From the NCBI GenBank assembly GCA_963422375.2, contig OY729428.2:1824001-1888000 (forward strand): a DNA stretch of 64,000 nt, given 5' to 3'. Positions 1 through 64,000 of the stretch are shown piece by piece. Every line of letters begins with the position of its first letter. Position 1 is the first letter of the stretch. The notes under the pieces were generated by a model. That model saw only the letters and a list, made by a program, of their open reading frames with translations. It was not told the DNA's origin and did no database searches. This stretch comes from Bryobacterales bacterium (GTDB lineage Bacteria > Acidobacteriota > Terriglobia > Bryobacterales > UBA6623). A program made the translations under genes and the position numbers.

Positions 1-34
1 TCGGCCAGACGGATGCTGCGAACGCAGCGCGGTG

Positions 35-1885
35 TCAGCGCCCCGTTGTCCCCGTCGGCCCCGCATGGCGGGCGAGGAACTCCACCAGCACGCGCGTGCT
101 CTCGTCGCCCTCAATGCCTAGGTAGATGTCGAGCGGGCCGTGCCGTCGCCCCTTCGCCTCGTGGACTACCGCGTCAACGCCGGCCGCCTCCAGTCGGGCT
201 CTCATTGGCATCGCTTGCTCGTGCAAGGCGGACCGTCCGTCCGACACGAACATCAGGAGGGGAGGGATGTCCTTTCCCTTCTCGACGTGATGCCAGGGGG
301 ATACCGGCATCCAGGCAGCGGGATCGCTCCCGAAAGCGTTGCGATGGGTCTGAGTCGCGTTCTTCATGAGCAGCGGCACATTCAACATCGCTGTATCGAT
401 CGCGACGACCCCGCTGAGATCGGACAGGGACGCTCCTGCCGCGCTCATGAATTTCTCGTTCGTGCCGACGACGGCCACCAGGTGCGCCCCGGCCGAGTGC
501 CCCAACAGCACGATCATCGAGCCGTCGCCGCCGTACTTGGCGGCGTGCCGTTTCAACCAGGACGCCGCGTTCGCCACGTCCTGCGCCATCTCTTCCAAGC
601 TCGCTGCGGGTCGGAACCGGTAGTTCATCGAAGCGAGGAGATAGCCTCGCGGAACCAGTCCGGTCGCCTTGAACAGGGCCCTGCGCTTGTCCCCTCGGAC
701 CCAGCCCCCGCCGTGAACGTAAAGTACGGCCGGGGCTTCGCGCAGCCCTTCCCGCATGTAGATGTCCAAGCTCTGTCGCGCCTTATCGACGCCGTGGATC
801 GCACCGTACGGGACGTCGGCGATCCGGACGATGCCGCGCTCCTTGCGCAACTCCTCGGAATCGCGAAGGGCCCGCCGTTCGTTCAGCGCTCCGTTCTGGA
901 TGTCGTAGGCCCGGAGGGTCGAATTCGGCCAGTACCCGAACGGCTCGAATCCTTGCGCGCGATGCCTTGCCGCCATGCGCTCGCGGTATCGCTCGACCGC
1001 CGGCTCCGCAGGGGTCGGCTGTGCCAGGTAGCGGGCAAGGAAGCCGAAGCGGTCGCGCGAGCGCTCCATGACCGTGCTTCCGACGTGATCCGCCCATCGG
1101 ACCAGGCGGTATTCGTGCCGCAGGCGGTGGCGCCATAGCAGTCGGTGCAGGAAGTCCACGCCTTCCGCGAAGCCGAGGCCGTCCTCGTCCCCGACCTCGA
1201 TGTAGATGGCCGAGTCCGCCAGGCGAGACGGTCTGCTCTCGATGATCGAGGCGGGGTTCTCGCGGTTGAACCGCTCGTGGTCGAATGGCTCACCGAAGAG
1301 GCTGGCGATGGACTCCGGACTTCGTATCTTGTTGCGGTCCGGGACTTGGCCCCACGTCAGGCCGGGCCAGGCGCCTGGTTCCATGGCCGCCAGGGCTCCG
1401 AACGTCTCGGGGTACTTCAGGCCCAGGCGCAGGCTGCCGAATCCGCCCATCGAGGTGCCGGTCACCATCGTCTTCTTGCGGTCCGAGCTGACGCGATACG
1501 TCTTTCTGAGGTGTGGCAGGAGCTCGCTCATGATGAACGTCTCCCAGCGCTCCTTACCGTCGTAGCTGTCCATGTAGATCGAGCCGGTCGCGACGGACGG
1601 TGCCGCGATGACCATCGGAGGAAGGGTCTTCGATGCCCACATCTCGCTGATCTGCGGCTGGAATCTCGCGAGCTGCTCGCGGTCGCCTCCCGCGCCGTGG
1701 AGCAGGAGCAGCAACGGCAGGGGCTCGCTGTCGGAACGGTAGGCGGCCGGGAGCAGGACCGCGTACTCGACCGCTCCCGCGGTCACCAGTTGCGTCGGGA
1801 GCGACTCGCGGCGGATTTCAGAGCCAGTGGCGGGTCCCACCGCTGGCGACAGCAACAGGAGTCCGGCTGCAAGCACAGCGCGCAT
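35..1885 (-). CDS. Secreted tandem alpha/beta-hydrolase (putative-esterase/CE1-like domain plus HSL-family esterase domain)
   Basis: Signal-peptide-like MRAVLAAGLLLLSPAVG at ATG 1885. N-domain has LLLHGAGG and GTSMGG; C-domain has YVHGGGW and GHSAG. Confidence 0.85.
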   Translation of the reverse strand: MRAVLAAGLLLLSPAVGPATGSEIRRESLPTQLVTAGAVEYAVLLPAAYRSDSEPLPLLLLLHGAGGDREQLARFQPQISEMWASKTLPPMVIAAPSVATGSIYMDSYDGKERWETFIMSELLPHLRKTYRVSSDRKKTMVTGTSMGGFGSLRLGLKYPETFGALAAMEPGAWPGLTWGQVPDRNKIRSPESIASLFGEPFDHERFNRENPASIIESRPSRLADSAIYIEVGDEDGLGFAEGVDFLHRLLWRHRLRHEYRLVRWADHVGSTVMERSRDRFGFLARYLAQPTPAEPAVERYRERMAARHRAQGFEPFGYWPNSTLRAYDIQNGALNERRALRDSEELRKERGIVRIADVPYGAIHGVDKARQSLDIYMREGLREAPAVLYVHGGGWVRGDKRRALFKATGLVPRGYLLASMNYRFRPAASLEEMAQDVANAASWLKRHAAKYGGDGSMIVLLGHSAGAHLVAVVGTNEKFMSAAGASLSDLSGVVAIDTAMLNVPLLMKNATQTHRNAFGSDPAAWMPVSPWHHVEKGKDIPPLLMFVSDGRSALHEQAMPMRARLEAAGVDAVVHEAKGRRHGPLDIYLGIEGDESTRVLVEFLARHAGPTGTTGR

Positions 1886-2056
1886 CGGTTTCGTTCCCTC
1901 CTTCGCGGGGTTTCTGGGGCGAGTATCGCACTGGACGCAAGCCGCTTCGGGACCAGGCAGGCAGGCTGCGAGCGTCACTGGCGCCGTCCTTCGGGATCCC
2001 GCATGGCTGCGCGTGCCAATTCCCAGTATTCTCGTTGAATCGGAGGTAACGGAGAA

Positions 2057-2815
2057 ATGCACGGTGAATCGTCTCGCGTAGCGGCGGTCACAGGGGCCGG
2101 CAGCGGCGTTGGGCGCCAGACCGCACTGGCTCTGCTGGAAGACGGATACTCCGTAGTCCTGCTGGGACGTCGCGGAGCCTATCTCGAAGAAACGGTCGCG
2201 ATTTCCCGGGCCCGGAACCGCGTCCTGGCGATTCCCTGCGACGTGACGGACGAGCGTGCCGTGCAGGCTGCGTTCGAGAGGATTGCGGGCCGATTCGGGC
2301 GACTCGACGTGCTGTTCAACAACGCGGGCGGCAACGTGCCGCCGGTAGCGCTGGAAGATCTGACGCTCGAGCAGTGGCAGGGCGTGGTCGATGTGAACCT
2401 GACGGGGATGTTCCTCTGCACTCGGGAAGCTCTGCGGGTCATGAAGCGCCAGCGTCCGCTGGGAGGCCGGATCATCAACAACGGCTCGGTCTCGGCTCAG
2501 ACCCCCCGGCCGTTATCGGCCGCGTACACCGCGACCAAGCATGCCGTCACCGGCCTGACCAAGTCCGTCGCGTTGGACGGTCGCGCCTACGGCGTGGCCT
2601 GCGGGCAGATCGACATCGGCAACGCCGCGACCGCGATGACCGCGCGGATGGCGAGCGGAGTGCTCCAGGCAGACCTGTCGGTGGCTCCCGAACCCACCAT
2701 GGACGCCGACCACGTGGCCCGAGCCGTGCTCTACATGGCGAACCTGCCCCTGGACGCGAACGTTCTCTCGATGACCGTGATGGCGACGACTATGCCGCTC
2801 GTCGGGCGAGGCTGA
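2057..2815 (+). CDS. SDR family oxidoreductase
   Basis: TGAGSGVG Rossmann motif, NNAG, and YTATK catalytic YxxxK. Confidence 0.93.
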
Positions 2816-2925
2816 GCGGTCGGGCACGGCAGGGAAGCCTGCCCGCTCCGGCCCCTCGCTTCGTTGTCGCGACACGCGTCCTGCGAACGGTCGCACCTCG
2901 GCCGGCGCTGTGCGAGAATCGCGCC

Positions 2926-4386
2926 TTGAAACCAGCTCTCCCTGCCAGCCTGCTCGCGGCCTGCTTGCTGCAAGCCGCCGCGGACTTCGAGGATCCCAAA
3001 CCGCCGAATTCGGCTCCGGCTGCGGCGAGGGCGCCCGCGGAACCTCGTCCGCATTCCGACGTCACCTACCACCGCGCGCCGCGACCCTTGGCCGAATCCG
3101 CGGTCAGCGAGGACTGGCCCGCGTTTCTGGGGTCCCGGGGCGAGCCCGTTTCCCGAGAGACCGGCTTGCTTGGGATGTTCGGGCCCGGCGGGCCGCGGCT
3201 CGTCTGGGAGCTGGCCAAGGGCACGGGATATAGCTCGCCGTCGATCAAGGGCGAGTACTTGGTATACCTGCACCGGTCGGGCTCGGAAGTGGTGGTCGAG
3301 TGCCTGCATCCGGAGACAGGAGAGTCGTACTGGACCTTCCGCTACCCGACGGACTTTGAAGACCGCTACGGCTACAGCAACGGCCCACGGGCCAGCCCAG
3401 TCATCGACGGCGACCATGTCTATACCTACGGCGCGCAAGGAAGGCTGCACTGCCTGCTGTTGAGGACCGGGCAACTCGTGTGGCGCCGGGACATCGCAGA
3501 AGAGTTCGCCGTGCCGCAGGACTTCTTCGGGACCGCAACCACGCCCCTCATCGACGGGGATAGCCTGATTCTGAACGTAGGCGCGCCGGGCGGACCCGAG
3601 GTCGCGGCCTTCGACAAGCTCAGCGGGCGTATGCTATGGGGCGTGGGCGACCGTTGGGGCGCTAGCTACGCGACGCCTGTACTGGCCGAGATCCACGGCC
3701 AGCGGCGGGTTTTCGTTTTGGCCGGCGGGGAAAGCAACCCCCCTGCGGGCGGTCTGATCGCCGTAGACCCGGCGAAGGGCAGCCTGTCATTCCGGTTTCC
3801 TTGGCGCAGCCGCAGCTACGAATCGGTGAACGCGTCCTGCCCGGTGGTCGTCGGCAACAGGGTTCTGGTGTCCGCCACCTATCGCACCGGCGCGGCATTC
3901 TTGGCGATCGAGCCGGACGGCAGCTTTCGGAAGCTGTGGCAGAACCCGGATTTCGACCTGCACTGGACCACGGCGGTGCATGATGACGGATACTTCTATG
4001 CTTTTTCCGGCCGCAACGAGCCGGACGCGAAGCTCGCCTGCGTGCGGGCCTCGGACGGCGAGACCGTGTGGAGCCAGGCTCTCGAATGGCAGGAGACGGT
4101 CCGGCTGCAAGGCGAAACGCGAACGATCTACGGGAGTCCGTATCGAGGCAACCTATTGAAGGTGGATGGGAGGTTCTTGGCGCTGGGCGAGCACGGGCAC
4201 CTGCTGTGGCTGGACCTGTCCCCTGCGGGACCGAAGGTCCTTGAACGGGCGCGGCTCTTTCTCGCACGCGAGACTTGGAGTCCACCGGTAGTGAGGCGCG
4301 GATTGCTCTACGTGAGCCAGAATTCCCGGTCCATCGACCCACCATCGGGACCGCGCCTCCTCTGTTACGATCTGAGGGGAGGGTAG
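2926..4386 (+). CDS. PQQ-binding-like beta-propeller repeat protein (BamB-like), secreted
   Basis: Probable TTG start with signal peptide; DWPAFLG, GYSSP, GPRASP and repeated G..W propeller motifs. Start codon inferred. Confidence 0.85.
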   Translation: MKPALPASLLAACLLQAAADFEDPKPPNSAPAAARAPAEPRPHSDVTYHRAPRPLAESAVSEDWPAFLGSRGEPVSRETGLLGMFGPGGPRLVWELAKGTGYSSPSIKGEYLVYLHRSGSEVVVECLHPETGESYWTFRYPTDFEDRYGYSNGPRASPVIDGDHVYTYGAQGRLHCLLLRTGQLVWRRDIAEEFAVPQDFFGTATTPLIDGDSLILNVGAPGGPEVAAFDKLSGRMLWGVGDRWGASYATPVLAEIHGQRRVFVLAGGESNPPAGGLIAVDPAKGSLSFRFPWRSRSYESVNASCPVVVGNRVLVSATYRTGAAFLAIEPDGSFRKLWQNPDFDLHWTTAVHDDGYFYAFSGRNEPDAKLACVRASDGETVWSQALEWQETVRLQGETRTIYGSPYRGNLLKVDGRFLALGEHGHLLWLDLSPAGPKVLERARLFLARETWSPPVVRRGLLYVSQNSRSIDPPSGPRLLCYDLRGG

Positions 4387-4428
4387 GATCCAGAACGCTC
4401 GGGTTCGGCTCGCTGTCCCGCCAAGGGC

Positions 4429-4936
4429 ATGCTAGAGCAGTTTCAGGCGAGAGTCGAATTCACGAATGCTGGATTCAGTACGACTCGCATTTCGGCCGGG
4501 TCGATGTAGAGAAATGTAAGCGCGATATTGAGAATTCCCTCAGGGTGATTCTCGAGAATGCGGCACTCTTGTCCGATGCAGTGGTACTACTGAATGCATT
4601 CTCGACTAGCCTAGGACCAATGCCAATGCTCGAGACAATAGAAGGTTACGGCGCACAGGAAGTCCTTCTTCCACTCGTCACGGCGCTTGGGTCGAACTTG
4701 GATTGAATCCGCAGGCTGCACTGGAGGCAAGAGAAGTCGCTGGCGACATCCGGGATGATCTGGCTGCGCTGCGAGCGAAACCAGCCTCCGACCCGCGGTG
4801 TCCCTCGCAAGTACAGCGTGTGTCGGCGAACACGCGCGAGAGTCCTCCGGGCTCGCCATGGGCGGTCACCGATTCGAGTCGGACCGAGTCCGCCGGTGAT
4901 TCACTGCGCGAGACGGATTTGCTCTCCGAGCCGTGA
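4429..4936 (+). pseudogene. Degraded lower-GC gene remnant, unknown family
   Basis: Abrupt drop in GC; protein-like text split over ORFs 4275-4706 and 4703-4936. Confidence 0.35.
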
Positions 4937-4938
4937 TC

Positions 4939-7257
4939 TCATTCGTTCTCCGGCAGGACCTTCAATAGCACGGCCGTGCGGTCCACGAAGACGCGCCGCA
5001 GGCCCCACCGGCTCGGGTCACTGGCGATCGCCAGGGCTTGCGGATAGTAGGGATCGCTCGGGTGCAAGTTGAGCGCCACGTACGCGATGCGGGCTTCGCG
5101 CAGCCTTGCGGCGGCGGAGGCGGCTCCGCTGACTGCGCTGGCGGGCCGATGAACGGGTCCCGCGTGGACTGCCTCTAGCCGGATCCATTCTCCGTGGGAC
5201 TGCAGGCCGTCGATGTCAAGGGCTGATTGGGAGCGAGCCGAGGCGCGTGGGTGGACCAGCTCCATGCCGTCCGTCACGAGGGGCGTGCCGAACTGAACTT
5301 GGAGAAACATGCCGGGAGCGGGAGGCTCTCTGGAGTTCCACGTGGTGAAGACATCGCCGTCGAACGGCCGCAGCGCGTGCCAGGGATGCGGGAATGAGGA
5401 CGCTACGGCCTCGCCGGGCAGTTGGAGCGGCTCCCCGCTACGCAGCAGCCGGAGCTCCGACACGGACCATACGCGAGCCCTCTGGGCTCGAACCTGACGG
5501 ATTCGCAGCCCGAGCAGGGGCTGCGGCTTCCACGAGGCCTGCAGCAGGTAGTCGGGCCTGGTGGCGGGATCGAGCGGGGCCAGGAGCGCGTCTGCCAGGT
5601 CCTGGTTCTCGAGTCCTTGGTAGGAGACTAGCAGCTCCGCTCGAAAATACGCCTCGGGCAGGTTGAACAGGCTCAGAACGCGTGTCTCCGGGCCGCCCAG
5701 CTGGTTCAGTCTGTCCGCAAGCAGGTAGAACTCGACGTTGCGGGCTAGGTGCCACATCTGCGGCTCGATTCGCAGCGCCGCCCTCCAAGGGAACCCGTTC
5801 ACGCTCCAGAGCCCGGAGTAGTACCAAAACGAACGGTGCGCCGGCCAGGACGTCACGCACTGAAAGGCCAGCACCGTGGTGGCCGCGGCGAGGGCTTGGC
5901 GCCGGGGCAAGGATTCCAGTGCCAGCCCGAGCGCGAGCGCCCCGAACATCACGCTCGGTATCAGGAACCGGGCGCCGGCGTTCAGGAACCAGGGCAGGGC
6001 GCATGTCAGCGACGCGGCCAGAAGGGCCCTTCCGAAGGGCCGCCGCCAAGCCAGAAGGGCGAACGGCGCGAGGGCGAGCGTCCACCCCAGCGATCCCGAG
6101 TAGCGCTCGCCCAGCACCAACTCGAACGGGGCTGACAGAAGCTGCTCCCAGCGGTCGAAAGGCCCCCCTTGGTAGGACTTCATCGCGAAGGCGTAGGCCG
6201 CTTCCCATTCGACGCTGATGTAGGGGTTCCTGAACCAATCGTTGAAGAAAGGCGCAAGCGGATTCCCCGTCAGCAGGGCGCTCTTGAGCAACCAAGGCAG
6301 GCCCATGACGGCGGCCGTCGCCCCGCACAGCGCCAGCGCCTTGGCCGCTGGCTTCCACTCCCGGTGTCTCGCTAGCAGGGAGCCTGCCGCCGCGATCGCA
6401 GCCGCGCCGGAGACGACGCCCGTGTACTTGACAGAGAAGCAGAAGCCGATCAGCAGTCCCAGCAAGATGAGCCAGCCGTTCTCCCTGTCGCTCCACCAGA
6501 TCGCTAGCAGATAAAAGGTGAGCAGCAAGGAAAACGCTAGGGCGCAGTCGTTGTACGCGGACGTCGCATCCGGAATCACGACCGGGCAAGTGAACACGAC
6601 CACCCCAGCGAACGCCCCCGCGAGCGCGCAGCCGAACCTGCGAGCGAGGCATAGCACTCCCCCGACTGTCGCGGCGAGGAACGAGAAATGCACGATCTTG
6701 GCGGCGGACTCCCTGCCAATCGCGTACGCGAGCAGGTACAGCATCTCGGCCCCTTGGGAGATGTGCGCGTAGACGCTGGTCGTGATCGGCACGAACCCGT
6801 GCGCTCGGTAGTACCTCTGGACGAGTCCGAGGTGATAGCCCAGGGCGTCCGAGCGCGTCTCCGGGGCCAGCGTGTGGACTAGGTACAGCGCTCCGTAGGC
6901 CGCGACGGGCACTAGGACCAGACACCATTCCGCACGGCCGCCGCCGGCGCTTGCCCTGTAGGGCGATGGCCTCCGCCCCCATTGCAGCCAGCACCCGGCG
7001 ACCGCAGCGGCGAGCAGGAGCACCGTCGCGTCGTAGACCCACCCGAGGGCGCACAGCGCGAAGACGGCGGCGCTCAGCACGGCCGCGCCGATTCCGTAGG
7101 ACAGGATCCAGGTTTCGGCTCGGGTCAGCTTCCCGTGCGTGAAGGGCAGGCGGGCGAGAGCCGTGCGTCCAAGCAGCACGGCCCCGAGGACCGCGAGGAG
7201 CCCGCCGCCGAGCACCCCGGCTAGATCGTCGAGCGCTTCGGGGATCGATGCGTCCAT
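4939..7257 (-). CDS. Polytopic membrane glycosyltransferase (GT-C / ArnT-PMT-like) with C-terminal discoidin-like domain
   Basis: Many TM segments; DALGYHL, YNDCA, VKYTG and TGNPLAPFF motifs; C-terminal FDGDVFTTWNS...FLQVQF resembles F5/8 type C. Confidence 0.7.
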   Translation of the reverse strand: MDASIPEALDDLAGVLGGGLLAVLGAVLLGRTALARLPFTHGKLTRAETWILSYGIGAAVLSAAVFALCALGWVYDATVLLLAAAVAGCWLQWGRRPSPYRASAGGGRAEWCLVLVPVAAYGALYLVHTLAPETRSDALGYHLGLVQRYYRAHGFVPITTSVYAHISQGAEMLYLLAYAIGRESAAKIVHFSFLAATVGGVLCLARRFGCALAGAFAGVVVFTCPVVIPDATSAYNDCALAFSLLLTFYLLAIWWSDRENGWLILLGLLIGFCFSVKYTGVVSGAAAIAAAGSLLARHREWKPAAKALALCGATAAVMGLPWLLKSALLTGNPLAPFFNDWFRNPYISVEWEAAYAFAMKSYQGGPFDRWEQLLSAPFELVLGERYSGSLGWTLALAPFALLAWRRPFGRALLAASLTCALPWFLNAGARFLIPSVMFGALALGLALESLPRRQALAAATTVLAFQCVTSWPAHRSFWYYSGLWSVNGFPWRAALRIEPQMWHLARNVEFYLLADRLNQLGGPETRVLSLFNLPEAYFRAELLVSYQGLENQDLADALLAPLDPATRPDYLLQASWKPQPLLGLRIRQVRAQRARVWSVSELRLLRSGEPLQLPGEAVASSFPHPWHALRPFDGDVFTTWNSREPPAPGMFLQVQFGTPLVTDGMELVHPRASARSQSALDIDGLQSHGEWIRLEAVHAGPVHRPASAVSGAASAAARLREARIAYVALNLHPSDPYYPQALAIASDPSRWGLRRVFVDRTAVLLKVLPENE

Positions 7258-7279
7258 CCTCGAGCCGGGCCTCGTCCCG

Positions 7280-8050
7280 TCAGGCCCTCCGCAGCGGCTT
7301 CACGAAGTACTTCGCGATGCACCAGAGCGCCCACCACCCGTCGCGCGGGCGGATTTTCTTGCCTTCCGCGTAGGTGCGGCCGTGATACGAGATGCCGACC
7401 TCGTAGACGCGCGCGCCTGCCTTGGCGACCTTGGCCGTCACTTCCGGCTCGAAGCCGAAGCGGTCCTCCTCAAGGATGATCGACTGCAGCAGGTCGCGAC
7501 GGAAGACCTTGTAGCACGACTCCATGTCGGTGAGGTTGAGGTCCGTGGCAAAGTTTGACAGCAAGGTCAGGAAGCGGTTGCCGAGGTAGTGCCTGAAGTA
7601 CAGCACGCGGTGCTCGCTGGCGGTTAGAAAGCGCGAGCCGTACACGACGTCGGCCTTGCCTTCGAGCAGGGGGTTCAGCAGCCTCGGATAGTCCGTCGGG
7701 TCGTACTCCAGGTCGGCGTCCTGCACGATGACGAAGTCCCCGGTCGCATGGGCGAAGCCCGCCCGAAGGGCGCGCCCCTTGCCTAGGTTGCGGGGCTGGC
7801 CGTACACCCTCACGTTGTCGTACTCGCCCTGCAGTTCCATGGCGACATGCAACGAGCCGTCAGTCGAGGCATCGTCGATGATCAGGACTTCCTTGTCGAT
7901 TTCGACGGCTTGCACGCGCCGAACAATCTCGCGCAGCGTGCCTCCCTCGTTGTACACGGGGATCACGACAGAGAGTCTCGCCGGCACGTCAGAACGCTCT
8001 CGGACCGCGGCCCGGCGGCCCTCCGGCGCCGCCAGTGGACCAGTAGCCAA
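7280..8050 (-). CDS. Glycosyltransferase family 2 (DPM1-like polyprenol-phosphate glycosyltransferase)
   Basis: SVVIPVYNE, DDASTDG, QDADLEYDP, VYGSRF, DMESCYK and RFGFEPE motifs. Exact start uncertain. Confidence 0.92.
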   Translation of the reverse strand: MATGPLAAPEGRRAAVRERSDVPARLSVVIPVYNEGGTLREIVRRVQAVEIDKEVLIIDDASTDGSLHVAMELQGEYDNVRVYGQPRNLGKGRALRAGFAHATGDFVIVQDADLEYDPTDYPRLLNPLLEGKADVVYGSRFLTASEHRVLYFRHYLGNRFLTLLSNFATDLNLTDMESCYKVFRRDLLQSIILEEDRFGFEPEVTAKVAKAGARVYEVGISYHGRTYAEGKKIRPRDGWWALWCIAKYFVKPLRRA

Positions 8051-8161
8051 GTATGCTACGGCTGGCCGAGCGGTACCCGAGGCGAGGCTGGCCGGCGCGG
8101 TTCCGGGTCGAGCCGCCGGTCTTCGACGGTGCGCCCGGCTGGCGTCCTATACTCGGAGGCA

Positions 8162-9694
8162 TTGCAGGATACCCGACAGCCCGTTCGCGCGCAGCCCGGA
8201 ACGGTCTACCTCGTGGGTGCGGGGCCCGGCGACCCCGACCTCCTCACGCTGCGCGCCCGGGAGTTGCTGCGAGCGGCCGACCTGATCCTCTTCGACAATC
8301 TCACGTCGGCCGAGGTCCTGTCGTTCGGTCGTCCGGACGCGGATCGGCGTTACGTAGGCAAGAAGCGGGCCGAGCAGGCCTGCACCCAAGACGAGATCAA
8401 CGGCGTGATGGTTGCCGCGGCCTTGGACGGCAAAGCGGTAGTGCGTCTCAAGGGCGGCGACCCGTACGTTTTCGGACGTGGCGGCGAGGAGGCCCAGGCG
8501 CTGGCCCGGGCCGGAGTCCAGTTTGAGGTCGTTCCCGGCGTCACGTCGGCCTTGGGTGCCGCGGCCTACGCGGGCATGCCGCTAACCCACCGGGACTTCA
8601 CCCAAGCCGTGACTTTCGTGACCGGGCACGACGTGGACTGCATCGACTGGCGCTTGCTCGCGGCCGGCCACACACTCGTTGTGTTCATGGGGCTGGTGTC
8701 GATCGCCGAGATCGCCCGGCGGCTGACCGGCGCGGGTCTCGCCCCGTCCACGCCGGCTGCGGCCCTGCGCTGGGTCACGCGAGGCGACCAGAGAGTGGTG
8801 TCCGGCACGCTGGAGGCCCTTCCCGACGCCGTGCGGCGAGAGGGACTGAAGCCGCCCGCGTTGGTCGTGATCGGAGAGATCGTCATGCTGCGCGAGGAGA
8901 TCGACTGGTTCGACAGGCTCCCGCTTCGTGGCCAGTCGGTCGCTGTGACGCGCGCTTCCGCGCAGTCGGCGGAATTCTGCGGCGAGCTGCGTCGCTTGGG
9001 CGCCCATGTCATCTCGGTTCCCACGATCGAATTCGAGCCGCCTTCCGACTGGGGGCCGGCAGACCGGGCACTTCGCGACCTGCCTGGCTACGACTGGTTG
9101 GTGTTCACCAGCGTCAACGGCGTCGACCGGTTCCTCGCCCGTCTGGACGCAGCGTCGCGCGACTTGCGCGACTTGCCGCGCGGCATATGCGCGATCGGTC
9201 CGGCCACTGCGCAGCGCCTGCGCTCGCTTCGACTCCGTGCCAACGTGGTGCCGGAGGAGTTCGTCGCCGAGTCTCTGGTAGCGGAGTTCGAGTCGCGGGG
9301 AGTGCGCGGCAGTAGGGTCCTGATTCCTCGGGCGGAGGAAGCGCGCGACGTGCTTCCTGTCCGGCTTGCCGGGATGGGTGCCCGGGTCGATGTGGTACCG
9401 GTGTACCGTACGGTGCTGCCGCGAGACTCGATGGGTGCCGCCGCCGCCGCTTGGGGCGCCCCCCGTCCGCCCGATTGGGTGACTGCGACGAGTTCATCGA
9501 CCCTGCGGAACCTCGCGAAGCTGGTGCCGGTCGAGAGGCTCCGGAAATCTAAGCTCGCTTCGATCGGGCCGGTCACGTCTGCCACGGCGCGTGACTTGGG
9601 CCTGTCTGTAGCGGCCGAGGCTTCCTTCTACACCACGGACGGACTGATTCAAGCGTTGGTCCTGGCAAGCTCCGCCGGGGCCGTTCCCCCTTAG
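8162..9694 (+). CDS. cobA: Uroporphyrinogen-III C-methyltransferase / uroporphyrinogen-III synthase fusion
   Basis: VYLVGAGPGDPDLLT, RLKGGDPYVFGRGGEE, then a HemD domain (VTRA, FTSVNGV, SIGPVT). GGAGG precedes TTG 8162. Confidence 0.93.
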   Translation: MQDTRQPVRAQPGTVYLVGAGPGDPDLLTLRARELLRAADLILFDNLTSAEVLSFGRPDADRRYVGKKRAEQACTQDEINGVMVAAALDGKAVVRLKGGDPYVFGRGGEEAQALARAGVQFEVVPGVTSALGAAAYAGMPLTHRDFTQAVTFVTGHDVDCIDWRLLAAGHTLVVFMGLVSIAEIARRLTGAGLAPSTPAAALRWVTRGDQRVVSGTLEALPDAVRREGLKPPALVVIGEIVMLREEIDWFDRLPLRGQSVAVTRASAQSAEFCGELRRLGAHVISVPTIEFEPPSDWGPADRALRDLPGYDWLVFTSVNGVDRFLARLDAASRDLRDLPRGICAIGPATAQRLRSLRLRANVVPEEFVAESLVAEFESRGVRGSRVLIPRAEEARDVLPVRLAGMGARVDVVPVYRTVLPRDSMGAAAAAWGAPRPPDWVTATSSSTLRNLAKLVPVERLRKSKLASIGPVTSATARDLGLSVAAEASFYTTDGLIQALVLASSAGAVPP

Positions 9695-9719
9695 GGGCGA
9701 TAATGGTTGGGGAGAGAGC

Positions 9720-10208
9720 ATGCGTTACCTCCAAGCGGGTGAGCAGCAGCTGGTCGCGCTAGATCCCGATAACGGCACGCTGCAGCAGCTCGTGCAGCAG
9801 GCCGGGTACTCCTGCACCATCGCGGTCGAGCGCAGAAGAGTCAGCCTCGAAGTGACGGCCAAGGAACTGAACGGCTCGTTGCTGCTGTTCGACGCGAGCG
9901 ACCCGGCCAACGTCGGCTGGTTCTCGCGCTGCCAGTTCTACGTCGATTCGGTGTCGGGAGTCGTTCTGCAGACGCCGCTGGTTCTGGCCAACTGCTACGA
10001 CGGGAACGAGCTGGCGCGCGATCGGCTGCGCGTTTCCATGGCGACGGAGCTGCCGGCGGGCTTTCGCCTGCCCGGACGGCGCGGGCTGACCGAGCAGGTG
10101 GTCTACGCGCTGATGTACAACCTGCTGACCGCCCTCCGGGAAACCGGCGTGGCGCTCTGCGGCCCGGCGGGCCTCCGTCCGCTCGCGGGAAGCGGGCGCG
10201 GGCGTTAA
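9720..10208 (+). CDS. Hypothetical protein
   Basis: ATG with GGAGAG RBS, host-like codon usage, 25 bp after cobA-hemD. Confidence 0.75.
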   Translation: MRYLQAGEQQLVALDPDNGTLQQLVQQAGYSCTIAVERRRVSLEVTAKELNGSLLLFDASDPANVGWFSRCQFYVDSVSGVVLQTPLVLANCYDGNELARDRLRVSMATELPAGFRLPGRRGLTEQVVYALMYNLLTALRETGVALCGPAGLRPLAGSGRGR

Positions 10209-10221
10209 TTCGGCAGCGGGC

Positions 10222-11664
10222 CTACCAGACCCACCACCTGTCCAGCTGGGCTTCGAGTCCCTTGCGCACGCCGGCGTGCTCGGCGGATTCGGCAAGGTTC
10301 TGGCGTTCGCGCGGGCGGCTGTCCGCGAGCCTGTACAGCTCTGGCGGCTCCGTCTCGTTCAGAATCAGCTTCCACTCCCGCGTCCGCACCATCTTGGTGC
10401 GGTGCATGGGGCGCATCGAAGGCGACAGCACCTGCGTGTGGCGCGGTCTGGCGTCGGGGTCGTCGGGAGCCAGAACCGGCGGCAGCACGTCGGGCGCGAG
10501 ATCCCCGTACGCCGCCGAGGTGAACAGTTCTTCGCGTCCCGGGTCGCCGCTCAGCAAGGTTCCGGCCAATGACGCGCCCGAGGCCTCGGGCGGGCGCTTC
10601 GCGCCCGTAAGCTCGGCCAGGGTGGGGAACAGGTCCGCCGAGGCCGCGAGCGCGTCGGTGCGGGTGCCCGGTGAGATCCGGCCGGGAGCCCACCAGATCA
10701 TAGGCACCTGCAGCAGCGAGTCATAGAGGAACATGCCCTTGCGGACCATGCCGTAGTCGCCCATGAAGTCGCCGTGGTCCGCCGTGAGAACCACGAAAGT
10801 GTTCTCGGCAAGGCCGTGGTCCTCGAGCGCCCGCAGCAGTCGCCCGACGGGGCGGTCGACACCCCACTCGACTTGCGCGTAGTAGTAGCGCATGGTCTCC
10901 CCCATGTCCTCGCGGTCGAGTTCTCCGAAGCCCATCGCGCGGTGGTACCGCTCGAGCCGCGCGCAGAGCGCCGCCGGATCGACGCGCTCGGGGAGGACCA
11001 TGTCCCCGGAGTTGTACCTGGCCGCGTAGCGCGAAGGGGCCATGTAGGGCGGATGCGGATCGAAGTAGCTGACATGGAGAAAGAACGGGTCCCCCCCGGC
11101 TCCGGCGAGGAAATTGATCGCCGACTCGGTGTTGATGTGCGGATAGCAGTCCTCTTCGGGCCAGTAGACCGACGAGTGCCAGTGCGGCGGGACGTACCCG
11201 TTGTAGCGCCGGAACGGCTCGCGGTCTCGGATGTCGGCGTAGTCGCACTCGTTCACGGCCTCCGGGGCGTAGGTGTGGTTCTTGCCCACCCACCCGGTGC
11301 GGTAGCCGCGCCGCGCGAAATGATCCAGCATCGAGCCCTGCCATGCCAGCTTGTCGCCGTCTCGGTTCGTCAGGGACCCGTGCTCGTGCGGGTGCTGGCC
11401 TGCGAAGCATGACTTTCGGCTCGGCACGCAGACCGGGCCGCTCGAGAACCCGTTGCGGAAGAGCAGGCCCTCTCTCGCCATGCGGTCGAGGCTCGGCGTG
11501 CGGACATTGGGATGGCCGACCGCGCCGATGCAATCGCCACGCATCTGGTCGACCGTCACGAACAGCACGTTGGGCGGTGCGTCGGCTGCCCGGCCGGCGT
11601 GGAAGGCGGTCGCGCCAGCGGCTAGGAGGGCGGATTTAGTGAAGTCGCGCCGAGAGCAAGGCAT
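10222..11664 (-). CDS. Sulfatase-like hydrolase with Tat signal
   Basis: SRRDFTK twin-arginine leader; PNVLFVTVDQ, CVPSR (CxPxR), PHPPY and ADHGD motifs. Confidence 0.92.
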   Translation of the reverse strand: MPCSRRDFTKSALLAAGATAFHAGRAADAPPNVLFVTVDQMRGDCIGAVGHPNVRTPSLDRMAREGLLFRNGFSSGPVCVPSRKSCFAGQHPHEHGSLTNRDGDKLAWQGSMLDHFARRGYRTGWVGKNHTYAPEAVNECDYADIRDREPFRRYNGYVPPHWHSSVYWPEEDCYPHINTESAINFLAGAGGDPFFLHVSYFDPHPPYMAPSRYAARYNSGDMVLPERVDPAALCARLERYHRAMGFGELDREDMGETMRYYYAQVEWGVDRPVGRLLRALEDHGLAENTFVVLTADHGDFMGDYGMVRKGMFLYDSLLQVPMIWWAPGRISPGTRTDALAASADLFPTLAELTGAKRPPEASGASLAGTLLSGDPGREELFTSAAYGDLAPDVLPPVLAPDDPDARPRHTQVLSPSMRPMHRTKMVRTREWKLILNETEPPELYRLADSRPRERQNLAESAEHAGVRKGLEAQLDRWWVW

Positions 11665-11949
11665 CGCAGTGTCAGTATGACAAACGCAGGGTTGGTCGGC
11701 TCGCGCCTCCGATGCCTGATCGTCCCGACGAGAGCGCAGCCGCTGACCGCACGCTCGGAAGTTCCCTCCATCCGACCCGGGACCTCCCCTCGCGTCCTGA
11801 CCGAGGCCCCGGCCGGCGAATCTATGCCAACGCACTCCAATCTCCGCCCAGCACATGTGCCGAAGCGACATCCGCGCGCGGTCGCCTGGTGCTGCTCGGC
11901 ACAGCGGCTCGTCAAGCAGCAAGACGGGGTGCGCACAGTACTGCCACTA

Positions 11950-12363
11950 TCTCGGCCGGGCATTGCTCGGGCTGATGCTCGACCATTCCGAGGAAGGATA
12001 CTTCAGAGTAATGTCATGATATACGTTCCGAGTCTTGGTAGAATAATCATACGAAGCTGGATGCTATCCTCACTCTAGCCTTATTTGTGATCAACATAGA
12101 TTCACTATATGCAGTGTTGAAATGATTAGATATAGGTCCATATATACCAGAGCGATATCTACGGTATGGCGTGTGTCTATTCCCCTGAGAACCGTCAATT
12201 CGTGGAAGTCGAGGAGACCTGAAGCTTCACGTTCATAGACCACGCCTGTGCGGCAAGCCGGCACCCGATGAGGTCCGACCGGAGGCCGTGCTACGATGGT
12301 GTCTCGCATTGAGAACGGCACCGTACTCCCCGCTGGTCCATACCGTCGCGGGAGGTCGGTCAC
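11950..12363 (-). pseudogene. AT-rich degraded gene remnant, unknown family
   Basis: Strongly AT-rich 12000-12200 containing only short, stop-interrupted ORFs. Strand tentative. Confidence 0.3.
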
Positions 12364-12387
12364 GTTCCTGCCTCGCTGTGCCTAGCA

Positions 12388-13596
12388 ATGCTCGTCAGGT
12401 GCTTGGTGGTTTCGATTCTCGCGGGGTCGGCGCTGGGATCCCCGAGCGATCCGGTGGCCGCGCTTGACCGGCGCCTGGCCGCCGGGGAGGTCCGGCTCTC
12501 GTTCGATCCCCGGTGGGGATACCTTCCGGCAGTCTTGTCGGCGCTCGACGTTCCGGTCTCGTCCCAGGTGCTGGTGTTCTCGAAGACTAGCGCGCAATTC
12601 CGGCTGATCAACCCGGGGAACCCCCGGGCGATCTATTTCAACGACGAGACGTATGTGGGATGGGTCCCCGGAGGCCCCTTTCTCGAGATCTCGACGGCCG
12701 TGGCGGGCGGCACGGCGGCCTTCTACTCGCTGCCTCAGCGTCGAGCGGAGCGTCCGAGGCTCGTGGCAGATGACGGTGCCTGCCTGCAGTGCCACGAGAG
12801 CCCGCGGACGCTCGGCGTTCCCGGGCATCTCACGCGCTCGGTCTTTCCCGGTGAGGACGGCCTGCCGCATTTCGCGCACGGGACCGTAAACGTAGACCAC
12901 GCCACGCCGATTACGCGGCGCTGGGGCGGTTGGTTCGTGACCGGGAACGTGCCGATGCCTCACCGGGGCAATTCCTTCGGTCCGGAGCGGAGCCATGGCG
13001 AGTGGGCCGCCGGCCGGCTCGAGCGGCCGCCGGCCTCCCTCTTCGACCCGCGCAGGTACTTGGTGCCGCACAGCGACGTGGTGGCACACTTGGTGCTGGC
13101 CCACCAGACTCGCGTGCATAACTCGCTCGCAAGGGCCGGTGCCGAGGCGCGCAACGCGCTCGCATACCAACAAGAGATGGAGCGGCTATTCGGCCGCCCG
13201 TCCGAATCCCTGCTCGCCTCGGTCAGGAGGCGCATCGAGAGGCCCGCCGAGCAGCTCGTGCGGGACCTCCTTCTTGTCGGAGAGGCCCCGCTGGATGGGC
13301 CGGTGGAAGGGGACTCGGTGTTCGCCGAGGAATTCCAGCGCAGCCGTTCGGTCGAGGGAGCGGACGACCCGCTGCGCGAACTCCACTTGGGCACTAGGCT
13401 GTTCCGGCGTCGCTGCAGCTTCCTGATTCGCTCCGCTTCCTACGCCCGGCTGCCGCGGCGCGTGCGCGTCTACGTCCAGCGACGCCTCGCCGAGATTCTT
13501 GAGGGCCGGAACGCCGCCGGCGACTTCGCGCACCTTGGGCCGGAAGACCGCGAAGCGATCAGGCGCCTGCTCGGCGGGCGGCTCGCCCTCCGCTAG
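12388..13596 (+). CDS. Secreted monoheme c-type cytochrome-like hypothetical protein
   Basis: Signal peptide; SQVLVFSKTS, PRAIYFNDETYVGW, CLQCH heme-binding motif, RWGGWFVTG. Confidence 0.8.
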   Translation: MLVRCLVVSILAGSALGSPSDPVAALDRRLAAGEVRLSFDPRWGYLPAVLSALDVPVSSQVLVFSKTSAQFRLINPGNPRAIYFNDETYVGWVPGGPFLEISTAVAGGTAAFYSLPQRRAERPRLVADDGACLQCHESPRTLGVPGHLTRSVFPGEDGLPHFAHGTVNVDHATPITRRWGGWFVTGNVPMPHRGNSFGPERSHGEWAAGRLERPPASLFDPRRYLVPHSDVVAHLVLAHQTRVHNSLARAGAEARNALAYQQEMERLFGRPSESLLASVRRRIERPAEQLVRDLLLVGEAPLDGPVEGDSVFAEEFQRSRSVEGADDPLRELHLGTRLFRRRCSFLIRSASYARLPRRVRVYVQRRLAEILEGRNAAGDFAHLGPEDREAIRRLLGGRLALR

Positions 13597-13677
13597 TCTC
13601 CGGCTACATCGCGCCACCGAACCCGATCCGCGCTGAGCTACTCCATAATTGAAGGTGCAGGGCAGACGCCAAGCGGC

Positions 13678-16600
13678 ATGGTGAGCGCAAAGATTATGCA
13701 GTCCGGAAGGGAGCGAACTCGACTCCTGAGCGAGGCGCTGGACGAGCGCATTCTCGTCTTGGACGGCGCGATGGGCACGGCCTTGCAGGACGCCGGCCTT
13801 ACTGCCGCGGACTTCGGCGGGCCTGCGCTGGAAGGCTGCAACGAGAACGTCGTGCTCACCCGGCCGGACGTGGTGCGGGGAATCCACGAAGGCTATTGCG
13901 CTGCCGGCGCCGACATCATCGAGACCAACACGTTCGGGGCGATTGACATCGTTCTCTCCGAGTACGGCCTCCGGGACAGCGTCGAGCGAATCAACTCCGA
14001 GGCCGGCCGCCTCGCTCGGGAGGCCGCCGCCGCGTATTCCAGGCCGGGCCGGCCGATCTTCGTCGCAGGGGCCATGGGCCCGTCGACCAAGTCCATCTCC
14101 GTTACCGGCGGCGTCACCTACAAGGAGCTCGTCGCCTCGTACCGCCAGCAGGCTCTCGCGCTAGCCGAGCATGCCGACCTGCTGATTCTGGAGACCTGCC
14201 AAGACACGCGCAACGTCAAGGCGGCCCTGATCGGAATCGAGCGCGCGCTGCGGGAGTTCGGCTCGAGGCTGCCGGTGATCGTTTCGGGGACGGTCGAGCC
14301 GATGGGGACGATGCTGGCGGGCCAGTCCGCCGAGGCCTTGGTCGTGTCCCTGGAGCACGCCGACCTCTTGGCGATCGGCCTGAACTGCGCGACGGGCCCG
14401 GAGTTCATGGCCGACCACTTGCGCACGATCCACGAGACGGCCGCGCCGCTCGTCTCCTGCTATCCCAACGCGGGCCTGCCGGACGAAGACGGCCGGTACG
14501 GCGAGTCCCCGGATTCGCTGGCTTCCGCCTTGGAGCGCTTCGCTCGCAACGGTTGGCTCAATATCGCGGGTGGATGCTGCGGGACGACTCCGGACCACAT
14601 CCGCGCCATTGCCCAGATGGCGGAGGCTCACGCGCCGCGCGGGCACTCGCCCGCGCGGCGCTCTGTGTTCAGCGGCATCGAGGTCGTCGAGGCCTCCGAC
14701 GACAACCGCCCCCTGTTGGTGGGCGAACGCACGAACGTAGTCGGCTCGCGCCGCTTCAAGCGTCTCATCTCCCGGCAAGAGTACGAGAAGGCGGCCGAGG
14801 TCGGTCGCGCCCAGGTGAAGGGGGGCGCCCAGGTTCTGGATGTCAATCTCGAGAACCCGGATCGCGACGAGCTGTCCGATATCGACGCGTTCTACGCGCA
14901 GCTGATCCGCAAGGTGAAGGTCCCGATCATGATTGACTCGACCGACCCGGCGGCAGTCGAGCGGGCTCTGACCTATTGCCAGGGCAAGGCGATCGTCAAC
15001 TCGATCAATTTCGAAGACGGCGAGGCGCGCATCAATCGCGTCGCGCCGCTCGTGCGACGCTACGGCACCGCGGTCATCGTGGGCGCGATCGACGAAGATC
15101 CCCGCCAGGCACAGGCCGTGACGAGGGAGCGCAAGCTGGCAATAGCCGAGCGGGCGCACGCCCTGCTGACAGGTAAGTGGGGCATTGCGGAGCACGACAT
15201 TGTCTTCGACCCTCTCGTGTTTCCGTGCGGCACGGGCGATGCCGGCTACATCGGCAGCGCTGTCGAGACCATCGAGTCCCTGCGCCTGATCAAACAGAGG
15301 ATGCCGCGCGCGAAGACCGTGCTCGGCATCAGCAACGTGAGCTTCGGACTGCAGCCGGCAGCCCGCGAGGCCGTCAACGCGGTCTTCCTCTACCACGCCA
15401 CCAAGGCCGGTCTGGACCTTGCCATCGTCAACACCGAGAAGCTGCGGCGCTTCGCATCGATGTCCCCCGAGGAGCGCACACTCGCCGAGGCGCTGCTGTA
15501 CAACTCCCCCTTGGCCGGCACGGATGCTCCGGTGGACTACCGGAAGCAGACTCCGGAGCAGCGGGTCCTGATCAACCAGCGCCATATCGCGCAGGTCACC
15601 GAGCATTTCCGGGGAGCGGTCGCCCGAACCGGGCCTGAGACGGCTGACTTGCCCGTCGACGAGCGCCTCGCCCGCTACATCGTCGAGGGCACAAAGGAGG
15701 GGCTGCTCGCGGACCTCGACGAAAAGCTGGAGGCCGGCCAGCGTCCTCTTGCCATAGTGAACGGCCCTCTGATGGACGGCATGAAGGAGGTCGGCCGCCT
15801 CTTCAACCGCAACGAACTCATCGTGGCGGAGGTCTTGCAGTCGGCCGAGTCGATGAAGGCGGCGGTCGACTATCTCGAGCCCCACATGGGCAAGCTGGAG
15901 GGCGTGAACAAGGGCAAGGTGATCCTTGCCACTGTCAAGGGCGATGTCCACGACATCGGCAAGAACCTAGTGGACATCATCCTGTCCAACAACGGCTACG
16001 AGGTCCTCAACCTCGGCATCAAGGTGCCCCCGGAGGATCTGGTCGGCGCCAGCCGCGAGCACAGCCCCGACGCGATCGGCCTCTCGGGCCTGTTAGTCAA
16101 GAGCGCGCAGCAGATGGTCGTCACGGCCCAGGATCTTAGGGCCGCGGGCGTCAGCGTGCCACTGCTCGTTGGCGGGGCCGCCCTGAGCGCCGGCTTCACC
16201 CGGAAGCGCATCGCGCCCGCTTACGGCGAGCTCACTTGCTACGCGAAGGACGCGATGAGCGGGCTGGCGCTGCTGGACCGCGTCATGGACCCGGATGCCC
16301 GCCCCTCACTGCGACGGGAGTATGCGCCACTGGCCGACACGCCCGGCGGCCCGGATCCCGCCAGGGAAAAAGGGGCGGCGGCGCGCAGCACCCGCGCGAG
16401 GGCCGACGTGCCCCCGTTGCAGCCCCCGTACAGCGTCCGGCGGGTGGCCGAAATCCCCCATCTCAACGATCTCTGGCGGTACATCAACCCAGCCATGCTC
16501 TACTCCCGCCACATGGGATTCCGCGGCAACTTCAGGAGGGCCGTAGCCCGGCGCGACGAGAAGGCGCTCGCGCTGAAGGATGGGATGGAACAGATGATGG

Positions 16601-17202
16601 CCGAGGCGCAGGCCTTCATGAAGGTGCGGGCCGTGTGGAGATTCGTCGACGCCGAGGGGCGCGGCAATGTCGTCCGGCTGTACGAGCCTAGGGGCGGGGC
16701 ATTCCTGCACGCATTCACTTTCCCCCGCCAGCGCCGGGCCGACGGGCTGAGCCTGTCTGACTACATCGTCTCGCCGAACGGTCATCGCGACTCGCTCGCG
16801 CTGATGTGCGTCACGGCGGGGGAGGGTATCCGCGAGCGGTCGGAAGCGTACCGCGTCGCCGGGCAGTACCTGAAGTCGCACGCCGTGCAGGCTCTGGCGA
16901 TCGAGACGGCCGAGGCCTGCGCGGAGTGGCTGCACCGGCGCATCCGCGAGGACTGGGGATTCGCGGATCCTGTTGGGTTGACGATGGCCGACCGGCTGAA
17001 GTCGAAGTATCGCGGCCGACGATACAGCTTCGGGTACGCCGCCTGCCCGAACCTGGACGATCAGCTCGGGCTGTTCCAACTGCTGCGGCCAGAGGACATC
17101 GGCGTTACGCTGACGGACGGGTCGATGATGGATCCCGAGGCCAGCGTCAGCGCGCTCGTCTTCCAGCACCCGGACTGCATCTACTTCGACGTGAATTCCT
17201 AG
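13678..17202 (+). CDS. metH: Cobalamin-dependent methionine synthase
   Basis: LDGAMGT, GLNCATGP, GGCCGT, pterin domain GERTN, B12 motif DVHDIGKN..SGL, and RYSFGYAACP. Start may be 13696. Confidence 0.97.
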   Translation: MVSAKIMQSGRERTRLLSEALDERILVLDGAMGTALQDAGLTAADFGGPALEGCNENVVLTRPDVVRGIHEGYCAAGADIIETNTFGAIDIVLSEYGLRDSVERINSEAGRLAREAAAAYSRPGRPIFVAGAMGPSTKSISVTGGVTYKELVASYRQQALALAEHADLLILETCQDTRNVKAALIGIERALREFGSRLPVIVSGTVEPMGTMLAGQSAEALVVSLEHADLLAIGLNCATGPEFMADHLRTIHETAAPLVSCYPNAGLPDEDGRYGESPDSLASALERFARNGWLNIAGGCCGTTPDHIRAIAQMAEAHAPRGHSPARRSVFSGIEVVEASDDNRPLLVGERTNVVGSRRFKRLISRQEYEKAAEVGRAQVKGGAQVLDVNLENPDRDELSDIDAFYAQLIRKVKVPIMIDSTDPAAVERALTYCQGKAIVNSINFEDGEARINRVAPLVRRYGTAVIVGAIDEDPRQAQAVTRERKLAIAERAHALLTGKWGIAEHDIVFDPLVFPCGTGDAGYIGSAVETIESLRLIKQRMPRAKTVLGISNVSFGLQPAAREAVNAVFLYHATKAGLDLAIVNTEKLRRFASMSPEERTLAEALLYNSPLAGTDAPVDYRKQTPEQRVLINQRHIAQVTEHFRGAVARTGPETADLPVDERLARYIVEGTKEGLLADLDEKLEAGQRPLAIVNGPLMDGMKEVGRLFNRNELIVAEVLQSAESMKAAVDYLEPHMGKLEGVNKGKVILATVKGDVHDIGKNLVDIILSNNGYEVLNLGIKVPPEDLVGASREHSPDAIGLSGLLVKSAQQMVVTAQDLRAAGVSVPLLVGGAALSAGFTRKRIAPAYGELTCYAKDAMSGLALLDRVMDPDARPSLRREYAPLADTPGGPDPAREKGAAARSTRARADVPPLQPPYSVRRVAEIPHLNDLWRYINPAMLYSRHMGFRGNFRRAVARRDEKALALKDGMEQMMAEAQAFMKVRAVWRFVDAEGRGNVVRLYEPRGGAFLHAFTFPRQRRADGLSLSDYIVSPNGHRDSLALMCVTAGEGIRERSEAYRVAGQYLKSHAVQALAIETAEACAEWLHRRIREDWGFADPVGLTMADRLKSKYRGRRYSFGYAACPNLDDQLGLFQLLRPEDIGVTLTDGSMMDPEASVSALVFQHPDCIYFDVNS

Positions 17203-17381
17203 CGAGGGCACGCCTCGGACTGAAGAGGCTGCACTCCGGACGCTGGCCCGGTCTGCGAGGTGAAGTCGCGCGAGCCTCCCGCTGGCTGCGATGGGCCTGT
17301 CATGGCGGGCCGGCGTATCCATCGCCGTCGCCCGCTCCGGGACGGCCGTGGTCCGCGGGGGAAATTTCACACGCTTCGTGA

Positions 17382-18050
17382 TTGGTCAAGTGGCGTGCCG
17401 CGAATGAGGAGAGCGGTCCGACATTGCCTCGCGCCGCAATCTCGGTCTCTACGAGCCGACGAATGGGTGTCTTTGTCTTCAGCAAGGGACACTTGGATGA
17501 TGCTTCCGATGCGGTCGCCTTGACACTACTCTCATCAGGTCATAGCCCATCCTACGGTCGAGATATGCGGAATCAGAAGTGTATGGAACACCTTTCTGAA
17601 ACTGCGGCCTCTTATCGAAATTATCCGAAGTATTCTAGAACAATTTGGGTGGCATACCATTCGGCATAGGCTGTATATATCTAGATGGAGTCTACTAGTT
17701 TGTCCCAGATTGTTTCACGAAGCAAGTCCCTCGGAGGCATCGTGCTCGTTGTTCTGGATGGTGCTCCGATGAATTGTACGGAGTGGCCTGAGCAGCTTAG
17801 TTACCAACCAAGCAAGGAAGAATGGAGCAAGGGGCTAACGAACATTCGACTCGCGATGCAACGTGCGATCCAAGCACGTCTTGGCATAGGCGACAAGACA
17901 AGCGACTGTTTCGGCCGAATTCGCGGAATTACCGAGGAGACACTGATTTCCCTTGATGCACGCCAGCCCGTATCTCTCCTTGCAATGTTTGGCGGCTGTG
18001 CGAGAGACGATCCTGCGAGAGTTCCGTTCCAGTCGCAGGTTCGGCGAGCC
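17382..18050 (+). pseudogene. Lower-GC gene remnant with in-frame stops
   Basis: ORFs 17382-17669 and 17685-18092 are in the same frame, separated by two TAG codons. Confidence 0.4.
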
Positions 18051-18052
18051 GG

Positions 18053-19219
18053 CTATGCCGGAGGGGGGCTCCAGATCGTCGCGCCGATGTAACGCTCCGG
18101 TCCCGACGCCTCGTCGGTGAAGTAGTAGACCGCCACGACCTTGCCGTCTGGGCGCTGCACTGCCCGCACGTAGCCGATGTCTCGGCTGGCACCGTCGTCC
18201 CGGAGCGTGATTTGGTCGCTCCACGTCCTCCCGCCGTCAGCGCTAAGGGTGGCACGGATGCTGTACGGTTCGGCCCTGTAGCCGTAGATGAGGCAGATCC
18301 GCCCGTCCAGCAGCTTGATCATCGCGGGCGGGTTGCCTACGCCCGTGTCAGGTACAGCTTCGTTCAGGTAGTCCCACGAGGCACCGTTGTCGGTCGAGAG
18401 GTACGTCCCGATCCAGCGCTTGGTTTCGTCGCGCATGCGCACAGTGACGAGAATATCCGTCTCGGAAAGGCGGACCGATGCCGGCATGATGGAGAACGCC
18501 TCCGGCTCCGGGCCAATCCAGGAGACACGAGTCCACGTCTTGCCTCCGTCGATTGTGCGCACGCACAGCGGGCGCCCTTCTCTGCCATTCGACTTGGCCG
18601 CAGTGATGAAGAGCGTGCAAAGGTCCTTTCCGTCGACGATGTAATCGGTGCGAGGGGCGATTCCGGGGGAATCGAAGTTCGGCAGCCGGAAGGGGCCATC
18701 CCAGGAACGGCCCCGGTCGTAGGAGTAGAAGACGCGGCCGGTTCCTGCGTGGATGCTGTTCGTCCGAATCGTGAGGGCTAGATCGGGGTGGCTGAAGTCG
18801 ATGCCGCCCTCGCTGTCGCGCAGCGGGGGAATCGTCACGCCCGGGCGCGTTACGCCGTGCAGATAGCCGCCCTCGGTAATGAGGTAGCCGTTGGCTCCCG
18901 GATCCTCGAGGGTCCAGCTGTCGCCGCCGTCCAAGCTCCTGGCCAGCATCGGAATTTCCGGCTTCTCCCGGTCGATGTGATGGCTCAGGCCCTGATCCTT
19001 GTAGTAGCCCATCCCGAAGCCGACGAGAATCTCGTCCCCCCAGCTCCAGATCCCGTGATTGGCGGGCCAGCCGCCGAACATGCCCTTCTCGAAGTAGACC
19101 TTGACGTGCCGAGGTTCCTCCGGTGCCGCAGGCGTCCCCGCGTCCGGGTCTCCGGGGCCAGAGCAACCGGCAGCGGCGATCAGGACGAGGCCTGTGGCGA
19201 AAGTGACGATTCGAGACAT
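18053..19219 (-). CDS. Sialidase/BNR-repeat family lipoprotein
   Basis: Lipobox AAAGC; Asp-box repeats SLDGGDSW, SYDRGRSW, TIDGGKTW, STDNGASW, SADGGRTW; GGAGAA RBS before ATG 19219. Confidence 0.88.
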   Translation of the reverse strand: MSRIVTFATGLVLIAAAGCSGPGDPDAGTPAAPEEPRHVKVYFEKGMFGGWPANHGIWSWGDEILVGFGMGYYKDQGLSHHIDREKPEIPMLARSLDGGDSWTLEDPGANGYLITEGGYLHGVTRPGVTIPPLRDSEGGIDFSHPDLALTIRTNSIHAGTGRVFYSYDRGRSWDGPFRLPNFDSPGIAPRTDYIVDGKDLCTLFITAAKSNGREGRPLCVRTIDGGKTWTRVSWIGPEPEAFSIMPASVRLSETDILVTVRMRDETKRWIGTYLSTDNGASWDYLNEAVPDTGVGNPPAMIKLLDGRICLIYGYRAEPYSIRATLSADGGRTWSDQITLRDDGASRDIGYVRAVQRPDGKVVAVYYFTDEASGPERYIGATIWSPPPA

Positions 19220-19682
19220 AGGGTTCTCCATGATTCCGGGACGCGCGCGGTCGTCGACCGGCGGACGGCCGCGAGCCGCGCATCCGAGACGGGTCGTACG
19301 CAAGAAGCATAGCGCACATGCTTCAGCGAGCGGGACGAGCGGCACGCGGGGAGTCCTGCTCGCCAGTCGCTCGGATTGACGCGCACCGTCGCTTGGATGT
19401 GCGGTGCGGCGGGACAGGGACGCCCGGCACGCCGCGAGGGAACGTACACCCTACGAACCGTCGCGGGCCGGGCTGACGCGGTGACCGACGAGGCTCGCCA
19501 CTAGCTGTCGAGCGGGCCGAGCCGCTCCCGCGGAGCCGCAGCAACGAGCCGGCTCCTTGACGCTGGAATTCGACGGTTTCGTTGCGAGGCAAATAGAACC
19601 TGGCCAACCGCGACGGTCTTGGCGGTGTGGCGAATTCGCTATTGCCCACTCCTGCCGGTTCTGATCTTGCAATAGAGGCTTG

Positions 19683-20140
19683 GGATTGCTGAAAACACAT
19701 TGAGTCAACTAGCGCATTGGCTTCGGATAGTCTCGGACCTAGTAAACCAGTGTACCGCCTGTTGGATGTAACAGCTGGTATACGTGACTTGAGGATATGG
19801 GATCCGAGGAGATATCGTATGCTCTACGGAATTCATTGTCGACTATTTGGATGCATTGGAGCAATCCGGAGAGCCGGTATCGCGGCGTGTGGAAACATCA
19901 GTGATATCGGACTTGAAGGTGTGATTTCGAGACGTGAGGCAGTTGCGCATCAGCACCGTCACTCATTTCAAGTCTCGGCAGGGAATGCATGATATCCAAA
20001 TGTTTATCCGAGGCGACCTCGCAGGCACCGATTGGCCGCCAGGCGTGTGGGAATTCCGCATCCACGAAGGCCCTTTTGAGGAGCTTCACTCCTTCCGGTC
20101 TGCCAGTAGCCTCTCTCGAGGTTGCGACGGGGACCTGTAG
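19683..20140 (+). pseudogene. Lower-GC gene remnant with three in-frame stops
   Basis: One frame reads GIAENTLSQLAHWLRIVSDLVNQ..*..*..TEFIVDYLDALEQSGEPVSRRVETSVISDLKV*FRDVRQLRIS. Confidence 0.4.
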
Positions 20141-20616
20141 ACGTCTGGTTCCGCTCAGAGACGGGACTCCTAGCGTCGAGGGCCTGAAGCCGCAAAGGCG
20201 CCCGCAATCGACCAAGCAGGTCCCGGAAATGGCTTCGGGCCGGTCGGCCAGTAACGGCCCCTGCGCATCTAGCCGGGAGAATGACGGCGGGCCGTTCGGC
20301 CTCCCGGCCGCCGGGCAAGCCCAACTGGAGGGTCCGCGCTAGGCCCGGCAGGGAAGATGGGTCAACGCGGACGCAAGCGCCGAGCGCCTCGCCGTGGCGA
20401 ATGGGATCACGGGAGCAGAGCCATTCGCGCGCCGCTCCGACCAGCTCGGCGAGATGCAGAACCTCGCCAAACGGATGAACGACCAGCACGAGTACCGTAC
20501 CTACTGTGTCGGGTGCTCCCCAGAGGCGCCGGGAGTCCGCATCGTGTCGAGGGCCCGTGACGAAAGGGCCTGAATTCAAGGCAACGAGCTCCTAATGCGA
20601 CTGTTACAATCCGACC

Positions 20617-23600
20617 ATGCGGAACCGTCTGGCCCTGTCACTGCTGCTCGCTGCAGGCGTTTCGTTCCCTCAGACCAAGCTGCTCAGGTTCCCCGATATC
20701 CAAGGCGACAGAGTCGCTTTCGCGTACGCCGGCGACCTTTGGACCGTGCCGGCGCTGGGCGGCCGCGCGGTTCGCCTGACGGCTCATTCAGGACTGGAAC
20801 TGTTCCCGAAGTTCTCGCCGGACGGAGCGTGGATCGCGTTCACCGGTCAGTACGACGGGGACGAGCAAGTCTACGTCATCCCGTCCGTTGGCGGCGAGCC
20901 CCGGCAGCTGACGTTCTATCCCGCAAGAGGGCCGCTCGCGCCACGCTGGGGCTACGACCACCAAGTGTACGGCTGGACGCCCGACGGCACCGCCGTCCTG
21001 TTCCGCTCGTCCCGCGCCTACTGGGGAGCGAAGGACGGCAGGCTCTACACCGTGCCGCTCGAAGGCGGTCTCCCGACGCCTCTCGAGATGCCTGTTGCGG
21101 GTGCCGGAGCGATTTCCCCGGACGGCAGCTTCGTGGCATACTCGCCCCTGTTCCGGGACTTCCGTACTTGGAAGCGGTACCAAGGCGGGTGGGCGCAGGA
21201 TCTCTACCTGTTCGATCGCGGCAACTCTACCACGCAGCGCATCACCGACCACGTCAGGACGGACCGCGACCCGATGTGGGTCGGCGGGGAGGTGCATTTC
21301 GCCTCGGACCGGGACGGAATCCTCAATCTCTACCGTTACGACCAAGAGTCGAATCAGCCCAGGCAGCTGACCCACGAGAAGACCTGGGACGTGCGGTGGC
21401 CTTCGACAGACTCCGACCATCGCATCGTGTACGAGCTGAACGGGGAGCTCAGCATACTCGACACCAGGACTGGCCGGTCGCGGGCGCTCCGTATCGAAGT
21501 GCCCAGCGACGGCGGGTCGCGGCGCCCGCGGAGAGTCTCGGCGGCGTCGAGCGTCGAGAGCTACGGCCTCAGCCCAAAGGGCCGTCGAGCGGTATTCAGC
21601 GCACGAGGCGACGTATTCACGGTGCCCGCGGAGAAGGGCCCGACCCGGAACCTGACGCGATCGTCGGACTCGCATGACCGCCTCCCGAGCTGGTCCCCCG
21701 ACGGCCGGTGGATTGCATTCGTCTCGGACAAGTCCGGCGAGGAGCAGCTGTACCGAGTCGAGCAGCGAGGAGGCAAGCCCGAGCAGCTCACCGAAGGGGT
21801 GCGCGGTCGTCTCTACAGGCTCGAGTGGTCGCCGGATTCGAAGAGGATTGCGTTCTCGGACAAGGAAGGCAAGGTCTACGTTCTCGATGTCGAGAGCAGG
21901 GACGTCACCGAGATCGCAGACGAGCCTCGCGGGAGAATTACCGACTACAGGTGGTCACCGCAAGGCGGATATCTGGCGTTCACCGTCAGCGTGTCCGCCG
22001 TGAGGAACTCGATCTTTATCTGGGACGCGTCCGACGGGCAGCTGCACCAAGTGGGCGGCGATTTCTTCGACGAGCACACGCCGGCTTGGGGCAGGAACGG
22101 GGACTATCTCTACTATCTCAGCGACCGCGAGTTTTCGCCGCTGATCTCTTCGACGGAATGGAACTTCGCGACAGACAGGCAGACCGGGGTCTTCGCGCTC
22201 GCGCTGCGACGGGACGTTTCCCATCCCTTCCCGCCCGAGAGCGACGAGGCCGAAGTGAAGGCAGGGGAGCCGTCCGACGGCGACGACGATGCCGACGAGG
22301 ACGGCCACGGCGACAGCGAAGACTCGGATGGGGAAGACGGCGAGCACGCGGACAAGCAGGAGTCCTCCATGGAGCCTGTTCGGATCGACTTCGACGGCTT
22401 GGCCGGCCGCGTGGCACCGGTTCCCGTCCCGGCAGACAACTATCCCATCTCGGGATTGCGGGCCCTTGACGGCTCGCTGCTCCTCGTGCGCGACGAGCCG
22501 TTCTACTACGGGCGCGACTCGGGCGGCGAAGCCGAGATCAAGATCTTCGACCTGAAGGAGCGCGAATTCAAGACCGTGACGCAGGGGCGGCGCTTCGCCT
22601 TGTCTCGCGACGGCAAGAAGCTCTTGGTGCGGCAGAAGGGCTCGTACAAGCTGTACGATGCCAAGGCCGCTGCCAAGGATCCCAAGACGGTCTCGACGGC
22701 CGGGCTGCAGGTCGACCTTGTTCCAGCGCAGGAATGGAAAACGATCTTCGAGGAAGTTTGGAGGCGCTACCGCGACTTCTTCTACGTCCGAAACATGCAC
22801 GGCTATGACTGGGAGGCGATCCGGGAGCGGTACCGCCCGTGGCTCGAGCATGTCCGGCACCGCTCCGACCTCAACTACGTCATCGGAGAAATGATCGCTG
22901 AACTCAACGTCGGCCACGCCTACATCTCGGGCGGCGACTACACCGCTCCTCCCAGGCCCAACGTCGCTCTGATGGGCGCCGATCTCGAACTCGACGCCGC
23001 CAGCGGCCGCTACCGCATCGCGAGGATCCTGGATGGCCAGAACGAGGAAAGCGAGTACCGGTCCCCCCTGACGGAAATCGGCGTGGATGCGCGAGCCGGG
23101 GACTATGTGCTGGCGATCGACGGGGAGGACTTGGCAGCCGGAGACAACCCATACAGGATGTTGCGGCACAAGTCGTCGCGGCCCGTCGAGCTGCTCCTGA
23201 ACGGCAGCCCGGAGCCCGACGGAGCGCGCACCGTCGAGTACAGCCCGGTCACCGACGAGTCGAATCTCCGCTATCTCGGGTGGGTCGAGGGAAATCGGCG
23301 GGCTGTTAGCGAGGCGACAGACGGCAGGGTGGGGTACCTCCATGTCCCCGACATGAGTTCTCGTGGCATCAGCGAGTTCATCAAGTGGTACTACCCGCAG
23401 CTGCGCAAGGAGGGCCTGGTGGTGGATGTCCGCGGGAACGGCGGCGGAAACGTGTCGCAAATGCTGATCGAGCGGCTAAGCCGCCAGCTGCTCGGCACGC
23501 GCTACTCGCGGACCAACGGGGATTTCCGCACCTACCCGAACGAAGTCTTCCTCGGGCATCTAGTCTGCTTGGTGAGCGAGAACTCCGCTTCCGACGGGGA

Positions 23601-23931
23601 CATCTTCGCCGCTCGCTTCAAGCGGGCCGGTCTCGGTCCGCTGATCGGCAAGCGGTCGTGGGGAGGCGTGATTGGCATCACGTCGCACGGACCGCTGATG
23701 GACGGAGGAGACGTGCGAGTGCCCGAATTCGCGACGAACGATGTGGACGGGGCGTGGATCATCGAGGGCTACGGTGTCGAGCCCGATATCGTGATCGAGA
23801 ACGACGCTGCGGCGGTACTGGCCGGACGCGACCCACAACTCGAGCGGGCTGTCGCGGAGGTCCTGCGCATGATTCGCGAGGATCCCAAGCCGCGGCCGTC
23901 GCGTCCGGCGGATCCGGTTCGGACGCAGTAG
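20617..23931 (+). CDS. Tricorn protease (peptidase S41 with PD40 propellers and PDZ domain)
   Basis: LLRFPDI, WSPDG repeats, MHGYDW, GYLHVPDM, DVRGNGGG, SASDGDIF catalytic Ser region, EGYGVEPD. Confidence 0.96.
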   Translation: MRNRLALSLLLAAGVSFPQTKLLRFPDIQGDRVAFAYAGDLWTVPALGGRAVRLTAHSGLELFPKFSPDGAWIAFTGQYDGDEQVYVIPSVGGEPRQLTFYPARGPLAPRWGYDHQVYGWTPDGTAVLFRSSRAYWGAKDGRLYTVPLEGGLPTPLEMPVAGAGAISPDGSFVAYSPLFRDFRTWKRYQGGWAQDLYLFDRGNSTTQRITDHVRTDRDPMWVGGEVHFASDRDGILNLYRYDQESNQPRQLTHEKTWDVRWPSTDSDHRIVYELNGELSILDTRTGRSRALRIEVPSDGGSRRPRRVSAASSVESYGLSPKGRRAVFSARGDVFTVPAEKGPTRNLTRSSDSHDRLPSWSPDGRWIAFVSDKSGEEQLYRVEQRGGKPEQLTEGVRGRLYRLEWSPDSKRIAFSDKEGKVYVLDVESRDVTEIADEPRGRITDYRWSPQGGYLAFTVSVSAVRNSIFIWDASDGQLHQVGGDFFDEHTPAWGRNGDYLYYLSDREFSPLISSTEWNFATDRQTGVFALALRRDVSHPFPPESDEAEVKAGEPSDGDDDADEDGHGDSEDSDGEDGEHADKQESSMEPVRIDFDGLAGRVAPVPVPADNYPISGLRALDGSLLLVRDEPFYYGRDSGGEAEIKIFDLKEREFKTVTQGRRFALSRDGKKLLVRQKGSYKLYDAKAAAKDPKTVSTAGLQVDLVPAQEWKTIFEEVWRRYRDFFYVRNMHGYDWEAIRERYRPWLEHVRHRSDLNYVIGEMIAELNVGHAYISGGDYTAPPRPNVALMGADLELDAASGRYRIARILDGQNEESEYRSPLTEIGVDARAGDYVLAIDGEDLAAGDNPYRMLRHKSSRPVELLLNGSPEPDGARTVEYSPVTDESNLRYLGWVEGNRRAVSEATDGRVGYLHVPDMSSRGISEFIKWYYPQLRKEGLVVDVRGNGGGNVSQMLIERLSRQLLGTRYSRTNGDFRTYPNEVFLGHLVCLVSENSASDGDIFAARFKRAGLGPLIGKRSWGGVIGITSHGPLMDGGDVRVPEFATNDVDGAWIIEGYGVEPDIVIENDAAAVLAGRDPQLERAVAEVLRMIREDPKPRPSRPADPVRTQ

Positions 23932-24524
23932 GGCTTCAATGGGATTGACGATAGCTGCCCGGCGGGATGGCGGCGGGGCCGGGAGCGGCACGGGCCGCTT
24001 CGGATAGGGATGGCAGTGATAGGACTTCTGCAACCGCCTCCGACAACGTCGTCATGGTCGGCGACAGATCGCGATGTCGCGCGCCCTGCCCGGCTGGGGC
24101 TGTTGCGGCGATTCGGTACGGTCACTCGGGCGGCAAGGCTCCCGTCGGCGCGAGCGACCGCCATCAGGGATGCCCCGCCCGGGGGCGTAGCCGGTGCCTG
24201 GGCTCCCGGCCCGTGAGGTCGAGGCTCCAATGCGAGCCGACGACTGATCGGCGATAGCAAGTCCTTGCCTAGGCGGTACGCGCGCTCACGTTGCTCGAGT
24301 GCAATGGGGAATCCTCGCATATCGCTAAGAATCAAGATCATTCGCCGTTCATGGCTGCATCTCTCGCTCAGGCTTCGGCCGAAGAGATAGCAGCGGCACT
24401 TCGGCTAGACTTGCCCGAACGCAGTTTTCTCCCGCTTGATGTAGTCCAGATTGAAGACGATTCTAGCCCTGACATCGGCAGGAGGGTTGACACCGTTAAT
24501 CGCACAAGTCTGTCTAGGAACCCT

Positions 24525-25037
24525 CTAGTACACAGGCGTTCCGTAGGGGACGGGTGTTTCGACACGCCGGATATCGCCAACCCGGGCAATCTTCCAGTCG
24601 CCCGCCTGCCTTCGGAGATAGACCTCTTGGACTTCGTTCCGGTCGGCGTAGACGTACTCGACGCGGACCTCCGCTTCGTGGCCCGTTTGCTTCGGAGCGT
24701 TCATGGCGATGCCCTTGATGTCGCGATTGCGCTGCTTCAGGAACTCTGAGAAGCGCTCCGCGCCCATCTCCTCCAGGCTCTGTCGCAGCGTCCGCTCCAT
24801 CTGGCCCATGTAGCAGGCGAGATAGTCGTCGACGACGCCGTCTCGAGCCGCGTCGAGCATGGCGTAGATTACGTCCCGGGGCTCTGCCTTCCGGGATGAT
24901 CCCAAGCCCAAGAACCCGCCATCGTTGTCGGAGCCGCGCCGCAGGGCATCGAATCCGCCCTGGTTCCAAGCGATCAGCGCGAGTGCCGCCGCGATGAGCC
25001 CGATCGTGACGGACTGGGCCTTGGCGTCCTTGCTCAT
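24525..25037 (-). CDS. Small membrane-anchored hypothetical protein (NTF2/DUF4878-like C-terminus)
   Basis: One N-terminal TM; C-terminal AEVRVEYVY..LRRQAGDWKI; ATG overlaps the upstream hflK stop (ATGA). Confidence 0.75.
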   Translation of the reverse strand: MSKDAKAQSVTIGLIAAALALIAWNQGGFDALRRGSDNDGGFLGLGSSRKAEPRDVIYAMLDAARDGVVDDYLACYMGQMERTLRQSLEEMGAERFSEFLKQRNRDIKGIAMNAPKQTGHEAEVRVEYVYADRNEVQEVYLRRQAGDWKIARVGDIRRVETPVPYGTPVY

Positions 25038-26026
25038 GGAACGGCTGACCGGCCTGAGGCTCCCCGGCGGATCAGCGTGAGGTCGAGGTTGCCGCTCTCG
25101 TCCACGATCGTCTTGCGCAGGCGCGGCAGGACTTCCTCCATTGTCTCGAGGAAAAGGCGGCTTCGGGTGACCTCCGGGTTCCGCCGGTACTCGGAGGCGA
25201 GCCGCTCGAATCGCGCCGACTCGCCCTGCGCCTGCTGGATCTTGCTGACGCGATAGCCCTGCGAGGAAGAGAGCATCTGCTGGGCCTCGCCCCGGGCGCG
25301 CGGCAGGATGTCATTCGCGTAGCCTTCCGCCTCGTTGACAATGCGGGCGGAGTCTGCCCGAGCCGACGCTACGTCGCGAAACGCGTCCGCTGCTTCCGCG
25401 GGCGGCGTGACGGAGCGGATATTCACGGTTGACAGCGCGACCCCAAGGCCAAGGCGATCGACAAGCTCCTGAGCCCTGCGCCGGACCTCTTCCTGAATCG
25501 CGATCTTCTCGGTCGTCAGGACGTCATCGACCGAGCGCGTGGCGACTTGCCGTCCTAGAGCCGCCTCGACTGCATTCGCTACGGCTCGCTCCACGTCTCT
25601 GGAGCGGAACAGGTACTGCGCGGGATTGGCCACGCTGTACTGAGCGACAGCCCGCACGTTCAGGATGTTCTGGTCGCCCGTGAGGAACTGCGAGAGGACG
25701 GGATCCGCTGGAATGGCGTTTGCCTCGTCCGCGACCTCGCCTCCGATGAATGCTCGCTTGAGCTCGCGCACCTTGAGCTTGTAGACCCGCCCCACCGGCC
25801 ACGGGAAGTGCCATCCCACGCCAGGCGTGACCTCGTTGTCCGCCAGAGCTCCGAAAGTCGTGAGCACCGCCTGCTCCTCGGTCGGGACGACGTAGATGCC
25901 GGTCGCCAGCCAGATTGCGGCAAGGCCGGCTGCGACTTGGCGGCGCTTGCCGTCGCGAGCCCGGTTGGCCGCGGGCGCGCGGGCCGGCCTCTCCGAGGCT
26001 TGCTCCGGATGCGCGACATCGTGCAT
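25034..26026 (-). CDS. hflK: HflK-like SPFH (band 7) protein
   Basis: TM then GIYVV.TEEQAVLTTFG, PGVGWHFPWP, LTGDQNIL, AFRDV, EAEGYANDILPRARGEA, RLFLETMEEVL. Confidence 0.9.
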   Translation of the reverse strand: MHDVAHPEQASERPARAPAANRARDGKRRQVAAGLAAIWLATGIYVVPTEEQAVLTTFGALADNEVTPGVGWHFPWPVGRVYKLKVRELKRAFIGGEVADEANAIPADPVLSQFLTGDQNILNVRAVAQYSVANPAQYLFRSRDVERAVANAVEAALGRQVATRSVDDVLTTEKIAIQEEVRRRAQELVDRLGLGVALSTVNIRSVTPPAEAADAFRDVASARADSARIVNEAEGYANDILPRARGEAQQMLSSSQGYRVSKIQQAQGESARFERLASEYRRNPEVTRSRLFLETMEEVLPRLRKTIVDESGNLDLTLIRRGASGRSAVP

Positions 26027-26034
26027 GTTCTTGG

Positions 26035-27039
26035 TTACTGCCCCCGCGTCATGAGTCGCAGGAGTTCCGAATCCGCGCTGAGGATAACGGTCGTGTCCTC
26101 GTCCAAGGCCTTGCGGTAGGCCTCCAGCGTGCGCGTCAGTTTGTAGAAGGACTGATTCTTGGAATAGGCCGCTCCGTAGATCCGGGCCGCTTCGGCGTCT
26201 CCCTCGCCCTTTGTCGTCTCGGCCTCCTTGTACGCCTTGGCGAGAATCTCCTCGCGCCTGCGGTCCGCCTCAGCGCGAATGCGTAGCGCTTGCTCCTCTC
26301 CCTCGGCGCGGTACTGGCGCGCGATGCGCTCTCGCTCCGCCCGCATCCGGGCGTAGACGCTCTGCTTGTTCTGTTCCGGCAGGTTGAGCCGCTTCAGCCG
26401 CACGTCCACTACGCGAATGCCGTAGTCCTCCAAGGCTTCCGTGCCGCTCTCCTCGGCGAGCTTGTCGAGCACCTTCTCGGTCTTCGCGATCTCGGGGGAG
26501 ATCGACACGATCTCCTCTAGGTCCAGCCGTGCGATTGTCGCCGCCAAGCGCGACCAGACCAGGTCGTGAAGCCTCATCTCCGCCGCCCGCTCGTTGACCA
26601 CTGTCTTCACGAACGTCTCGGGGTCGGCGATCTGCCATAGCGCGTAGCTGTCGATGCTCAGGTTCTTCTTGTCCTTGGTCAGGAATTCCGAGCGGGGCGG
26701 GTTGTAGACCCGCAGCCGACGGTCGTAGAACCGGACTTGCTGGAGCCACGGGACCTTGACTCTCAGCCCCGCCTCGGTGACGGTGCGAATCGGCTTGCCG
26801 AACCGCGTCACGAAAGCGAACTCGCTCTCGCGCACGGTGAACAGTGTTGACCATGCCAGCAAGAGGCCGAGGAGCCCTAGGAGCCAGGTTCGGTGACGGT
26901 GCAGCGCTGCCCGCCAGTCGAAAGGCTGGCCGGGCGGGGGGGCGTGGCCGTGAGGACGGTGTCCCTCGTGGGCTTCGGAGGGATGGTCGCGTCCATGCGA
27001 ATGTGCGCGGCGACCGTGAGTGTGTTTGTGGTCGTGCAT
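26035..27039 (-). CDS. hflC: HflC-like SPFH protein with His-rich N-terminus
   Basis: FTVRESE..VTRFGKP, LTKDKKNL, VYARMRAERERIARQYRAEGEE, GEGDAEAARIY; 11 His in the first 32 aa. Confidence 0.9.
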   Translation of the reverse strand: MHDHKHTHGRRAHSHGRDHPSEAHEGHRPHGHAPPPGQPFDWRAALHRHRTWLLGLLGLLLAWSTLFTVRESEFAFVTRFGKPIRTVTEAGLRVKVPWLQQVRFYDRRLRVYNPPRSEFLTKDKKNLSIDSYALWQIADPETFVKTVVNERAAEMRLHDLVWSRLAATIARLDLEEIVSISPEIAKTEKVLDKLAEESGTEALEDYGIRVVDVRLKRLNLPEQNKQSVYARMRAERERIARQYRAEGEEQALRIRAEADRRREEILAKAYKEAETTKGEGDAEAARIYGAAYSKNQSFYKLTRTLEAYRKALDEDTTVILSADSELLRLMTRGQ

Positions 27040-27042
27040 GGC

Positions 27043-30000
27043 TTACTCGCCGACCTCGGGTATCTCGAACGGGGGCGGGGGCTGCTGCATCTGGCTCCCT
27101 TGCGGGGCCACCAGGACGCCGTCGTCGACCGTCCAGAGCGTGCGGCGCCCGCCCTGCGAGTCGATCACAAGCTTCTTCCGACCCGGCAGGATCTCCTCCA
27201 TGGTTTCTAGGTAGAGCCGCGTGGAGGTCGATTGCGGGGCGGCGCGGTACGCCGTCTCCAACTGGTTGAACCGCGCCGCGTCGCCGCCCGCCCGGTCGGA
27301 CCGGCTCGCCTTGTAGCCGCGAGCCGTCTGCACCAATGCCGCGCCCTGCCCCCGGGCCAGAGCGACCCGCTCGTTCGAGTAGGCCTCCGCTTCGTTGATC
27401 ATTCGATTCTTCTCCTCGAGCGCGCCGGCGACTTCCCGGAACGCGTCGACGACCTCGACCGATGGATGCATGTCCTGAATGTTGACGTGCAGGACGTTGA
27501 CTCCGCTGTGGTAGTCGGCTAGGAGCTGGTTCAGCTCGTCGGCCGCGCGCCGTTCCGCCCCGCGTCGCCCCGCGGTCAGCAGGGTGTCGAGGGAGACGGA
27601 ATTGACTACCGACCGCAGCGCCGCTTCGGAGGCAGCCCGGATTACCGTCTCCGGATCGACTTGCTGGAACAGGTAGTCATCCGGGCGCTCTATGTCGTAA
27701 TGCACCACCGCGGTCATCTCGATCATGTTCTGGTCGCCCGTCAGCATCAGGGTCTCCTCGTCCCTGAGCTGGATGCGTCCGTCCCGGTGCTGCAGGTTCC
27801 ATTCGTACGATGGAGGCTCGGTGAAGGTGCTGGTCGGCGACGTGCGGAATCCGATCTCGATAACGCGCACCTGTTTCGCTCTGACCTTCGTCACGCGGTC
27901 GACCGGCCACGGAGCCTTGAGGTGCAGGCCCGGCTCGCGATGCGGAAGCACCTTGCGTCCGAATCGCTCGATCACGCCCACTTCCTCGGTGCGCACAGTG
28001 AACGCGGAAGTTGACGCCCACGCCACGAGCAAAGCTGCCCCGGCGGGCTTGGCGAGCCTCCGGCGATTCTCGACGAGCCAGGCAAAGCCGCCGGCTGGAT
28101 CGATGCGGCTCAGGAAACCGACGACGGATTCCCACACGCGCCCGATACCCACAGCGCCCCAGAAGCGCTTCCAGCGGGTCACTTGCCCGGCGGGCCGCTC
28201 GATCCGCAGCAAGCGCACCGAGTTGAGCATCACGAAGATCGACGAGATCTGATGCACCCCCGCGGCGAGGGCGGGGCCCATCCAGCCCTTGCCCGCCACG
28301 TAGACGGCGACCACGTTCACGACGCCTGCGAACAGGATGATGTTCTGCCAGACGGTTGTCACCGCCTGGCGGGACACGCCAAAAAGCCTAGGCAGCTTGC
28401 CGATCTGCGTGTTCAGGTCGACCACATCGGCGGCCTCGGCCGCGATGTCCGCTCCGGACCCAGAAATCGCGACGCCCACGTCGGCTGCGGCCAGGGCTGG
28501 CGCGTCGTTCACCCCGTCCCCGATCATGGCGACCTTGCGGCCCTGGACCTGCAGTTGCTTGATGCGGTCGAGCTTCTGCTCGGGCAGCAGCTCGGCCTCG
28601 ACGTGGGTGATGCCGACGACCCGAGCCATCGCGTCCGCTGCCTTGCGCCGGTCCCCGGTCAGCAGGATGACGTTCGGGATGCCGAGATCCTCGATTTCGT
28701 GGATCGCACCGTGCGCGCCCGCCTTGGGGGTGTCGCGAAGGAGGATGGCTCCGGCAAACTGTTGGCCGTGCGCGACGAGCACCGGCGTTGCGCCCGCCCG
28801 GTCCGCCGCATCCAAGTAGTCCTTCAGGTTCTCGATGCCGTTCTCGGCAAGGAACGCCTCGTTGCCCGCGCGAATGACGCGACCTTCGTGGATGCATTGG
28901 GCGCCGCGCCCGGGGACGATCTTGGCGTCCTGCGACACCCCGGGGGGGATACCGCGCTCGTCGGCGCTGCGGACGATCACCTTGGCCAGCGGATGATCGG
29001 AGCCCGCTTCCGCCGTGGCGCCGAGAGACAGGACCCGCTCCGCGCTGTGGCCCTCTGCGGCCAGGACCTCGACAATCTCGAACTCGCCAGTAGTCAGCGT
29101 CCCGGTCTTGTCGAACACCACCGTGTCGATTTCGGCGGCCTTTTGCACCACCTGGCCGCCGCGAGCCAGAAGGCCCCGGCGGGCAAGGCCGCCGATGGCC
29201 GCGACCATGGCGGCCGGTGTGGCTAGGATCAGGGCGCACGGGCACGCCACGATCAGCACCGCGACGGCCCGGCGGACGCGCTCGGACGTCTCCACGTCGC
29301 TCGCTAGGAAGTAGACGGCCCCGGCAGTCAGCAGGATCGCGGGCAGGAAGTAGCGCGCGTAGCGATCGGCTACACGAACCACGGGGGCGGTGCGGTGGTC
29401 GCGAGCCTCCTCAACTAGATGGATGAGCCGCGCCAATGTCGAGTCGTCGCCTGCGTGCGTGACGCGGACGTGCAAGAGACCATGGCCATTGACGGTGCCG
29501 GAAAAGACCTCGTCACCGGCGGTCTTGTCGCGCGGGACCGATTCGCCCGTGATCGGGCTCTCGTCGATAGACGACTCGCCTCGCTCGACCACGCCGTCAG
29601 CGGCGATCCGCTCCCCGGCGCGCACGGCGATGAGGTCCCCCGGAACCAGATCCTCGACGTGTACCTCGACTTCCGTGCCGTCCCGCAGGACGCGCGCATG
29701 GTGCGGGAGCTGCTCGACGAACCGGTGGATCGCACGTTCCGTGCGCCCGGCTGCCCAAGCTTCTAGGCCCTCGCCTAGCAGCATGATGAACATCGCTTCG
29801 GCCGCGGCTAGGTACTCGCCGATGGCGAGAGCCGCTCCGGCGGCGATGACGATGGCGAGATCGGCCGAGATCCTCCGCTCGAGCAGCTCGGAAATGGCGC
29901 GGTAAAAGGTCTTGTAGCCTGCTAGAACGGCTAGGAAGATCGCCGTGTCGAAGCCGGCGACGGAATCGAAAATCCCTAATACGTTGAGGAGCAGGAGGGC

Positions 30001-30084
30001 GCCGACGACGGCAGTGAACCCTACGTACTTGATCTGCTCCCGCCGGTCGCGATTGATCGCGTGGTCTTCGGAGACAACATGCAC
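27043..30084 (-). CDS. P1B-type heavy-metal-translocating ATPase fused to a C-terminal HflK/SPFH domain
   Basis: ITGES, ACPCAL, DKTGT, SDHPLA and GDGVND motifs; then TM and VIERFGR..PGLHLKAPWP, LTGDQN, RLYLETMEEIL. GTG 30084 start inferred. Confidence 0.9.
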   Translation of the reverse strand: MHVVSEDHAINRDRREQIKYVGFTAVVGALLLLNVLGIFDSVAGFDTAIFLAVLAGYKTFYRAISELLERRISADLAIVIAAGAALAIGEYLAAAEAMFIMLLGEGLEAWAAGRTERAIHRFVEQLPHHARVLRDGTEVEVHVEDLVPGDLIAVRAGERIAADGVVERGESSIDESPITGESVPRDKTAGDEVFSGTVNGHGLLHVRVTHAGDDSTLARLIHLVEEARDHRTAPVVRVADRYARYFLPAILLTAGAVYFLASDVETSERVRRAVAVLIVACPCALILATPAAMVAAIGGLARRGLLARGGQVVQKAAEIDTVVFDKTGTLTTGEFEIVEVLAAEGHSAERVLSLGATAEAGSDHPLAKVIVRSADERGIPPGVSQDAKIVPGRGAQCIHEGRVIRAGNEAFLAENGIENLKDYLDAADRAGATPVLVAHGQQFAGAILLRDTPKAGAHGAIHEIEDLGIPNVILLTGDRRKAADAMARVVGITHVEAELLPEQKLDRIKQLQVQGRKVAMIGDGVNDAPALAAADVGVAISGSGADIAAEAADVVDLNTQIGKLPRLFGVSRQAVTTVWQNIILFAGVVNVVAVYVAGKGWMGPALAAGVHQISSIFVMLNSVRLLRIERPAGQVTRWKRFWGAVGIGRVWESVVGFLSRIDPAGGFAWLVENRRRLAKPAGAALLVAWASTSAFTVRTEEVGVIERFGRKVLPHREPGLHLKAPWPVDRVTKVRAKQVRVIEIGFRTSPTSTFTEPPSYEWNLQHRDGRIQLRDEETLMLTGDQNMIEMTAVVHYDIERPDDYLFQQVDPETVIRAASEAALRSVVNSVSLDTLLTAGRRGAERRAADELNQLLADYHSGVNVLHVNIQDMHPSVEVVDAFREVAGALEEKNRMINEAEAYSNERVALARGQGAALVQTARGYKASRSDRAGGDAARFNQLETAYRAAPQSTSTRLYLETMEEILPGRKKLVIDSQGGRRTLWTVDDGVLVAPQGSQMQQPPPPFEIPEVGE

Positions 30085-30119
30085 AAGTAGACAAAGATAC
30101 CAAACGCCCGCCGGGCGTT

Positions 30120-30343
30120 CAGTCGACGAATCGCCACGGGAAGTGGCCGCAGTCGGCGTTTCGCCACGCCAGTCGACGAATCGCCACGGGAAGTGGCCGC
30201 AGTCGGCGTTTCGCCACGCCAGTCGACGAATCGCCACGGGAAGTGGCCGCAGTCGGCGTTTCGCCACGCCAGTCGACGAATCGCCACGGGAAGTGGCCGC
30301 AGTCGGCGTTTCGCCACGCCAGTCGACGAATCGCCACGGGAAG
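30120..30343. repeat. Perfect 50-bp tandem repeat, 4 full copies plus a 24-bp partial copy
   Basis: Unit CAGTCGACGAATCGCCACGGGAAGTGGCCGCAGTCGGCGTTTCGCCACGC at 30120, 30170, 30220, 30270 and partial at 30320. Confidence 0.97.
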
Positions 30344-30561
30344 GGGCGGCGTCGAATTCGGCTAAGCTGGAATTTCGTTGGCGGCGCATCAGATTCGGTA
30401 TGGTCGCGATTCGACTCGGATCCAATGTCGGCCAGGACCGGCAGGCAAGCCATTCATTGCATTCACACTGCTAGGGCCCGGCCCCGCTCTGCCGCAGGTC
30501 GCCGAATCTCCAGTACCGTTCACGATGACGAGGCCATCCGCGCCCATCGTGAAAGTCTCGC

Positions 30562-32052
30562 ATGCACGGCAGGCATGAACGTCCCATAGGGCAAGCTTGG
30601 CTCAGGAGTCGGCTCGGCCTCTCTGTCCCGCTTCCTCAGACGGAATGCTATCTGGTTGCCGGCTCTCGACGAACCGAGACTGCCGGGGCGCGCACCAAGG
30701 AGTTCTATCCGCGACGGTATGGCTCGGACGATTCGGTCGTATCGCACATCAAGTTCGCATTTCGCCACGAGCCGCTGGATCTTGGTGTCTTAGCGGCTGC
30801 ATTCAAGGCATTGGATGCGGCCGAGCTTGAGGCTTGGGTGAGGGAAGAACCGTTTGGCAAGTTCAGCAGGCGCGCATGGTTTCTCTACGAGACGTTTTCC
30901 GGGATGACTCTCGATCTAGAGAACGCGCACGTCGGTGACTATGCCGATGCCTTGGACCGACGGAAACAGTTTGTCGGACCCGCCCGAAGATCCCCTCGGC
31001 ACCGGGTTGTGGACAATCTCTTGGGAGTTGCCGGTATGTGCCCCACGGTCAGGCGCACGGAGCGGCTGTCACATGCGATGAACTCGCGGGTTGACAGAGC
31101 CGCCCGGGCACTCGTCGAAGGCGTCTCTCCCGCGGTTCTCGCCAGAGCTGTCAACTTTCTGTATACCGAGGAGACTCTCTCATCTTTCGCGCTCGAGGGT
31201 GAGACTCCAAGCGCATCGCGCAGCCAGCGATTCGTCGCGGCACTCAGGGCCGCGCCCGCATTCGACCCCGCGGACAAGGCCGCGCTGACTGACCTGCAGG
31301 GAATGATCGTTGACCCCCGCTACCGGGCCGATGGCTGGCGCGACGTTCAGAACTTCGTGGGGACGACTCGTGCCGGATTCCGCGACCGCGTGGATTTCGT
31401 CTGCCCACGGCCCGCGGACGTAGCTGGCCTCATGGAGGCTTGGATGACCCTGACACGGCGCGTTGTGGACAGCGATGTCGATCCGGTCGTGGCGGCGGCT
31501 GTGGCGGCTTTCGCGTTCGTCCTGATACACCCGTTCGAGGACGGGAACGGCCGCATCCACCGATTCCTCGTCCACCACGTCTTGGCGAAGCGGAAGTTCA
31601 GCCCTCCAGGAGTCATCTTTCCCGTCTCGGCGGCGATTCTGCGCGACAGGCAAGGCTACAGCGCGGTGCTCGAATCGTTCTCTCAGGCGATCCTTCCTTT
31701 CGTCCGCTGGTACATGACACCCGAAAGGGCGGTAGTTGTCGAGAACGATACCGCCGATCTCTACCGCTATTACGACGCTACGGCATTCGCTGAGTTCTTG
31801 TATGACAAGGTTGGAGAGACAGTCAGCAAGGACTTGGAGGAGGAGATTGGTTTCATCGACGTCTTCGACCGGGCGTTCGAGTCGGCTCGCGAGATCGTTG
31901 ACATGCCGGACCGCAAGGCTTCCCTGTTCGTCCGGATTTGCATGCAGAACGGCGGGACGCTCGGTAGGAGCAAGCGGAGCAAGTTTTCCGAACTGGATGA
32001 CGCGGAGGTCGCGGCGATGGAGACGGCCGTCCGCAATGCGATGAAGCGCTGA
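30562..32052 (+). CDS. Fic family protein
   Basis: Canonical HPFEDGNGRIHR motif; ETLSSFALEGE and RHRVVDNLLG motifs typical of long Fic proteins. Confidence 0.92.
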   Translation: MHGRHERPIGQAWLRSRLGLSVPLPQTECYLVAGSRRTETAGARTKEFYPRRYGSDDSVVSHIKFAFRHEPLDLGVLAAAFKALDAAELEAWVREEPFGKFSRRAWFLYETFSGMTLDLENAHVGDYADALDRRKQFVGPARRSPRHRVVDNLLGVAGMCPTVRRTERLSHAMNSRVDRAARALVEGVSPAVLARAVNFLYTEETLSSFALEGETPSASRSQRFVAALRAAPAFDPADKAALTDLQGMIVDPRYRADGWRDVQNFVGTTRAGFRDRVDFVCPRPADVAGLMEAWMTLTRRVVDSDVDPVVAAAVAAFAFVLIHPFEDGNGRIHRFLVHHVLAKRKFSPPGVIFPVSAAILRDRQGYSAVLESFSQAILPFVRWYMTPERAVVVENDTADLYRYYDATAFAEFLYDKVGETVSKDLEEEIGFIDVFDRAFESAREIVDMPDRKASLFVRICMQNGGTLGRSKRSKFSELDDAEVAAMETAVRNAMKR

Positions 32053-32251
32053 AGTGAGCGTGCGGCGCGCGGGTGCCGGAACTGCGCCCGATTGGACGCT
32101 GCATGTCTCCGCGCCCGTCCGAGGCAGGGAATAGCCGGGAAATGGCTCGGCTCTCGGATCTGCTGCTACGCGCCCCGTAGGGTCTAGGCTAGCCGGGTGA
32201 TTCCGTGTCGGCGATGCCGTCTGCGACGATGTACACTTGCCGGTGCGCGCC

Positions 32252-33868
32252 ATGAAGAGCTACGCGGCAGGCCCTACGATTCCTCTGCTCGGCAAGCCGA
32301 TCGGCGAGGTTTTCGATGACACCGTGGCGGCACATCCCGACAGGGAGGCGCTGGTCTCCCGGCACCAGTGCTTGCGGCTGACCTTCCGCGAGCTCGCGGA
32401 ACAGGTCGAACGGACCGCGGCCGGGCTCTGGGGGCTGGGCATCCGCCCGGGCGACCGCGTCGGGATGTGGGCCTCCAGCTGCGCCGAGTGGATTTACCTG
32501 CAAGTCGCGACCGCCAAGATCGGCGCGATCCTCGTCAACGTCAATCCTGCCTACCGTGCGCACGACCTCTCCTACATCCTCGAGCGCTCGGCGATGAAGG
32601 CGATCTTCCTGCACGAGAGGGACGCGCGGGTCAGCTACGCCGAAGTGCTGGAGCAAGCCTGTGAGGAAGGTCCGCAGTCGCTCTCTGCGTCCGTGCTCCT
32701 CGGTACGGAGCAGTGGCGAGCGATGCTCGACGCCGGTGTCCGCCCCGAGCCCGGCCCTCGGCACCGGGACGACGTCGTCAACATTCAGTACACCTCGGGC
32801 ACGACCGGCAGTCCCAAGGGCGTCCTCCTGACCCACCGCAACATCGCCAACAACGCCTACTTGGTGGGACGCGGGATCGATTGGAAGTCCGCGGACAGCC
32901 TCTGCCTCCCGGTGCCGCTGTACCACTGCTTCGGCTGCGTGCTCGGGTCGTTGCAGGCGATCGTGTTCGGCGCGAAGCTGGTCCTGCCCTCCGCCCAGTT
33001 CGATCCGCTGGCCGTCCTGCGCGCCATCCACGAGGAACGCTGCACGACCGTGTACGGCGTTCCCACGATGTTCATCGCCGAACTCAACCATCTCGAGTTC
33101 GCCCGATTCGATACATCCAGCCTTCGCACCGGGATCATGGCGGGTTCGCCCTGTCCGGTCGAGCTGATGAAACGGGTCGTGAGCGAGATGCATTGCGAGG
33201 AAATGACGATCGCCTACGGCCTGACCGAAGCTTCGCCGGCCATCACGCAAAGCATGTGCGACGACTCTCTCGACGTGCGTACCAGCACCGTAGGCCGGGC
33301 CATGCCCTGCACGGAAGTGAAGGTTGTCGACCGCGAGACCGGCGAGACCGTCGATGTCGGAACGCAGGGCGAGCTGCTGGCAAGAGGCTACCTCGTGATG
33401 AAGGGCTACGACAACGATCCCGAGAACACAGCGCGCGCCGTCGATAGCGAAGGCTGGCTGCGGACCGGCGACCTAGCGACCATGCGCGAGGACGGCAACT
33501 TCCGTATCACCGGTCGCGCCAAGGAGATGATCATTCGCGGCGGGGAGAACATCTATCCCCGCGAGATCGAGGAGTACCTGCACGGGCACCCCGATATCGC
33601 CGACGTTTACGTGGTCGGGGTGCCGGACGAGCGCCTCGGGGAGCGGCTTCTTGCTTGGATCAAGGTTCGCGACGGCAGCGAGCTGACGGAGGAGGGCGTC
33701 AAGGCCTACTGCCGCGGCCGGATCGCGCACTTCAAGGTTCCGGAGTACGTCCGCTTCGTCGACGGATTCCCGATGACGGTGACAGGCAAGGTCCAGAAGT
33801 TCGTCATGCGGCAGCGCGAGATCGAGCTGCGCGGGCTCGCCCGGCCGGCCGGCCTAGTGACCGCCTGA
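32252..33868 (+). CDS. AMP-binding acyl-CoA synthetase
   Basis: YTSGTTGSPKG, PLYHCFG, AYGLTEASP, GWLRTGD, RGGENIYPRE and TGKVQK motifs. Confidence 0.95.
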   Translation: MKSYAAGPTIPLLGKPIGEVFDDTVAAHPDREALVSRHQCLRLTFRELAEQVERTAAGLWGLGIRPGDRVGMWASSCAEWIYLQVATAKIGAILVNVNPAYRAHDLSYILERSAMKAIFLHERDARVSYAEVLEQACEEGPQSLSASVLLGTEQWRAMLDAGVRPEPGPRHRDDVVNIQYTSGTTGSPKGVLLTHRNIANNAYLVGRGIDWKSADSLCLPVPLYHCFGCVLGSLQAIVFGAKLVLPSAQFDPLAVLRAIHEERCTTVYGVPTMFIAELNHLEFARFDTSSLRTGIMAGSPCPVELMKRVVSEMHCEEMTIAYGLTEASPAITQSMCDDSLDVRTSTVGRAMPCTEVKVVDRETGETVDVGTQGELLARGYLVMKGYDNDPENTARAVDSEGWLRTGDLATMREDGNFRITGRAKEMIIRGGENIYPREIEEYLHGHPDIADVYVVGVPDERLGERLLAWIKVRDGSELTEEGVKAYCRGRIAHFKVPEYVRFVDGFPMTVTGKVQKFVMRQREIELRGLARPAGLVTA

Positions 33869-33897
33869 GCCGGTCCGTGGCCGGGACAGCCGCTCGG

Positions 33898-36800
33898 TCA
33901 GCCGCCCTGCAGGCGCGCTTGGTCGAGCACCCACTCGCGAATCACTTGGTAGCTGGGGTCGTCGGGCTCGTAGCGCACGCCTCCCTGATGTCCGTCCTCC
34001 TCGCCCGACTGGATGTTCAGGGGCTTGCGCAGGAACTTGCTTCGCTCTACGTCGTGCAGGTCCACGCGCTGCTGCATGCGGCGGTAGTTCCCCAGAAGCG
34101 CCTCCGGTGGAATGTAGCCCGCGGCGTCCGGAGCCTCTAGATACAGCGTCGGCACGCGGCCCGGCACGCCGTGGCATGAAATGCAGGCGCGGTTATCTCT
34201 CGGGTCGATCCGGGTCAGCTCGGTGAAGACGTAGTCGCGGAAGCGGATCAAGTCGGCGATCCACTCGTCCGAGTCGCCGAGCGGACGGACTTCGCCCGAC
34301 TGCTGCTCGGCACTCTGCTCCCGGATGAGACCGCGTAGCCGCCGACCGTAAATCTTGTCGTCGCTGTTGAGAATATTCTCGATGCGCGTGCGGTAGACCG
34401 GGCTGGGCTCGTGTTCGAACCAGGCGCTCAGGGCCTTGAGCACTTCCGGGTGGCGTCGCAGGGCGGTCTTGTTCGCTAGGTTGATCGCCTGCTTGCGCAC
34501 GTCCTCCGGCGTGTCCGCGGAGAACCAGGATGTGAACATTCCGACGAGCCGGTCCTTGGCTTCGACTATCGGGTCGATCACGTCGATGCCGAGATCGTCC
34601 TTCGTGAAGAGAGAGCCCGAGCTCTCGCCGGGCACGAGCTTTACGTAGTCCAGCCCGAAGATGTAGTTCTTCTCGGCGTCCAGGTTGGCCCCCGTCATAC
34701 GGAACCCGAGGCGGTTCGCGCCGGCCTCGAACTGGTGGACGCCGAGCGACACCGGTCCCGGGGCCGTCAGGTCGGGGCGGTAGTAGTCGATCGGATCGCC
34801 GATCGGATCGCCGTTCAGGACGGGCTGGACGATCCCCATCTCGCGGTCGTGGAGAAACGCCGCGACGATCTCGTAGGGCCCGGCCTCGGGCGCCTCGACC
34901 CCGAATTCCAGGCGGTCTCCGGGCAAGCCCTCGCGCCACCACAGGATGGTGTTGCGGCTGGTCAGGCCGTCCGGCACCAGCTGCTCGGTGGTTCGCCCCC
35001 CGGACAGCTCCAGGACCGTCAGCTCTTCCGCCTCGGTCGCGCCCTCGACTGCGTCCTCGAGGGCCGGGCCGCCTTCCTGGAATCGCAGCATCCATTCGGT
35101 CGAAGGCAGCCAGAAAAGCGCGTCCCCGCCGACGTGGTCGAAGGCCGCCCGGCGGTGGAGCGAGGGATTGGCCCCCAGCACCGTGCCCAGCAGCGTCGCG
35201 CGCTCGCTGCGGACGGCGGCGCTGTCCTCAGCGGATGGCGCCGGCCGGCCCAGAAAGCTCGACACGGCCGCTACCGGCCTCGCCTCCTCGCGGGGAACGA
35301 GCAGATCGAAGAAATCCCGCTCGGCGTCGGCGTCGCCCTCCGGGAACTCCCACCGGACCCTCGACAGGAACCGCACCAGCGCATCGGCGTCGTCCCTGCG
35401 CCCGGTCGCCAGGAAGGCGTCGAGCTTGGCGAGCAGCGGGCGGATCGTGTTCCGCGAGGCGCTGAGCCGCAAGGCGCTCGGGTTGGCTAGGGCCTTGGCC
35501 GCGGCGGCGACCTGCTCGAGGTCGTCGCTTTGCAGCAGGCCTAGAAGGTGCTCTTGCAGAGGCAGGAAGTTGACGTTGGCCGCGCCCTGCAGCGCGATCG
35601 ACTGCCAAGGGGCCGCCCCGCTGTCGTCGCGGTCCCGGTACACACTCAGAAGGATGTCGCCCAGCAGCTGCGTGGCGCCGGGCGTCGAGTAGCCGAGCTG
35701 GCCAGGACCGCCGTCGTTGCCGCGCTCTTGGAAGTGCGTCGCTGCCACCGCGGCCAGCCGCTGCTCGAACAGGTCCCGGCGGTCCCCGGCGCCGCTCCGG
35801 GCGGAGGCCAGCATGCGGTACAGATCCTCCAGCTCGCGGTACTGCTGCTCGCGGTTGCCGACGCCAGTTTGGTTCGCGATCTGCCCGTTGACGATCAGCA
35901 GCGAGGCGGTGGAGTAGCGCAGCGCGTTCTCGGCGTGGGCGCTGGCCTCCTCGGTCAGCAGCGCCCGCACCCAGGCCTTGTTGATGCGCTGGCGCAGCGG
36001 CGGGTTCCAGACCCACCAGTGCCACGCTGCCTTGAAGGCGTAGGCCCTGACTCCGGCGAAGGGGTCGCGCATGGCCCGGGCGAGGAGATCCGCGAGCGCG
36101 TTGCGGTCCGCCTGCGAGCCAGGTCCGACTAAGTCGACCCGCATCACCAGCGCTTGCAGGAGCGACTGCCGCGTGCGCTCGTCGCCGCTCCGGTAGGCCG
36201 CGAACACAGCGGGCCAGCCTTGATCGTCGATCAGCAGCTGGCGCAGCGACCAGAAGGCAGCCTCGCGGCAGGCCTTGACCGGGTCGGAAAGCCCCGTCAC
36301 CAAGGCCGGGATTCCGCTCGGCGCGAGCGCGCCTCCCAAGCCGAGGTAGGCGAAGTAGCGCACTTGGGGCAGCGGGTCGTCCGCGACGTCCAGCATCAGG
36401 TCGGCTAGGTCGGCCCGGCCCGTCGATTGCAGGGCGCGCACCCGCGACAGCCTCTCTAAGGGCGTCTCGCCCGGGAGCGGCTCGAAGTCGCTCCGCTCGA
36501 ACGGCTTGGCGTCACCCGGGAAAAGCCTGCTCAGTGCCCGGACCACGTAGGCGTTGGTCACGAATCCGGTCTGGGCCGACCGGTTCCACAGGCCGTATTC
36601 GAACTGCGCCCGCAGCAGCCAGTCGACAGCCCGCCGGACCGGCGGGCTGTCGGGGCCGTGCCCGGCCGCTCGCAGCGCGAGCAGCGCGACCGCCGTCGGA
36701 GCGGGATCTCCCGGCTCGTCGATGCGGGACCACGTGTCGGCGGATTCGTCGTGGACGCCGAGATCGAAGCCCCACGAGCCGTCTTCCTGCTGCAGCGCGA

Positions 36801-38742
36801 GGAGCCGGCGGAGGTCTCGCCCGACTTGGCGCTGGAAGCCGGGCAATAGCTCGGCATAGCGCTTGCCGAGTTCCGATGCGGGATCCAGCTCCGCAAGCTC
36901 GCTGCGAGGCAGCAGGTCGTGGAAGAACTCGATGCGGTGGCCCAGATCGTCGGAGACCTTGATCTGCACGTCCCCCGTCGACACGATCTTCTCGGCCTTC
37001 TCGAGTACGCCCGCGAGGTATCTCTCCTCGCCGCTGTCGCGCCAGGCGCGCTCGAGGATCTCGGCGGCGAACTTGAACACGACGTTGGGGCCGAAGTTCG
37101 ATCCCTTGCCTGCGGCGTTGATTCCCCCCGGGTCGGCCGTCTGCAGCACGTAGTTGGCGGTCCTGCGCTGCTGGTAGGAGTGCAGGCGCTTCGGCTCGAA
37201 CGTGCGCTCGTGCAGCACGACGTTGCGTCCGGCGACGCGGCTCCCGGCCGGGGCGTCGCCCAGATCGTTCGGCGCGAGCGAGGTGTTGACTGCCGCGTCG
37301 ACCAGGTGGTTGGTCGGGCGCAGGCTCTCGTACATCGTGTTGACCAGGCGGCGGTGATTCTGGATCGTTCCGTCGGGCCGGTAGCCGTGTCGCAGCGCGT
37401 CGGCTACGCCCCACACTCCGCTCTGCGTGTGGCAGCTCATGCAGTTCTCGCCGAAAAGGCTCGATCCGTCCCGCACTCGCCGATGGACGGCGATATTCCT
37501 GGGGCGGTGGATCAGCCACGCGTCGATCTCGGCTAGGTGGTAGTAGATGGATTGCTTGAGAGCGCGCTGGGGCGTCTCGTAGGGAGCCGGATCCACGAGC
37601 CGGACCTCCAGCTCGTAACCGGGCTGGTTCGCTTCCACGCGCAGGAAGTAGGTCCCGCCCGGCTGGACCCGACGCGTCACGAACGAGCGGAAGTTGTCGT
37701 CCTGCTGGTGAATCCTCTCATTGACGTCCCGGCCGTCGTAGTAGGTGTAGACCGGTACCGGCCCCGGGATCGCCTCGGTGTCCGGGTGGATGTAGGGGAC
37801 GGCGTTGTTGTTTCCGAAGTCCTCTCGCTGGGCCGCCTTGCGCGGCTTGAGCTCCTCCGGTGTCGGGACGCCCGGCTTATAGATGCGGATCCTGGCGCTG
37901 ACGACCGGGTCGGGCAACTGCAGGTTCGCCGTGAACAGCTTGACGCGGTCGCCGCGATACTCCAGCCGGTACCAATCGTCCGGCGACCTGCCGGAGTCGG
38001 CGTTGTCGAAGTACTCGAGGTCGTCGGCCCCGCCTACCACGCGCAGCACTTGGTCGCCGCTGCCCGGCAGGAAGGGAAGCTTGACGGCGTGCTCGGGCTC
38101 GTTGTTCGGCTCGGTCTCGAGAACGATGTCGCGGGCCTGGGTGGCCTCCACCAAGTCGACGTCGACGCGAATCTCGGCGCCTTGGATTGGGGGTGTTCGG
38201 GTCGGCTTGACCGCGGCGAGGGACGCGAGTCCCGTGTCGCGGTGGTACTGCGACAGAGCCTGCTCGCGGTTCACCACTGTCTCGAGCCGGAGCTCGTACC
38301 GTCCGGGAACGGGGGCCCTGTACAGCAGGTACACGTCTGGGTCGAGGGCGTGGAGGATCTTCGTCCACCCGTTGTCTATGCCGGTCACTAGGTCGCCGCG
38401 CCGCTCGGGCCCAGCCGTGTCGTCCGTGGGCGGGCCGCTCCAGCGGGCCTCGATCCTGGCGTTGTCCGGGAGGCGGCCCGGGCTCACGATGCCGACTCGG
38501 ATCTGCACCGTCTGGAGGGACTCGAGGTCCCACGCCTTGGACCACGATCCGTTGAATTCAACGGTCTCCCCTGAAGCCCGCGCCGGAGCGAGACAGCACA
38601 ATGCGGCCGCGACCAACACGGCCGGGCCGATGCCGAACGATGAGTGGCTCGCTGCGGGCCTGCTCCGACACTCAATGGGCGCTCCCTCGAGCGCCGGGCG
38701 CGGGATCGAATGGCAAGCAGAGAGAAGGCTTCGTATCGGCAT
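33898..38742 (-). CDS. Giant secreted multidomain protein (PPC-like, CxxCH, QW-like repeats, HEAT repeats, jelly-roll, C-terminal CxxCH)
   Basis: 1614-aa ORF with host codon usage; ETEPNN, CMSCH, LQQEDGSWG, AQFEYGLW, DPLPQVR/DPVKACR HEAT-like units, CISCH. Start uncertain. Confidence 0.85.
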   Translation of the reverse strand: MPIRSLLSACHSIPRPALEGAPIECRSRPAASHSSFGIGPAVLVAAALCCLAPARASGETVEFNGSWSKAWDLESLQTVQIRVGIVSPGRLPDNARIEARWSGPPTDDTAGPERRGDLVTGIDNGWTKILHALDPDVYLLYRAPVPGRYELRLETVVNREQALSQYHRDTGLASLAAVKPTRTPPIQGAEIRVDVDLVEATQARDIVLETEPNNEPEHAVKLPFLPGSGDQVLRVVGGADDLEYFDNADSGRSPDDWYRLEYRGDRVKLFTANLQLPDPVVSARIRIYKPGVPTPEELKPRKAAQREDFGNNNAVPYIHPDTEAIPGPVPVYTYYDGRDVNERIHQQDDNFRSFVTRRVQPGGTYFLRVEANQPGYELEVRLVDPAPYETPQRALKQSIYYHLAEIDAWLIHRPRNIAVHRRVRDGSSLFGENCMSCHTQSGVWGVADALRHGYRPDGTIQNHRRLVNTMYESLRPTNHLVDAAVNTSLAPNDLGDAPAGSRVAGRNVVLHERTFEPKRLHSYQQRRTANYVLQTADPGGINAAGKGSNFGPNVVFKFAAEILERAWRDSGEERYLAGVLEKAEKIVSTGDVQIKVSDDLGHRIEFFHDLLPRSELAELDPASELGKRYAELLPGFQRQVGRDLRRLLALQQEDGSWGFDLGVHDESADTWSRIDEPGDPAPTAVALLALRAAGHGPDSPPVRRAVDWLLRAQFEYGLWNRSAQTGFVTNAYVVRALSRLFPGDAKPFERSDFEPLPGETPLERLSRVRALQSTGRADLADLMLDVADDPLPQVRYFAYLGLGGALAPSGIPALVTGLSDPVKACREAAFWSLRQLLIDDQGWPAVFAAYRSGDERTRQSLLQALVMRVDLVGPGSQADRNALADLLARAMRDPFAGVRAYAFKAAWHWWVWNPPLRQRINKAWVRALLTEEASAHAENALRYSTASLLIVNGQIANQTGVGNREQQYRELEDLYRMLASARSGAGDRRDLFEQRLAAVAATHFQERGNDGGPGQLGYSTPGATQLLGDILLSVYRDRDDSGAAPWQSIALQGAANVNFLPLQEHLLGLLQSDDLEQVAAAAKALANPSALRLSASRNTIRPLLAKLDAFLATGRRDDADALVRFLSRVRWEFPEGDADAERDFFDLLVPREEARPVAAVSSFLGRPAPSAEDSAAVRSERATLLGTVLGANPSLHRRAAFDHVGGDALFWLPSTEWMLRFQEGGPALEDAVEGATEAEELTVLELSGGRTTEQLVPDGLTSRNTILWWREGLPGDRLEFGVEAPEAGPYEIVAAFLHDREMGIVQPVLNGDPIGDPIDYYRPDLTAPGPVSLGVHQFEAGANRLGFRMTGANLDAEKNYIFGLDYVKLVPGESSGSLFTKDDLGIDVIDPIVEAKDRLVGMFTSWFSADTPEDVRKQAINLANKTALRRHPEVLKALSAWFEHEPSPVYRTRIENILNSDDKIYGRRLRGLIREQSAEQQSGEVRPLGDSDEWIADLIRFRDYVFTELTRIDPRDNRACISCHGVPGRVPTLYLEAPDAAGYIPPEALLGNYRRMQQRVDLHDVERSKFLRKPLNIQSGEEDGHQGGVRYEPDDPSYQVIREWVLDQARLQGG

Positions 38743-38913
38743 GATCGCGATTTGCCCGGGCGTCTCCGCTTCGCGGCCGCGCTGCGCCTCCCGCGATTTT
38801 GGCCGGCTGCGAGAGGGACGCCGTCCTGACCGTTTTCGCAGTCTATTATATCCGCGCCTATATCCGCGCCGGACGCTGTCCGGCGCGCGCAGCGCCGCTG
38901 CCGCTACCGACGC

Positions 38914-39978
38914 CTAGCGGACTCTGGCGCCGAGCCTGGCCGCGATGTCGGTGGCGATCTGGCCTCCGTGGAATCGCCCGTTCTCGATGAATATCTCGTT
39001 GGTGTGCATGCCCGCCACGACAACCCCGGCGAGATAGACCCCGGGACGGTCGCTCTCCAGCGTCTCGGGGTTCGTGCGCGGCTTGCGGGCGCTCTCGTCG
39101 AACACGATCCCGACGCTCGCGAGGAACTCGGTGTCGGGCTGGTAGCCAGTCATCGCGAGGACGAAGTCGTTCGGGATCATGACTGGGCCCTGGGGTGTGT
39201 CGAGATGCAGGGCCTGCGGCTCTATCCTCGCGACGCGGGTTCCCAGATACGCCCGTATCTCGCCGTGCTTGATACGGTTCGAGATGTCCGGCATGATCCA
39301 GTACTTGATCTTCGGGCTAAGCTGGGGCTGGCGGTGGATCAGCGTCACGCGGGCGCCGGAGCGATAGCACTCCAAGGCGCAGATGGCAGCGGAATTCTGT
39401 CCGCCTATCACGGCAAGATCGCAGTCGTAGAACGGATGCGGCTCGCGGTAGTAGTGGCGGACCTTGGGCAGGTCTTCGCCTGGCACGCCCATGCGAACTG
39501 GGATGTCGTAGAAGCCGGTCGCGAGGATGACCTTCCGCGCCGCGTACTGACGCGCTCGCCCGGTCCGGTCCGTGGATGAGACGAGGAAGTCTCCGTCCGT
39601 GCCCGTCACGGTCCGGACCCGCTCGTACTGGTTGATGTCGAGCCCGAAATGGCTCGCGACCCGGCGGTAGTACTTCAGCGCTTCGCCGCGAGTCGGCTTC
39701 TCGCGGACAGCCGTCATCGGGATGTCGCCGATCTCGAGAAGTTCGGGCGTGGTGAAGAAGGTGAGGTTCGTGGGGTAGCTGTAAAGCGAGTTGACGACGC
39801 AGCCTTTCTCGATCGTTTTTACCCGGAATCCCGCCTTCTGCACCTCGATCGCGCAAGCCAAGCCAGTCGGCCCAGCGCCGACCACAATCACGTCGACCGA
39901 CTCGTCTGGCACCGCGCGCGGCAACTCCCAGTATAGGAAGGGCTCGGCCGTCGGGCCTGCCACCGGCGCGTGGGACAC
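38914..39978 (-). CDS. ypdA: YpdA family putative bacillithiol disulfide reductase
   Basis: GAGPTG, EKGCVVNSLYSYPTNLTFFTT, HYYREPHPF, GGQNSA and IFIENGRFHG motifs. Start uncertain. Confidence 0.88.
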   Translation of the reverse strand: MSHAPVAGPTAEPFLYWELPRAVPDESVDVIVVGAGPTGLACAIEVQKAGFRVKTIEKGCVVNSLYSYPTNLTFFTTPELLEIGDIPMTAVREKPTRGEALKYYRRVASHFGLDINQYERVRTVTGTDGDFLVSSTDRTGRARQYAARKVILATGFYDIPVRMGVPGEDLPKVRHYYREPHPFYDCDLAVIGGQNSAAICALECYRSGARVTLIHRQPQLSPKIKYWIMPDISNRIKHGEIRAYLGTRVARIEPQALHLDTPQGPVMIPNDFVLAMTGYQPDTEFLASVGIVFDESARKPRTNPETLESDRPGVYLAGVVVAGMHTNEIFIENGRFHGGQIATDIAARLGARVR

Positions 39979-40019
39979 TATACGGGCGCGGTGCCCGGCA
40001 CCGGTGCGGGAGGAATGCG

Positions 40020-41189
40020 ATGAAGCGCTTCTTGAACTTGGATCTCATCGCGGGTGTCGCGTGTGCTGCCTCGATTTGCGCGGCGGCCGACTGGGACCGT
40101 CACGTGATCGCCACGGGCTTCCCGTGCCAGACAGTCGTTGCGGCCGACTTCACCGGGGACGGTCGGCCCGACGTGGTCGCCGACGCGCACGGCGAGACGC
40201 ACCTCTACGTCGCCCCCGACTGGAAGAAGGTCGTGATCGACGGGAAGTGGCCCTTCCGGTCTGGCGAGCGCAACACGATTCACAGCGAGGTGATGGACGT
40301 GGACGGCGACGGCGACCCGGACTACATCGGGGCCGTGTATTCGCCCGGCCCGGTGTTCTGGCTGGAGCGTCCCGACGATCCCCTGCGCGACCGCTGGACG
40401 ATGCGCATCGTCGACGGGGAGGTCAACGGCACGCACGGCTTGGTCACGGGGGACATTGACGGCGACGGCAGCACGGACTTGGCGGGCAACAGCGCGCAGC
40501 CCAAGGATGCCTACCCCAATTCGCTCGTCTGGTGGCGCGTGCCCGAGAACCCCCGCTCGGCGGAAGCCTGGGTCCGCTACGTTCTCGCGGACCAGGACGC
40601 GCCCGGCCTGAGCCACTATCTCGGCATCGGGGATCTGGACGGTGACGGCAGGGCGGACGTGGTGTCCGCCGGCAAGGACGCCGTGACGGGTGGAGGGAAC
40701 TGGTTCGCCTGGTGGAAGCAGCCTGCGGGCGGATCGACGCCATGGCTGAAGCGGACCATCGCCGTCAACCAGACCGGTGCCACGAACGCGCTGCCCGCCG
40801 ACCTCAATGGCGACGGCGCGATCGATATCTTCGCGACGCGGGGCCATGGCAGGGGAGTGCTCTGGTTCGAGGGACCCGACTTCGCGCTGCATGAGATCGA
40901 CGGCGACCTTCAGGGGCCCCACGACTTGGCGATCGGCGACATCGACGGGGACGGCGACACCGACGGCGTAACCTGCGGGAAGGACAGCTTCGAGGTCGCT
41001 TGGTACGAGAACGACGGCCGAGGTACGTTCCGGAAGCACGTGATCCACGATGACCAGGCGGCCTACGACATCCGGCTGGCGGACATGGACGGCGACGGCG
41101 ATCTTGACGTGCTGGTAGCCGGCCAGAATTCGCGGAACGTCGTCTGGTACGAGAACGCGGTCTCGCTTCGTGAGACCGCGAACCGCTAG
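40020..41189 (+). CDS. FG-GAP/VCBS repeat protein, secreted
   Basis: Seven DxDGDG.D-type repeats with VWYEN-type ends; GGAGGA RBS; signal peptide. Confidence 0.92.
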   Translation: MKRFLNLDLIAGVACAASICAAADWDRHVIATGFPCQTVVAADFTGDGRPDVVADAHGETHLYVAPDWKKVVIDGKWPFRSGERNTIHSEVMDVDGDGDPDYIGAVYSPGPVFWLERPDDPLRDRWTMRIVDGEVNGTHGLVTGDIDGDGSTDLAGNSAQPKDAYPNSLVWWRVPENPRSAEAWVRYVLADQDAPGLSHYLGIGDLDGDGRADVVSAGKDAVTGGGNWFAWWKQPAGGSTPWLKRTIAVNQTGATNALPADLNGDGAIDIFATRGHGRGVLWFEGPDFALHEIDGDLQGPHDLAIGDIDGDGDTDGVTCGKDSFEVAWYENDGRGTFRKHVIHDDQAAYDIRLADMDGDGDLDVLVAGQNSRNVVWYENAVSLRETANR

Positions 41190-41214
41190 GACGAGGCGCT
41201 ACGAACGAAGCCGA

Positions 41215-41767
41215 TCAGAGGCCAAACCAACCAATATCACGTCGGCTAGGACCGGTGGCGATCCGTTCCCACTGTAGTCAACTCCAAGTATCGGCCGGCG
41301 CGATCGTCAAGATCCGAGCTGCCATTTAGCCGCGACCTTACTTCTCGAAGTGGACGCGGAAACCAATGCTTGCAAGACTAAGCTACGTCTGGATCTACCC
41401 CTTGTCTTCTCTCGAAGAGATTTGAGACTGCTAGGTCCTTGCGCGGGAGAATGCGGCTAATCTTGGCCAGTCTAAATCGGTACCGTCCTATTCCAACTCC
41501 TCGAATGATCCATTCGAACCCCTGTGGCTGTATTGCAAGGATGCTTTTAGGAAGCTTTCTTCGAAAGCGAAACGAATAGACCAGATCGTCAAGGTTCTTC
41601 GGGATTTCAATTGCAAGCGATCTTGCGAAGCTAACGATTTCATTTCGATTAAATTCAAGAACTTGAGCGCTATTCACTCGATCAGATTGATGAAAAGTAT
41701 TCTGATTGAAGTGATTGAAGAAACTCGCCTCAATGATCATGGCATAACGGCTCCTAGACTTAGCCAT
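41215..41767 (-). pseudogene. Truncated and degraded restriction endonuclease partnered with the C5 methyltransferase
   Basis: RY..IIE..FF, EF.R.EI, IPKNLDDLVYSFRFR..LP and EWII.G.G.GRYRF resemble endonucleases found beside Dcm-type MTases. Stop at 41378; a remnant LGVDYSG follows. ATG overlaps the MTase 3' end. Confidence 0.7.
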
Positions 41768-42646
41768 GGATTGACATCCTCTCTAGTCTCTCTCGTTCAA
41801 TATCGGCCTGTCTTCGTTTCCGTACGCCACTCTTGCGGTCTATCCTGCCAGAAATCGGCTGAGCCTTGAAAACTTTGGCGGCTTCAGACATAGAAAGAGA
41901 GAGCAGCTTGGCGTCACCGAGGGCCATCGTGTGTCGAGGCCGAACAGGCTGAATGTCAAGTGCTCGAGATACTTCGGTCGCGATGATGCGCCCTAGCGGT
42001 GGCGGGATTGCATTGCCGATCTGCCGAGCTCCGTGCCATTTGGTCCGACTAAATCTATACCAATCCGGGAAACCACGTAGACGTGCCATTTCTCGAACTG
42101 TTATGCACCGCGGGTAGTCATAGTGAATCGACCTTGGACTAGTAAATCCGCCTCGCCTTCGGCCCGAACCCGCTCGAATAGTGTTGGCCACTCCGTTTCG
42201 AGGAAGCTTGAAGAAACGCCTAATTGGCGCCACGGTACCCGGAATTGTCTCGGAAAATCTCTTTCGCGAGATATCTGTGTGCTCAGTTCTTGCACTTGAT
42301 GTAAGAACGGATGGAACCCATTCACGCACATATCCAAAGTGCCAAGAGTCTGAATCAATGCAACGTAATTTGGCGACGTAAGGTGATGGAGTTCCGAGGA
42401 ATTCTATGTTGACACTGTCCGAGAACGATAGATCCGAGAATTGATCGACGTCAGGAATATCTGCCAGGGCATCAGGGCCTGTTGGCTACTAGGTAGGTTA
42501 GATCCATTGTCTTTTCTACCTGAGATCCTGGTAGTATCTTCTGGATATAGCGGAAGTATTTGTCCTCATATTGCCCCAATTAGAATCAACATTTCTCGCG
42601 ACTTTGGTACACCGAACTCTCCTGAATTCAGCACTGTATATGGCTA

Positions 42647-43694
42647 CCTGATTACCAACGAACGTCAGCCGAGGATATGGTATACTGAAGGAGGTCGGAA
42701 ATCTCTGATAGGAAAGGGGCTAGCAGCTGAAACGCAATCGCGTGCAATGCCAGAAGGGACTCAGCCCGGGCAAGTTCCTGCAGCGCTACGGCAGCGAGGG
42801 GCAATGCGAGCAGGCCGTCTTCAACGCCCGCTGGCCGGACGGCTTCCGCTGCCCGGAGTGCGGCTCCCGACGGCACTGCCGCATCCGCTCCCGCAAGCTC
42901 TGGCAGTGCCATGCCTGCCACCGCCGGACCTCCCTCGTCGCCGGCACGATCTTCGCCGCCAGCAAGCTGCCGCTGACCGTCCGGTTGCTGGCGATCCACC
43001 TGCTGACGCAGGGCCAGCACGGCGTTGCGTCGCTGGAACTGGCGCGGCAGCCGGGGGTCAGCCGGAACACGGCTTGGAAGATGAAGCACAAGCTCTTGCA
43101 AGTGATGAAGGAGCGCGACGAGCGCGTGCCGCCGGGCGGCATCGTGCAGGTGGACGATGCCTACTGGGGCGGGGAGCGGAGCGGCGGCCAGCGCGGTCGC
43201 GGCGCGGCGGGCAAGACGCCGTTCGTCGCCGCCGTGCAGGTCACCGCCGTGCAGGTCAGCGCCGCCGGCCAGCCGGCAAGGATGCGCATGAGCAGCGTGG
43301 CGGGCTTGCGCAAGAAGACGCTGGCAGCGTGGGCCGGGCGGCACTTGCAGCCCGGCACGGAGGTGCATGCCGACGGCTTGGCCTGCTTCCGGGGCGTGGC
43401 CGACGCCGGCTGCGAGCACGTGCCGACCGTCACCGGAGGCGGGCAGCGGAGCTGCGCGGATTCCCGCTTCTTCCGGGTCAACACGATGCTGGCGAACGTC
43501 AAGCAGTCCCTGGCGGGAACCTGCCATTCGTTCGACGGCAAGCACCTGCCGCGGTACCTCGCCGAGTTCCGCTACCGCTTCAACCGCCGCTACGATCCGG
43601 AGGTGCTGGTCCCCCGCCTGCTCCACGCCTCCGTGCGCACCCCGCCCATGCCTTACCGCCTCCTAACCTTGGCTGAGTCTTGTGGGTAATCAGG
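42647..43694 (+). mobile_element. IS1595-family insertion sequence (IS1595 subgroup-type CCTGATT ends)
   Basis: Imperfect terminal inverted repeats CCTGATTACCAACGAACGTCAGCCGAGG and CCTTGGCTGAGTCTTGTGGGTAATCAGG; 8-bp TSD TATGGCTA at 42639-42646 and 43695-43702. Confidence 0.95.
42742..43689 (+). CDS. IS1595-family transposase (open frame, possibly decayed)
   Basis: Zn ribbon CPEC..CHAC; VDDAYWGG, ADGL and RYLAEFRYRFNRR; in-frame 15-bp duplication (AVQVTAVQVS). Confidence 0.9.
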   Translation: MQCQKGLSPGKFLQRYGSEGQCEQAVFNARWPDGFRCPECGSRRHCRIRSRKLWQCHACHRRTSLVAGTIFAASKLPLTVRLLAIHLLTQGQHGVASLELARQPGVSRNTAWKMKHKLLQVMKERDERVPPGGIVQVDDAYWGGERSGGQRGRGAAGKTPFVAAVQVTAVQVSAAGQPARMRMSSVAGLRKKTLAAWAGRHLQPGTEVHADGLACFRGVADAGCEHVPTVTGGGQRSCADSRFFRVNTMLANVKQSLAGTCHSFDGKHLPRYLAEFRYRFNRRYDPEVLVPRLLHASVRTPPMPYRLLTLAESCG

Positions 43695-44598
43695 TATGGC
43701 TAAATTATATCAAATTCTCTGGTCGAGAACTTCGCCATCATCTCTTCAAGAATCACTCGGTTCCTGCCAACTGTAAGTCCCTTTACATTCTCGAAGACAA
43801 ACGTACGGACGTCCAATTCGACGATGATCCTGACAAAGTCGTTTACCAAGAGATTCCGTGAATCTTCTAGTGTCCGTTGGCCGATTAGCGAGAATCCTTG
43901 GTACGGAGGGCCGCCGAATACACAATCTGCTGTACGGTTCCCAATTCCCGAGAGATATCTGATGATGGCGCCGGAAAGGTCTTCGACAGGTCGAGCTATC
44001 ATTGAGGTCGCGGGAAAATTGAACTTGTGGGTAGCACAGCGTACAGGGTCTACCCCGACCGCGGCGGCTATATCGAAGCCTGCCTGCTCAAACCCTAGAG
44101 CCAAGCCACCCGCACCCGCGAAGAGGTCAATGCCAAGTGGACGGACAGTGCGAACGTCTAAATTCGCAGGATGGGGATCGATTAGGGAATTATATATCTG
44201 AGTGCCGACAACGCCATATCCGACTAGAACTGCTGTGAGCAGGGAGGTGGGTGTCGAGCTGGGGTCATGCGAGTGCGGCCGCGGGCGGGCACAGAGGGGT
44301 GGGGTGTGGGATCGTATCTGAATCGAGCCTGCCAGCGGATTGGACGAGGAAGGGACTAGAGAGGCCGCCTCGCATGCCCCGGTGGAACCCGGTTGGCGGT
44401 GGCAGGGCACGCCTTGCAAGCCGCTTGCAGGCCCTGCGAGGGCCGAAGACAGCGGATCCCCGGCGCTCGACGGCCTGCATGGACGGTCCGGACCGGACCG
44501 GGGTCGCGCCGGGGCATGCCGGATCCGGTGCGACCCTCGTACCGAGCGTGAAGCGCGCGCCCGCAGCGGGCTGCCGCGCTCGGCGCGGCGGGCGCCGC

Positions 44599-45550
44599 TC
44601 AGGCCGCGACCGCGGCCTGGCCGGTCAGCTGCCGGCAGGTCAGCGTCCGGCCGACCAAGCCCCGCGCCATGCGCCGCATCCGTTCCGCCGTGTCGCAGTC
44701 GCGGTCGTTGCGCCGTCCCGCGAACTCCGTGAGGTAGCGGCCGAGATGACGGACGCTCATCCGGTGATAGGTGCCGTACAGGCCGCGCTTGAACAGGGAC
44801 CCAAACGACTCGATGCCGTTCGTATGCGCTGCCCCGCGCACGTACTCGCCGCCGGAGTGCCTGACGGCTTCGTGCGCGAACTCCGCCATGCCGGCGCAGG
44901 CCGCCGCCTCGTCGGAGCGGAGCTGCGCCCCCGGCGCGGGCGCGCACGAAGCCCTGCAGGTCGCCCTTGGCGGTGCCCGGCAGCGGCCGCGCGGCCACTG
45001 CGTTCGTGGCGCGGTCGCGCGCCCCCGCCACGGGCGTCTTGCCGACGGGCCCGCGCCCGGCGCGGGCCTTCTTCCTCTCGTGCTGGTTGCGTTCCTTGCC
45101 GCCGACGCAGGTCTCGTCCACCTCCACCGGGCCGGCGAACAGGCCCCGATGCCGCTCCCGGCACGCGCGGATGCGGTGCGCCAGGTGCCAGGCCGACTTC
45201 CGGCTGACGCCCGGGTCGCGGTGCAGCTTCATGCTCGAGACGCCCTTGATGCCGGTGGTCAGCAGGAACAGGGCGACGGCCCGGGTGCGGTAGCCGAGCT
45301 CGGTGTCGGCCATCACGCTGCCGGTGCGCACCGAAAAGCGCTTGCCGCAGCCGCGGCAACGGTACGGCATCGAAGGGTGGGCCGCGTCGGACTGCACGCT
45401 GGAGCCGCGGCAGCGGGGGCACGCAGGACCGTCCGGCCAGCGCATGGATGCGAACCACTTTTCCGCGGATTCGTCATCGGGGAACATGGCGATCACTTCG
45501 ATCATTGTGATGCCTTTACGGAACCACTTTCCGGGACCTTGTTTCTTCAT
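44599..45550 (-). pseudogene. IS1595-family transposase, frameshifted
   Basis: CPRC..CRGC ribbon and VEVDET; 5 bp shorter than copy 2 near 44940; C-terminal HTNGIESF..RYLTEF lies in another frame. Confidence 0.9.
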
Positions 45551-45573
45551 TTACGGTATCCCCTACTGGAACT

Positions 45574-45603
45574 ATTCTACCAAGAAACACCACAGAATGT
45601 CAA
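45574..45603 (-). promoter_or_regulatory. Sigma70-type promoter of the IS transposase (copy 1)
   Basis: TTGACA-N18-TAGAAT with extended -10 TG, just upstream of ATG 45550. Confidence 0.7.
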
Positions 45604-46460
45604 CGGAAATTCGGAAGAAATATGAAATCTTATTATGGCTTGATAATTTTGCCGACTTGATTCCCTCGGCACTCAGATATATAATTCCCATCGATTACGG
45701 GTAAGTTCTTTTCGCAGAGGGCTGCGGGTGCCTGGTCAACGGGACGGGGACCGACCACAGGCGGAGCAGATTGATTCGACAGGCCGCCCGCTCCGTGGAA
45801 TCTCTCGGTCCGTCGGGACCACTCGGAATTGCGCAGAGGGTCTGCTGACTGTGTCTCGCTTGGTCTTGCTTGCGGGGCCCTGGGCGGGTGTTCGATCTGC
45901 TCAGATTGCGAACGCATTGAGAATCTATACCACGAGCATCGCAACTGCGAGGGGCATCGGCAACCTCTTGCCCATCAGGGAGTGATGAATCAGCTGAGAG
46001 TCTTGCGGGCCGACTCTGCAATTCCAAGTGATCCTTGGTGAGTCGGACCATTCCGGTTTCAGACACTAGATATACCCCATCAACCGCCACTACGACCTGA
46101 AGGCGCGCAGGCCGCGCACTGCGGGCGGCTGCGGCAACGCTGCAGATCCTGTACCCCCTGTTGACCGCCGCGCCGTCCTGCGGGCGGGCGCGCGCGAGCC
46201 ACCCCGGGCGGGGCCGGGGCCTGCCCGGCAGCGCAGGATCGACAGACGGACCGGTCCCGCGGCCCCCTCGCCGACGATGGCTCGAATTCCGTTGGAACGG
46301 ACGTGCCGGGCAACCGCATGTCGGCCTGCTAGGAGCACCTCCCGCCCTCTAAAGGCACGCCTGCTGCCGCCCGTGGCATTCCGAGCCGCGGTTTGGCGCA
46401 GGTGATTCAAGCTCGAAATGAGTCGCCCGTCCATCCGGATTGGAATACGATGGGGCTGCT

Positions 46461-48689
46461 ATGCGACCGAGCGTGCGGCGGATTCTGCCTTGGAGACTCT
46501 TGAGCTCCGTGCTTCTTCCTGCCGGTATCGTCTTCGCGATGCCGCTGGAGTGCGATTTCACCGACTATCGCCCGAGCGGAGGCCTGCGCGCCGAGGCCGT
46601 GGACGGGGACTTGCTCCTCGAGTGGGTCGGGGCCCCGCCTCGCGGTGTCGCGACGCCGGCGCCGGGCATGAGTCTGCGGGCGACCCTCGGTCTCGACGGC
46701 GGAGAGCCGGTCATCCGGCAGATGGCGGCCTTGTCAAGGGCGGGGCATTGGGCGCCGCTCGTGCGGGACGCCCGCCCGGACTTTCACGTCGTGGAAGGCG
46801 TCCGCCGCATCTCGAACCAGCAGATCAATCCGATGCGCGACTTGGGCCGGGAGGCGACGCCCGAATTGGTCGAGGCCGAGAAGTGGAAGGTCTTCTGGGA
46901 CGCTCCCCTCGTCCTACCCGGGCTCGCTGGTGTGAATCCCGGCTTGCCACGTGACCCGGGCGAGATCATGCGCAGCGATGTCGAGTACGACATCAACGCC
47001 TGCAACGTCCGCCGCGTAGGTGCCCGCTTGGAGGTCTCGTTTGAATCGCTGAGGCTGGGGTCGTTTGAGGGCCTGCTGCGGTTCACGGTGTACCCAGGGT
47101 CAAGCCTCGTGCGCCAGGAGGTGATCGCGGCGACATTCAAGCCCTCGGTCGCCTACGTCTATCGAGCTGGCCTGAGCGGACTCAGAAGCGACGACTACCA
47201 GCGAATGCGCTGGCGGGACGTGGCTAGGGACTGGCAGCAGTACCGCTTCGGGGGAGGCGCGAACGACGGTCCCGTGCCTCTGCGAGCCCGCAATCGGGTC
47301 CTGCTGCTCGAACAGGAGCGCGGGGTTCTCGCAGTCTTCCCGCCGTCCCACAAGTTCTTCTTCGCCCGCGAGATCGAGATGAACCTCGGATACGTGTGGT
47401 ACCGGCAGGGGGGCGACGGCCGGTTCGCGGTGGGCGTTCGCCAGGCCGAGCGCGAGGGAATGTACCGCCCGTGGGGCGCTTCGGATGAAATCTGGGAGAA
47501 GCGCGCGCGGCAGTCGCGCCGTTTCGCGCAAGGCAATTTCGCCCTCTTCAACGCGCCGCCGGGCACTCGGCAGCGCATGGCTGTCTACTACTACCTTGGT
47601 TCGGAGGGCGCGCAATCGACATTGGATAGTGTCTTGGAATTCACTAACGGCGACAAGTTCAGGCCGCTCGACGGATACCAGGTGGCGGTCAGCCACTTCC
47701 ACACTCATTTCGCCGAGCAGCTGATCGACACGGGTTCCTTGGACGCCCGTCCGCCGTGGGTCTCGGCGCTCCGAGGCCTCGGAATCAACATCGCCATGAT
47801 GTCGGACTTCCACGGCGACGGCCATCCCAACGACGCGGGGGACCTCCGTTTCCGGGAACTCGGAGAGTACTTCGAGGCCTGTCGAAGGCACTCTGACGAG
47901 GGCTTCCTGCTGATGCCGGGCGAGGAGCCGAACGTCCATTTGGGCGGACACTATACGCTGGTCTTCCCGAAGCCGGTCTACTGGTCGAAGGTTCGCGCGG
48001 CAGACGCCGCTTTCCGCGGCAGTCATCCGTCCTACGGCCGGGTCTTCCGGGTCGGTTCGGCCGAGGAGATGCTCGCGATGGTCGAATCGGAACGGGGATT
48101 GCTCTGGCAGGCACACCCGCGGACCAAGGGCTCGACGTCCTGGCGATCTCTCGCAGGCGCGGATCTGCGAGGAGCGATGCCTTGGAATTCTCGACGACAT
48201 GAACAACTGGGCCGGGCCCAAGTACATGATCGCCGAGGGCAATACCTATACCAAGTACCCGGAGGACGAGATCTACCCGCACCTCATCGTCAACTACGTG
48301 CGGCTGGACTCTGTGCCGCGCTTCGACGACGACTGGAGTCCGATCACGGAGGCGATGCGGAGGGGCGATTTCTTCGTGGCGACGGGAGAGGTCCTCATCC
48401 CTTCGTTTCGGGTCGACGGTCACGAGGCGCGCAAGATGCTGGAAGCGGAAGTGGAATGGACGTTCCCCCTGGAATTCGTCGAGATCGCGAGATCGTATGG
48501 GGCGACGGCAACTCCACGGGGCGGCAGATCCTGCCGACTCCCGAGCTCGGAACGTTCGGAAGCAAGACGTTTCGCATGGACTTTAATGCGACCGGAAGGA
48601 AGTGGGTGCGCTTCGCGGCTTGGGACTCGGCCGGAAACGGCGCGTTTACTCAGCCCGTCCACTTCGACGCGGCTGCTGTCGGACGATGA
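46461..48689 (+). pseudogene. Secreted PHP-like metallohydrolase, doubly frameshifted
   Basis: Signal peptide; HFHTH, SDFHGDGH, GEE..HLGGH and QAHPRTKGST. Frame shifts near 48139 and is restored by an 8-bp duplication at 48480-48495. Confidence 0.75.
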
Positions 48690-48709
48690 GTCTCATACGA
48701 TAGGAATTC

Positions 48710-49441
48710 ATGTCCGTCCCGCACCTCTCCACGGATGAGCTCGCCAAGCTCCGTCGCTACGACACGCCGACTATCTGCAACGTGATCGAACTTTTCGCGG
48801 TGCGCCCGCAAACCGACGGTTACATGGACGCGCGCATCCGCTCGTGCTTCCCCGAGATGGGACCGGTGTGCGGCTATGCCGCCACGGCGACCTTCCGGTC
48901 GGCGCTTGCACCGAAGGGGCCCGCGGCCTACGGCAGCCTGTCGGACCAGGTAGCCCGCTTCAGCGAGATTCCCGGCCCCCCGTTCGTAGTGATCCAGGAC
49001 TTGGACGTGCCGACGCAAGCGGCCACGTTCGGCGAAGTGATGGCCGCGACATACAAGGCCTTCGGCGTGGCCGGACTCATCACGAGCGGCGCGGCGCGCG
49101 ACCTCGACCAAGTCCGCTCTGTGGGCCTGCCGTGTTTCGCGGACGGCGTGATCTGCTCGCACGGCTATCCCCGCCTGATCGAGTTTCTGGTCCCGGTTCA
49201 CGTCGGCGGGCTGGCGGTCTACGCGGGCGACTTCCTGCATGCCGACCAGAACGGGGTGACGAGCATCCCGGGCGAGATCCTCGGCGAAGCTGCCGATGTC
49301 TGCGAGGAGTTCTGCGCTGCCGAAGCCGCCGTGCTGGACTATTGCGCCGCAGGCAGCGTCACCAAGGCCGGTTATGCGGCGGCCCTTAAGGAACTCGGGG
49401 CAACAATCCGGGCGCTCAAGGCCCGGTTGCGCCGGTCCTAG
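48710..49441 (+). CDS. RraA family / HMG aldolase-like protein
   Basis: DTPTICN, GYAATA, ATFGEVMA, GAARDLD and GDFLHADQNGV motifs; AGGA RBS. Confidence 0.88.
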   Translation: MSVPHLSTDELAKLRRYDTPTICNVIELFAVRPQTDGYMDARIRSCFPEMGPVCGYAATATFRSALAPKGPAAYGSLSDQVARFSEIPGPPFVVIQDLDVPTQAATFGEVMAATYKAFGVAGLITSGAARDLDQVRSVGLPCFADGVICSHGYPRLIEFLVPVHVGGLAVYAGDFLHADQNGVTSIPGEILGEAADVCEEFCAAEAAVLDYCAAGSVTKAGYAAALKELGATIRALKARLRRS

Positions 49442-49474
49442 CGCCGCTGCCCGGCTGAGCCCTCGCGTGGCATC

Positions 49475-52033
49475 CTATGCGGGGGACGCTGCTTGGCCCT
49501 TCAGTTCGGTGACGTCGCCGGACGATCTGTCGATCACGCGCACGGTGTACGAGCCGGCCTCGCGAACCGTGGGCGTGAACTCGCTGCCCCGGATGCGCAG
49601 GGTGTAGACCACTTCGCCGTCGGACTCGGCGATGACCTGGACCACCGGATCCTCGGTGTCTCCGGCGTTGATCGCGGGGAGCGCGAACTCGGTCGGAAGT
49701 CCGTTCTGCTCCTGCTTGATCCGGATGGGCCATCCCGGATAGGGATTGGCGTCCGGGTCGGACGCGTCGACCCAGCGAGGCCAGTTGGCGAATTCGATCG
49801 CTCGCTCCGAGCGGTCGAACTTGATGATCCCGTAGCCGGGCGCGCGCTGGAACAGCGCGGTCGGCTCGATGCCGTTCGCCTCCGGGTTGGAGACCGCGTG
49901 GATCGTGACCCGGTTTCCGAAGCCGTCGCGATACTCCCCCGTGTTGCGCGGCGCGCCGGGCTTCCGGTTGCGACCCGGCTCGGCCGGGAACCAGCGCCTC
50001 GGGAAGATGTTCGCCACGGACGGCACGCAGATCGCCCAGCTGGCGTCGTCCCACTGGTCGACTCCGTATTGGACGGTGCTTCCAAGGTGCTGGTCCCCCG
50101 CGATGTGGACCGCCAGCGCCTTACGGAGCAGCCGCACGGCGCGGTTCCGTCCCGATTGTGGCCAGCCGTTCGAGTCGTGATCCTGCACCGGCTCCTCGCC
50201 GGGCGCATACTCGCCGGGCGCGTTGACGCGCAGCTGCCCGGTCACCGCATCGGTGGTCGTGTCTTTCGGAAGCGTGGCGACGTTGGCGAAGATCGTCTGG
50301 GAGATCACCGCCTTCATCGAGGCCCCGTCCCAGTCCTGCGCCCATGCTTCGAGGAACTCTTCCTGGCGGTCGCCCAGCAGGGGGAAGGCGGGGTTGTCCG
50401 AACGCCTACGGGCGTCGTAGCGCGGGTCGTCCGCCCAGCCGTTGACGATCCCGGAATCCGGGAGCAGTGCCGTCGCCGAGTCCTTCCACTTGCGGTCCTC
50501 GATGATCGCGAAGCTGATCCCGCCGTACAGCAGGTGCGTGTAGTAGACCGCGATGCCTTGGTCCACCGGTGTCGGGTCGTAGGGGTCGGGCATGTTGGCG
50601 GTCTGAGTAGTCTGCACGGCATGCACGAAGCGCGGATCCATGACGTAGCCGCCCTGGTCTTGGCCGGGCTTGCCGTATCCGTGAGCCTTGCGGCCTCCTG
50701 CGCCCCAGATATTGCCTTGGTAGACGTCGTGGTCATCGGGCAGGGCCACCGCCGGAATCTCGCGCAGGAGTTCGCCGTACTCCCAGCCGAAGATGTACCA
50801 CTTGCGCAGGTAGTCGAGAATCGCCAGATCGGTCGGTTCACGGACGATGCCGTACTCGCCCACGCGCTCGTACACGTTGTCGCCCGTGAATGCCATCAGG
50901 TCGGGCCTGTGGAACTGCATGTTGCGCACGACATCGGCGTGGGGGAAGCCGAGGTCGTTGTTGCCCGTGAACGCCGCGACGACGACTTCGTCCTTGTCGG
51001 TCGGGTTCCTGCGGATGACGCCCTCCCACGTGTCGTCCTCGTAGACCACGCGGTAAGGCGTGTCGACGCTGTCGTCCCATTCGGGCACGCGGAAGGTGAC
51101 TGTCCTGGCTTCGGGATCCAGCTCGGCCCTCGCCACCTCGCGCCACTGGCCGTGCAGCACCTCGAGCGAGGCCGCCCGCGGGCCGTTCCCGACCGGAGCG
51201 ATCAGCGCGTTGAGCTTGAGGACTCGCTCGCTTAGCGTGTGCATGGCGAACATGATCGGCCCGTAGGCCCGCTCGGGATGCGCGGTCACCTTGCTTCCGG
51301 AAACCTGCCAGTCCCGGAACCAGATCCGCATGTTCCCGCCTCGTGCCGTGCCCGGCTTGAGGCGCCACCCAGCCTCGCGGACCTGCCGCTCGCCCGGAGG
51401 GGAGTCCCGCACCGGGCCGGCGCTGGAGACCAGTGCCAGGCCGCCGACCAGCCAGCCGGCGTCCACTTCCTTGGAAACCGCCTGGCCGCCTGCGTCCGTC
51501 TCGGCGCGCAGCGTCAGGGAGTAGCGCTCGCCCCGCGGCTCGGCGGTCAGCGTCAGACGGGTCTCGCCCTGTAGCGCTCCGGCCGCGACCGCCGCCGACT
51601 CGGAGAGCGATCCGATAAACAGGCGTCCGTCCGACGCGAGGCCGCAATTCAGGCCAACGCCGCGAACGGCGCTGTCCCGGTAGTCATCGAACGAACCGCG
51701 GATGCCGACCCTGAATCCGGTCCAGCCTTCGTCCAATGGCGTCTCGCCTCCATCGAGCCGCCCGAGGACGACGGACATGGCAAGCGAGCCGGCGTGGGGA
51801 CCGGCCTCACGGGTGAGCAGGAAGACATTCCTGTCACCGCCCGAGCCGAAGTTCTCGATCCGCCCGTTGCTGACGCGCCAGTCTTGGAGGGGGTTGGACC
51901 AGTAGTCCGAGCCCGCCCACGGACGCTCGACGCTTGGGTCCCAATGGCTCTCGAAGGAGCTCTGCGCCGAGCAGCCGAGCAGCGCCATGCAGGCGACAGC
52001 GCAAACCGGCAGGCTGCGCGGGGAGGTATGCAT
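49475..52033 (-). CDS. PhoD-like (alkaline phosphatase D family) lipoprotein
   Basis: Lipobox LLGC; TGDNVYE, PDDHDV, DHDSNGW and GDQH metallophosphoesterase motifs. Confidence 0.85.
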   Translation of the reverse strand: MHTSPRSLPVCAVACMALLGCSAQSSFESHWDPSVERPWAGSDYWSNPLQDWRVSNGRIENFGSGGDRNVFLLTREAGPHAGSLAMSVVLGRLDGGETPLDEGWTGFRVGIRGSFDDYRDSAVRGVGLNCGLASDGRLFIGSLSESAAVAAGALQGETRLTLTAEPRGERYSLTLRAETDAGGQAVSKEVDAGWLVGGLALVSSAGPVRDSPPGERQVREAGWRLKPGTARGGNMRIWFRDWQVSGSKVTAHPERAYGPIMFAMHTLSERVLKLNALIAPVGNGPRAASLEVLHGQWREVARAELDPEARTVTFRVPEWDDSVDTPYRVVYEDDTWEGVIRRNPTDKDEVVVAAFTGNNDLGFPHADVVRNMQFHRPDLMAFTGDNVYERVGEYGIVREPTDLAILDYLRKWYIFGWEYGELLREIPAVALPDDHDVYQGNIWGAGGRKAHGYGKPGQDQGGYVMDPRFVHAVQTTQTANMPDPYDPTPVDQGIAVYYTHLLYGGISFAIIEDRKWKDSATALLPDSGIVNGWADDPRYDARRRSDNPAFPLLGDRQEEFLEAWAQDWDGASMKAVISQTIFANVATLPKDTTTDAVTGQLRVNAPGEYAPGEEPVQDHDSNGWPQSGRNRAVRLLRKALAVHIAGDQHLGSTVQYGVDQWDDASWAICVPSVANIFPRRWFPAEPGRNRKPGAPRNTGEYRDGFGNRVTIHAVSNPEANGIEPTALFQRAPGYGIIKFDRSERAIEFANWPRWVDASDPDANPYPGWPIRIKQEQNGLPTEFALPAINAGDTEDPVVQVIAESDGEVVYTLRIRGSEFTPTVREAGSYTVRVIDRSSGDVTELKGQAASPA

Positions 52034-52486
52034 AATAGATCAAGATATCAGTCGCGCGCCAAGTACCGCAGCCGGTCCCGAACTCCTGCCGGGGGGCGGG
52101 TCGGCTCAGCGAATGCCCACCCGCTGCCGCGGCCTGCCCAGGAGGTCGCGCCCGACCCGAGTCCGCGGGCGAAACCGAGAGCCCACGCCGGCAGATCCGT
52201 TGGCTCGGTGCGGTTTGACCAGGTACCTCGGCGCTGGCGGATCGTCCCGGCCGGGGAGCGAATTCGCACCGCCGGTGCTTCGCGCCGGCCCTTCTCGCTG
52301 TGGCGGCCGGTGTCGATGGCTGCGTCCGGCGTGTCGGGTGCCTCGGCGAGGCGGACCCGCATTCCTAATTGTGCAGCGTCGCATCGGCCCGGGGCCGGGC
52401 CTCGCCGGCCAGGGTCCGCCCGCGGGTTGCAGGCCGTTCGCGCCTACCGACGTCGGTGATGGAGTGGAGGGGAGGCTGAGACAAGC

Positions 52487-52940
52487 ATGCTGCTTGGAGG
52501 ACGGCGCGCGGCCATTGTTTCCGTTGCGCCCGCTTCGGCTGAACAGCCGCGGTCTCACGCCCTGCACGACGTGATCGATCATGCTGCCATCGACAGGCTG
52601 GTCGGCCTAGTGGAGTCCGGGCACGACGCGAAGGAGCTGGGCGTGCGTGGCCGGACCCCGTTGAATCACGCGGCTGCGACGAGCAGGGACGCGGGCTACC
52701 TTGACGAGTCGGAGCTACTCCGGCTCGGAGCCGACCCTTTTGCTCGAATGCCACGGCGCGGCGATCGATCCGCGCGTCAAGCGGACGCTGATGATCGTCG
52801 GCAACGTCGGCAAGGCTATGCGCGAGGAATTAGGCGTAGCATGGATCAGCGAGACAAGGTCGCTCTTGTCGGATTCAATATGCGCAAGATGCGCGATACT
52901 CGGGACTTGGAGCCGAGCTTGGCGACGACTGCATCCGTGA
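52487..52940 (+). pseudogene. Ankyrin-repeat protein remnant
   Basis: ALHDVI..LVESGHD..GRTPLNHAA..LLRLGADP; loses coherence after about 52750. Confidence 0.5.
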
Positions 52941-53047
52941 CCCTGTCTTGCCGTATTCCAGCAGCTATCTTCGCTGCAGGAAGAGTGGCGAGTGCTCGAC
53001 TGGACCGGCCTGAATCCCTTCACTCGAGAGGTTCCGCCGCCGGTCGA

Positions 53048-55306
53048 TCAATAGTCCAGCAGGTAATTGAACTTGACGAAGAAAGCCTGCGTTTCGAGCC
53101 GTCGCTCGACACTGTGAGGATCGAAGTAATCGCGCATCAGCATCCCCGTGTTATATACCACGAACAGGCCCGTGCTGGAAGTCGAGAGCAGGCCGAGGCG
53201 GATGTTGTGGGAGATCTGGTTCGTGCGGTTGCTGTACTGGCTGAGTGTTTGGAAATAGCTCTTCGGCGTGATTGACCAGTTGAACCGCAGGCTCGCCAAG
53301 TCCGTGTGGAACTCGCCCGTCGGCAGGTCGATGTTATTGCGCGCCCAGGTGAGCGTCCAGGTCAGGTTCTGTCCCTTGCGGACTCCACCGGTGAAACTGA
53401 ATGCCTTGATGCTGCCCGAGTAGAAGTCCCCGAGGGCGAACGTCCCTCCGCCGAACAGGGTGGCGCTCGGGTCGCTCTGGAAGTTGGCGATGCTCTCCCC
53501 GAACTGGTACGCCCCGACGGGAATCCTGACGCCGGGAAACACGCCGAACGGCACGCGCAGCCTTTCGAAGTTGCGGTTGTAGGCCAAGCCCAGCCGACCG
53601 CCGTTCTGCAGGCGGGAGTCGAGATGGTAGTGCTCGAAGCCCGACTCCTTCTCGTTCGAGCCGAGGGTGTACCAGTTCTGGAAGAACGCATGGGGCTCGA
53701 TCGTGCGCCAGGCCCCGTTCTGCGGGTAGTAGGTGTAGCGGTACGAAGCGCTCGGCTTGCGGAACTTCACGCGGCGCACGAAGCCGACTTCCGGATTGAA
53801 GTTCTCGCCGACCTCGAGGTAGCTGACGCTGACTCGGTGCGTGGCGTCGTCGTAGTCGAACCGGCTCGAGTATGCATGGGCGTCGCCGTCGAGACCGGGC
53901 GTCTGCGTGGCCGCCGCGTAGCTGAACCAGTTGCCGAACTTCCCGATGCCTATGTTGGCGTCGGCGCCGAACGTGCGGTTGTACTCCCTTGCGCCCTCGG
54001 ACTCTCCCGCAGTCTGCCTGCTGACGCCGATCAGGCCGATCGAGCTACGGTTCGGCAGCTCGCGGCTCACGCGCCCGACGGCGTAGTTGTTCGCCGGCGT
54101 CCGCCCCTCCACGTGTCGCGTCTGCATGTTGAGGACGCCGACCTGGTACTTTCCGACCTTGCCGCTCATGCGCGCCCCGGCGTCGATCGGCACTTCCCGC
54201 CTGTGCTCGTCGAGTCCGATCCGTCGCGAGAAGAAGATCTCGACCTCTCGCGGTGACCCGAATTCGAAAAAGCCCGAGTTTTCGAGGAAGAACGGCCGCT
54301 TCTCCGGGAAGAACAGGTCGAAGCGCGTCAGGTTGATCTGCACGTCGTCGACCTCGACTTGCGCGAAGTCGGTATTGACCGTACCGTCGAGGGTCAGTCC
54401 CGGCGTGAGGCTGTACTTGATGTCCAGACCGCCGTTGATCTTGCGATTGACGCGGTCCTCGTCCAGGCGGAAGTCTTGTGACACGCCGCCGATCACGTAC
54501 GGCAGCAGCTTCAGGTTACGGTGCGGCCTCGCCTCGATGCCGCGAAGCTGGCCCGCGATCTCGATCTGCGTGAACTCGAAGGCGCGCGAAACGGGAGACC
54601 AGAACGACAGCTCGTTGCGCCGTCGCAGGTTGCGCGAAATGTTCAGCCCCCAGGTCTGGTCCGGACCGGGCTTGTAGCGGAGGGTGCGGAACGGGATGAC
54701 GATCTCGCTCTCCCACCCGCGCTCGGTGACCTGCGAGCGCACCCGCCACACCGCGTCCCAGTTGAGATTGAACGCGGCCGCTCCGGCGCGCTGCGCCCCG
54801 CCGCCGCCCGCGCCGCCGGCCCGGGCCGGTCCTCCCCCGGACCCGCGCGTCTGGCCGGCCTTGGTCACTTGGGCGTCGAACTCGATGCCGGTCGGGCTGG
54901 TCCCGAAGACGAAGGCGCTCTGCCCGTCGTTGTAGGTGTCGATGAGCAGCTGGATCGAGTCCGTGTCGTCTAGGCTGCCGTCGCGGCGGTTCTGGGTGAC
55001 GACAATGTTCTCCCGCTGGCGGTCGTAGCAGATGATTCCGAAGTACAGGTTGGAGTCGTCGAAGGCGACGCGCACCTCGGTGCGCTCGGTAGCCGGCTTG
55101 CCCTCGTCCGGGTTCTGCTGCACGAAATCGCTGGCTGGCTCGATGCTCTCCCAGAGCGGGTCGTTCACGAGCCCGTCGAAAGTCGGGGCTGCTGCGACGC
55201 GCACTGCGAGCGCCTCCGGCAGGCCCTCCGTGGCCCGCTGGCCCGAGGCGGCGCCCAGGAGACCGAAATGGGCCGCCAGCAGCAGGGAGGCACTGCGCGA
55301 GTTCAT
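53048..55306 (-). CDS. DUF5916 / CBM9-like outer-membrane beta-barrel protein
   Basis: Signal peptide; ATERTEVRV, LNWDAVW, TVNTDFAQVEVD, FFPEKRPFFLE and FFSRRIG; C-terminal FFVKFNYLLDY. Confidence 0.88.
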   Translation of the reverse strand: MNSRSASLLLAAHFGLLGAASGQRATEGLPEALAVRVAAAPTFDGLVNDPLWESIEPASDFVQQNPDEGKPATERTEVRVAFDDSNLYFGIICYDRQRENIVVTQNRRDGSLDDTDSIQLLIDTYNDGQSAFVFGTSPTGIEFDAQVTKAGQTRGSGGGPARAGGAGGGGAQRAGAAAFNLNWDAVWRVRSQVTERGWESEIVIPFRTLRYKPGPDQTWGLNISRNLRRRNELSFWSPVSRAFEFTQIEIAGQLRGIEARPHRNLKLLPYVIGGVSQDFRLDEDRVNRKINGGLDIKYSLTPGLTLDGTVNTDFAQVEVDDVQINLTRFDLFFPEKRPFFLENSGFFEFGSPREVEIFFSRRIGLDEHRREVPIDAGARMSGKVGKYQVGVLNMQTRHVEGRTPANNYAVGRVSRELPNRSSIGLIGVSRQTAGESEGAREYNRTFGADANIGIGKFGNWFSYAAATQTPGLDGDAHAYSSRFDYDDATHRVSVSYLEVGENFNPEVGFVRRVKFRKPSASYRYTYYPQNGAWRTIEPHAFFQNWYTLGSNEKESGFEHYHLDSRLQNGGRLGLAYNRNFERLRVPFGVFPGVRIPVGAYQFGESIANFQSDPSATLFGGGTFALGDFYSGSIKAFSFTGGVRKGQNLTWTLTWARNNIDLPTGEFHTDLASLRFNWSITPKSYFQTLSQYSNRTNQISHNIRLGLLSTSSTGLFVVYNTGMLMRDYFDPHSVERRLETQAFFVKFNYLLDY

Positions 55307-55469
55307 CCGTTGGAATGACTTTCCGCCAAGGAACGCGGATTCGGGACAGGGCAGCGACGCGGGGAGCGCCGACGATTGCACCATCGTTGCACACGCCTGC
55401 AGGCCGTCCGGCCCCGCGCGTGCGGGCATCCGCTACCCAGCGCCGCGTCCCGGGTAGGCCGGCCAGCCG

Positions 55470-57014
55470 TCAGTAGGGGCGGATCCGTTCCGGCAGCGGG
55501 TCGCGCGCCTGGATGATTTTCCTGATCAGCCTGACCCGCATGCTGTCCAGCAGATCCCTGTGAGAGGCGGACTGGGCCACGTTGCGCAGCTCGTGAGGGT
55601 CCGAAGCATAGTCGAAGAGGACCTCTTCACCGTGGCCGTCAATCCAGTACTTGGCGCCCTTCGTGCGGACCATTCGATGGTTCGTCCCCTGCATGTAAAT
55701 CAGCTCCCGGCCGGGCTTGCCGGCCAGCACGGGCACGAGCGACCTGCCCTGATTCCCCTCGGGGACCGGCAGCTCCAGCAAGTCGAGAAGGGTGGGCATG
55801 ACGTCGACTATCTCGACCAACTCGTCAGTGGCGACGCCCTCGGGCACCCCCGGTCCCCGCATCAGGAGCGGGATGCGGAGCGCCCCGTCGTAGGGCCGCC
55901 CGCTCTTGCTCGTCAGGTTGTGGTCGCCGAGGTAGTCTCCGTGGTCGCTGGTGGCTACGAACAGGGTCCGGTCGGTGATGCCGGCCCGTTCGGCGGCCTC
56001 CATGATGCGGCCGATGTTGTGGTCGAGGTGGGTCACCATCGCGTAGAAGTGGCGGCGATAGCTGTCCCAGGTGTCTTCCGGGGTCTCCAGCAGGGCCGTC
56101 ATCGTCCCGGCCAGCCTTCGCGGGAGGCGGGAAATCTCGCCCGGGGAGTGCCTCCGGGGAGGGAGCGGTCGACCGTGATACGGCTCCAGAGCCGAGGCCG
56201 GCGGGTTCAGCGGGGGGTGCGGGGCGTAGAAGCCGGCGTGGACGAAGAAGGGGCGGCCCGGATGGCGCGCCAGCGCGTCCTCGATGAAGGTGACCGTCTC
56301 CGTGGCGACCCAGGAAGAGTGCGTGGTGCTGTCTTCGCCCTCGAACACGTAGTGCTCTAGCCGCGGACGCTCGCCGGGCATGTTGACTCGGGCCTTCTCC
56401 CGCGCGTCCCTGCCCTGCGCCCAGAGCCATCGGCCGTAGGCGTCTTCGTACGGTCCGGGCTCGTCCGAGAGCCGCATCTGGTGGAACCCGTAGGGCGGAT
56501 GGGGCTCGCGGTGGTTCCGGTCCTTGTGGGGCCAGAAGTGCAGCTTGCCCATCTGGCCGGTGTAATAGCCGGCGTCCCGAAGGACGTGTGTCAGCGTCAC
56601 TTCGTCCCGAGGCATCTTGATTCCGTTGCTGATCACTCCGTGCGCATGCGGATAGCGGCCGGTCATCAGCGAGGCGCGGTTCGGTGCGCACGCGACCCCG
56701 ACCGTGAAACTGGCCCGGAACGTCGTGCCCTCCCGCGCCAGCCGGTCCATACTGGGCGTGATGATCGCGGCGTTGCCGTTCGCGGCGATGTGATCCCACC
56801 GCAGGTGGTCGCCGGTGATGAGCACGATGTTGGGCGACTCGCTCATCTTCCTGCCTGATTCGGGCGGGAAGAACTCGGCCTGGGCGGCAGCCGCTGGTGA
56901 ACACAGCAGCGCGGCGGCCGTTGCGAGCGAGGTGAGCAGCGCCAGCCGGCGATCCGACCGGCTCTTGGAGGGCGTGCGCGTCGGGTCGCAAGGACCCTGG
57001 ATGGCAGCTGGCAT
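55470..57014 (-). CDS. Sulfatase-like hydrolase
   Basis: PNIVLITGDH, CAPNRAS (CxPxR), GKLHF, PHPP, SDHGD and DPHEL.N motifs. Start inferred. Confidence 0.9.
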   Translation of the reverse strand: MPAAIQGPCDPTRTPSKSRSDRRLALLTSLATAAALLCSPAAAAQAEFFPPESGRKMSESPNIVLITGDHLRWDHIAANGNAAIITPSMDRLAREGTTFRASFTVGVACAPNRASLMTGRYPHAHGVISNGIKMPRDEVTLTHVLRDAGYYTGQMGKLHFWPHKDRNHREPHPPYGFHQMRLSDEPGPYEDAYGRWLWAQGRDAREKARVNMPGERPRLEHYVFEGEDSTTHSSWVATETVTFIEDALARHPGRPFFVHAGFYAPHPPLNPPASALEPYHGRPLPPRRHSPGEISRLPRRLAGTMTALLETPEDTWDSYRRHFYAMVTHLDHNIGRIMEAAERAGITDRTLFVATSDHGDYLGDHNLTSKSGRPYDGALRIPLLMRGPGVPEGVATDELVEIVDVMPTLLDLLELPVPEGNQGRSLVPVLAGKPGRELIYMQGTNHRMVRTKGAKYWIDGHGEEVLFDYASDPHELRNVAQSASHRDLLDSMRVRLIRKIIQARDPLPERIRPY

Positions 57015-57224
57015 CGCGGATATGGTATCCGAGCAGGTGCCGGAGCCGCTGCGAGGTCGGTCCCTGCCGCGAGCGCCTCGCACGGGCGTTGTAGCGGGGC
57101 TCGGAGCGAAGTCGGGTTGAATGGTGGGGCAGGCCTTGCGGCCGTTGATCGGGATTCCTGCCGCTGCGAAGCGCTCCCGGCGACCTGATTGAGAGCACCC
57201 CCGCACCTGCGTGCATAGCGCGAG

Positions 57225-58112
57225 TTGTCCGTGCAGTCCCTCTCCAACCCTCTCGATGCCCGGCTCGGCTCGCCCGCGCCGATCCGGCTGGAGGACCGTC
57301 CTCCCCGTCTTTCCGAGCTCGACATGAGAAGCCGCGTCCGCTCGAATGAGTCCGAGCTCGACATGAGAAGCCGCGTCCGCTCGAATGAGTACGACCGGGA
57401 ACTCCGTCGGCTGCAGGCGCTGCTCAAGGAGGCGGCTCTCTCCTACTTCGCGCAGGGGCTCCGAGCCGTCGTCGTTTTCGAAGGCAGCCACTCTGCGGGC
57501 AAGAGCGGCGTCATTCGTCGAATGAGCTGGCCCCTTGATCCTCGGATCCTGAAAGTCTGGCCGATCGCGGCGCCGACGGAAGTCGAGAAGGGCCAGCACT
57601 ACCTCGATCGCTTCTGGCGGAGGCTGCCCCGACCGGGCCAGGTGGTCATATTCGACCGCTCGTGGTACGGGAGAGTCCTCGTCGAGCGCGTCCAGGAGTT
57701 CGCGACACAAGCAGAATGGCGCCGTTCCTATTGCGAGATCAACGAATTCGAGCGGATGCTCTCCGTCGACGGAATCTGCTTGGTGAAGATCTACCTCCAC
57801 ATCACGCCGGACGAACAGATGGCACGCTTCCGGTCGCGTTTTCGGGATCCGCTGAAGCGCTGGAAGCTTACCAGGGAGGACCTCCGCGACCGCGACCGGT
57901 GGTCCGACTACGACGAGGCGGCCGACGACATGTTCCGCCTGACCTCGACGGTCGCCAACCCCTGGATCGTGATTCCGTCCAACGATAAGCGCTATTCGAG
58001 GCTCGCGGCGATCGACGCGGTCGTGCGGTGCATGGCCGAGGGCAGGGAACTGGCGCCGCCCGGCATCGACCCGGCCTTTGAGGAGGAGCTGCGCGCGACG
58101 CTCGCGCTATAG
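57225..58112 (+). CDS. ppk2: Polyphosphate kinase 2 family protein (atypical Walker A, internal 13-aa duplication)
   Basis: FEGSHSAGKSG, LDPR, FDRSWYGRVLVERV, EINEFERML, KRWKLT.ED and WIVIPSNDK motifs. Confidence 0.9.
   Translation: MSVQSLSNPLDARLGSPAPIRLEDRPPRLSELDMRSRVRSNESELDMRSRVRSNEYDRELRRLQALLKEAALSYFAQGLRAVVVFEGSHSAGKSGVIRRMSWPLDPRILKVWPIAAPTEVEKGQHYLDRFWRRLPRPGQVVIFDRSWYGRVLVERVQEFATQAEWRRSYCEINEFERMLSVDGICLVKIYLHITPDEQMARFRSRFRDPLKRWKLTREDLRDRDRWSDYDEAADDMFRLTSTVANPWIVIPSNDKRYSRLAAIDAVVRCMAEGRELAPPGIDPAFEEELRATLAL
57312..57389 (+). repeat. Perfect in-frame 39-bp tandem duplication in ppk2
   Basis: TCCGAGCTCGACATGAGAAGCCGCGTCCGCTCGAATGAG x2, encoding SELDMRSRVRSNE x2. Confidence 0.97.
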
Positions 58113-59331
58113 CCATCGCGACTGACGTCCGGCCATCGTGCGGGCCGTTGCGAGCCGCGCGGGCCTTCGCCGCAGACACCAGACTTCCCGAGGTCGAGGG
58201 GCGGAGCGAGCCCAGGCCCTGCCGGGCGTCCTCACGGAGCGTGAAGAGTCTTCTCCGAGGGCTCGCGCGATCCAATCTACATCTTGTGGTTCTCTGCAAC
58301 ACGTACCTATATGGAAGACAGGACTCTGAAATCACGTGTGACGCACTGGCCAATTTCACAAGTTGTGTCCGGGGTCGGCGGAATGTCACCCGTCTCATCT
58401 GACCTGTCGCGGATTCGGGGCGGATGCAACTTGCTGGAGCCCTCGTCCCAGCCGTCGAACCGTCGCTGCCGCACCGAGAGTCCGTGCCGGGGCTGTCGGG
58501 CCCACTCGCGGCAGGCGCGATTCTCCCGGTCCGCGGGAGCCGTCCCATCTTGCGACAGCGCTAGTGAGACGACCACGGCATGTCTGAGACACCGGGTTCC
58601 TTAGGGAATGGCGCCCCGGCCCGGAAGTTGTACTCGCGGGCCGGATGCGACGAGATTACAGCTGATGCTGTCTTCAAGACACAGCCCGCGATAGGCCGCG
58701 TCCGAGCGTCAAGGGTGGCCGTGCCTCGATTGTGCGGGCTCGGCAAACGCTCCTCGGGCTCGAGCCAGGGAGACCGTGCTAGGCAAGCCGGGCCGTCTGC
58801 TTCGAGAGCGCCATGGCCGCGACGACCAGCGGCGGGGGCGACGGCTGCCGTTCAAGCCCGTCGCGGGCCCGGTCGGCATGCACCTTGCGCACGGCGAAAC
58901 GGTGCGGTAACCGCATGGAAGGCCGAGCCATTGCGTGGTTCACATCCAACCCCTCGGCAGGGAGTGCTCCGCCGCAATTGCGAGCGCAACCGATGCCGCG
59001 GGTCGGCCTTGGACGGGTAGGCTTGCTCTTGCTCTTGGATCGGTCCGAAGGCGCGCGATGCGAAGGCTCGCCGGTCGCTGGCCGGGTAGGCGCAGTTCGT
59101 CCCTTCCTAGGATGCGGAGGGCGTCTTACCTTCCGGTCTTGCCGACGGACTCCGAGGGCCTGTGACCCGGCCGCGACCGTGGGTTGGGCTCGCGCTCGCG
59201 AGTCGCCCCAGCCCGCGGTCCCACGGCCCTTGCCAACGCCTAGCCGGAATGCGGCAGGGGACGCTCGCGTACCATTGCGGTGTAATGCGCCACCGTCGGC
59301 GGGCGCGGGCGCTAGCTCAATGGGAGGAGCA

Positions 59332-61146
59332 GTGAGAGACTTGAACGCCGTGTTTCGCCGGCACTTCGCCGGGATTGCGCTCTCGGCCTTGGCTGCGGGC
59401 ACCGCGGGCGCGGGCCGGGCGCAGGAATTCCCGACCACGCCCCCTCCCCGCAACGACATAGAGGTCCGGAACCGAGTCCCCGTCCCGATGCGCGACGGAG
59501 TGACTCTGTACGCCGACCTCTACCGCCCCGTCGGAGACGGCCAGCACCCGGTCATCGTCTCGCGCACTCCGTACTCCACGGAGCGGAGTCCGAGCGCCTA
59601 CGCCTCGGCCGTCTATTTCTCCCGCCGGGGCTACGCCTACCTGTTTCAGGACGTGCGCGGGCGGCACGAGTCGGAGGGCCGCTGGGAGCCCTTCCGCGAC
59701 GATCTTGAGGACGGATACGACACTGTCGAGTGGGCGGCTGTCCAGCCTTGGTCGAACGGCAAGGTTGCCATGGAAGGAGGCTCCTACCTAGGCCACGTGC
59801 AATGGCGGGCCGCGCAGGCGATGCCTCCGCACTTGGTGGCAATCTTCCCCCGGGTCGCCTCGACCAGCATTTACCACGATTGGATCACGGTCAACGGCGG
59901 TTGGAGGCTGGCGTTCAATTTCGGCTGGGGGCCCGTCCGCCAGGAGTCACGAATTATGCAGAACACCGGGCCGCACACGATGGATGGCGGTCCGGAGGGG
60001 ATCAGCTATGACCAGGTCGTCTGGCACCTTCCGCTGAGGGAGATGCAGGCCTTGGTCGGCCGGAACGCCCAGTTCTACAGCGACTGGCTGGCGCATCCGG
60101 AATACGACGACTACTGGCGTCCGCTCAACGTCGAGGAGCACTTCGACCGGATCCAAGTTCCCGTCCACACGATGGGGGGATTCTTCGACATCTTCGCCCA
60201 GGGAACCCTGCGCGGGTACACGGGAGTGAGCATGCAGGGAGCCACCGCGGAGGCGCGGGACGGGAGTCACATGGTCATCGGGCCGTGGGAGCACGGCGTG
60301 TCCCGCAGGGTGGGCGACATGGACTGGGGCGAGGCAGCGGAAGTGGACACCAATGCGCTGGCGCTGCGCTGGTTCGACTACTGGCTCAAGGGCATCGACA
60401 ACGGGCTGCTCGACGAGCCCCCGGTCAAGATCTTCGTGATGGGACGCAACGAGTGGCGCTTCGAAAACGAATACCCCCTAGCCCGCACGGCCTACACCCC
60501 CCTGTACCTGCATAGCGGAGGCAGGGCGAACGGTTCTCGGGGCGACGGTCGGCTGTCGTGGAAGAAGCCGGCAGCGGACTCGCCCCCTGACCGTTACCGC
60601 TACGACCCCGCCAGCCCCGTCCCTAGCTTGGGCGGCGCGAACTGCTGCGGCGTCGGCACGCCGTCGGGCGCGAGGGACCAGAGGCCCATCGAGCATCGCG
60701 CGGACGTACTGGTTTACACGAGCGAGGTCCTTTCCGATCCGGTCGAGGTGGTCGGGCCCGTCAAACTGATTCTGCACGCGTCGTCGAGCGCGGCCGACAC
60801 TGACTTCGTGGCGAAGCTAGTCGACGTGTACCCGGACGGCCGCTCGATCAACGTGGCGGAAGGCATCCTTCGCGCCCGCCATCGCGAGGGCGTGGACAGG
60901 CAGGTGCTCCTGGATCCCGGGACCGCGTATGAAATGGAGATCGACCTAATCGGAACGGCGAACCTGTTCCAGGTAGGGCATCGCATCCGCGTGCATGTCA
61001 CGAGCAGCCATTTCCCGCAGTTCGCCCGGAACCTGAACAACGGCGAGCCGTACGGCACCGGCGTCGCGTCGGTCGTCGCCGAGCAGACGCTCTATCACAC
61101 CTCGGACCGGCCGTCGCATGTTCTGCTGGCCGTAATCAGGCAGTGA
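59332..61146 (+). CDS. CocE/NonD family hydrolase
   Basis: GGAGGAG RBS before GTG; MRDGVTL, RTPY, QDVRGR, GGSYLG, GPWEH, WFDYWLKG and SSHFPQFARN motifs. Confidence 0.93.
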   Translation: MRDLNAVFRRHFAGIALSALAAGTAGAGRAQEFPTTPPPRNDIEVRNRVPVPMRDGVTLYADLYRPVGDGQHPVIVSRTPYSTERSPSAYASAVYFSRRGYAYLFQDVRGRHESEGRWEPFRDDLEDGYDTVEWAAVQPWSNGKVAMEGGSYLGHVQWRAAQAMPPHLVAIFPRVASTSIYHDWITVNGGWRLAFNFGWGPVRQESRIMQNTGPHTMDGGPEGISYDQVVWHLPLREMQALVGRNAQFYSDWLAHPEYDDYWRPLNVEEHFDRIQVPVHTMGGFFDIFAQGTLRGYTGVSMQGATAEARDGSHMVIGPWEHGVSRRVGDMDWGEAAEVDTNALALRWFDYWLKGIDNGLLDEPPVKIFVMGRNEWRFENEYPLARTAYTPLYLHSGGRANGSRGDGRLSWKKPAADSPPDRYRYDPASPVPSLGGANCCGVGTPSGARDQRPIEHRADVLVYTSEVLSDPVEVVGPVKLILHASSSAADTDFVAKLVDVYPDGRSINVAEGILRARHREGVDRQVLLDPGTAYEMEIDLIGTANLFQVGHRIRVHVTSSHFPQFARNLNNGEPYGTGVASVVAEQTLYHTSDRPSHVLLAVIRQ

Positions 61147-61270
61147 CGCCGGCCCTGATGCGCCGACGTCGCCCTTCCGCGCCCATGCCCGACGCCGGCA
61201 CACGGCGGAGAGTCGCCGTGCCGTGCGCGCGGCCAGGCTGGAATTGTGGTCTGCATGAACATCTTGCGTT

Positions 61271-61639
61271 GGGAATTATATATCTGAGTGCCGACAACGC
61301 CATATCCGACTAGAACTGCTGTGAGCAGGGAGGTGGGTGTCGAGCTGGGGTCATGCGAGTGCGGCCGCGGCGGGCACAGAGGGGAGGGGTGTGGGATCGT
61401 ATCTGAATCGAGCCTGCCAGCGGATTGGACGAGGAAGGGACTAGAGAGGCCGCCTCGCCTGCCCCGGTTGCCCCGGTGGAACCCGGTTGGCGGTGGCAGG
61501 GCACCCCTTGCAAGCCGCTTGCAGGCCCTGCGAGGGCCGAAGACAGCGGATCCCCGGCGCTCGACGGCCTGCATGGACGGTCCGGGCCGGACCGGGGTCG
61601 CGCCGGGGGATTCCCTCGGCACTCAGATATATAATTCCC
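61271..61639 (-). mobile_element. MITE (internal-deletion derivative of the ISNwi1-like element)
   Basis: Both 24-bp terminal inverted repeats present. About 340 bp matches the IS right-end non-coding region and joins directly to the terminal ~31 bp of the left end. No transposase. Confidence 0.93.
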
Positions 61640-62102
61640 ATTCGATGAGGGCGAACGGTTGAATGCCCCGAGCGGCGCTCCAGCGGGCACGCTTGCTCCC
61701 AGTCTTGCGGGACGAAGGGAGGTCCCGATGCCGATGACGTAGTTCCTGGTCACGGACCAGTCGGCAATTTCGGACTGCCGGTAGCTCGAACGTCGCGACC
61801 GTCCGAGGTGCCATCGACTCCCCCTATGTCCAGCATTCGCTCCCAGCTATCGACGGCAAACCGGGAGAAACACAACGGTCACTCGCGTGCATTTTGACTT
61901 CCACGTGAGCGGCTCGGTTCTCGCAGGGCCCTCGAATTCCTCGATCACCCGGTCGCAGTCGATGGAGCCGAAGTCACTCCTGTACATGGCCTCGACCTAA
62001 CGCATCCCCCAAGAGTAGGGAATTATATATCTGAGTGCCGAGGGAATCAAGTAGGCAAATTATCAAGCCATTATAAGATTTCATATTTCTTCCGAATTTC
62101 CG

Positions 62103-62132
62103 TTGACATTCTGTGGTGTTTCTTGGTAGAAT
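62103..62132 (+). promoter_or_regulatory. Sigma70-type promoter of the IS transposase (copy 2)
   Basis: TTGACA 62103-62108, 18-nt spacer, TAGAAT 62127-62132. Confidence 0.7.
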
Positions 62133-62155
62133 AGTTCCAGTAGGGGATACCGTAA

Positions 62156-63036
62156 ATGAAGAAACAAGGTCCCGGAAAGTGGTTCCGTAAAGGCATCACA
62201 ATGATCGAAGTGATCGCCATGTTCCCCGATGACGAATCCGCGGAAAAGTGGTTCGCATCCATGCGCTGGCCGGACGGTCCTGCGTGCCCCCGCTGCCGCG
62301 GCTCCAGCGTGCAGTCCGACGCGGCCCACCCTTCGATGCCGTACCGTTGCCGCGGCTGCGGCAGGCGCTTTTCGGTGCGCACCGGCAGCGTGATGGCCGA
62401 CACCGAGCTCGGCTACCGCACCCGGGCCGTCGCCCTGTTCCTGCTGACCACCGGCATCAAGGGCGTCTCGAGCATGCAGCTGCACCGCGACCCGGGCATC
62501 AGCCAAAAGTCGGCCTGGCACCTGGCGCACCGCATCCGCGCGTGCCGGGAGCGGGATCGGGGCCTGTTCGCCGGCCCGGTGGAGGTGGACGAGACCTGCG
62601 TCGGCGGCAAGGAACGCAACCAGCACGAGAGGAAGAAGGCCCGCGCCACGAACGCAGTGCCCGCGCGGCCGCTGCCGGGCACCGCCAAGGGCGACCTGCA
62701 GGGCTTCGTGCGCGGCCGGGTCGCGCCGGGGGCGCAGGTCCGCTCCGACGAGGCGGCGGCCTGCGCCGGCATGGCGGAGTTCCCGCACGAAGCCGTCAAG
62801 CATTCCGGCGGCGAGTACGTGCGCGGGGCAGCGCATACGAACGGCATCGAGTCGTTTGGGTCCCTGTTCAAGCGCGGCCTGTACGGCACCTATCACCGGA
62901 TGAGCGTCCGTCATCTCGGCCGCTACCTCACGGAGTTCGCGGGACGGCGGAACGGATGCGGCGCATGGCGCGGGGCTTGGTCGGCCGGACGCTGACCTGC
63001 CGGCAGCTGACCGGCCAGGCCGCGGTCGCGGCCTGA
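62156..63036 (+). pseudogene. IS1595-family transposase with two internal deletions
   Basis: Relative to copy 1: a 51-bp in-frame deletion near 62647 and a 25-bp frameshifting deletion near 62949. Confidence 0.9.
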
Positions 63037-63814
63037 GCGGCGCCCGCCGCGCCGAGCGCGGCAGCCCGCTGCGGGCGCGCGCTTCACGCTCGGTACGAGG
63101 GTCGCACCGGATCCGGCATGCCCCGGCGCGACCCCGGTCCGGTCCGGACCGTCCATGCAGGCCGTCGAGCGCCGGGGATCCGCTGTCTTCGGCCCTCGCA
63201 GGGCCTGCAAGCGGCTTGCAAGGCGTGCCCTGCCACCGCCAACCGGGTTCCACCGGGGCATGCGAGGCGGCCTCTCTAGTCCCTTCCTCGTCCAATCCGC
63301 TGGCAGGCTCGATTCAGATACGATCCCACACCCCACCCCTCTGTGCCCGCCGCGGCCGCACTCGAATGACCCCAGCTCGACACCCACCTCCCTGCTCACA
63401 GCAGTTCTAGTCGGACCATGGCGTTGTCGGCACTCAGATATATAATTCCCCTTGCGTTCCTCGCGTGTCGGAGCTCCATCGCTTGGATGCCGGTAGTTCA
63501 CGATGCGCGGACGCAGGGAGCGCTTCGGGCCTTGGCAGGCCGACTTGGTGGCGCTCTCGAATGCTCCGGGTCCCGGGGCGCGCCGAGACGGGACGTCCGC
63601 CGCCGTCCCGGGCATGCACTGTGCGCCCGGTGGCGGGCAGATCTCCGGACGTTCCGCGCGGTCACTCTTGAAAGGCCGATCCGATCCGAACCCGGCAAGG
63701 CCTTCCGCAGCGGTCTGCCAATGGAGGGAGCACTGGCCCGCCCGCCCGGGAATTGCTGGCAATCGACGGGAAATCCTGAGGAATGCAGGCGCCGCAAGTG
63801 TGTATGATGCCTGT

Positions 63815-64000
63815 ATGACTCCGTCTAGCGCGACCGTTGCCGCCCTGCTCGCGGGGCTCCTGCTATCGGTGACTGGCACCCCGGCGGCGGCCGACAATGG
63901 GCTTGATTTCTTTGAGTCGAAGATTCGCCCGGTGCTCGTCGCCAACTGCTACGCCTGCCACTCGGCGGAGGCGAAGACACGGATGGGCGGGCTGAGCCTG
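63815..64000 (+). CDS. Planctomycete cytochrome C domain protein (N-terminal fragment, runs off the window)
   Basis: Signal peptide, then DFFESKIRPVLVANCYACHS..GGLSL. Confidence 0.88.
   Translation, partial: MTPSSATVAALLAGLLLSVTGTPAAADNGLDFFESKIRPVLVANCYACHSAEAKTRMGGLSL

Follow-up and report, generated by a model that had tools for sequence, protein, structure and literature searches.

The window analysed here, a stretch of 64,000 nucleotides from a Bryobacterales bacterium (contig OY729428.2), carries on its minus strand four co-directional ORFs encoding a P1B-ATPase::HflK fusion, HflC, a second HflK and a small NTF2-like protein with a membrane anchor. Related clusters share a pump-specific loop and, on the basis of sequence comparison, it is likely that the cage of this operon is built around metal transport, and not around the textbook partner, the FtsH protease. 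We consider it quite probable that a scaffold of some kind is dedicated here to serving metal transporters, and not FtsH; the more specific reading, in which the pump, covered by such a dedicated scaffold, would export a divalent metal (zinc, probably) into a sheltered part of the periplasm, is in our estimate plausible, with slightly less than an even chance.

The fusion operon and its conservation

The fusion gene (27043–30084; this and all the features below lie on the minus strand) has a GTG start and encodes 1013 aa. It is followed by hflC (26035–27039, 334 aa), which passes the NCBIfam HflC cut-off, by a second, free hflK (25034–26026, 330 aa), which passes the HflK cut-off, lacks the Trp-x3-His loop described below and has a short C-terminus, and by the small protein gene (24525–25037, 170 aa). 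The genes are spaced by gaps of 3 bp and 8 bp and then by a 4-bp ATGA overlap (−4); thus, ORF coordinates and family matches confirmed the four-gene operon as the initial annotation had described it. In fact, the Pfam domains E1-E2_ATPase, Hydrolase and Band_7 all fall within the first ORF, in a single frame, which scored above the NCBIfam cut-offs for both heavy-metal P-type ATPases (563 bits vs. 346) and HflK (218.5 vs. 159.4), and the SPFH chains of the operon reached the family cut-offs TIGR01933/TIGR01932 (HflK/HflC). The longest open frame of the first gene extends to 30453 via a 50-bp tandem repeat; this start was rejected, since the frame crosses a strain-level repeat and the homologs, of ~1013 aa, begin at the equivalent of 30084.

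Among 52 related loci the gene is frameshifted in two and truncated in one, as could be expected if the fusion were due to errors of assembly or annotation, or had arisen as a neutral read-through product. We rejected this explanation, whose probability is close to nil, because assembled contigs from three public runs (two studies) match the operon without a single substitution, deletion or insertion, the best 150 matches comprise full-length fusions that form 61 clusters at 50% identity, and the fusion matches bear source names of three phyla. Moreover, one contig of the second study covers 25106–29277, i.e., the ATPase/HflK junction, and no stop separates the ATPase and SPFH domains in the independent assemblies; a fourth run, of raw reads, gave no match on the operon. 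The fusion is intact in 47/52 Bryobacterales loci; hflC and hflK come next in each of these 47, and the small gene in 46 of them. The small protein, composed of an N-terminal membrane helix, a flexible linker and an NTF2-like domain, is accessory, as some versions of the cluster do without it. Neighbour clustering over 66 loci returned lineage-level synteny only, and a metagenome scan with alignment gave mostly generic ATPases, with SPFH genes at 2/79 loci.

An extended −10-like element, TG-n-TATCTT (30094–30102), is found 9 nt before the GTG start and is kept in 51/52 related loci; it is likely a promoter, leaderless or near-leaderless. By inspection of 52 upstream regions we found no conserved operator upstream of the operon, the extended −10 alone being conserved, and a simple palindrome scan of five unfused clusters revealed no conserved operator. 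The source genome carries one Fur-family gene. The operon may have a housekeeping purpose, namely a steady export in which metal would be handed to periplasmic proteins, and not an inducible detoxification; the conserved extended −10 without an operator was counted in favour of this model.

Motifs, class and probable metal of the pump

The P1B-ATPase part (aa 1–626, 28207–30084) shows eight predicted membrane helices and the motifs TGES, DKTGT, HP and GDGVND, and is devoid of an N-terminal metal-binding domain. It has the features of the P1B type, i.e., DKTGT, TGES, HP and GDGxND, the Cys-Pro-x membrane motif and eight helices (MA, MB, M1–M6). Both cysteines of the CPC metal motif (C281-P-C283, 29236–29244) are invariant in 148/148 fusions; the phosphorylation motif DKTGT (29098–29112), with D325, was identified by motif match; the last ATPase helix contains the HQISS motif (28240–28254), whose H611 is present in 148/148 fusions, N590 being present in 147/148. 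Judged from these residues, which are complete for catalysis, the pump is predicted to be catalytically intact.

The best fold matches of the pump model were CopA/ZntA. According to PMC4285229, P1B-1 CopA is marked by a Tyr-Asn pair in TM7 together with Met...Ser in TM8, and P1B-2 ZntA by a Lys and an Asp in these same two helices, respectively. Membership of the CopA group was ruled out, since the fusion has QN and HQISS in place of those residues; the CopA-type TM7/TM8 residues are instead present in the other P1B pump of the source genome. The same holds for ZntA, whose Lys and Asp are absent, the fused pumps branching apart from the ADxG pumps; for P1B-4, given CPC in place of SPC; and for FezB (P1B-6), the SCA and HNxxT motifs being absent. 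The equivalents of ZntA E202/E217, E90/E105, are conserved in 136/148 and 137/148 fusions, respectively. CPC, N590 and H611 recall the CtpC signature, CPC with N-x18-H-N-x-(S/T), although with a spacing of 20 and Gln after His; the arrangement N-x20-H-Q, vs. N-x18-H-N in CtpC, was counted against the export model. The metal site CPC/Asn/His would be CtpC-like, and not of the CopA or ZntA kind, and the divalent metal pumped is probably zinc. The source genome (96% complete) has a ZIP, four NRAMP importers and a CopA, and no ZntA-type or CDF exporter was found in it; this combination was counted for zinc export.

In the ATPase tree, fused and unfused pumps form separate groups, each with a support of 99, which are not joined as sisters.

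SPFH subunits and the Trp-x3-His loop

The pump is joined by a linker (aa 627–673, 28066–28206) of short helices, predicted to be cytoplasmic, to the HflK part (27124–28065), which comprises an anchor helix (aa 674–691), SPFH domains, a long helix and terminal strands. The topology of the monomer model fits the fusion, leading from the cytoplasmic C-terminus of the pump through the linker and the HflK anchor helix to the periplasmic SPFH domains. This topology, together with the conservation of the fusion with its partners, lends partial support to the earlier idea of a pump-dedicated cage. The same proposal had called the cage paralogous, which is wrong within the source genome, because the operon holds its only HflK/HflC genes. 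It had also reported ftsH and hflX as missing from the window, and in fact a scan of 31 window ORFs gave zero family matches; the single ftsH of the genome is on a different contig.

HflC has a His-rich N-terminal tail ahead of its anchor helix, and 11 of its first 32 residues are His. Such a tail occurs in 51/64 loci and is missing from four fusion lineages (L099, L100, L102 and L104); being cytoplasmic, it may take the place of the N-terminal metal-binding domain that the pump lacks, and feed the pump. The HflC tree splits 13 transporter-linked from 12 canonical or stand-alone rows at 99/99, so that, in sequence terms, transporter-linked HflC is a lineage separate from canonical HflC, whereas the HflK-side trees are weakly resolved.

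These chains could also be ordinary FtsH-modulating HflKC, the fusion serving to tether the pump to FtsH for its regulated turnover. We regard this as quite improbable, even if the operon has the only HflK/C genes of a genome with one FtsH and its two HflK-type chains score above the HflK cut-off. E. coli HflK contacts FtsH through R141, E142 and R185 (PMC13220708), and the fused domain retains the equivalents of R141 and R185, which was counted against a dedicated cage. At these three positions the fusion has R/V/R and the second HflK K/R/A, other canonical HflKs being equally variable. The C-terminal tails are of 26 and 10 aa vs. 63 in E. coli, and those of stand-alone acidobacterial HflKs are short too; contact residues and tail length were dropped as markers of FtsH-type HflK, since they do not discriminate. 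Against FtsH modulation, HflK is found in 68/151 genomes of the order, always with 2, 4 or 6 matches, and is absent from 83, while FtsH is retained in 5/5 HflK-less relatives checked; four other fusion-carrying Acidobacteriota (G182, G187, G218 and G245) have a stand-alone hflKC pair besides the fusion; HflC does not group with the E. coli-type or stand-alone HflC; and a long insertion occupies the FtsH-contact site.

This insertion, a loop of ~30 aa just after the position of E. coli R141/E142, contains Trp762-x3-His766 (27787–27801). The motif was found in 67/72 P1B fusions and in 6/6 unfused clusters with a P1B gene, but in 0/11 linked HflK, 0/10 stand-alone HflK and 0/3 permease fusions; the loop was also absent from 7/7 further readable permease fusions and from the CDF fusion. 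Trp is conserved in 146/148 fusions and His in 144/148, while loop length and the remaining residues vary freely. Thus, in the sequences compared, the Trp-x3-His loop is a new marker of P1B-partnered HflK subunits, fused or unfused. The monomer model has only moderate confidence in the loop (pLDDT 52–55, pTM 0.59), and for this reason no docked position is given. A complex prediction (ATPase aa 12–628, small protein and fused SPFH aa 670–880, SPFH scored) gave a score of 0.00, with controls not folded, and was taken neither for nor against the model.

By analogy with the E. coli structures, the fused HflK, the operon HflC and the second HflK would likely co-assemble into a periplasmic HflK/C-type chamber, into whose sheltered space the pump would export a divalent metal, most probably zinc. 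The Trp-x3-His loop could receive the exported metal inside the chamber; it presumably faces the lumen, because it comes after the positions at which E. coli HflK contacts FtsH within the chamber. A single His is a thin metal site and the loop may only dock, which was counted against a metal hand-over; the weak HflK trees, the fused and unfused pumps not being sisters and the His tail missing from four lineages were counted against the model as a whole. Alternatively, the SPFH ring might be a scaffold only, which clusters or stabilises the pump or protects it from proteolysis, the loop being a docking patch and the chamber having no role in hand-over. This would be similar to the PacL proteins, scaffolds whose metal motif is rich in His and which are reported to cluster and stabilise CtpC-type pumps (PMC13460109), and would agree with three unrelated transporters sharing the kit, two of them without the loop; by contrast, it leaves unexplained a near-invariant Trp and His in an otherwise variable loop, fused and unfused, and we judge it unlikely. 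Point mutations of W762 and H766 would tell the scaffold role from the hand-over role.

The layout X::HflK-hflC-hflK recurs with an SO_0444/ArsP_1 permease, in three genomes and then in eight more, and with a CDF at locus L121; at least three permease versions adjoin ORFs resembling, as judged by eye, TolC and membrane-fusion efflux genes. SO_0444 permeases and CDFs are efflux families unrelated to each other, an observation counted for the export model. Metallohydrolases of the CehA/McbA family occur in 246/301 genomes of the phylum, including 16/16 fusion carriers. Among the genomes of family f1, first-look candidate counts, a crude and kin-confounded proxy, are higher in carriers (median of 31 in 57 vs. 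9 in 15 non-carriers), but in family f2 only 5/9 carriers have a match vs. 19/68 non-carriers (p 0.13); metallohydrolase genes flank the cluster at four loci (L034, L099, L104 and L107), not in this window. The link between the operon and secreted metallohydrolases is a weak lead, a lineage-confounded correlation.

Comparison with known systems

The FezB (P1B-6) ferrosome resembles the present system in having no N-terminal metal domain, a last-helix His and compartment-forming membrane partners (10.1101/2020.01.10.902569); it differs in the SCA/HNxxT motifs, absent from the fusion, and, in the available text, FezB clusters are without SPFH proteins. A further related system is the mycobacterial CtpC/PacL1 effluxosome: CtpC is a zinc exporter with the CPC plus Asn...His signature and no CxxC domain, associated with a His-rich scaffold partner that forms a membrane platform for the metal pump (PMC13460109). 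There, however, the scaffold is the small, cytoplasmic-side PacL and not an SPFH protein, the pump is unfused and no periplasmic chamber is described; the accessible part of this review has no mention of SPFH, HflK or flotillin.

Our literature searches found no paper describing a P1B-ATPase::HflK fusion, in agreement with the initial annotation, which was aware of no experimental description of such a system; this does not extend to the unfused form, since the P. aeruginosa locus PA2439–PA2434, with HflK-family PA2439, HflC PA2438, SPFH PA2437 and the P1B-ATPase HmtA/PA2435, is published as a zinc-starvation locus. There, three SPFH genes and a P1B-ATPase form one zinc-linked operon; our operon shares the gene order of this type of cluster, with a long HflK first, then HflC and a second HflK, and likewise includes a CPC/His P1B-ATPase. 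Unfused clusters in PA2439 order were found at the proteobacterial plasmid loci L122–L124, L212 and L213 and at the metagenome locus L129; they have CPC...His pumps (35–36% identical to that of the window in L122–L124), the Trp-x3-His loop and often His-rich HflC tails, and, by gene order and names, the PAO1 proteins are their putative orthologues in the L122-type clusters. Unlike the fusion, in the P. aeruginosa-type locus the pump is its own gene, the first HflK bears an unclassified membrane domain, the locus is Zur-bound and HmtA is a reported importer. In the available portions, the published accounts of PA2439-hmtA propose no role for a cage.

The report of HmtA, from a locus with the same gene order, as a Cu/Zn importer, and the Zur-bound, zinc-starvation-induced operon, were counted against export. 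They allow the same dedicated chamber to work in reverse, so that chamber and loop would capture scarce periplasmic Zn/Cu and the pump would import it, as HmtA. According to the excerpts available, a znuA mutant raises PA2439–PA2437 and hmtA 5.6–14-fold (PMC4542158), the proteins of the locus rise under Zn depletion (PMC11761036), Zur binds the PA2439 promoter (PMC8531726) and HmtA raises the Cu content of E. coli (PMC11923076); in addition, a metal ABC transporter adjoins one unfused cluster and no ZnuA was found in the source genome. On the other hand, few genomes of the order have ZnuA, and its presence does not depend on the fusion (5/68 carriers vs. 6/83 others), the anti-correlation sought as a test of import being absent; the scaffold's two other cargoes belong to efflux families, the His-rich tails face the cytoplasm, one study, as far as its available text goes, saw hmtA mRNA unrepressed by Zn, and the HmtA assays did not include the SPFH proteins of its locus. 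Import is, in our opinion, unlikely too. A covalently attached client also suggests how the Zur-bound PA2439-hmtA locus, so far uninterpreted, might be understood, and opens a re-test, partners included, of the sole P1B pump reported to import metal. A broader reading, tentative and rather doubtful when its parts are taken jointly, would be a widespread, undescribed class of periplasmic nanocompartments, HflK/C chambers in which metal transporters replace FtsH as the resident client: P1B pumps, SO_0444 permeases and CDFs would have been recruited through independent fusions, a lumenal Trp-x3-His loop would relay pump metal to secreted metalloenzymes, and the HmtA locus would be the unfused form, its importer behaviour an artefact of a cage-less assay.

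Finally, the E. coli FtsH-HflK/HflC complex, a periplasmic chamber of alternating subunits as reported in the available text of PMC12048511, shares with our operon the HflK/HflC sequence families and the predicted fold (PDB 7VHP, 7WI3, 9CZ1/9CZ2 and 9PAW), and no other PDB entries matched the fused SPFH domain by sequence (E 4e-45). Here, by contrast, there is no hflX/ftsH link, HflC belongs to a separate lineage, a loop is inserted at the FtsH-contact site, and three SPFH chains are present, one covalently bearing its client; such a genetically defined, purifiable cage-plus-transporter complex bears on the role of bacterial SPFH cages for clients besides FtsH.

The ATPase::HflK operon and its surroundings

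The operon is encoded on the minus strand, where a P1B-ATPase::HflK fusion gene (27043-30084, 1013 aa from GTG) is followed by hflC (26035-27039), a second, free hflK (25034-26026) and a small gene (24525-25037), with intergenic gaps of 3, 8 and −4 nt; the four genes and their spacing had been read correctly in the initial annotation. The first protein contains E1-E2_ATPase, Hydrolase and Band_7 domains and scored above the family cut-offs for heavy-metal ATPases as well as for HflK. The operon showed zero differences from the contigs of three public runs (two coded studies), and one contig, from the second study, spanned the fusion junction, while a fourth run yielded no match; no break separates the ATPase from the SPFH domains.

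The named relatives, sharing 63–88% identity, were nearly all Bryobacterales. The C-terminal 453 residues, used as query, gave 805 proteins, with ATPase and Band_7 domains in nearly all of the best 120; full-length fusions were 61 among the best 150 representatives (50% clustering), and the source names of fusion proteins include Acidobacteriota, Planctomycetota and Elusimicrobiota. The fusion was intact at 47 of 52 genome loci, the remaining five being frameshifted (two), truncated (one) or at contig ends (two); hflC and hflK followed it in 47/47 cases, and the small gene came next in 46/47. In the phylum sample, a fusion-length frame was present in 16 of 301 genomes, the window's genome included, and all 11 retrieved from the other 15 carriers showed the fusion with hflC and hflK. 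The 301-genome tallies of fusions and of CehA/McbA-type metallohydrolases take in three genomes flagged as unpublished (G146, G048 and G023), which contribute no fusion, permease or tree row. The domain-architecture and synteny search proposed beforehand thus found the fusion elsewhere, and we conclude that it is real and conserved, a form of HflK/C whose client is part of the same chain.

CehA/McbA-type metallohydrolases are abundant in carriers of the window's family, and certain lineages have their genes next to the cluster; they are not required by the operon. The small protein consists of a membrane helix and an NTF2-like domain, and its look-alike clusters are mostly from Acidobacteriota; since one fusion locus (L125) lacks its gene, and none was found with the permease, CDF or unfused versions, we consider it accessory. 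A His-rich HflC tail before the anchor was present at 51 of 64 loci and in several unfused clusters, and absent from four fusion lineages.

A TG-n-TATnnT element was found about 9 nt before the start at 51 of 52 loci, with no other conserved upstream element among the 52, which points to a probably steady, leaderless expression. Between the operon promoter and a Fic-family gene we observed a 50-bp tandem repeat (30120-30354; 4.7 copies, 98% identity), for which three runs give supporting read depth; it has no other copy in the genome and no counterpart in the upstream regions of the related loci inspected. The Fic gene (30562-32052, plus strand) is inserted between the operon and an AMP-binding gene, which in close relatives is the direct divergent neighbour of the operon; beside the latter gene, and conserved in 23 related loci, lies the gene (33898-38742, minus strand) of a 1614-aa protein with HEAT repeats, CxxCH motifs and a weak C-terminal match to squalene-hopene cyclase. 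A single 616-aa frame (43700-45550, minus strand) combines an IS1595-type transposase with a C5 DNA methylase fragment, and a second IS1595 transposase is found at 62156-62995.

The pump and the Trp-x3-His loop

The catalytic motifs of the fused P1B-ATPase are intact: C281, C283, D325, E108 and H611 are invariant in 148 aligned fusions, and N590 is kept in 147, E90 in 136, E105 in 137 and E96 in 132 of them. The spacing of E90/E105 equals that of E202/E217 of ZntA, the comparison pair in the accessible part of PMC4285229, but the Lys/Asp of ZntA are missing and we rejected a ZntA-type identity; a CopA-type identity was rejected for lack of the Tyr-Asn/Met of CopA. The nearest described signature, according to the available portion of PMC13460109, is that of CtpC, a zinc exporter grouped with P1B-6 (CPC with N-x18-H-N-x-S/T); the fused pump has N-x20-H-Q-x-S-S instead, and because of this departure we infer its metal rather than assign it. 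In the ATPase tree, 12 of 13 sampled fused pumps fell on one branch (99), and fused and unfused pumps were not resolved as sisters.

The AlphaFold model of the fusion (mean pLDDT 82.5, pTM 0.59) comprises eight ATPase helices, with CopA/ZntA as best fold matches; a helical linker follows, and then the anchor helix and a body resembling HflK. Given the even ATPase helix count, the linker would be cytoplasmic and the SPFH part periplasmic, as in HflK; pump head and dome are predicted on opposite sides of the membrane, with no clash.

In the fused HflK domain, an insertion of ~30 residues with Trp-x3-His directly follows the position of E. coli R141/E142. These residues and R185 are described, in the accessible parts of the two sources, as required for full FtsH binding (PMC13220708) and as located in the SPFH domains touching FtsH inside the chamber (PMC12048511, section 8). 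W762 is kept in 146 and H766 in 144 of the 148 aligned fusions. Trp-x3-His occurred in 67/72 P1B fusions, 0/11 linked HflK, 0/10 stand-alone HflK and 0/3 permease fusions; the loop was missing from the CDF fusion and from seven further permease fusions, one of which has a W-x3-H by chance in the strand before it; the eighth sequence, a partial one, is outside this count. It was found at the aligned place in 6/6 unfused P1B-linked first subunits and, therefore, it tracks the pump type and not the fusion. Caution in reading the loop is called for by the model confidence there (pLDDT 52–55), by the lack of a sister relation between fused and unfused pumps in the ATPase tree and by the R141 and R185 equivalents.

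Equivalents of R141 and R185 are still present in the fused domain, a test which other canonical HflKs fail or pass at random, and the window's genome has a single FtsH, on a different contig. We regard a service of HflK/C to FtsH as quite improbable: in the order, HflK was found in 68 of 151 genomes, always with 2, 4 or 6 matches, and was absent from 83, and FtsH was kept in five of five HflK-less relatives checked, so that the FtsH of the order does without HflKC. From this distribution, the presence of HflK tracks that of the transporter, the two being gained and lost together.

A probable scaffold shared by metal transporters

In the X::HflK-hflC-hflK arrangement, X was an SO_0444/ArsP_1 permease in G041, G025 and G007 and a CDF protein on an Aquibium plasmid (L121); an SO_0444/ArsP-type permease::HflK fusion also formed a second three-SPFH operon in eight genomes of the window's family (L204-L211). 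In Proteobacteria (L122-L124, L212, L213) and a metagenome contig (L129), X was an unclassified membrane domain, and the CPC...His pump was a separate later gene. In a maximum likelihood tree of 25 HflC, 13 transporter-linked rows were split at 99/99 from 12 canonical or stand-alone rows, which include stand-alone copies from genomes having both types; the HflK tree (41 rows; 8 omitted for time) agreed in outline, with weak support. The paralogous cage initially proposed is, hence, upheld as to the separation of linked from canonical HflC, and not as to the genome itself, which (96% complete) has no hflK/hflC beyond those of the operon. We read the three-SPFH layout as a scaffold kit that probably serves metal transporters. 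That its SPFH proteins have a scaffold role only seems to us rather unlikely.

Several of the L204-L211 operons adjoin TolC- and membrane-fusion-like ORFs plus a ZIP-like gene. On the Aquibium plasmid (L121:6367-16798), PPIase, a ZntA-type pump, PCu(A)C, SCO and DsbB come after the three SPFH genes, and on the metagenome contig (L129:1120-11902) the loop-bearing membrane-domain::HflK, hflC, hflK and P1B pump genes precede ABC-type ATPase and permease-like genes. The record of Burkholderia sp. FXe9 does not list the P1B gene of its cluster (L213:10932-12881), whose reading frame is lost close to the 3' end. Immediately downstream of two stand-alone plasmid hflKC pairs (L093, L095) are genes for Na+/H+ or cation:proton antiporters, so other SPFH pairs may be linked to transporters as well.

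Direction of transport and comparison with the HmtA locus

Our preferred reading, held tentatively at somewhat below even chances, is that the pump exports into an HflK/C-type chamber, where the metal would then be handed over via the Trp-x3-His loop. Export is favoured because the two other cargoes of the scaffold are efflux families, because CtpC is an exporter in the available text of PMC13460109, because the HflC His tail is cytoplasmic, and because the window's genome has one ZIP and four NRAMP importers, with no ZntA-type pump or CDF found (96% complete). Besides the fusion, the same genome encodes one P1B pump, a CopA carrying YN and MxxSS, together with two heavy-metal RND pumps over the cut-off and one Fur-family regulator; no ZnuA/MntC-type binding protein was found in it, and the distribution of ZnuA gave no signal on direction.

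Import of metal by the pump, which we judge unlikely, would be in line with HmtA of P. aeruginosa, reported, in the accessible parts of PMC8456098 and PMC11923076, to take up Cu and Zn, and with an hmtA operon to which Zur binds and whose expression rises under zinc shortage in those of PMC4542158, PMC11761036 and PMC8531726; however, in one study zinc did not repress hmtA mRNA (PMC8531726, as far as accessible).

As to a cage built around a metal pump, the initial annotation knew of no experimental description of such a system, and the published full text searched (most subscription papers and supplements being outside its scope) yielded neither a P1B::HflK fusion nor a transporter HflK/C cage; in the accessible text, the P. 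aeruginosa locus appears solely as annotated HflK/C genes near hmtA. Its order, PA2439-PA2438-PA2437-hmtA in the available portions of PMC4542158, PMC11761036 and PMC8531726, is the same as that of the unfused clusters of the Proteobacteria and the metagenome contig.
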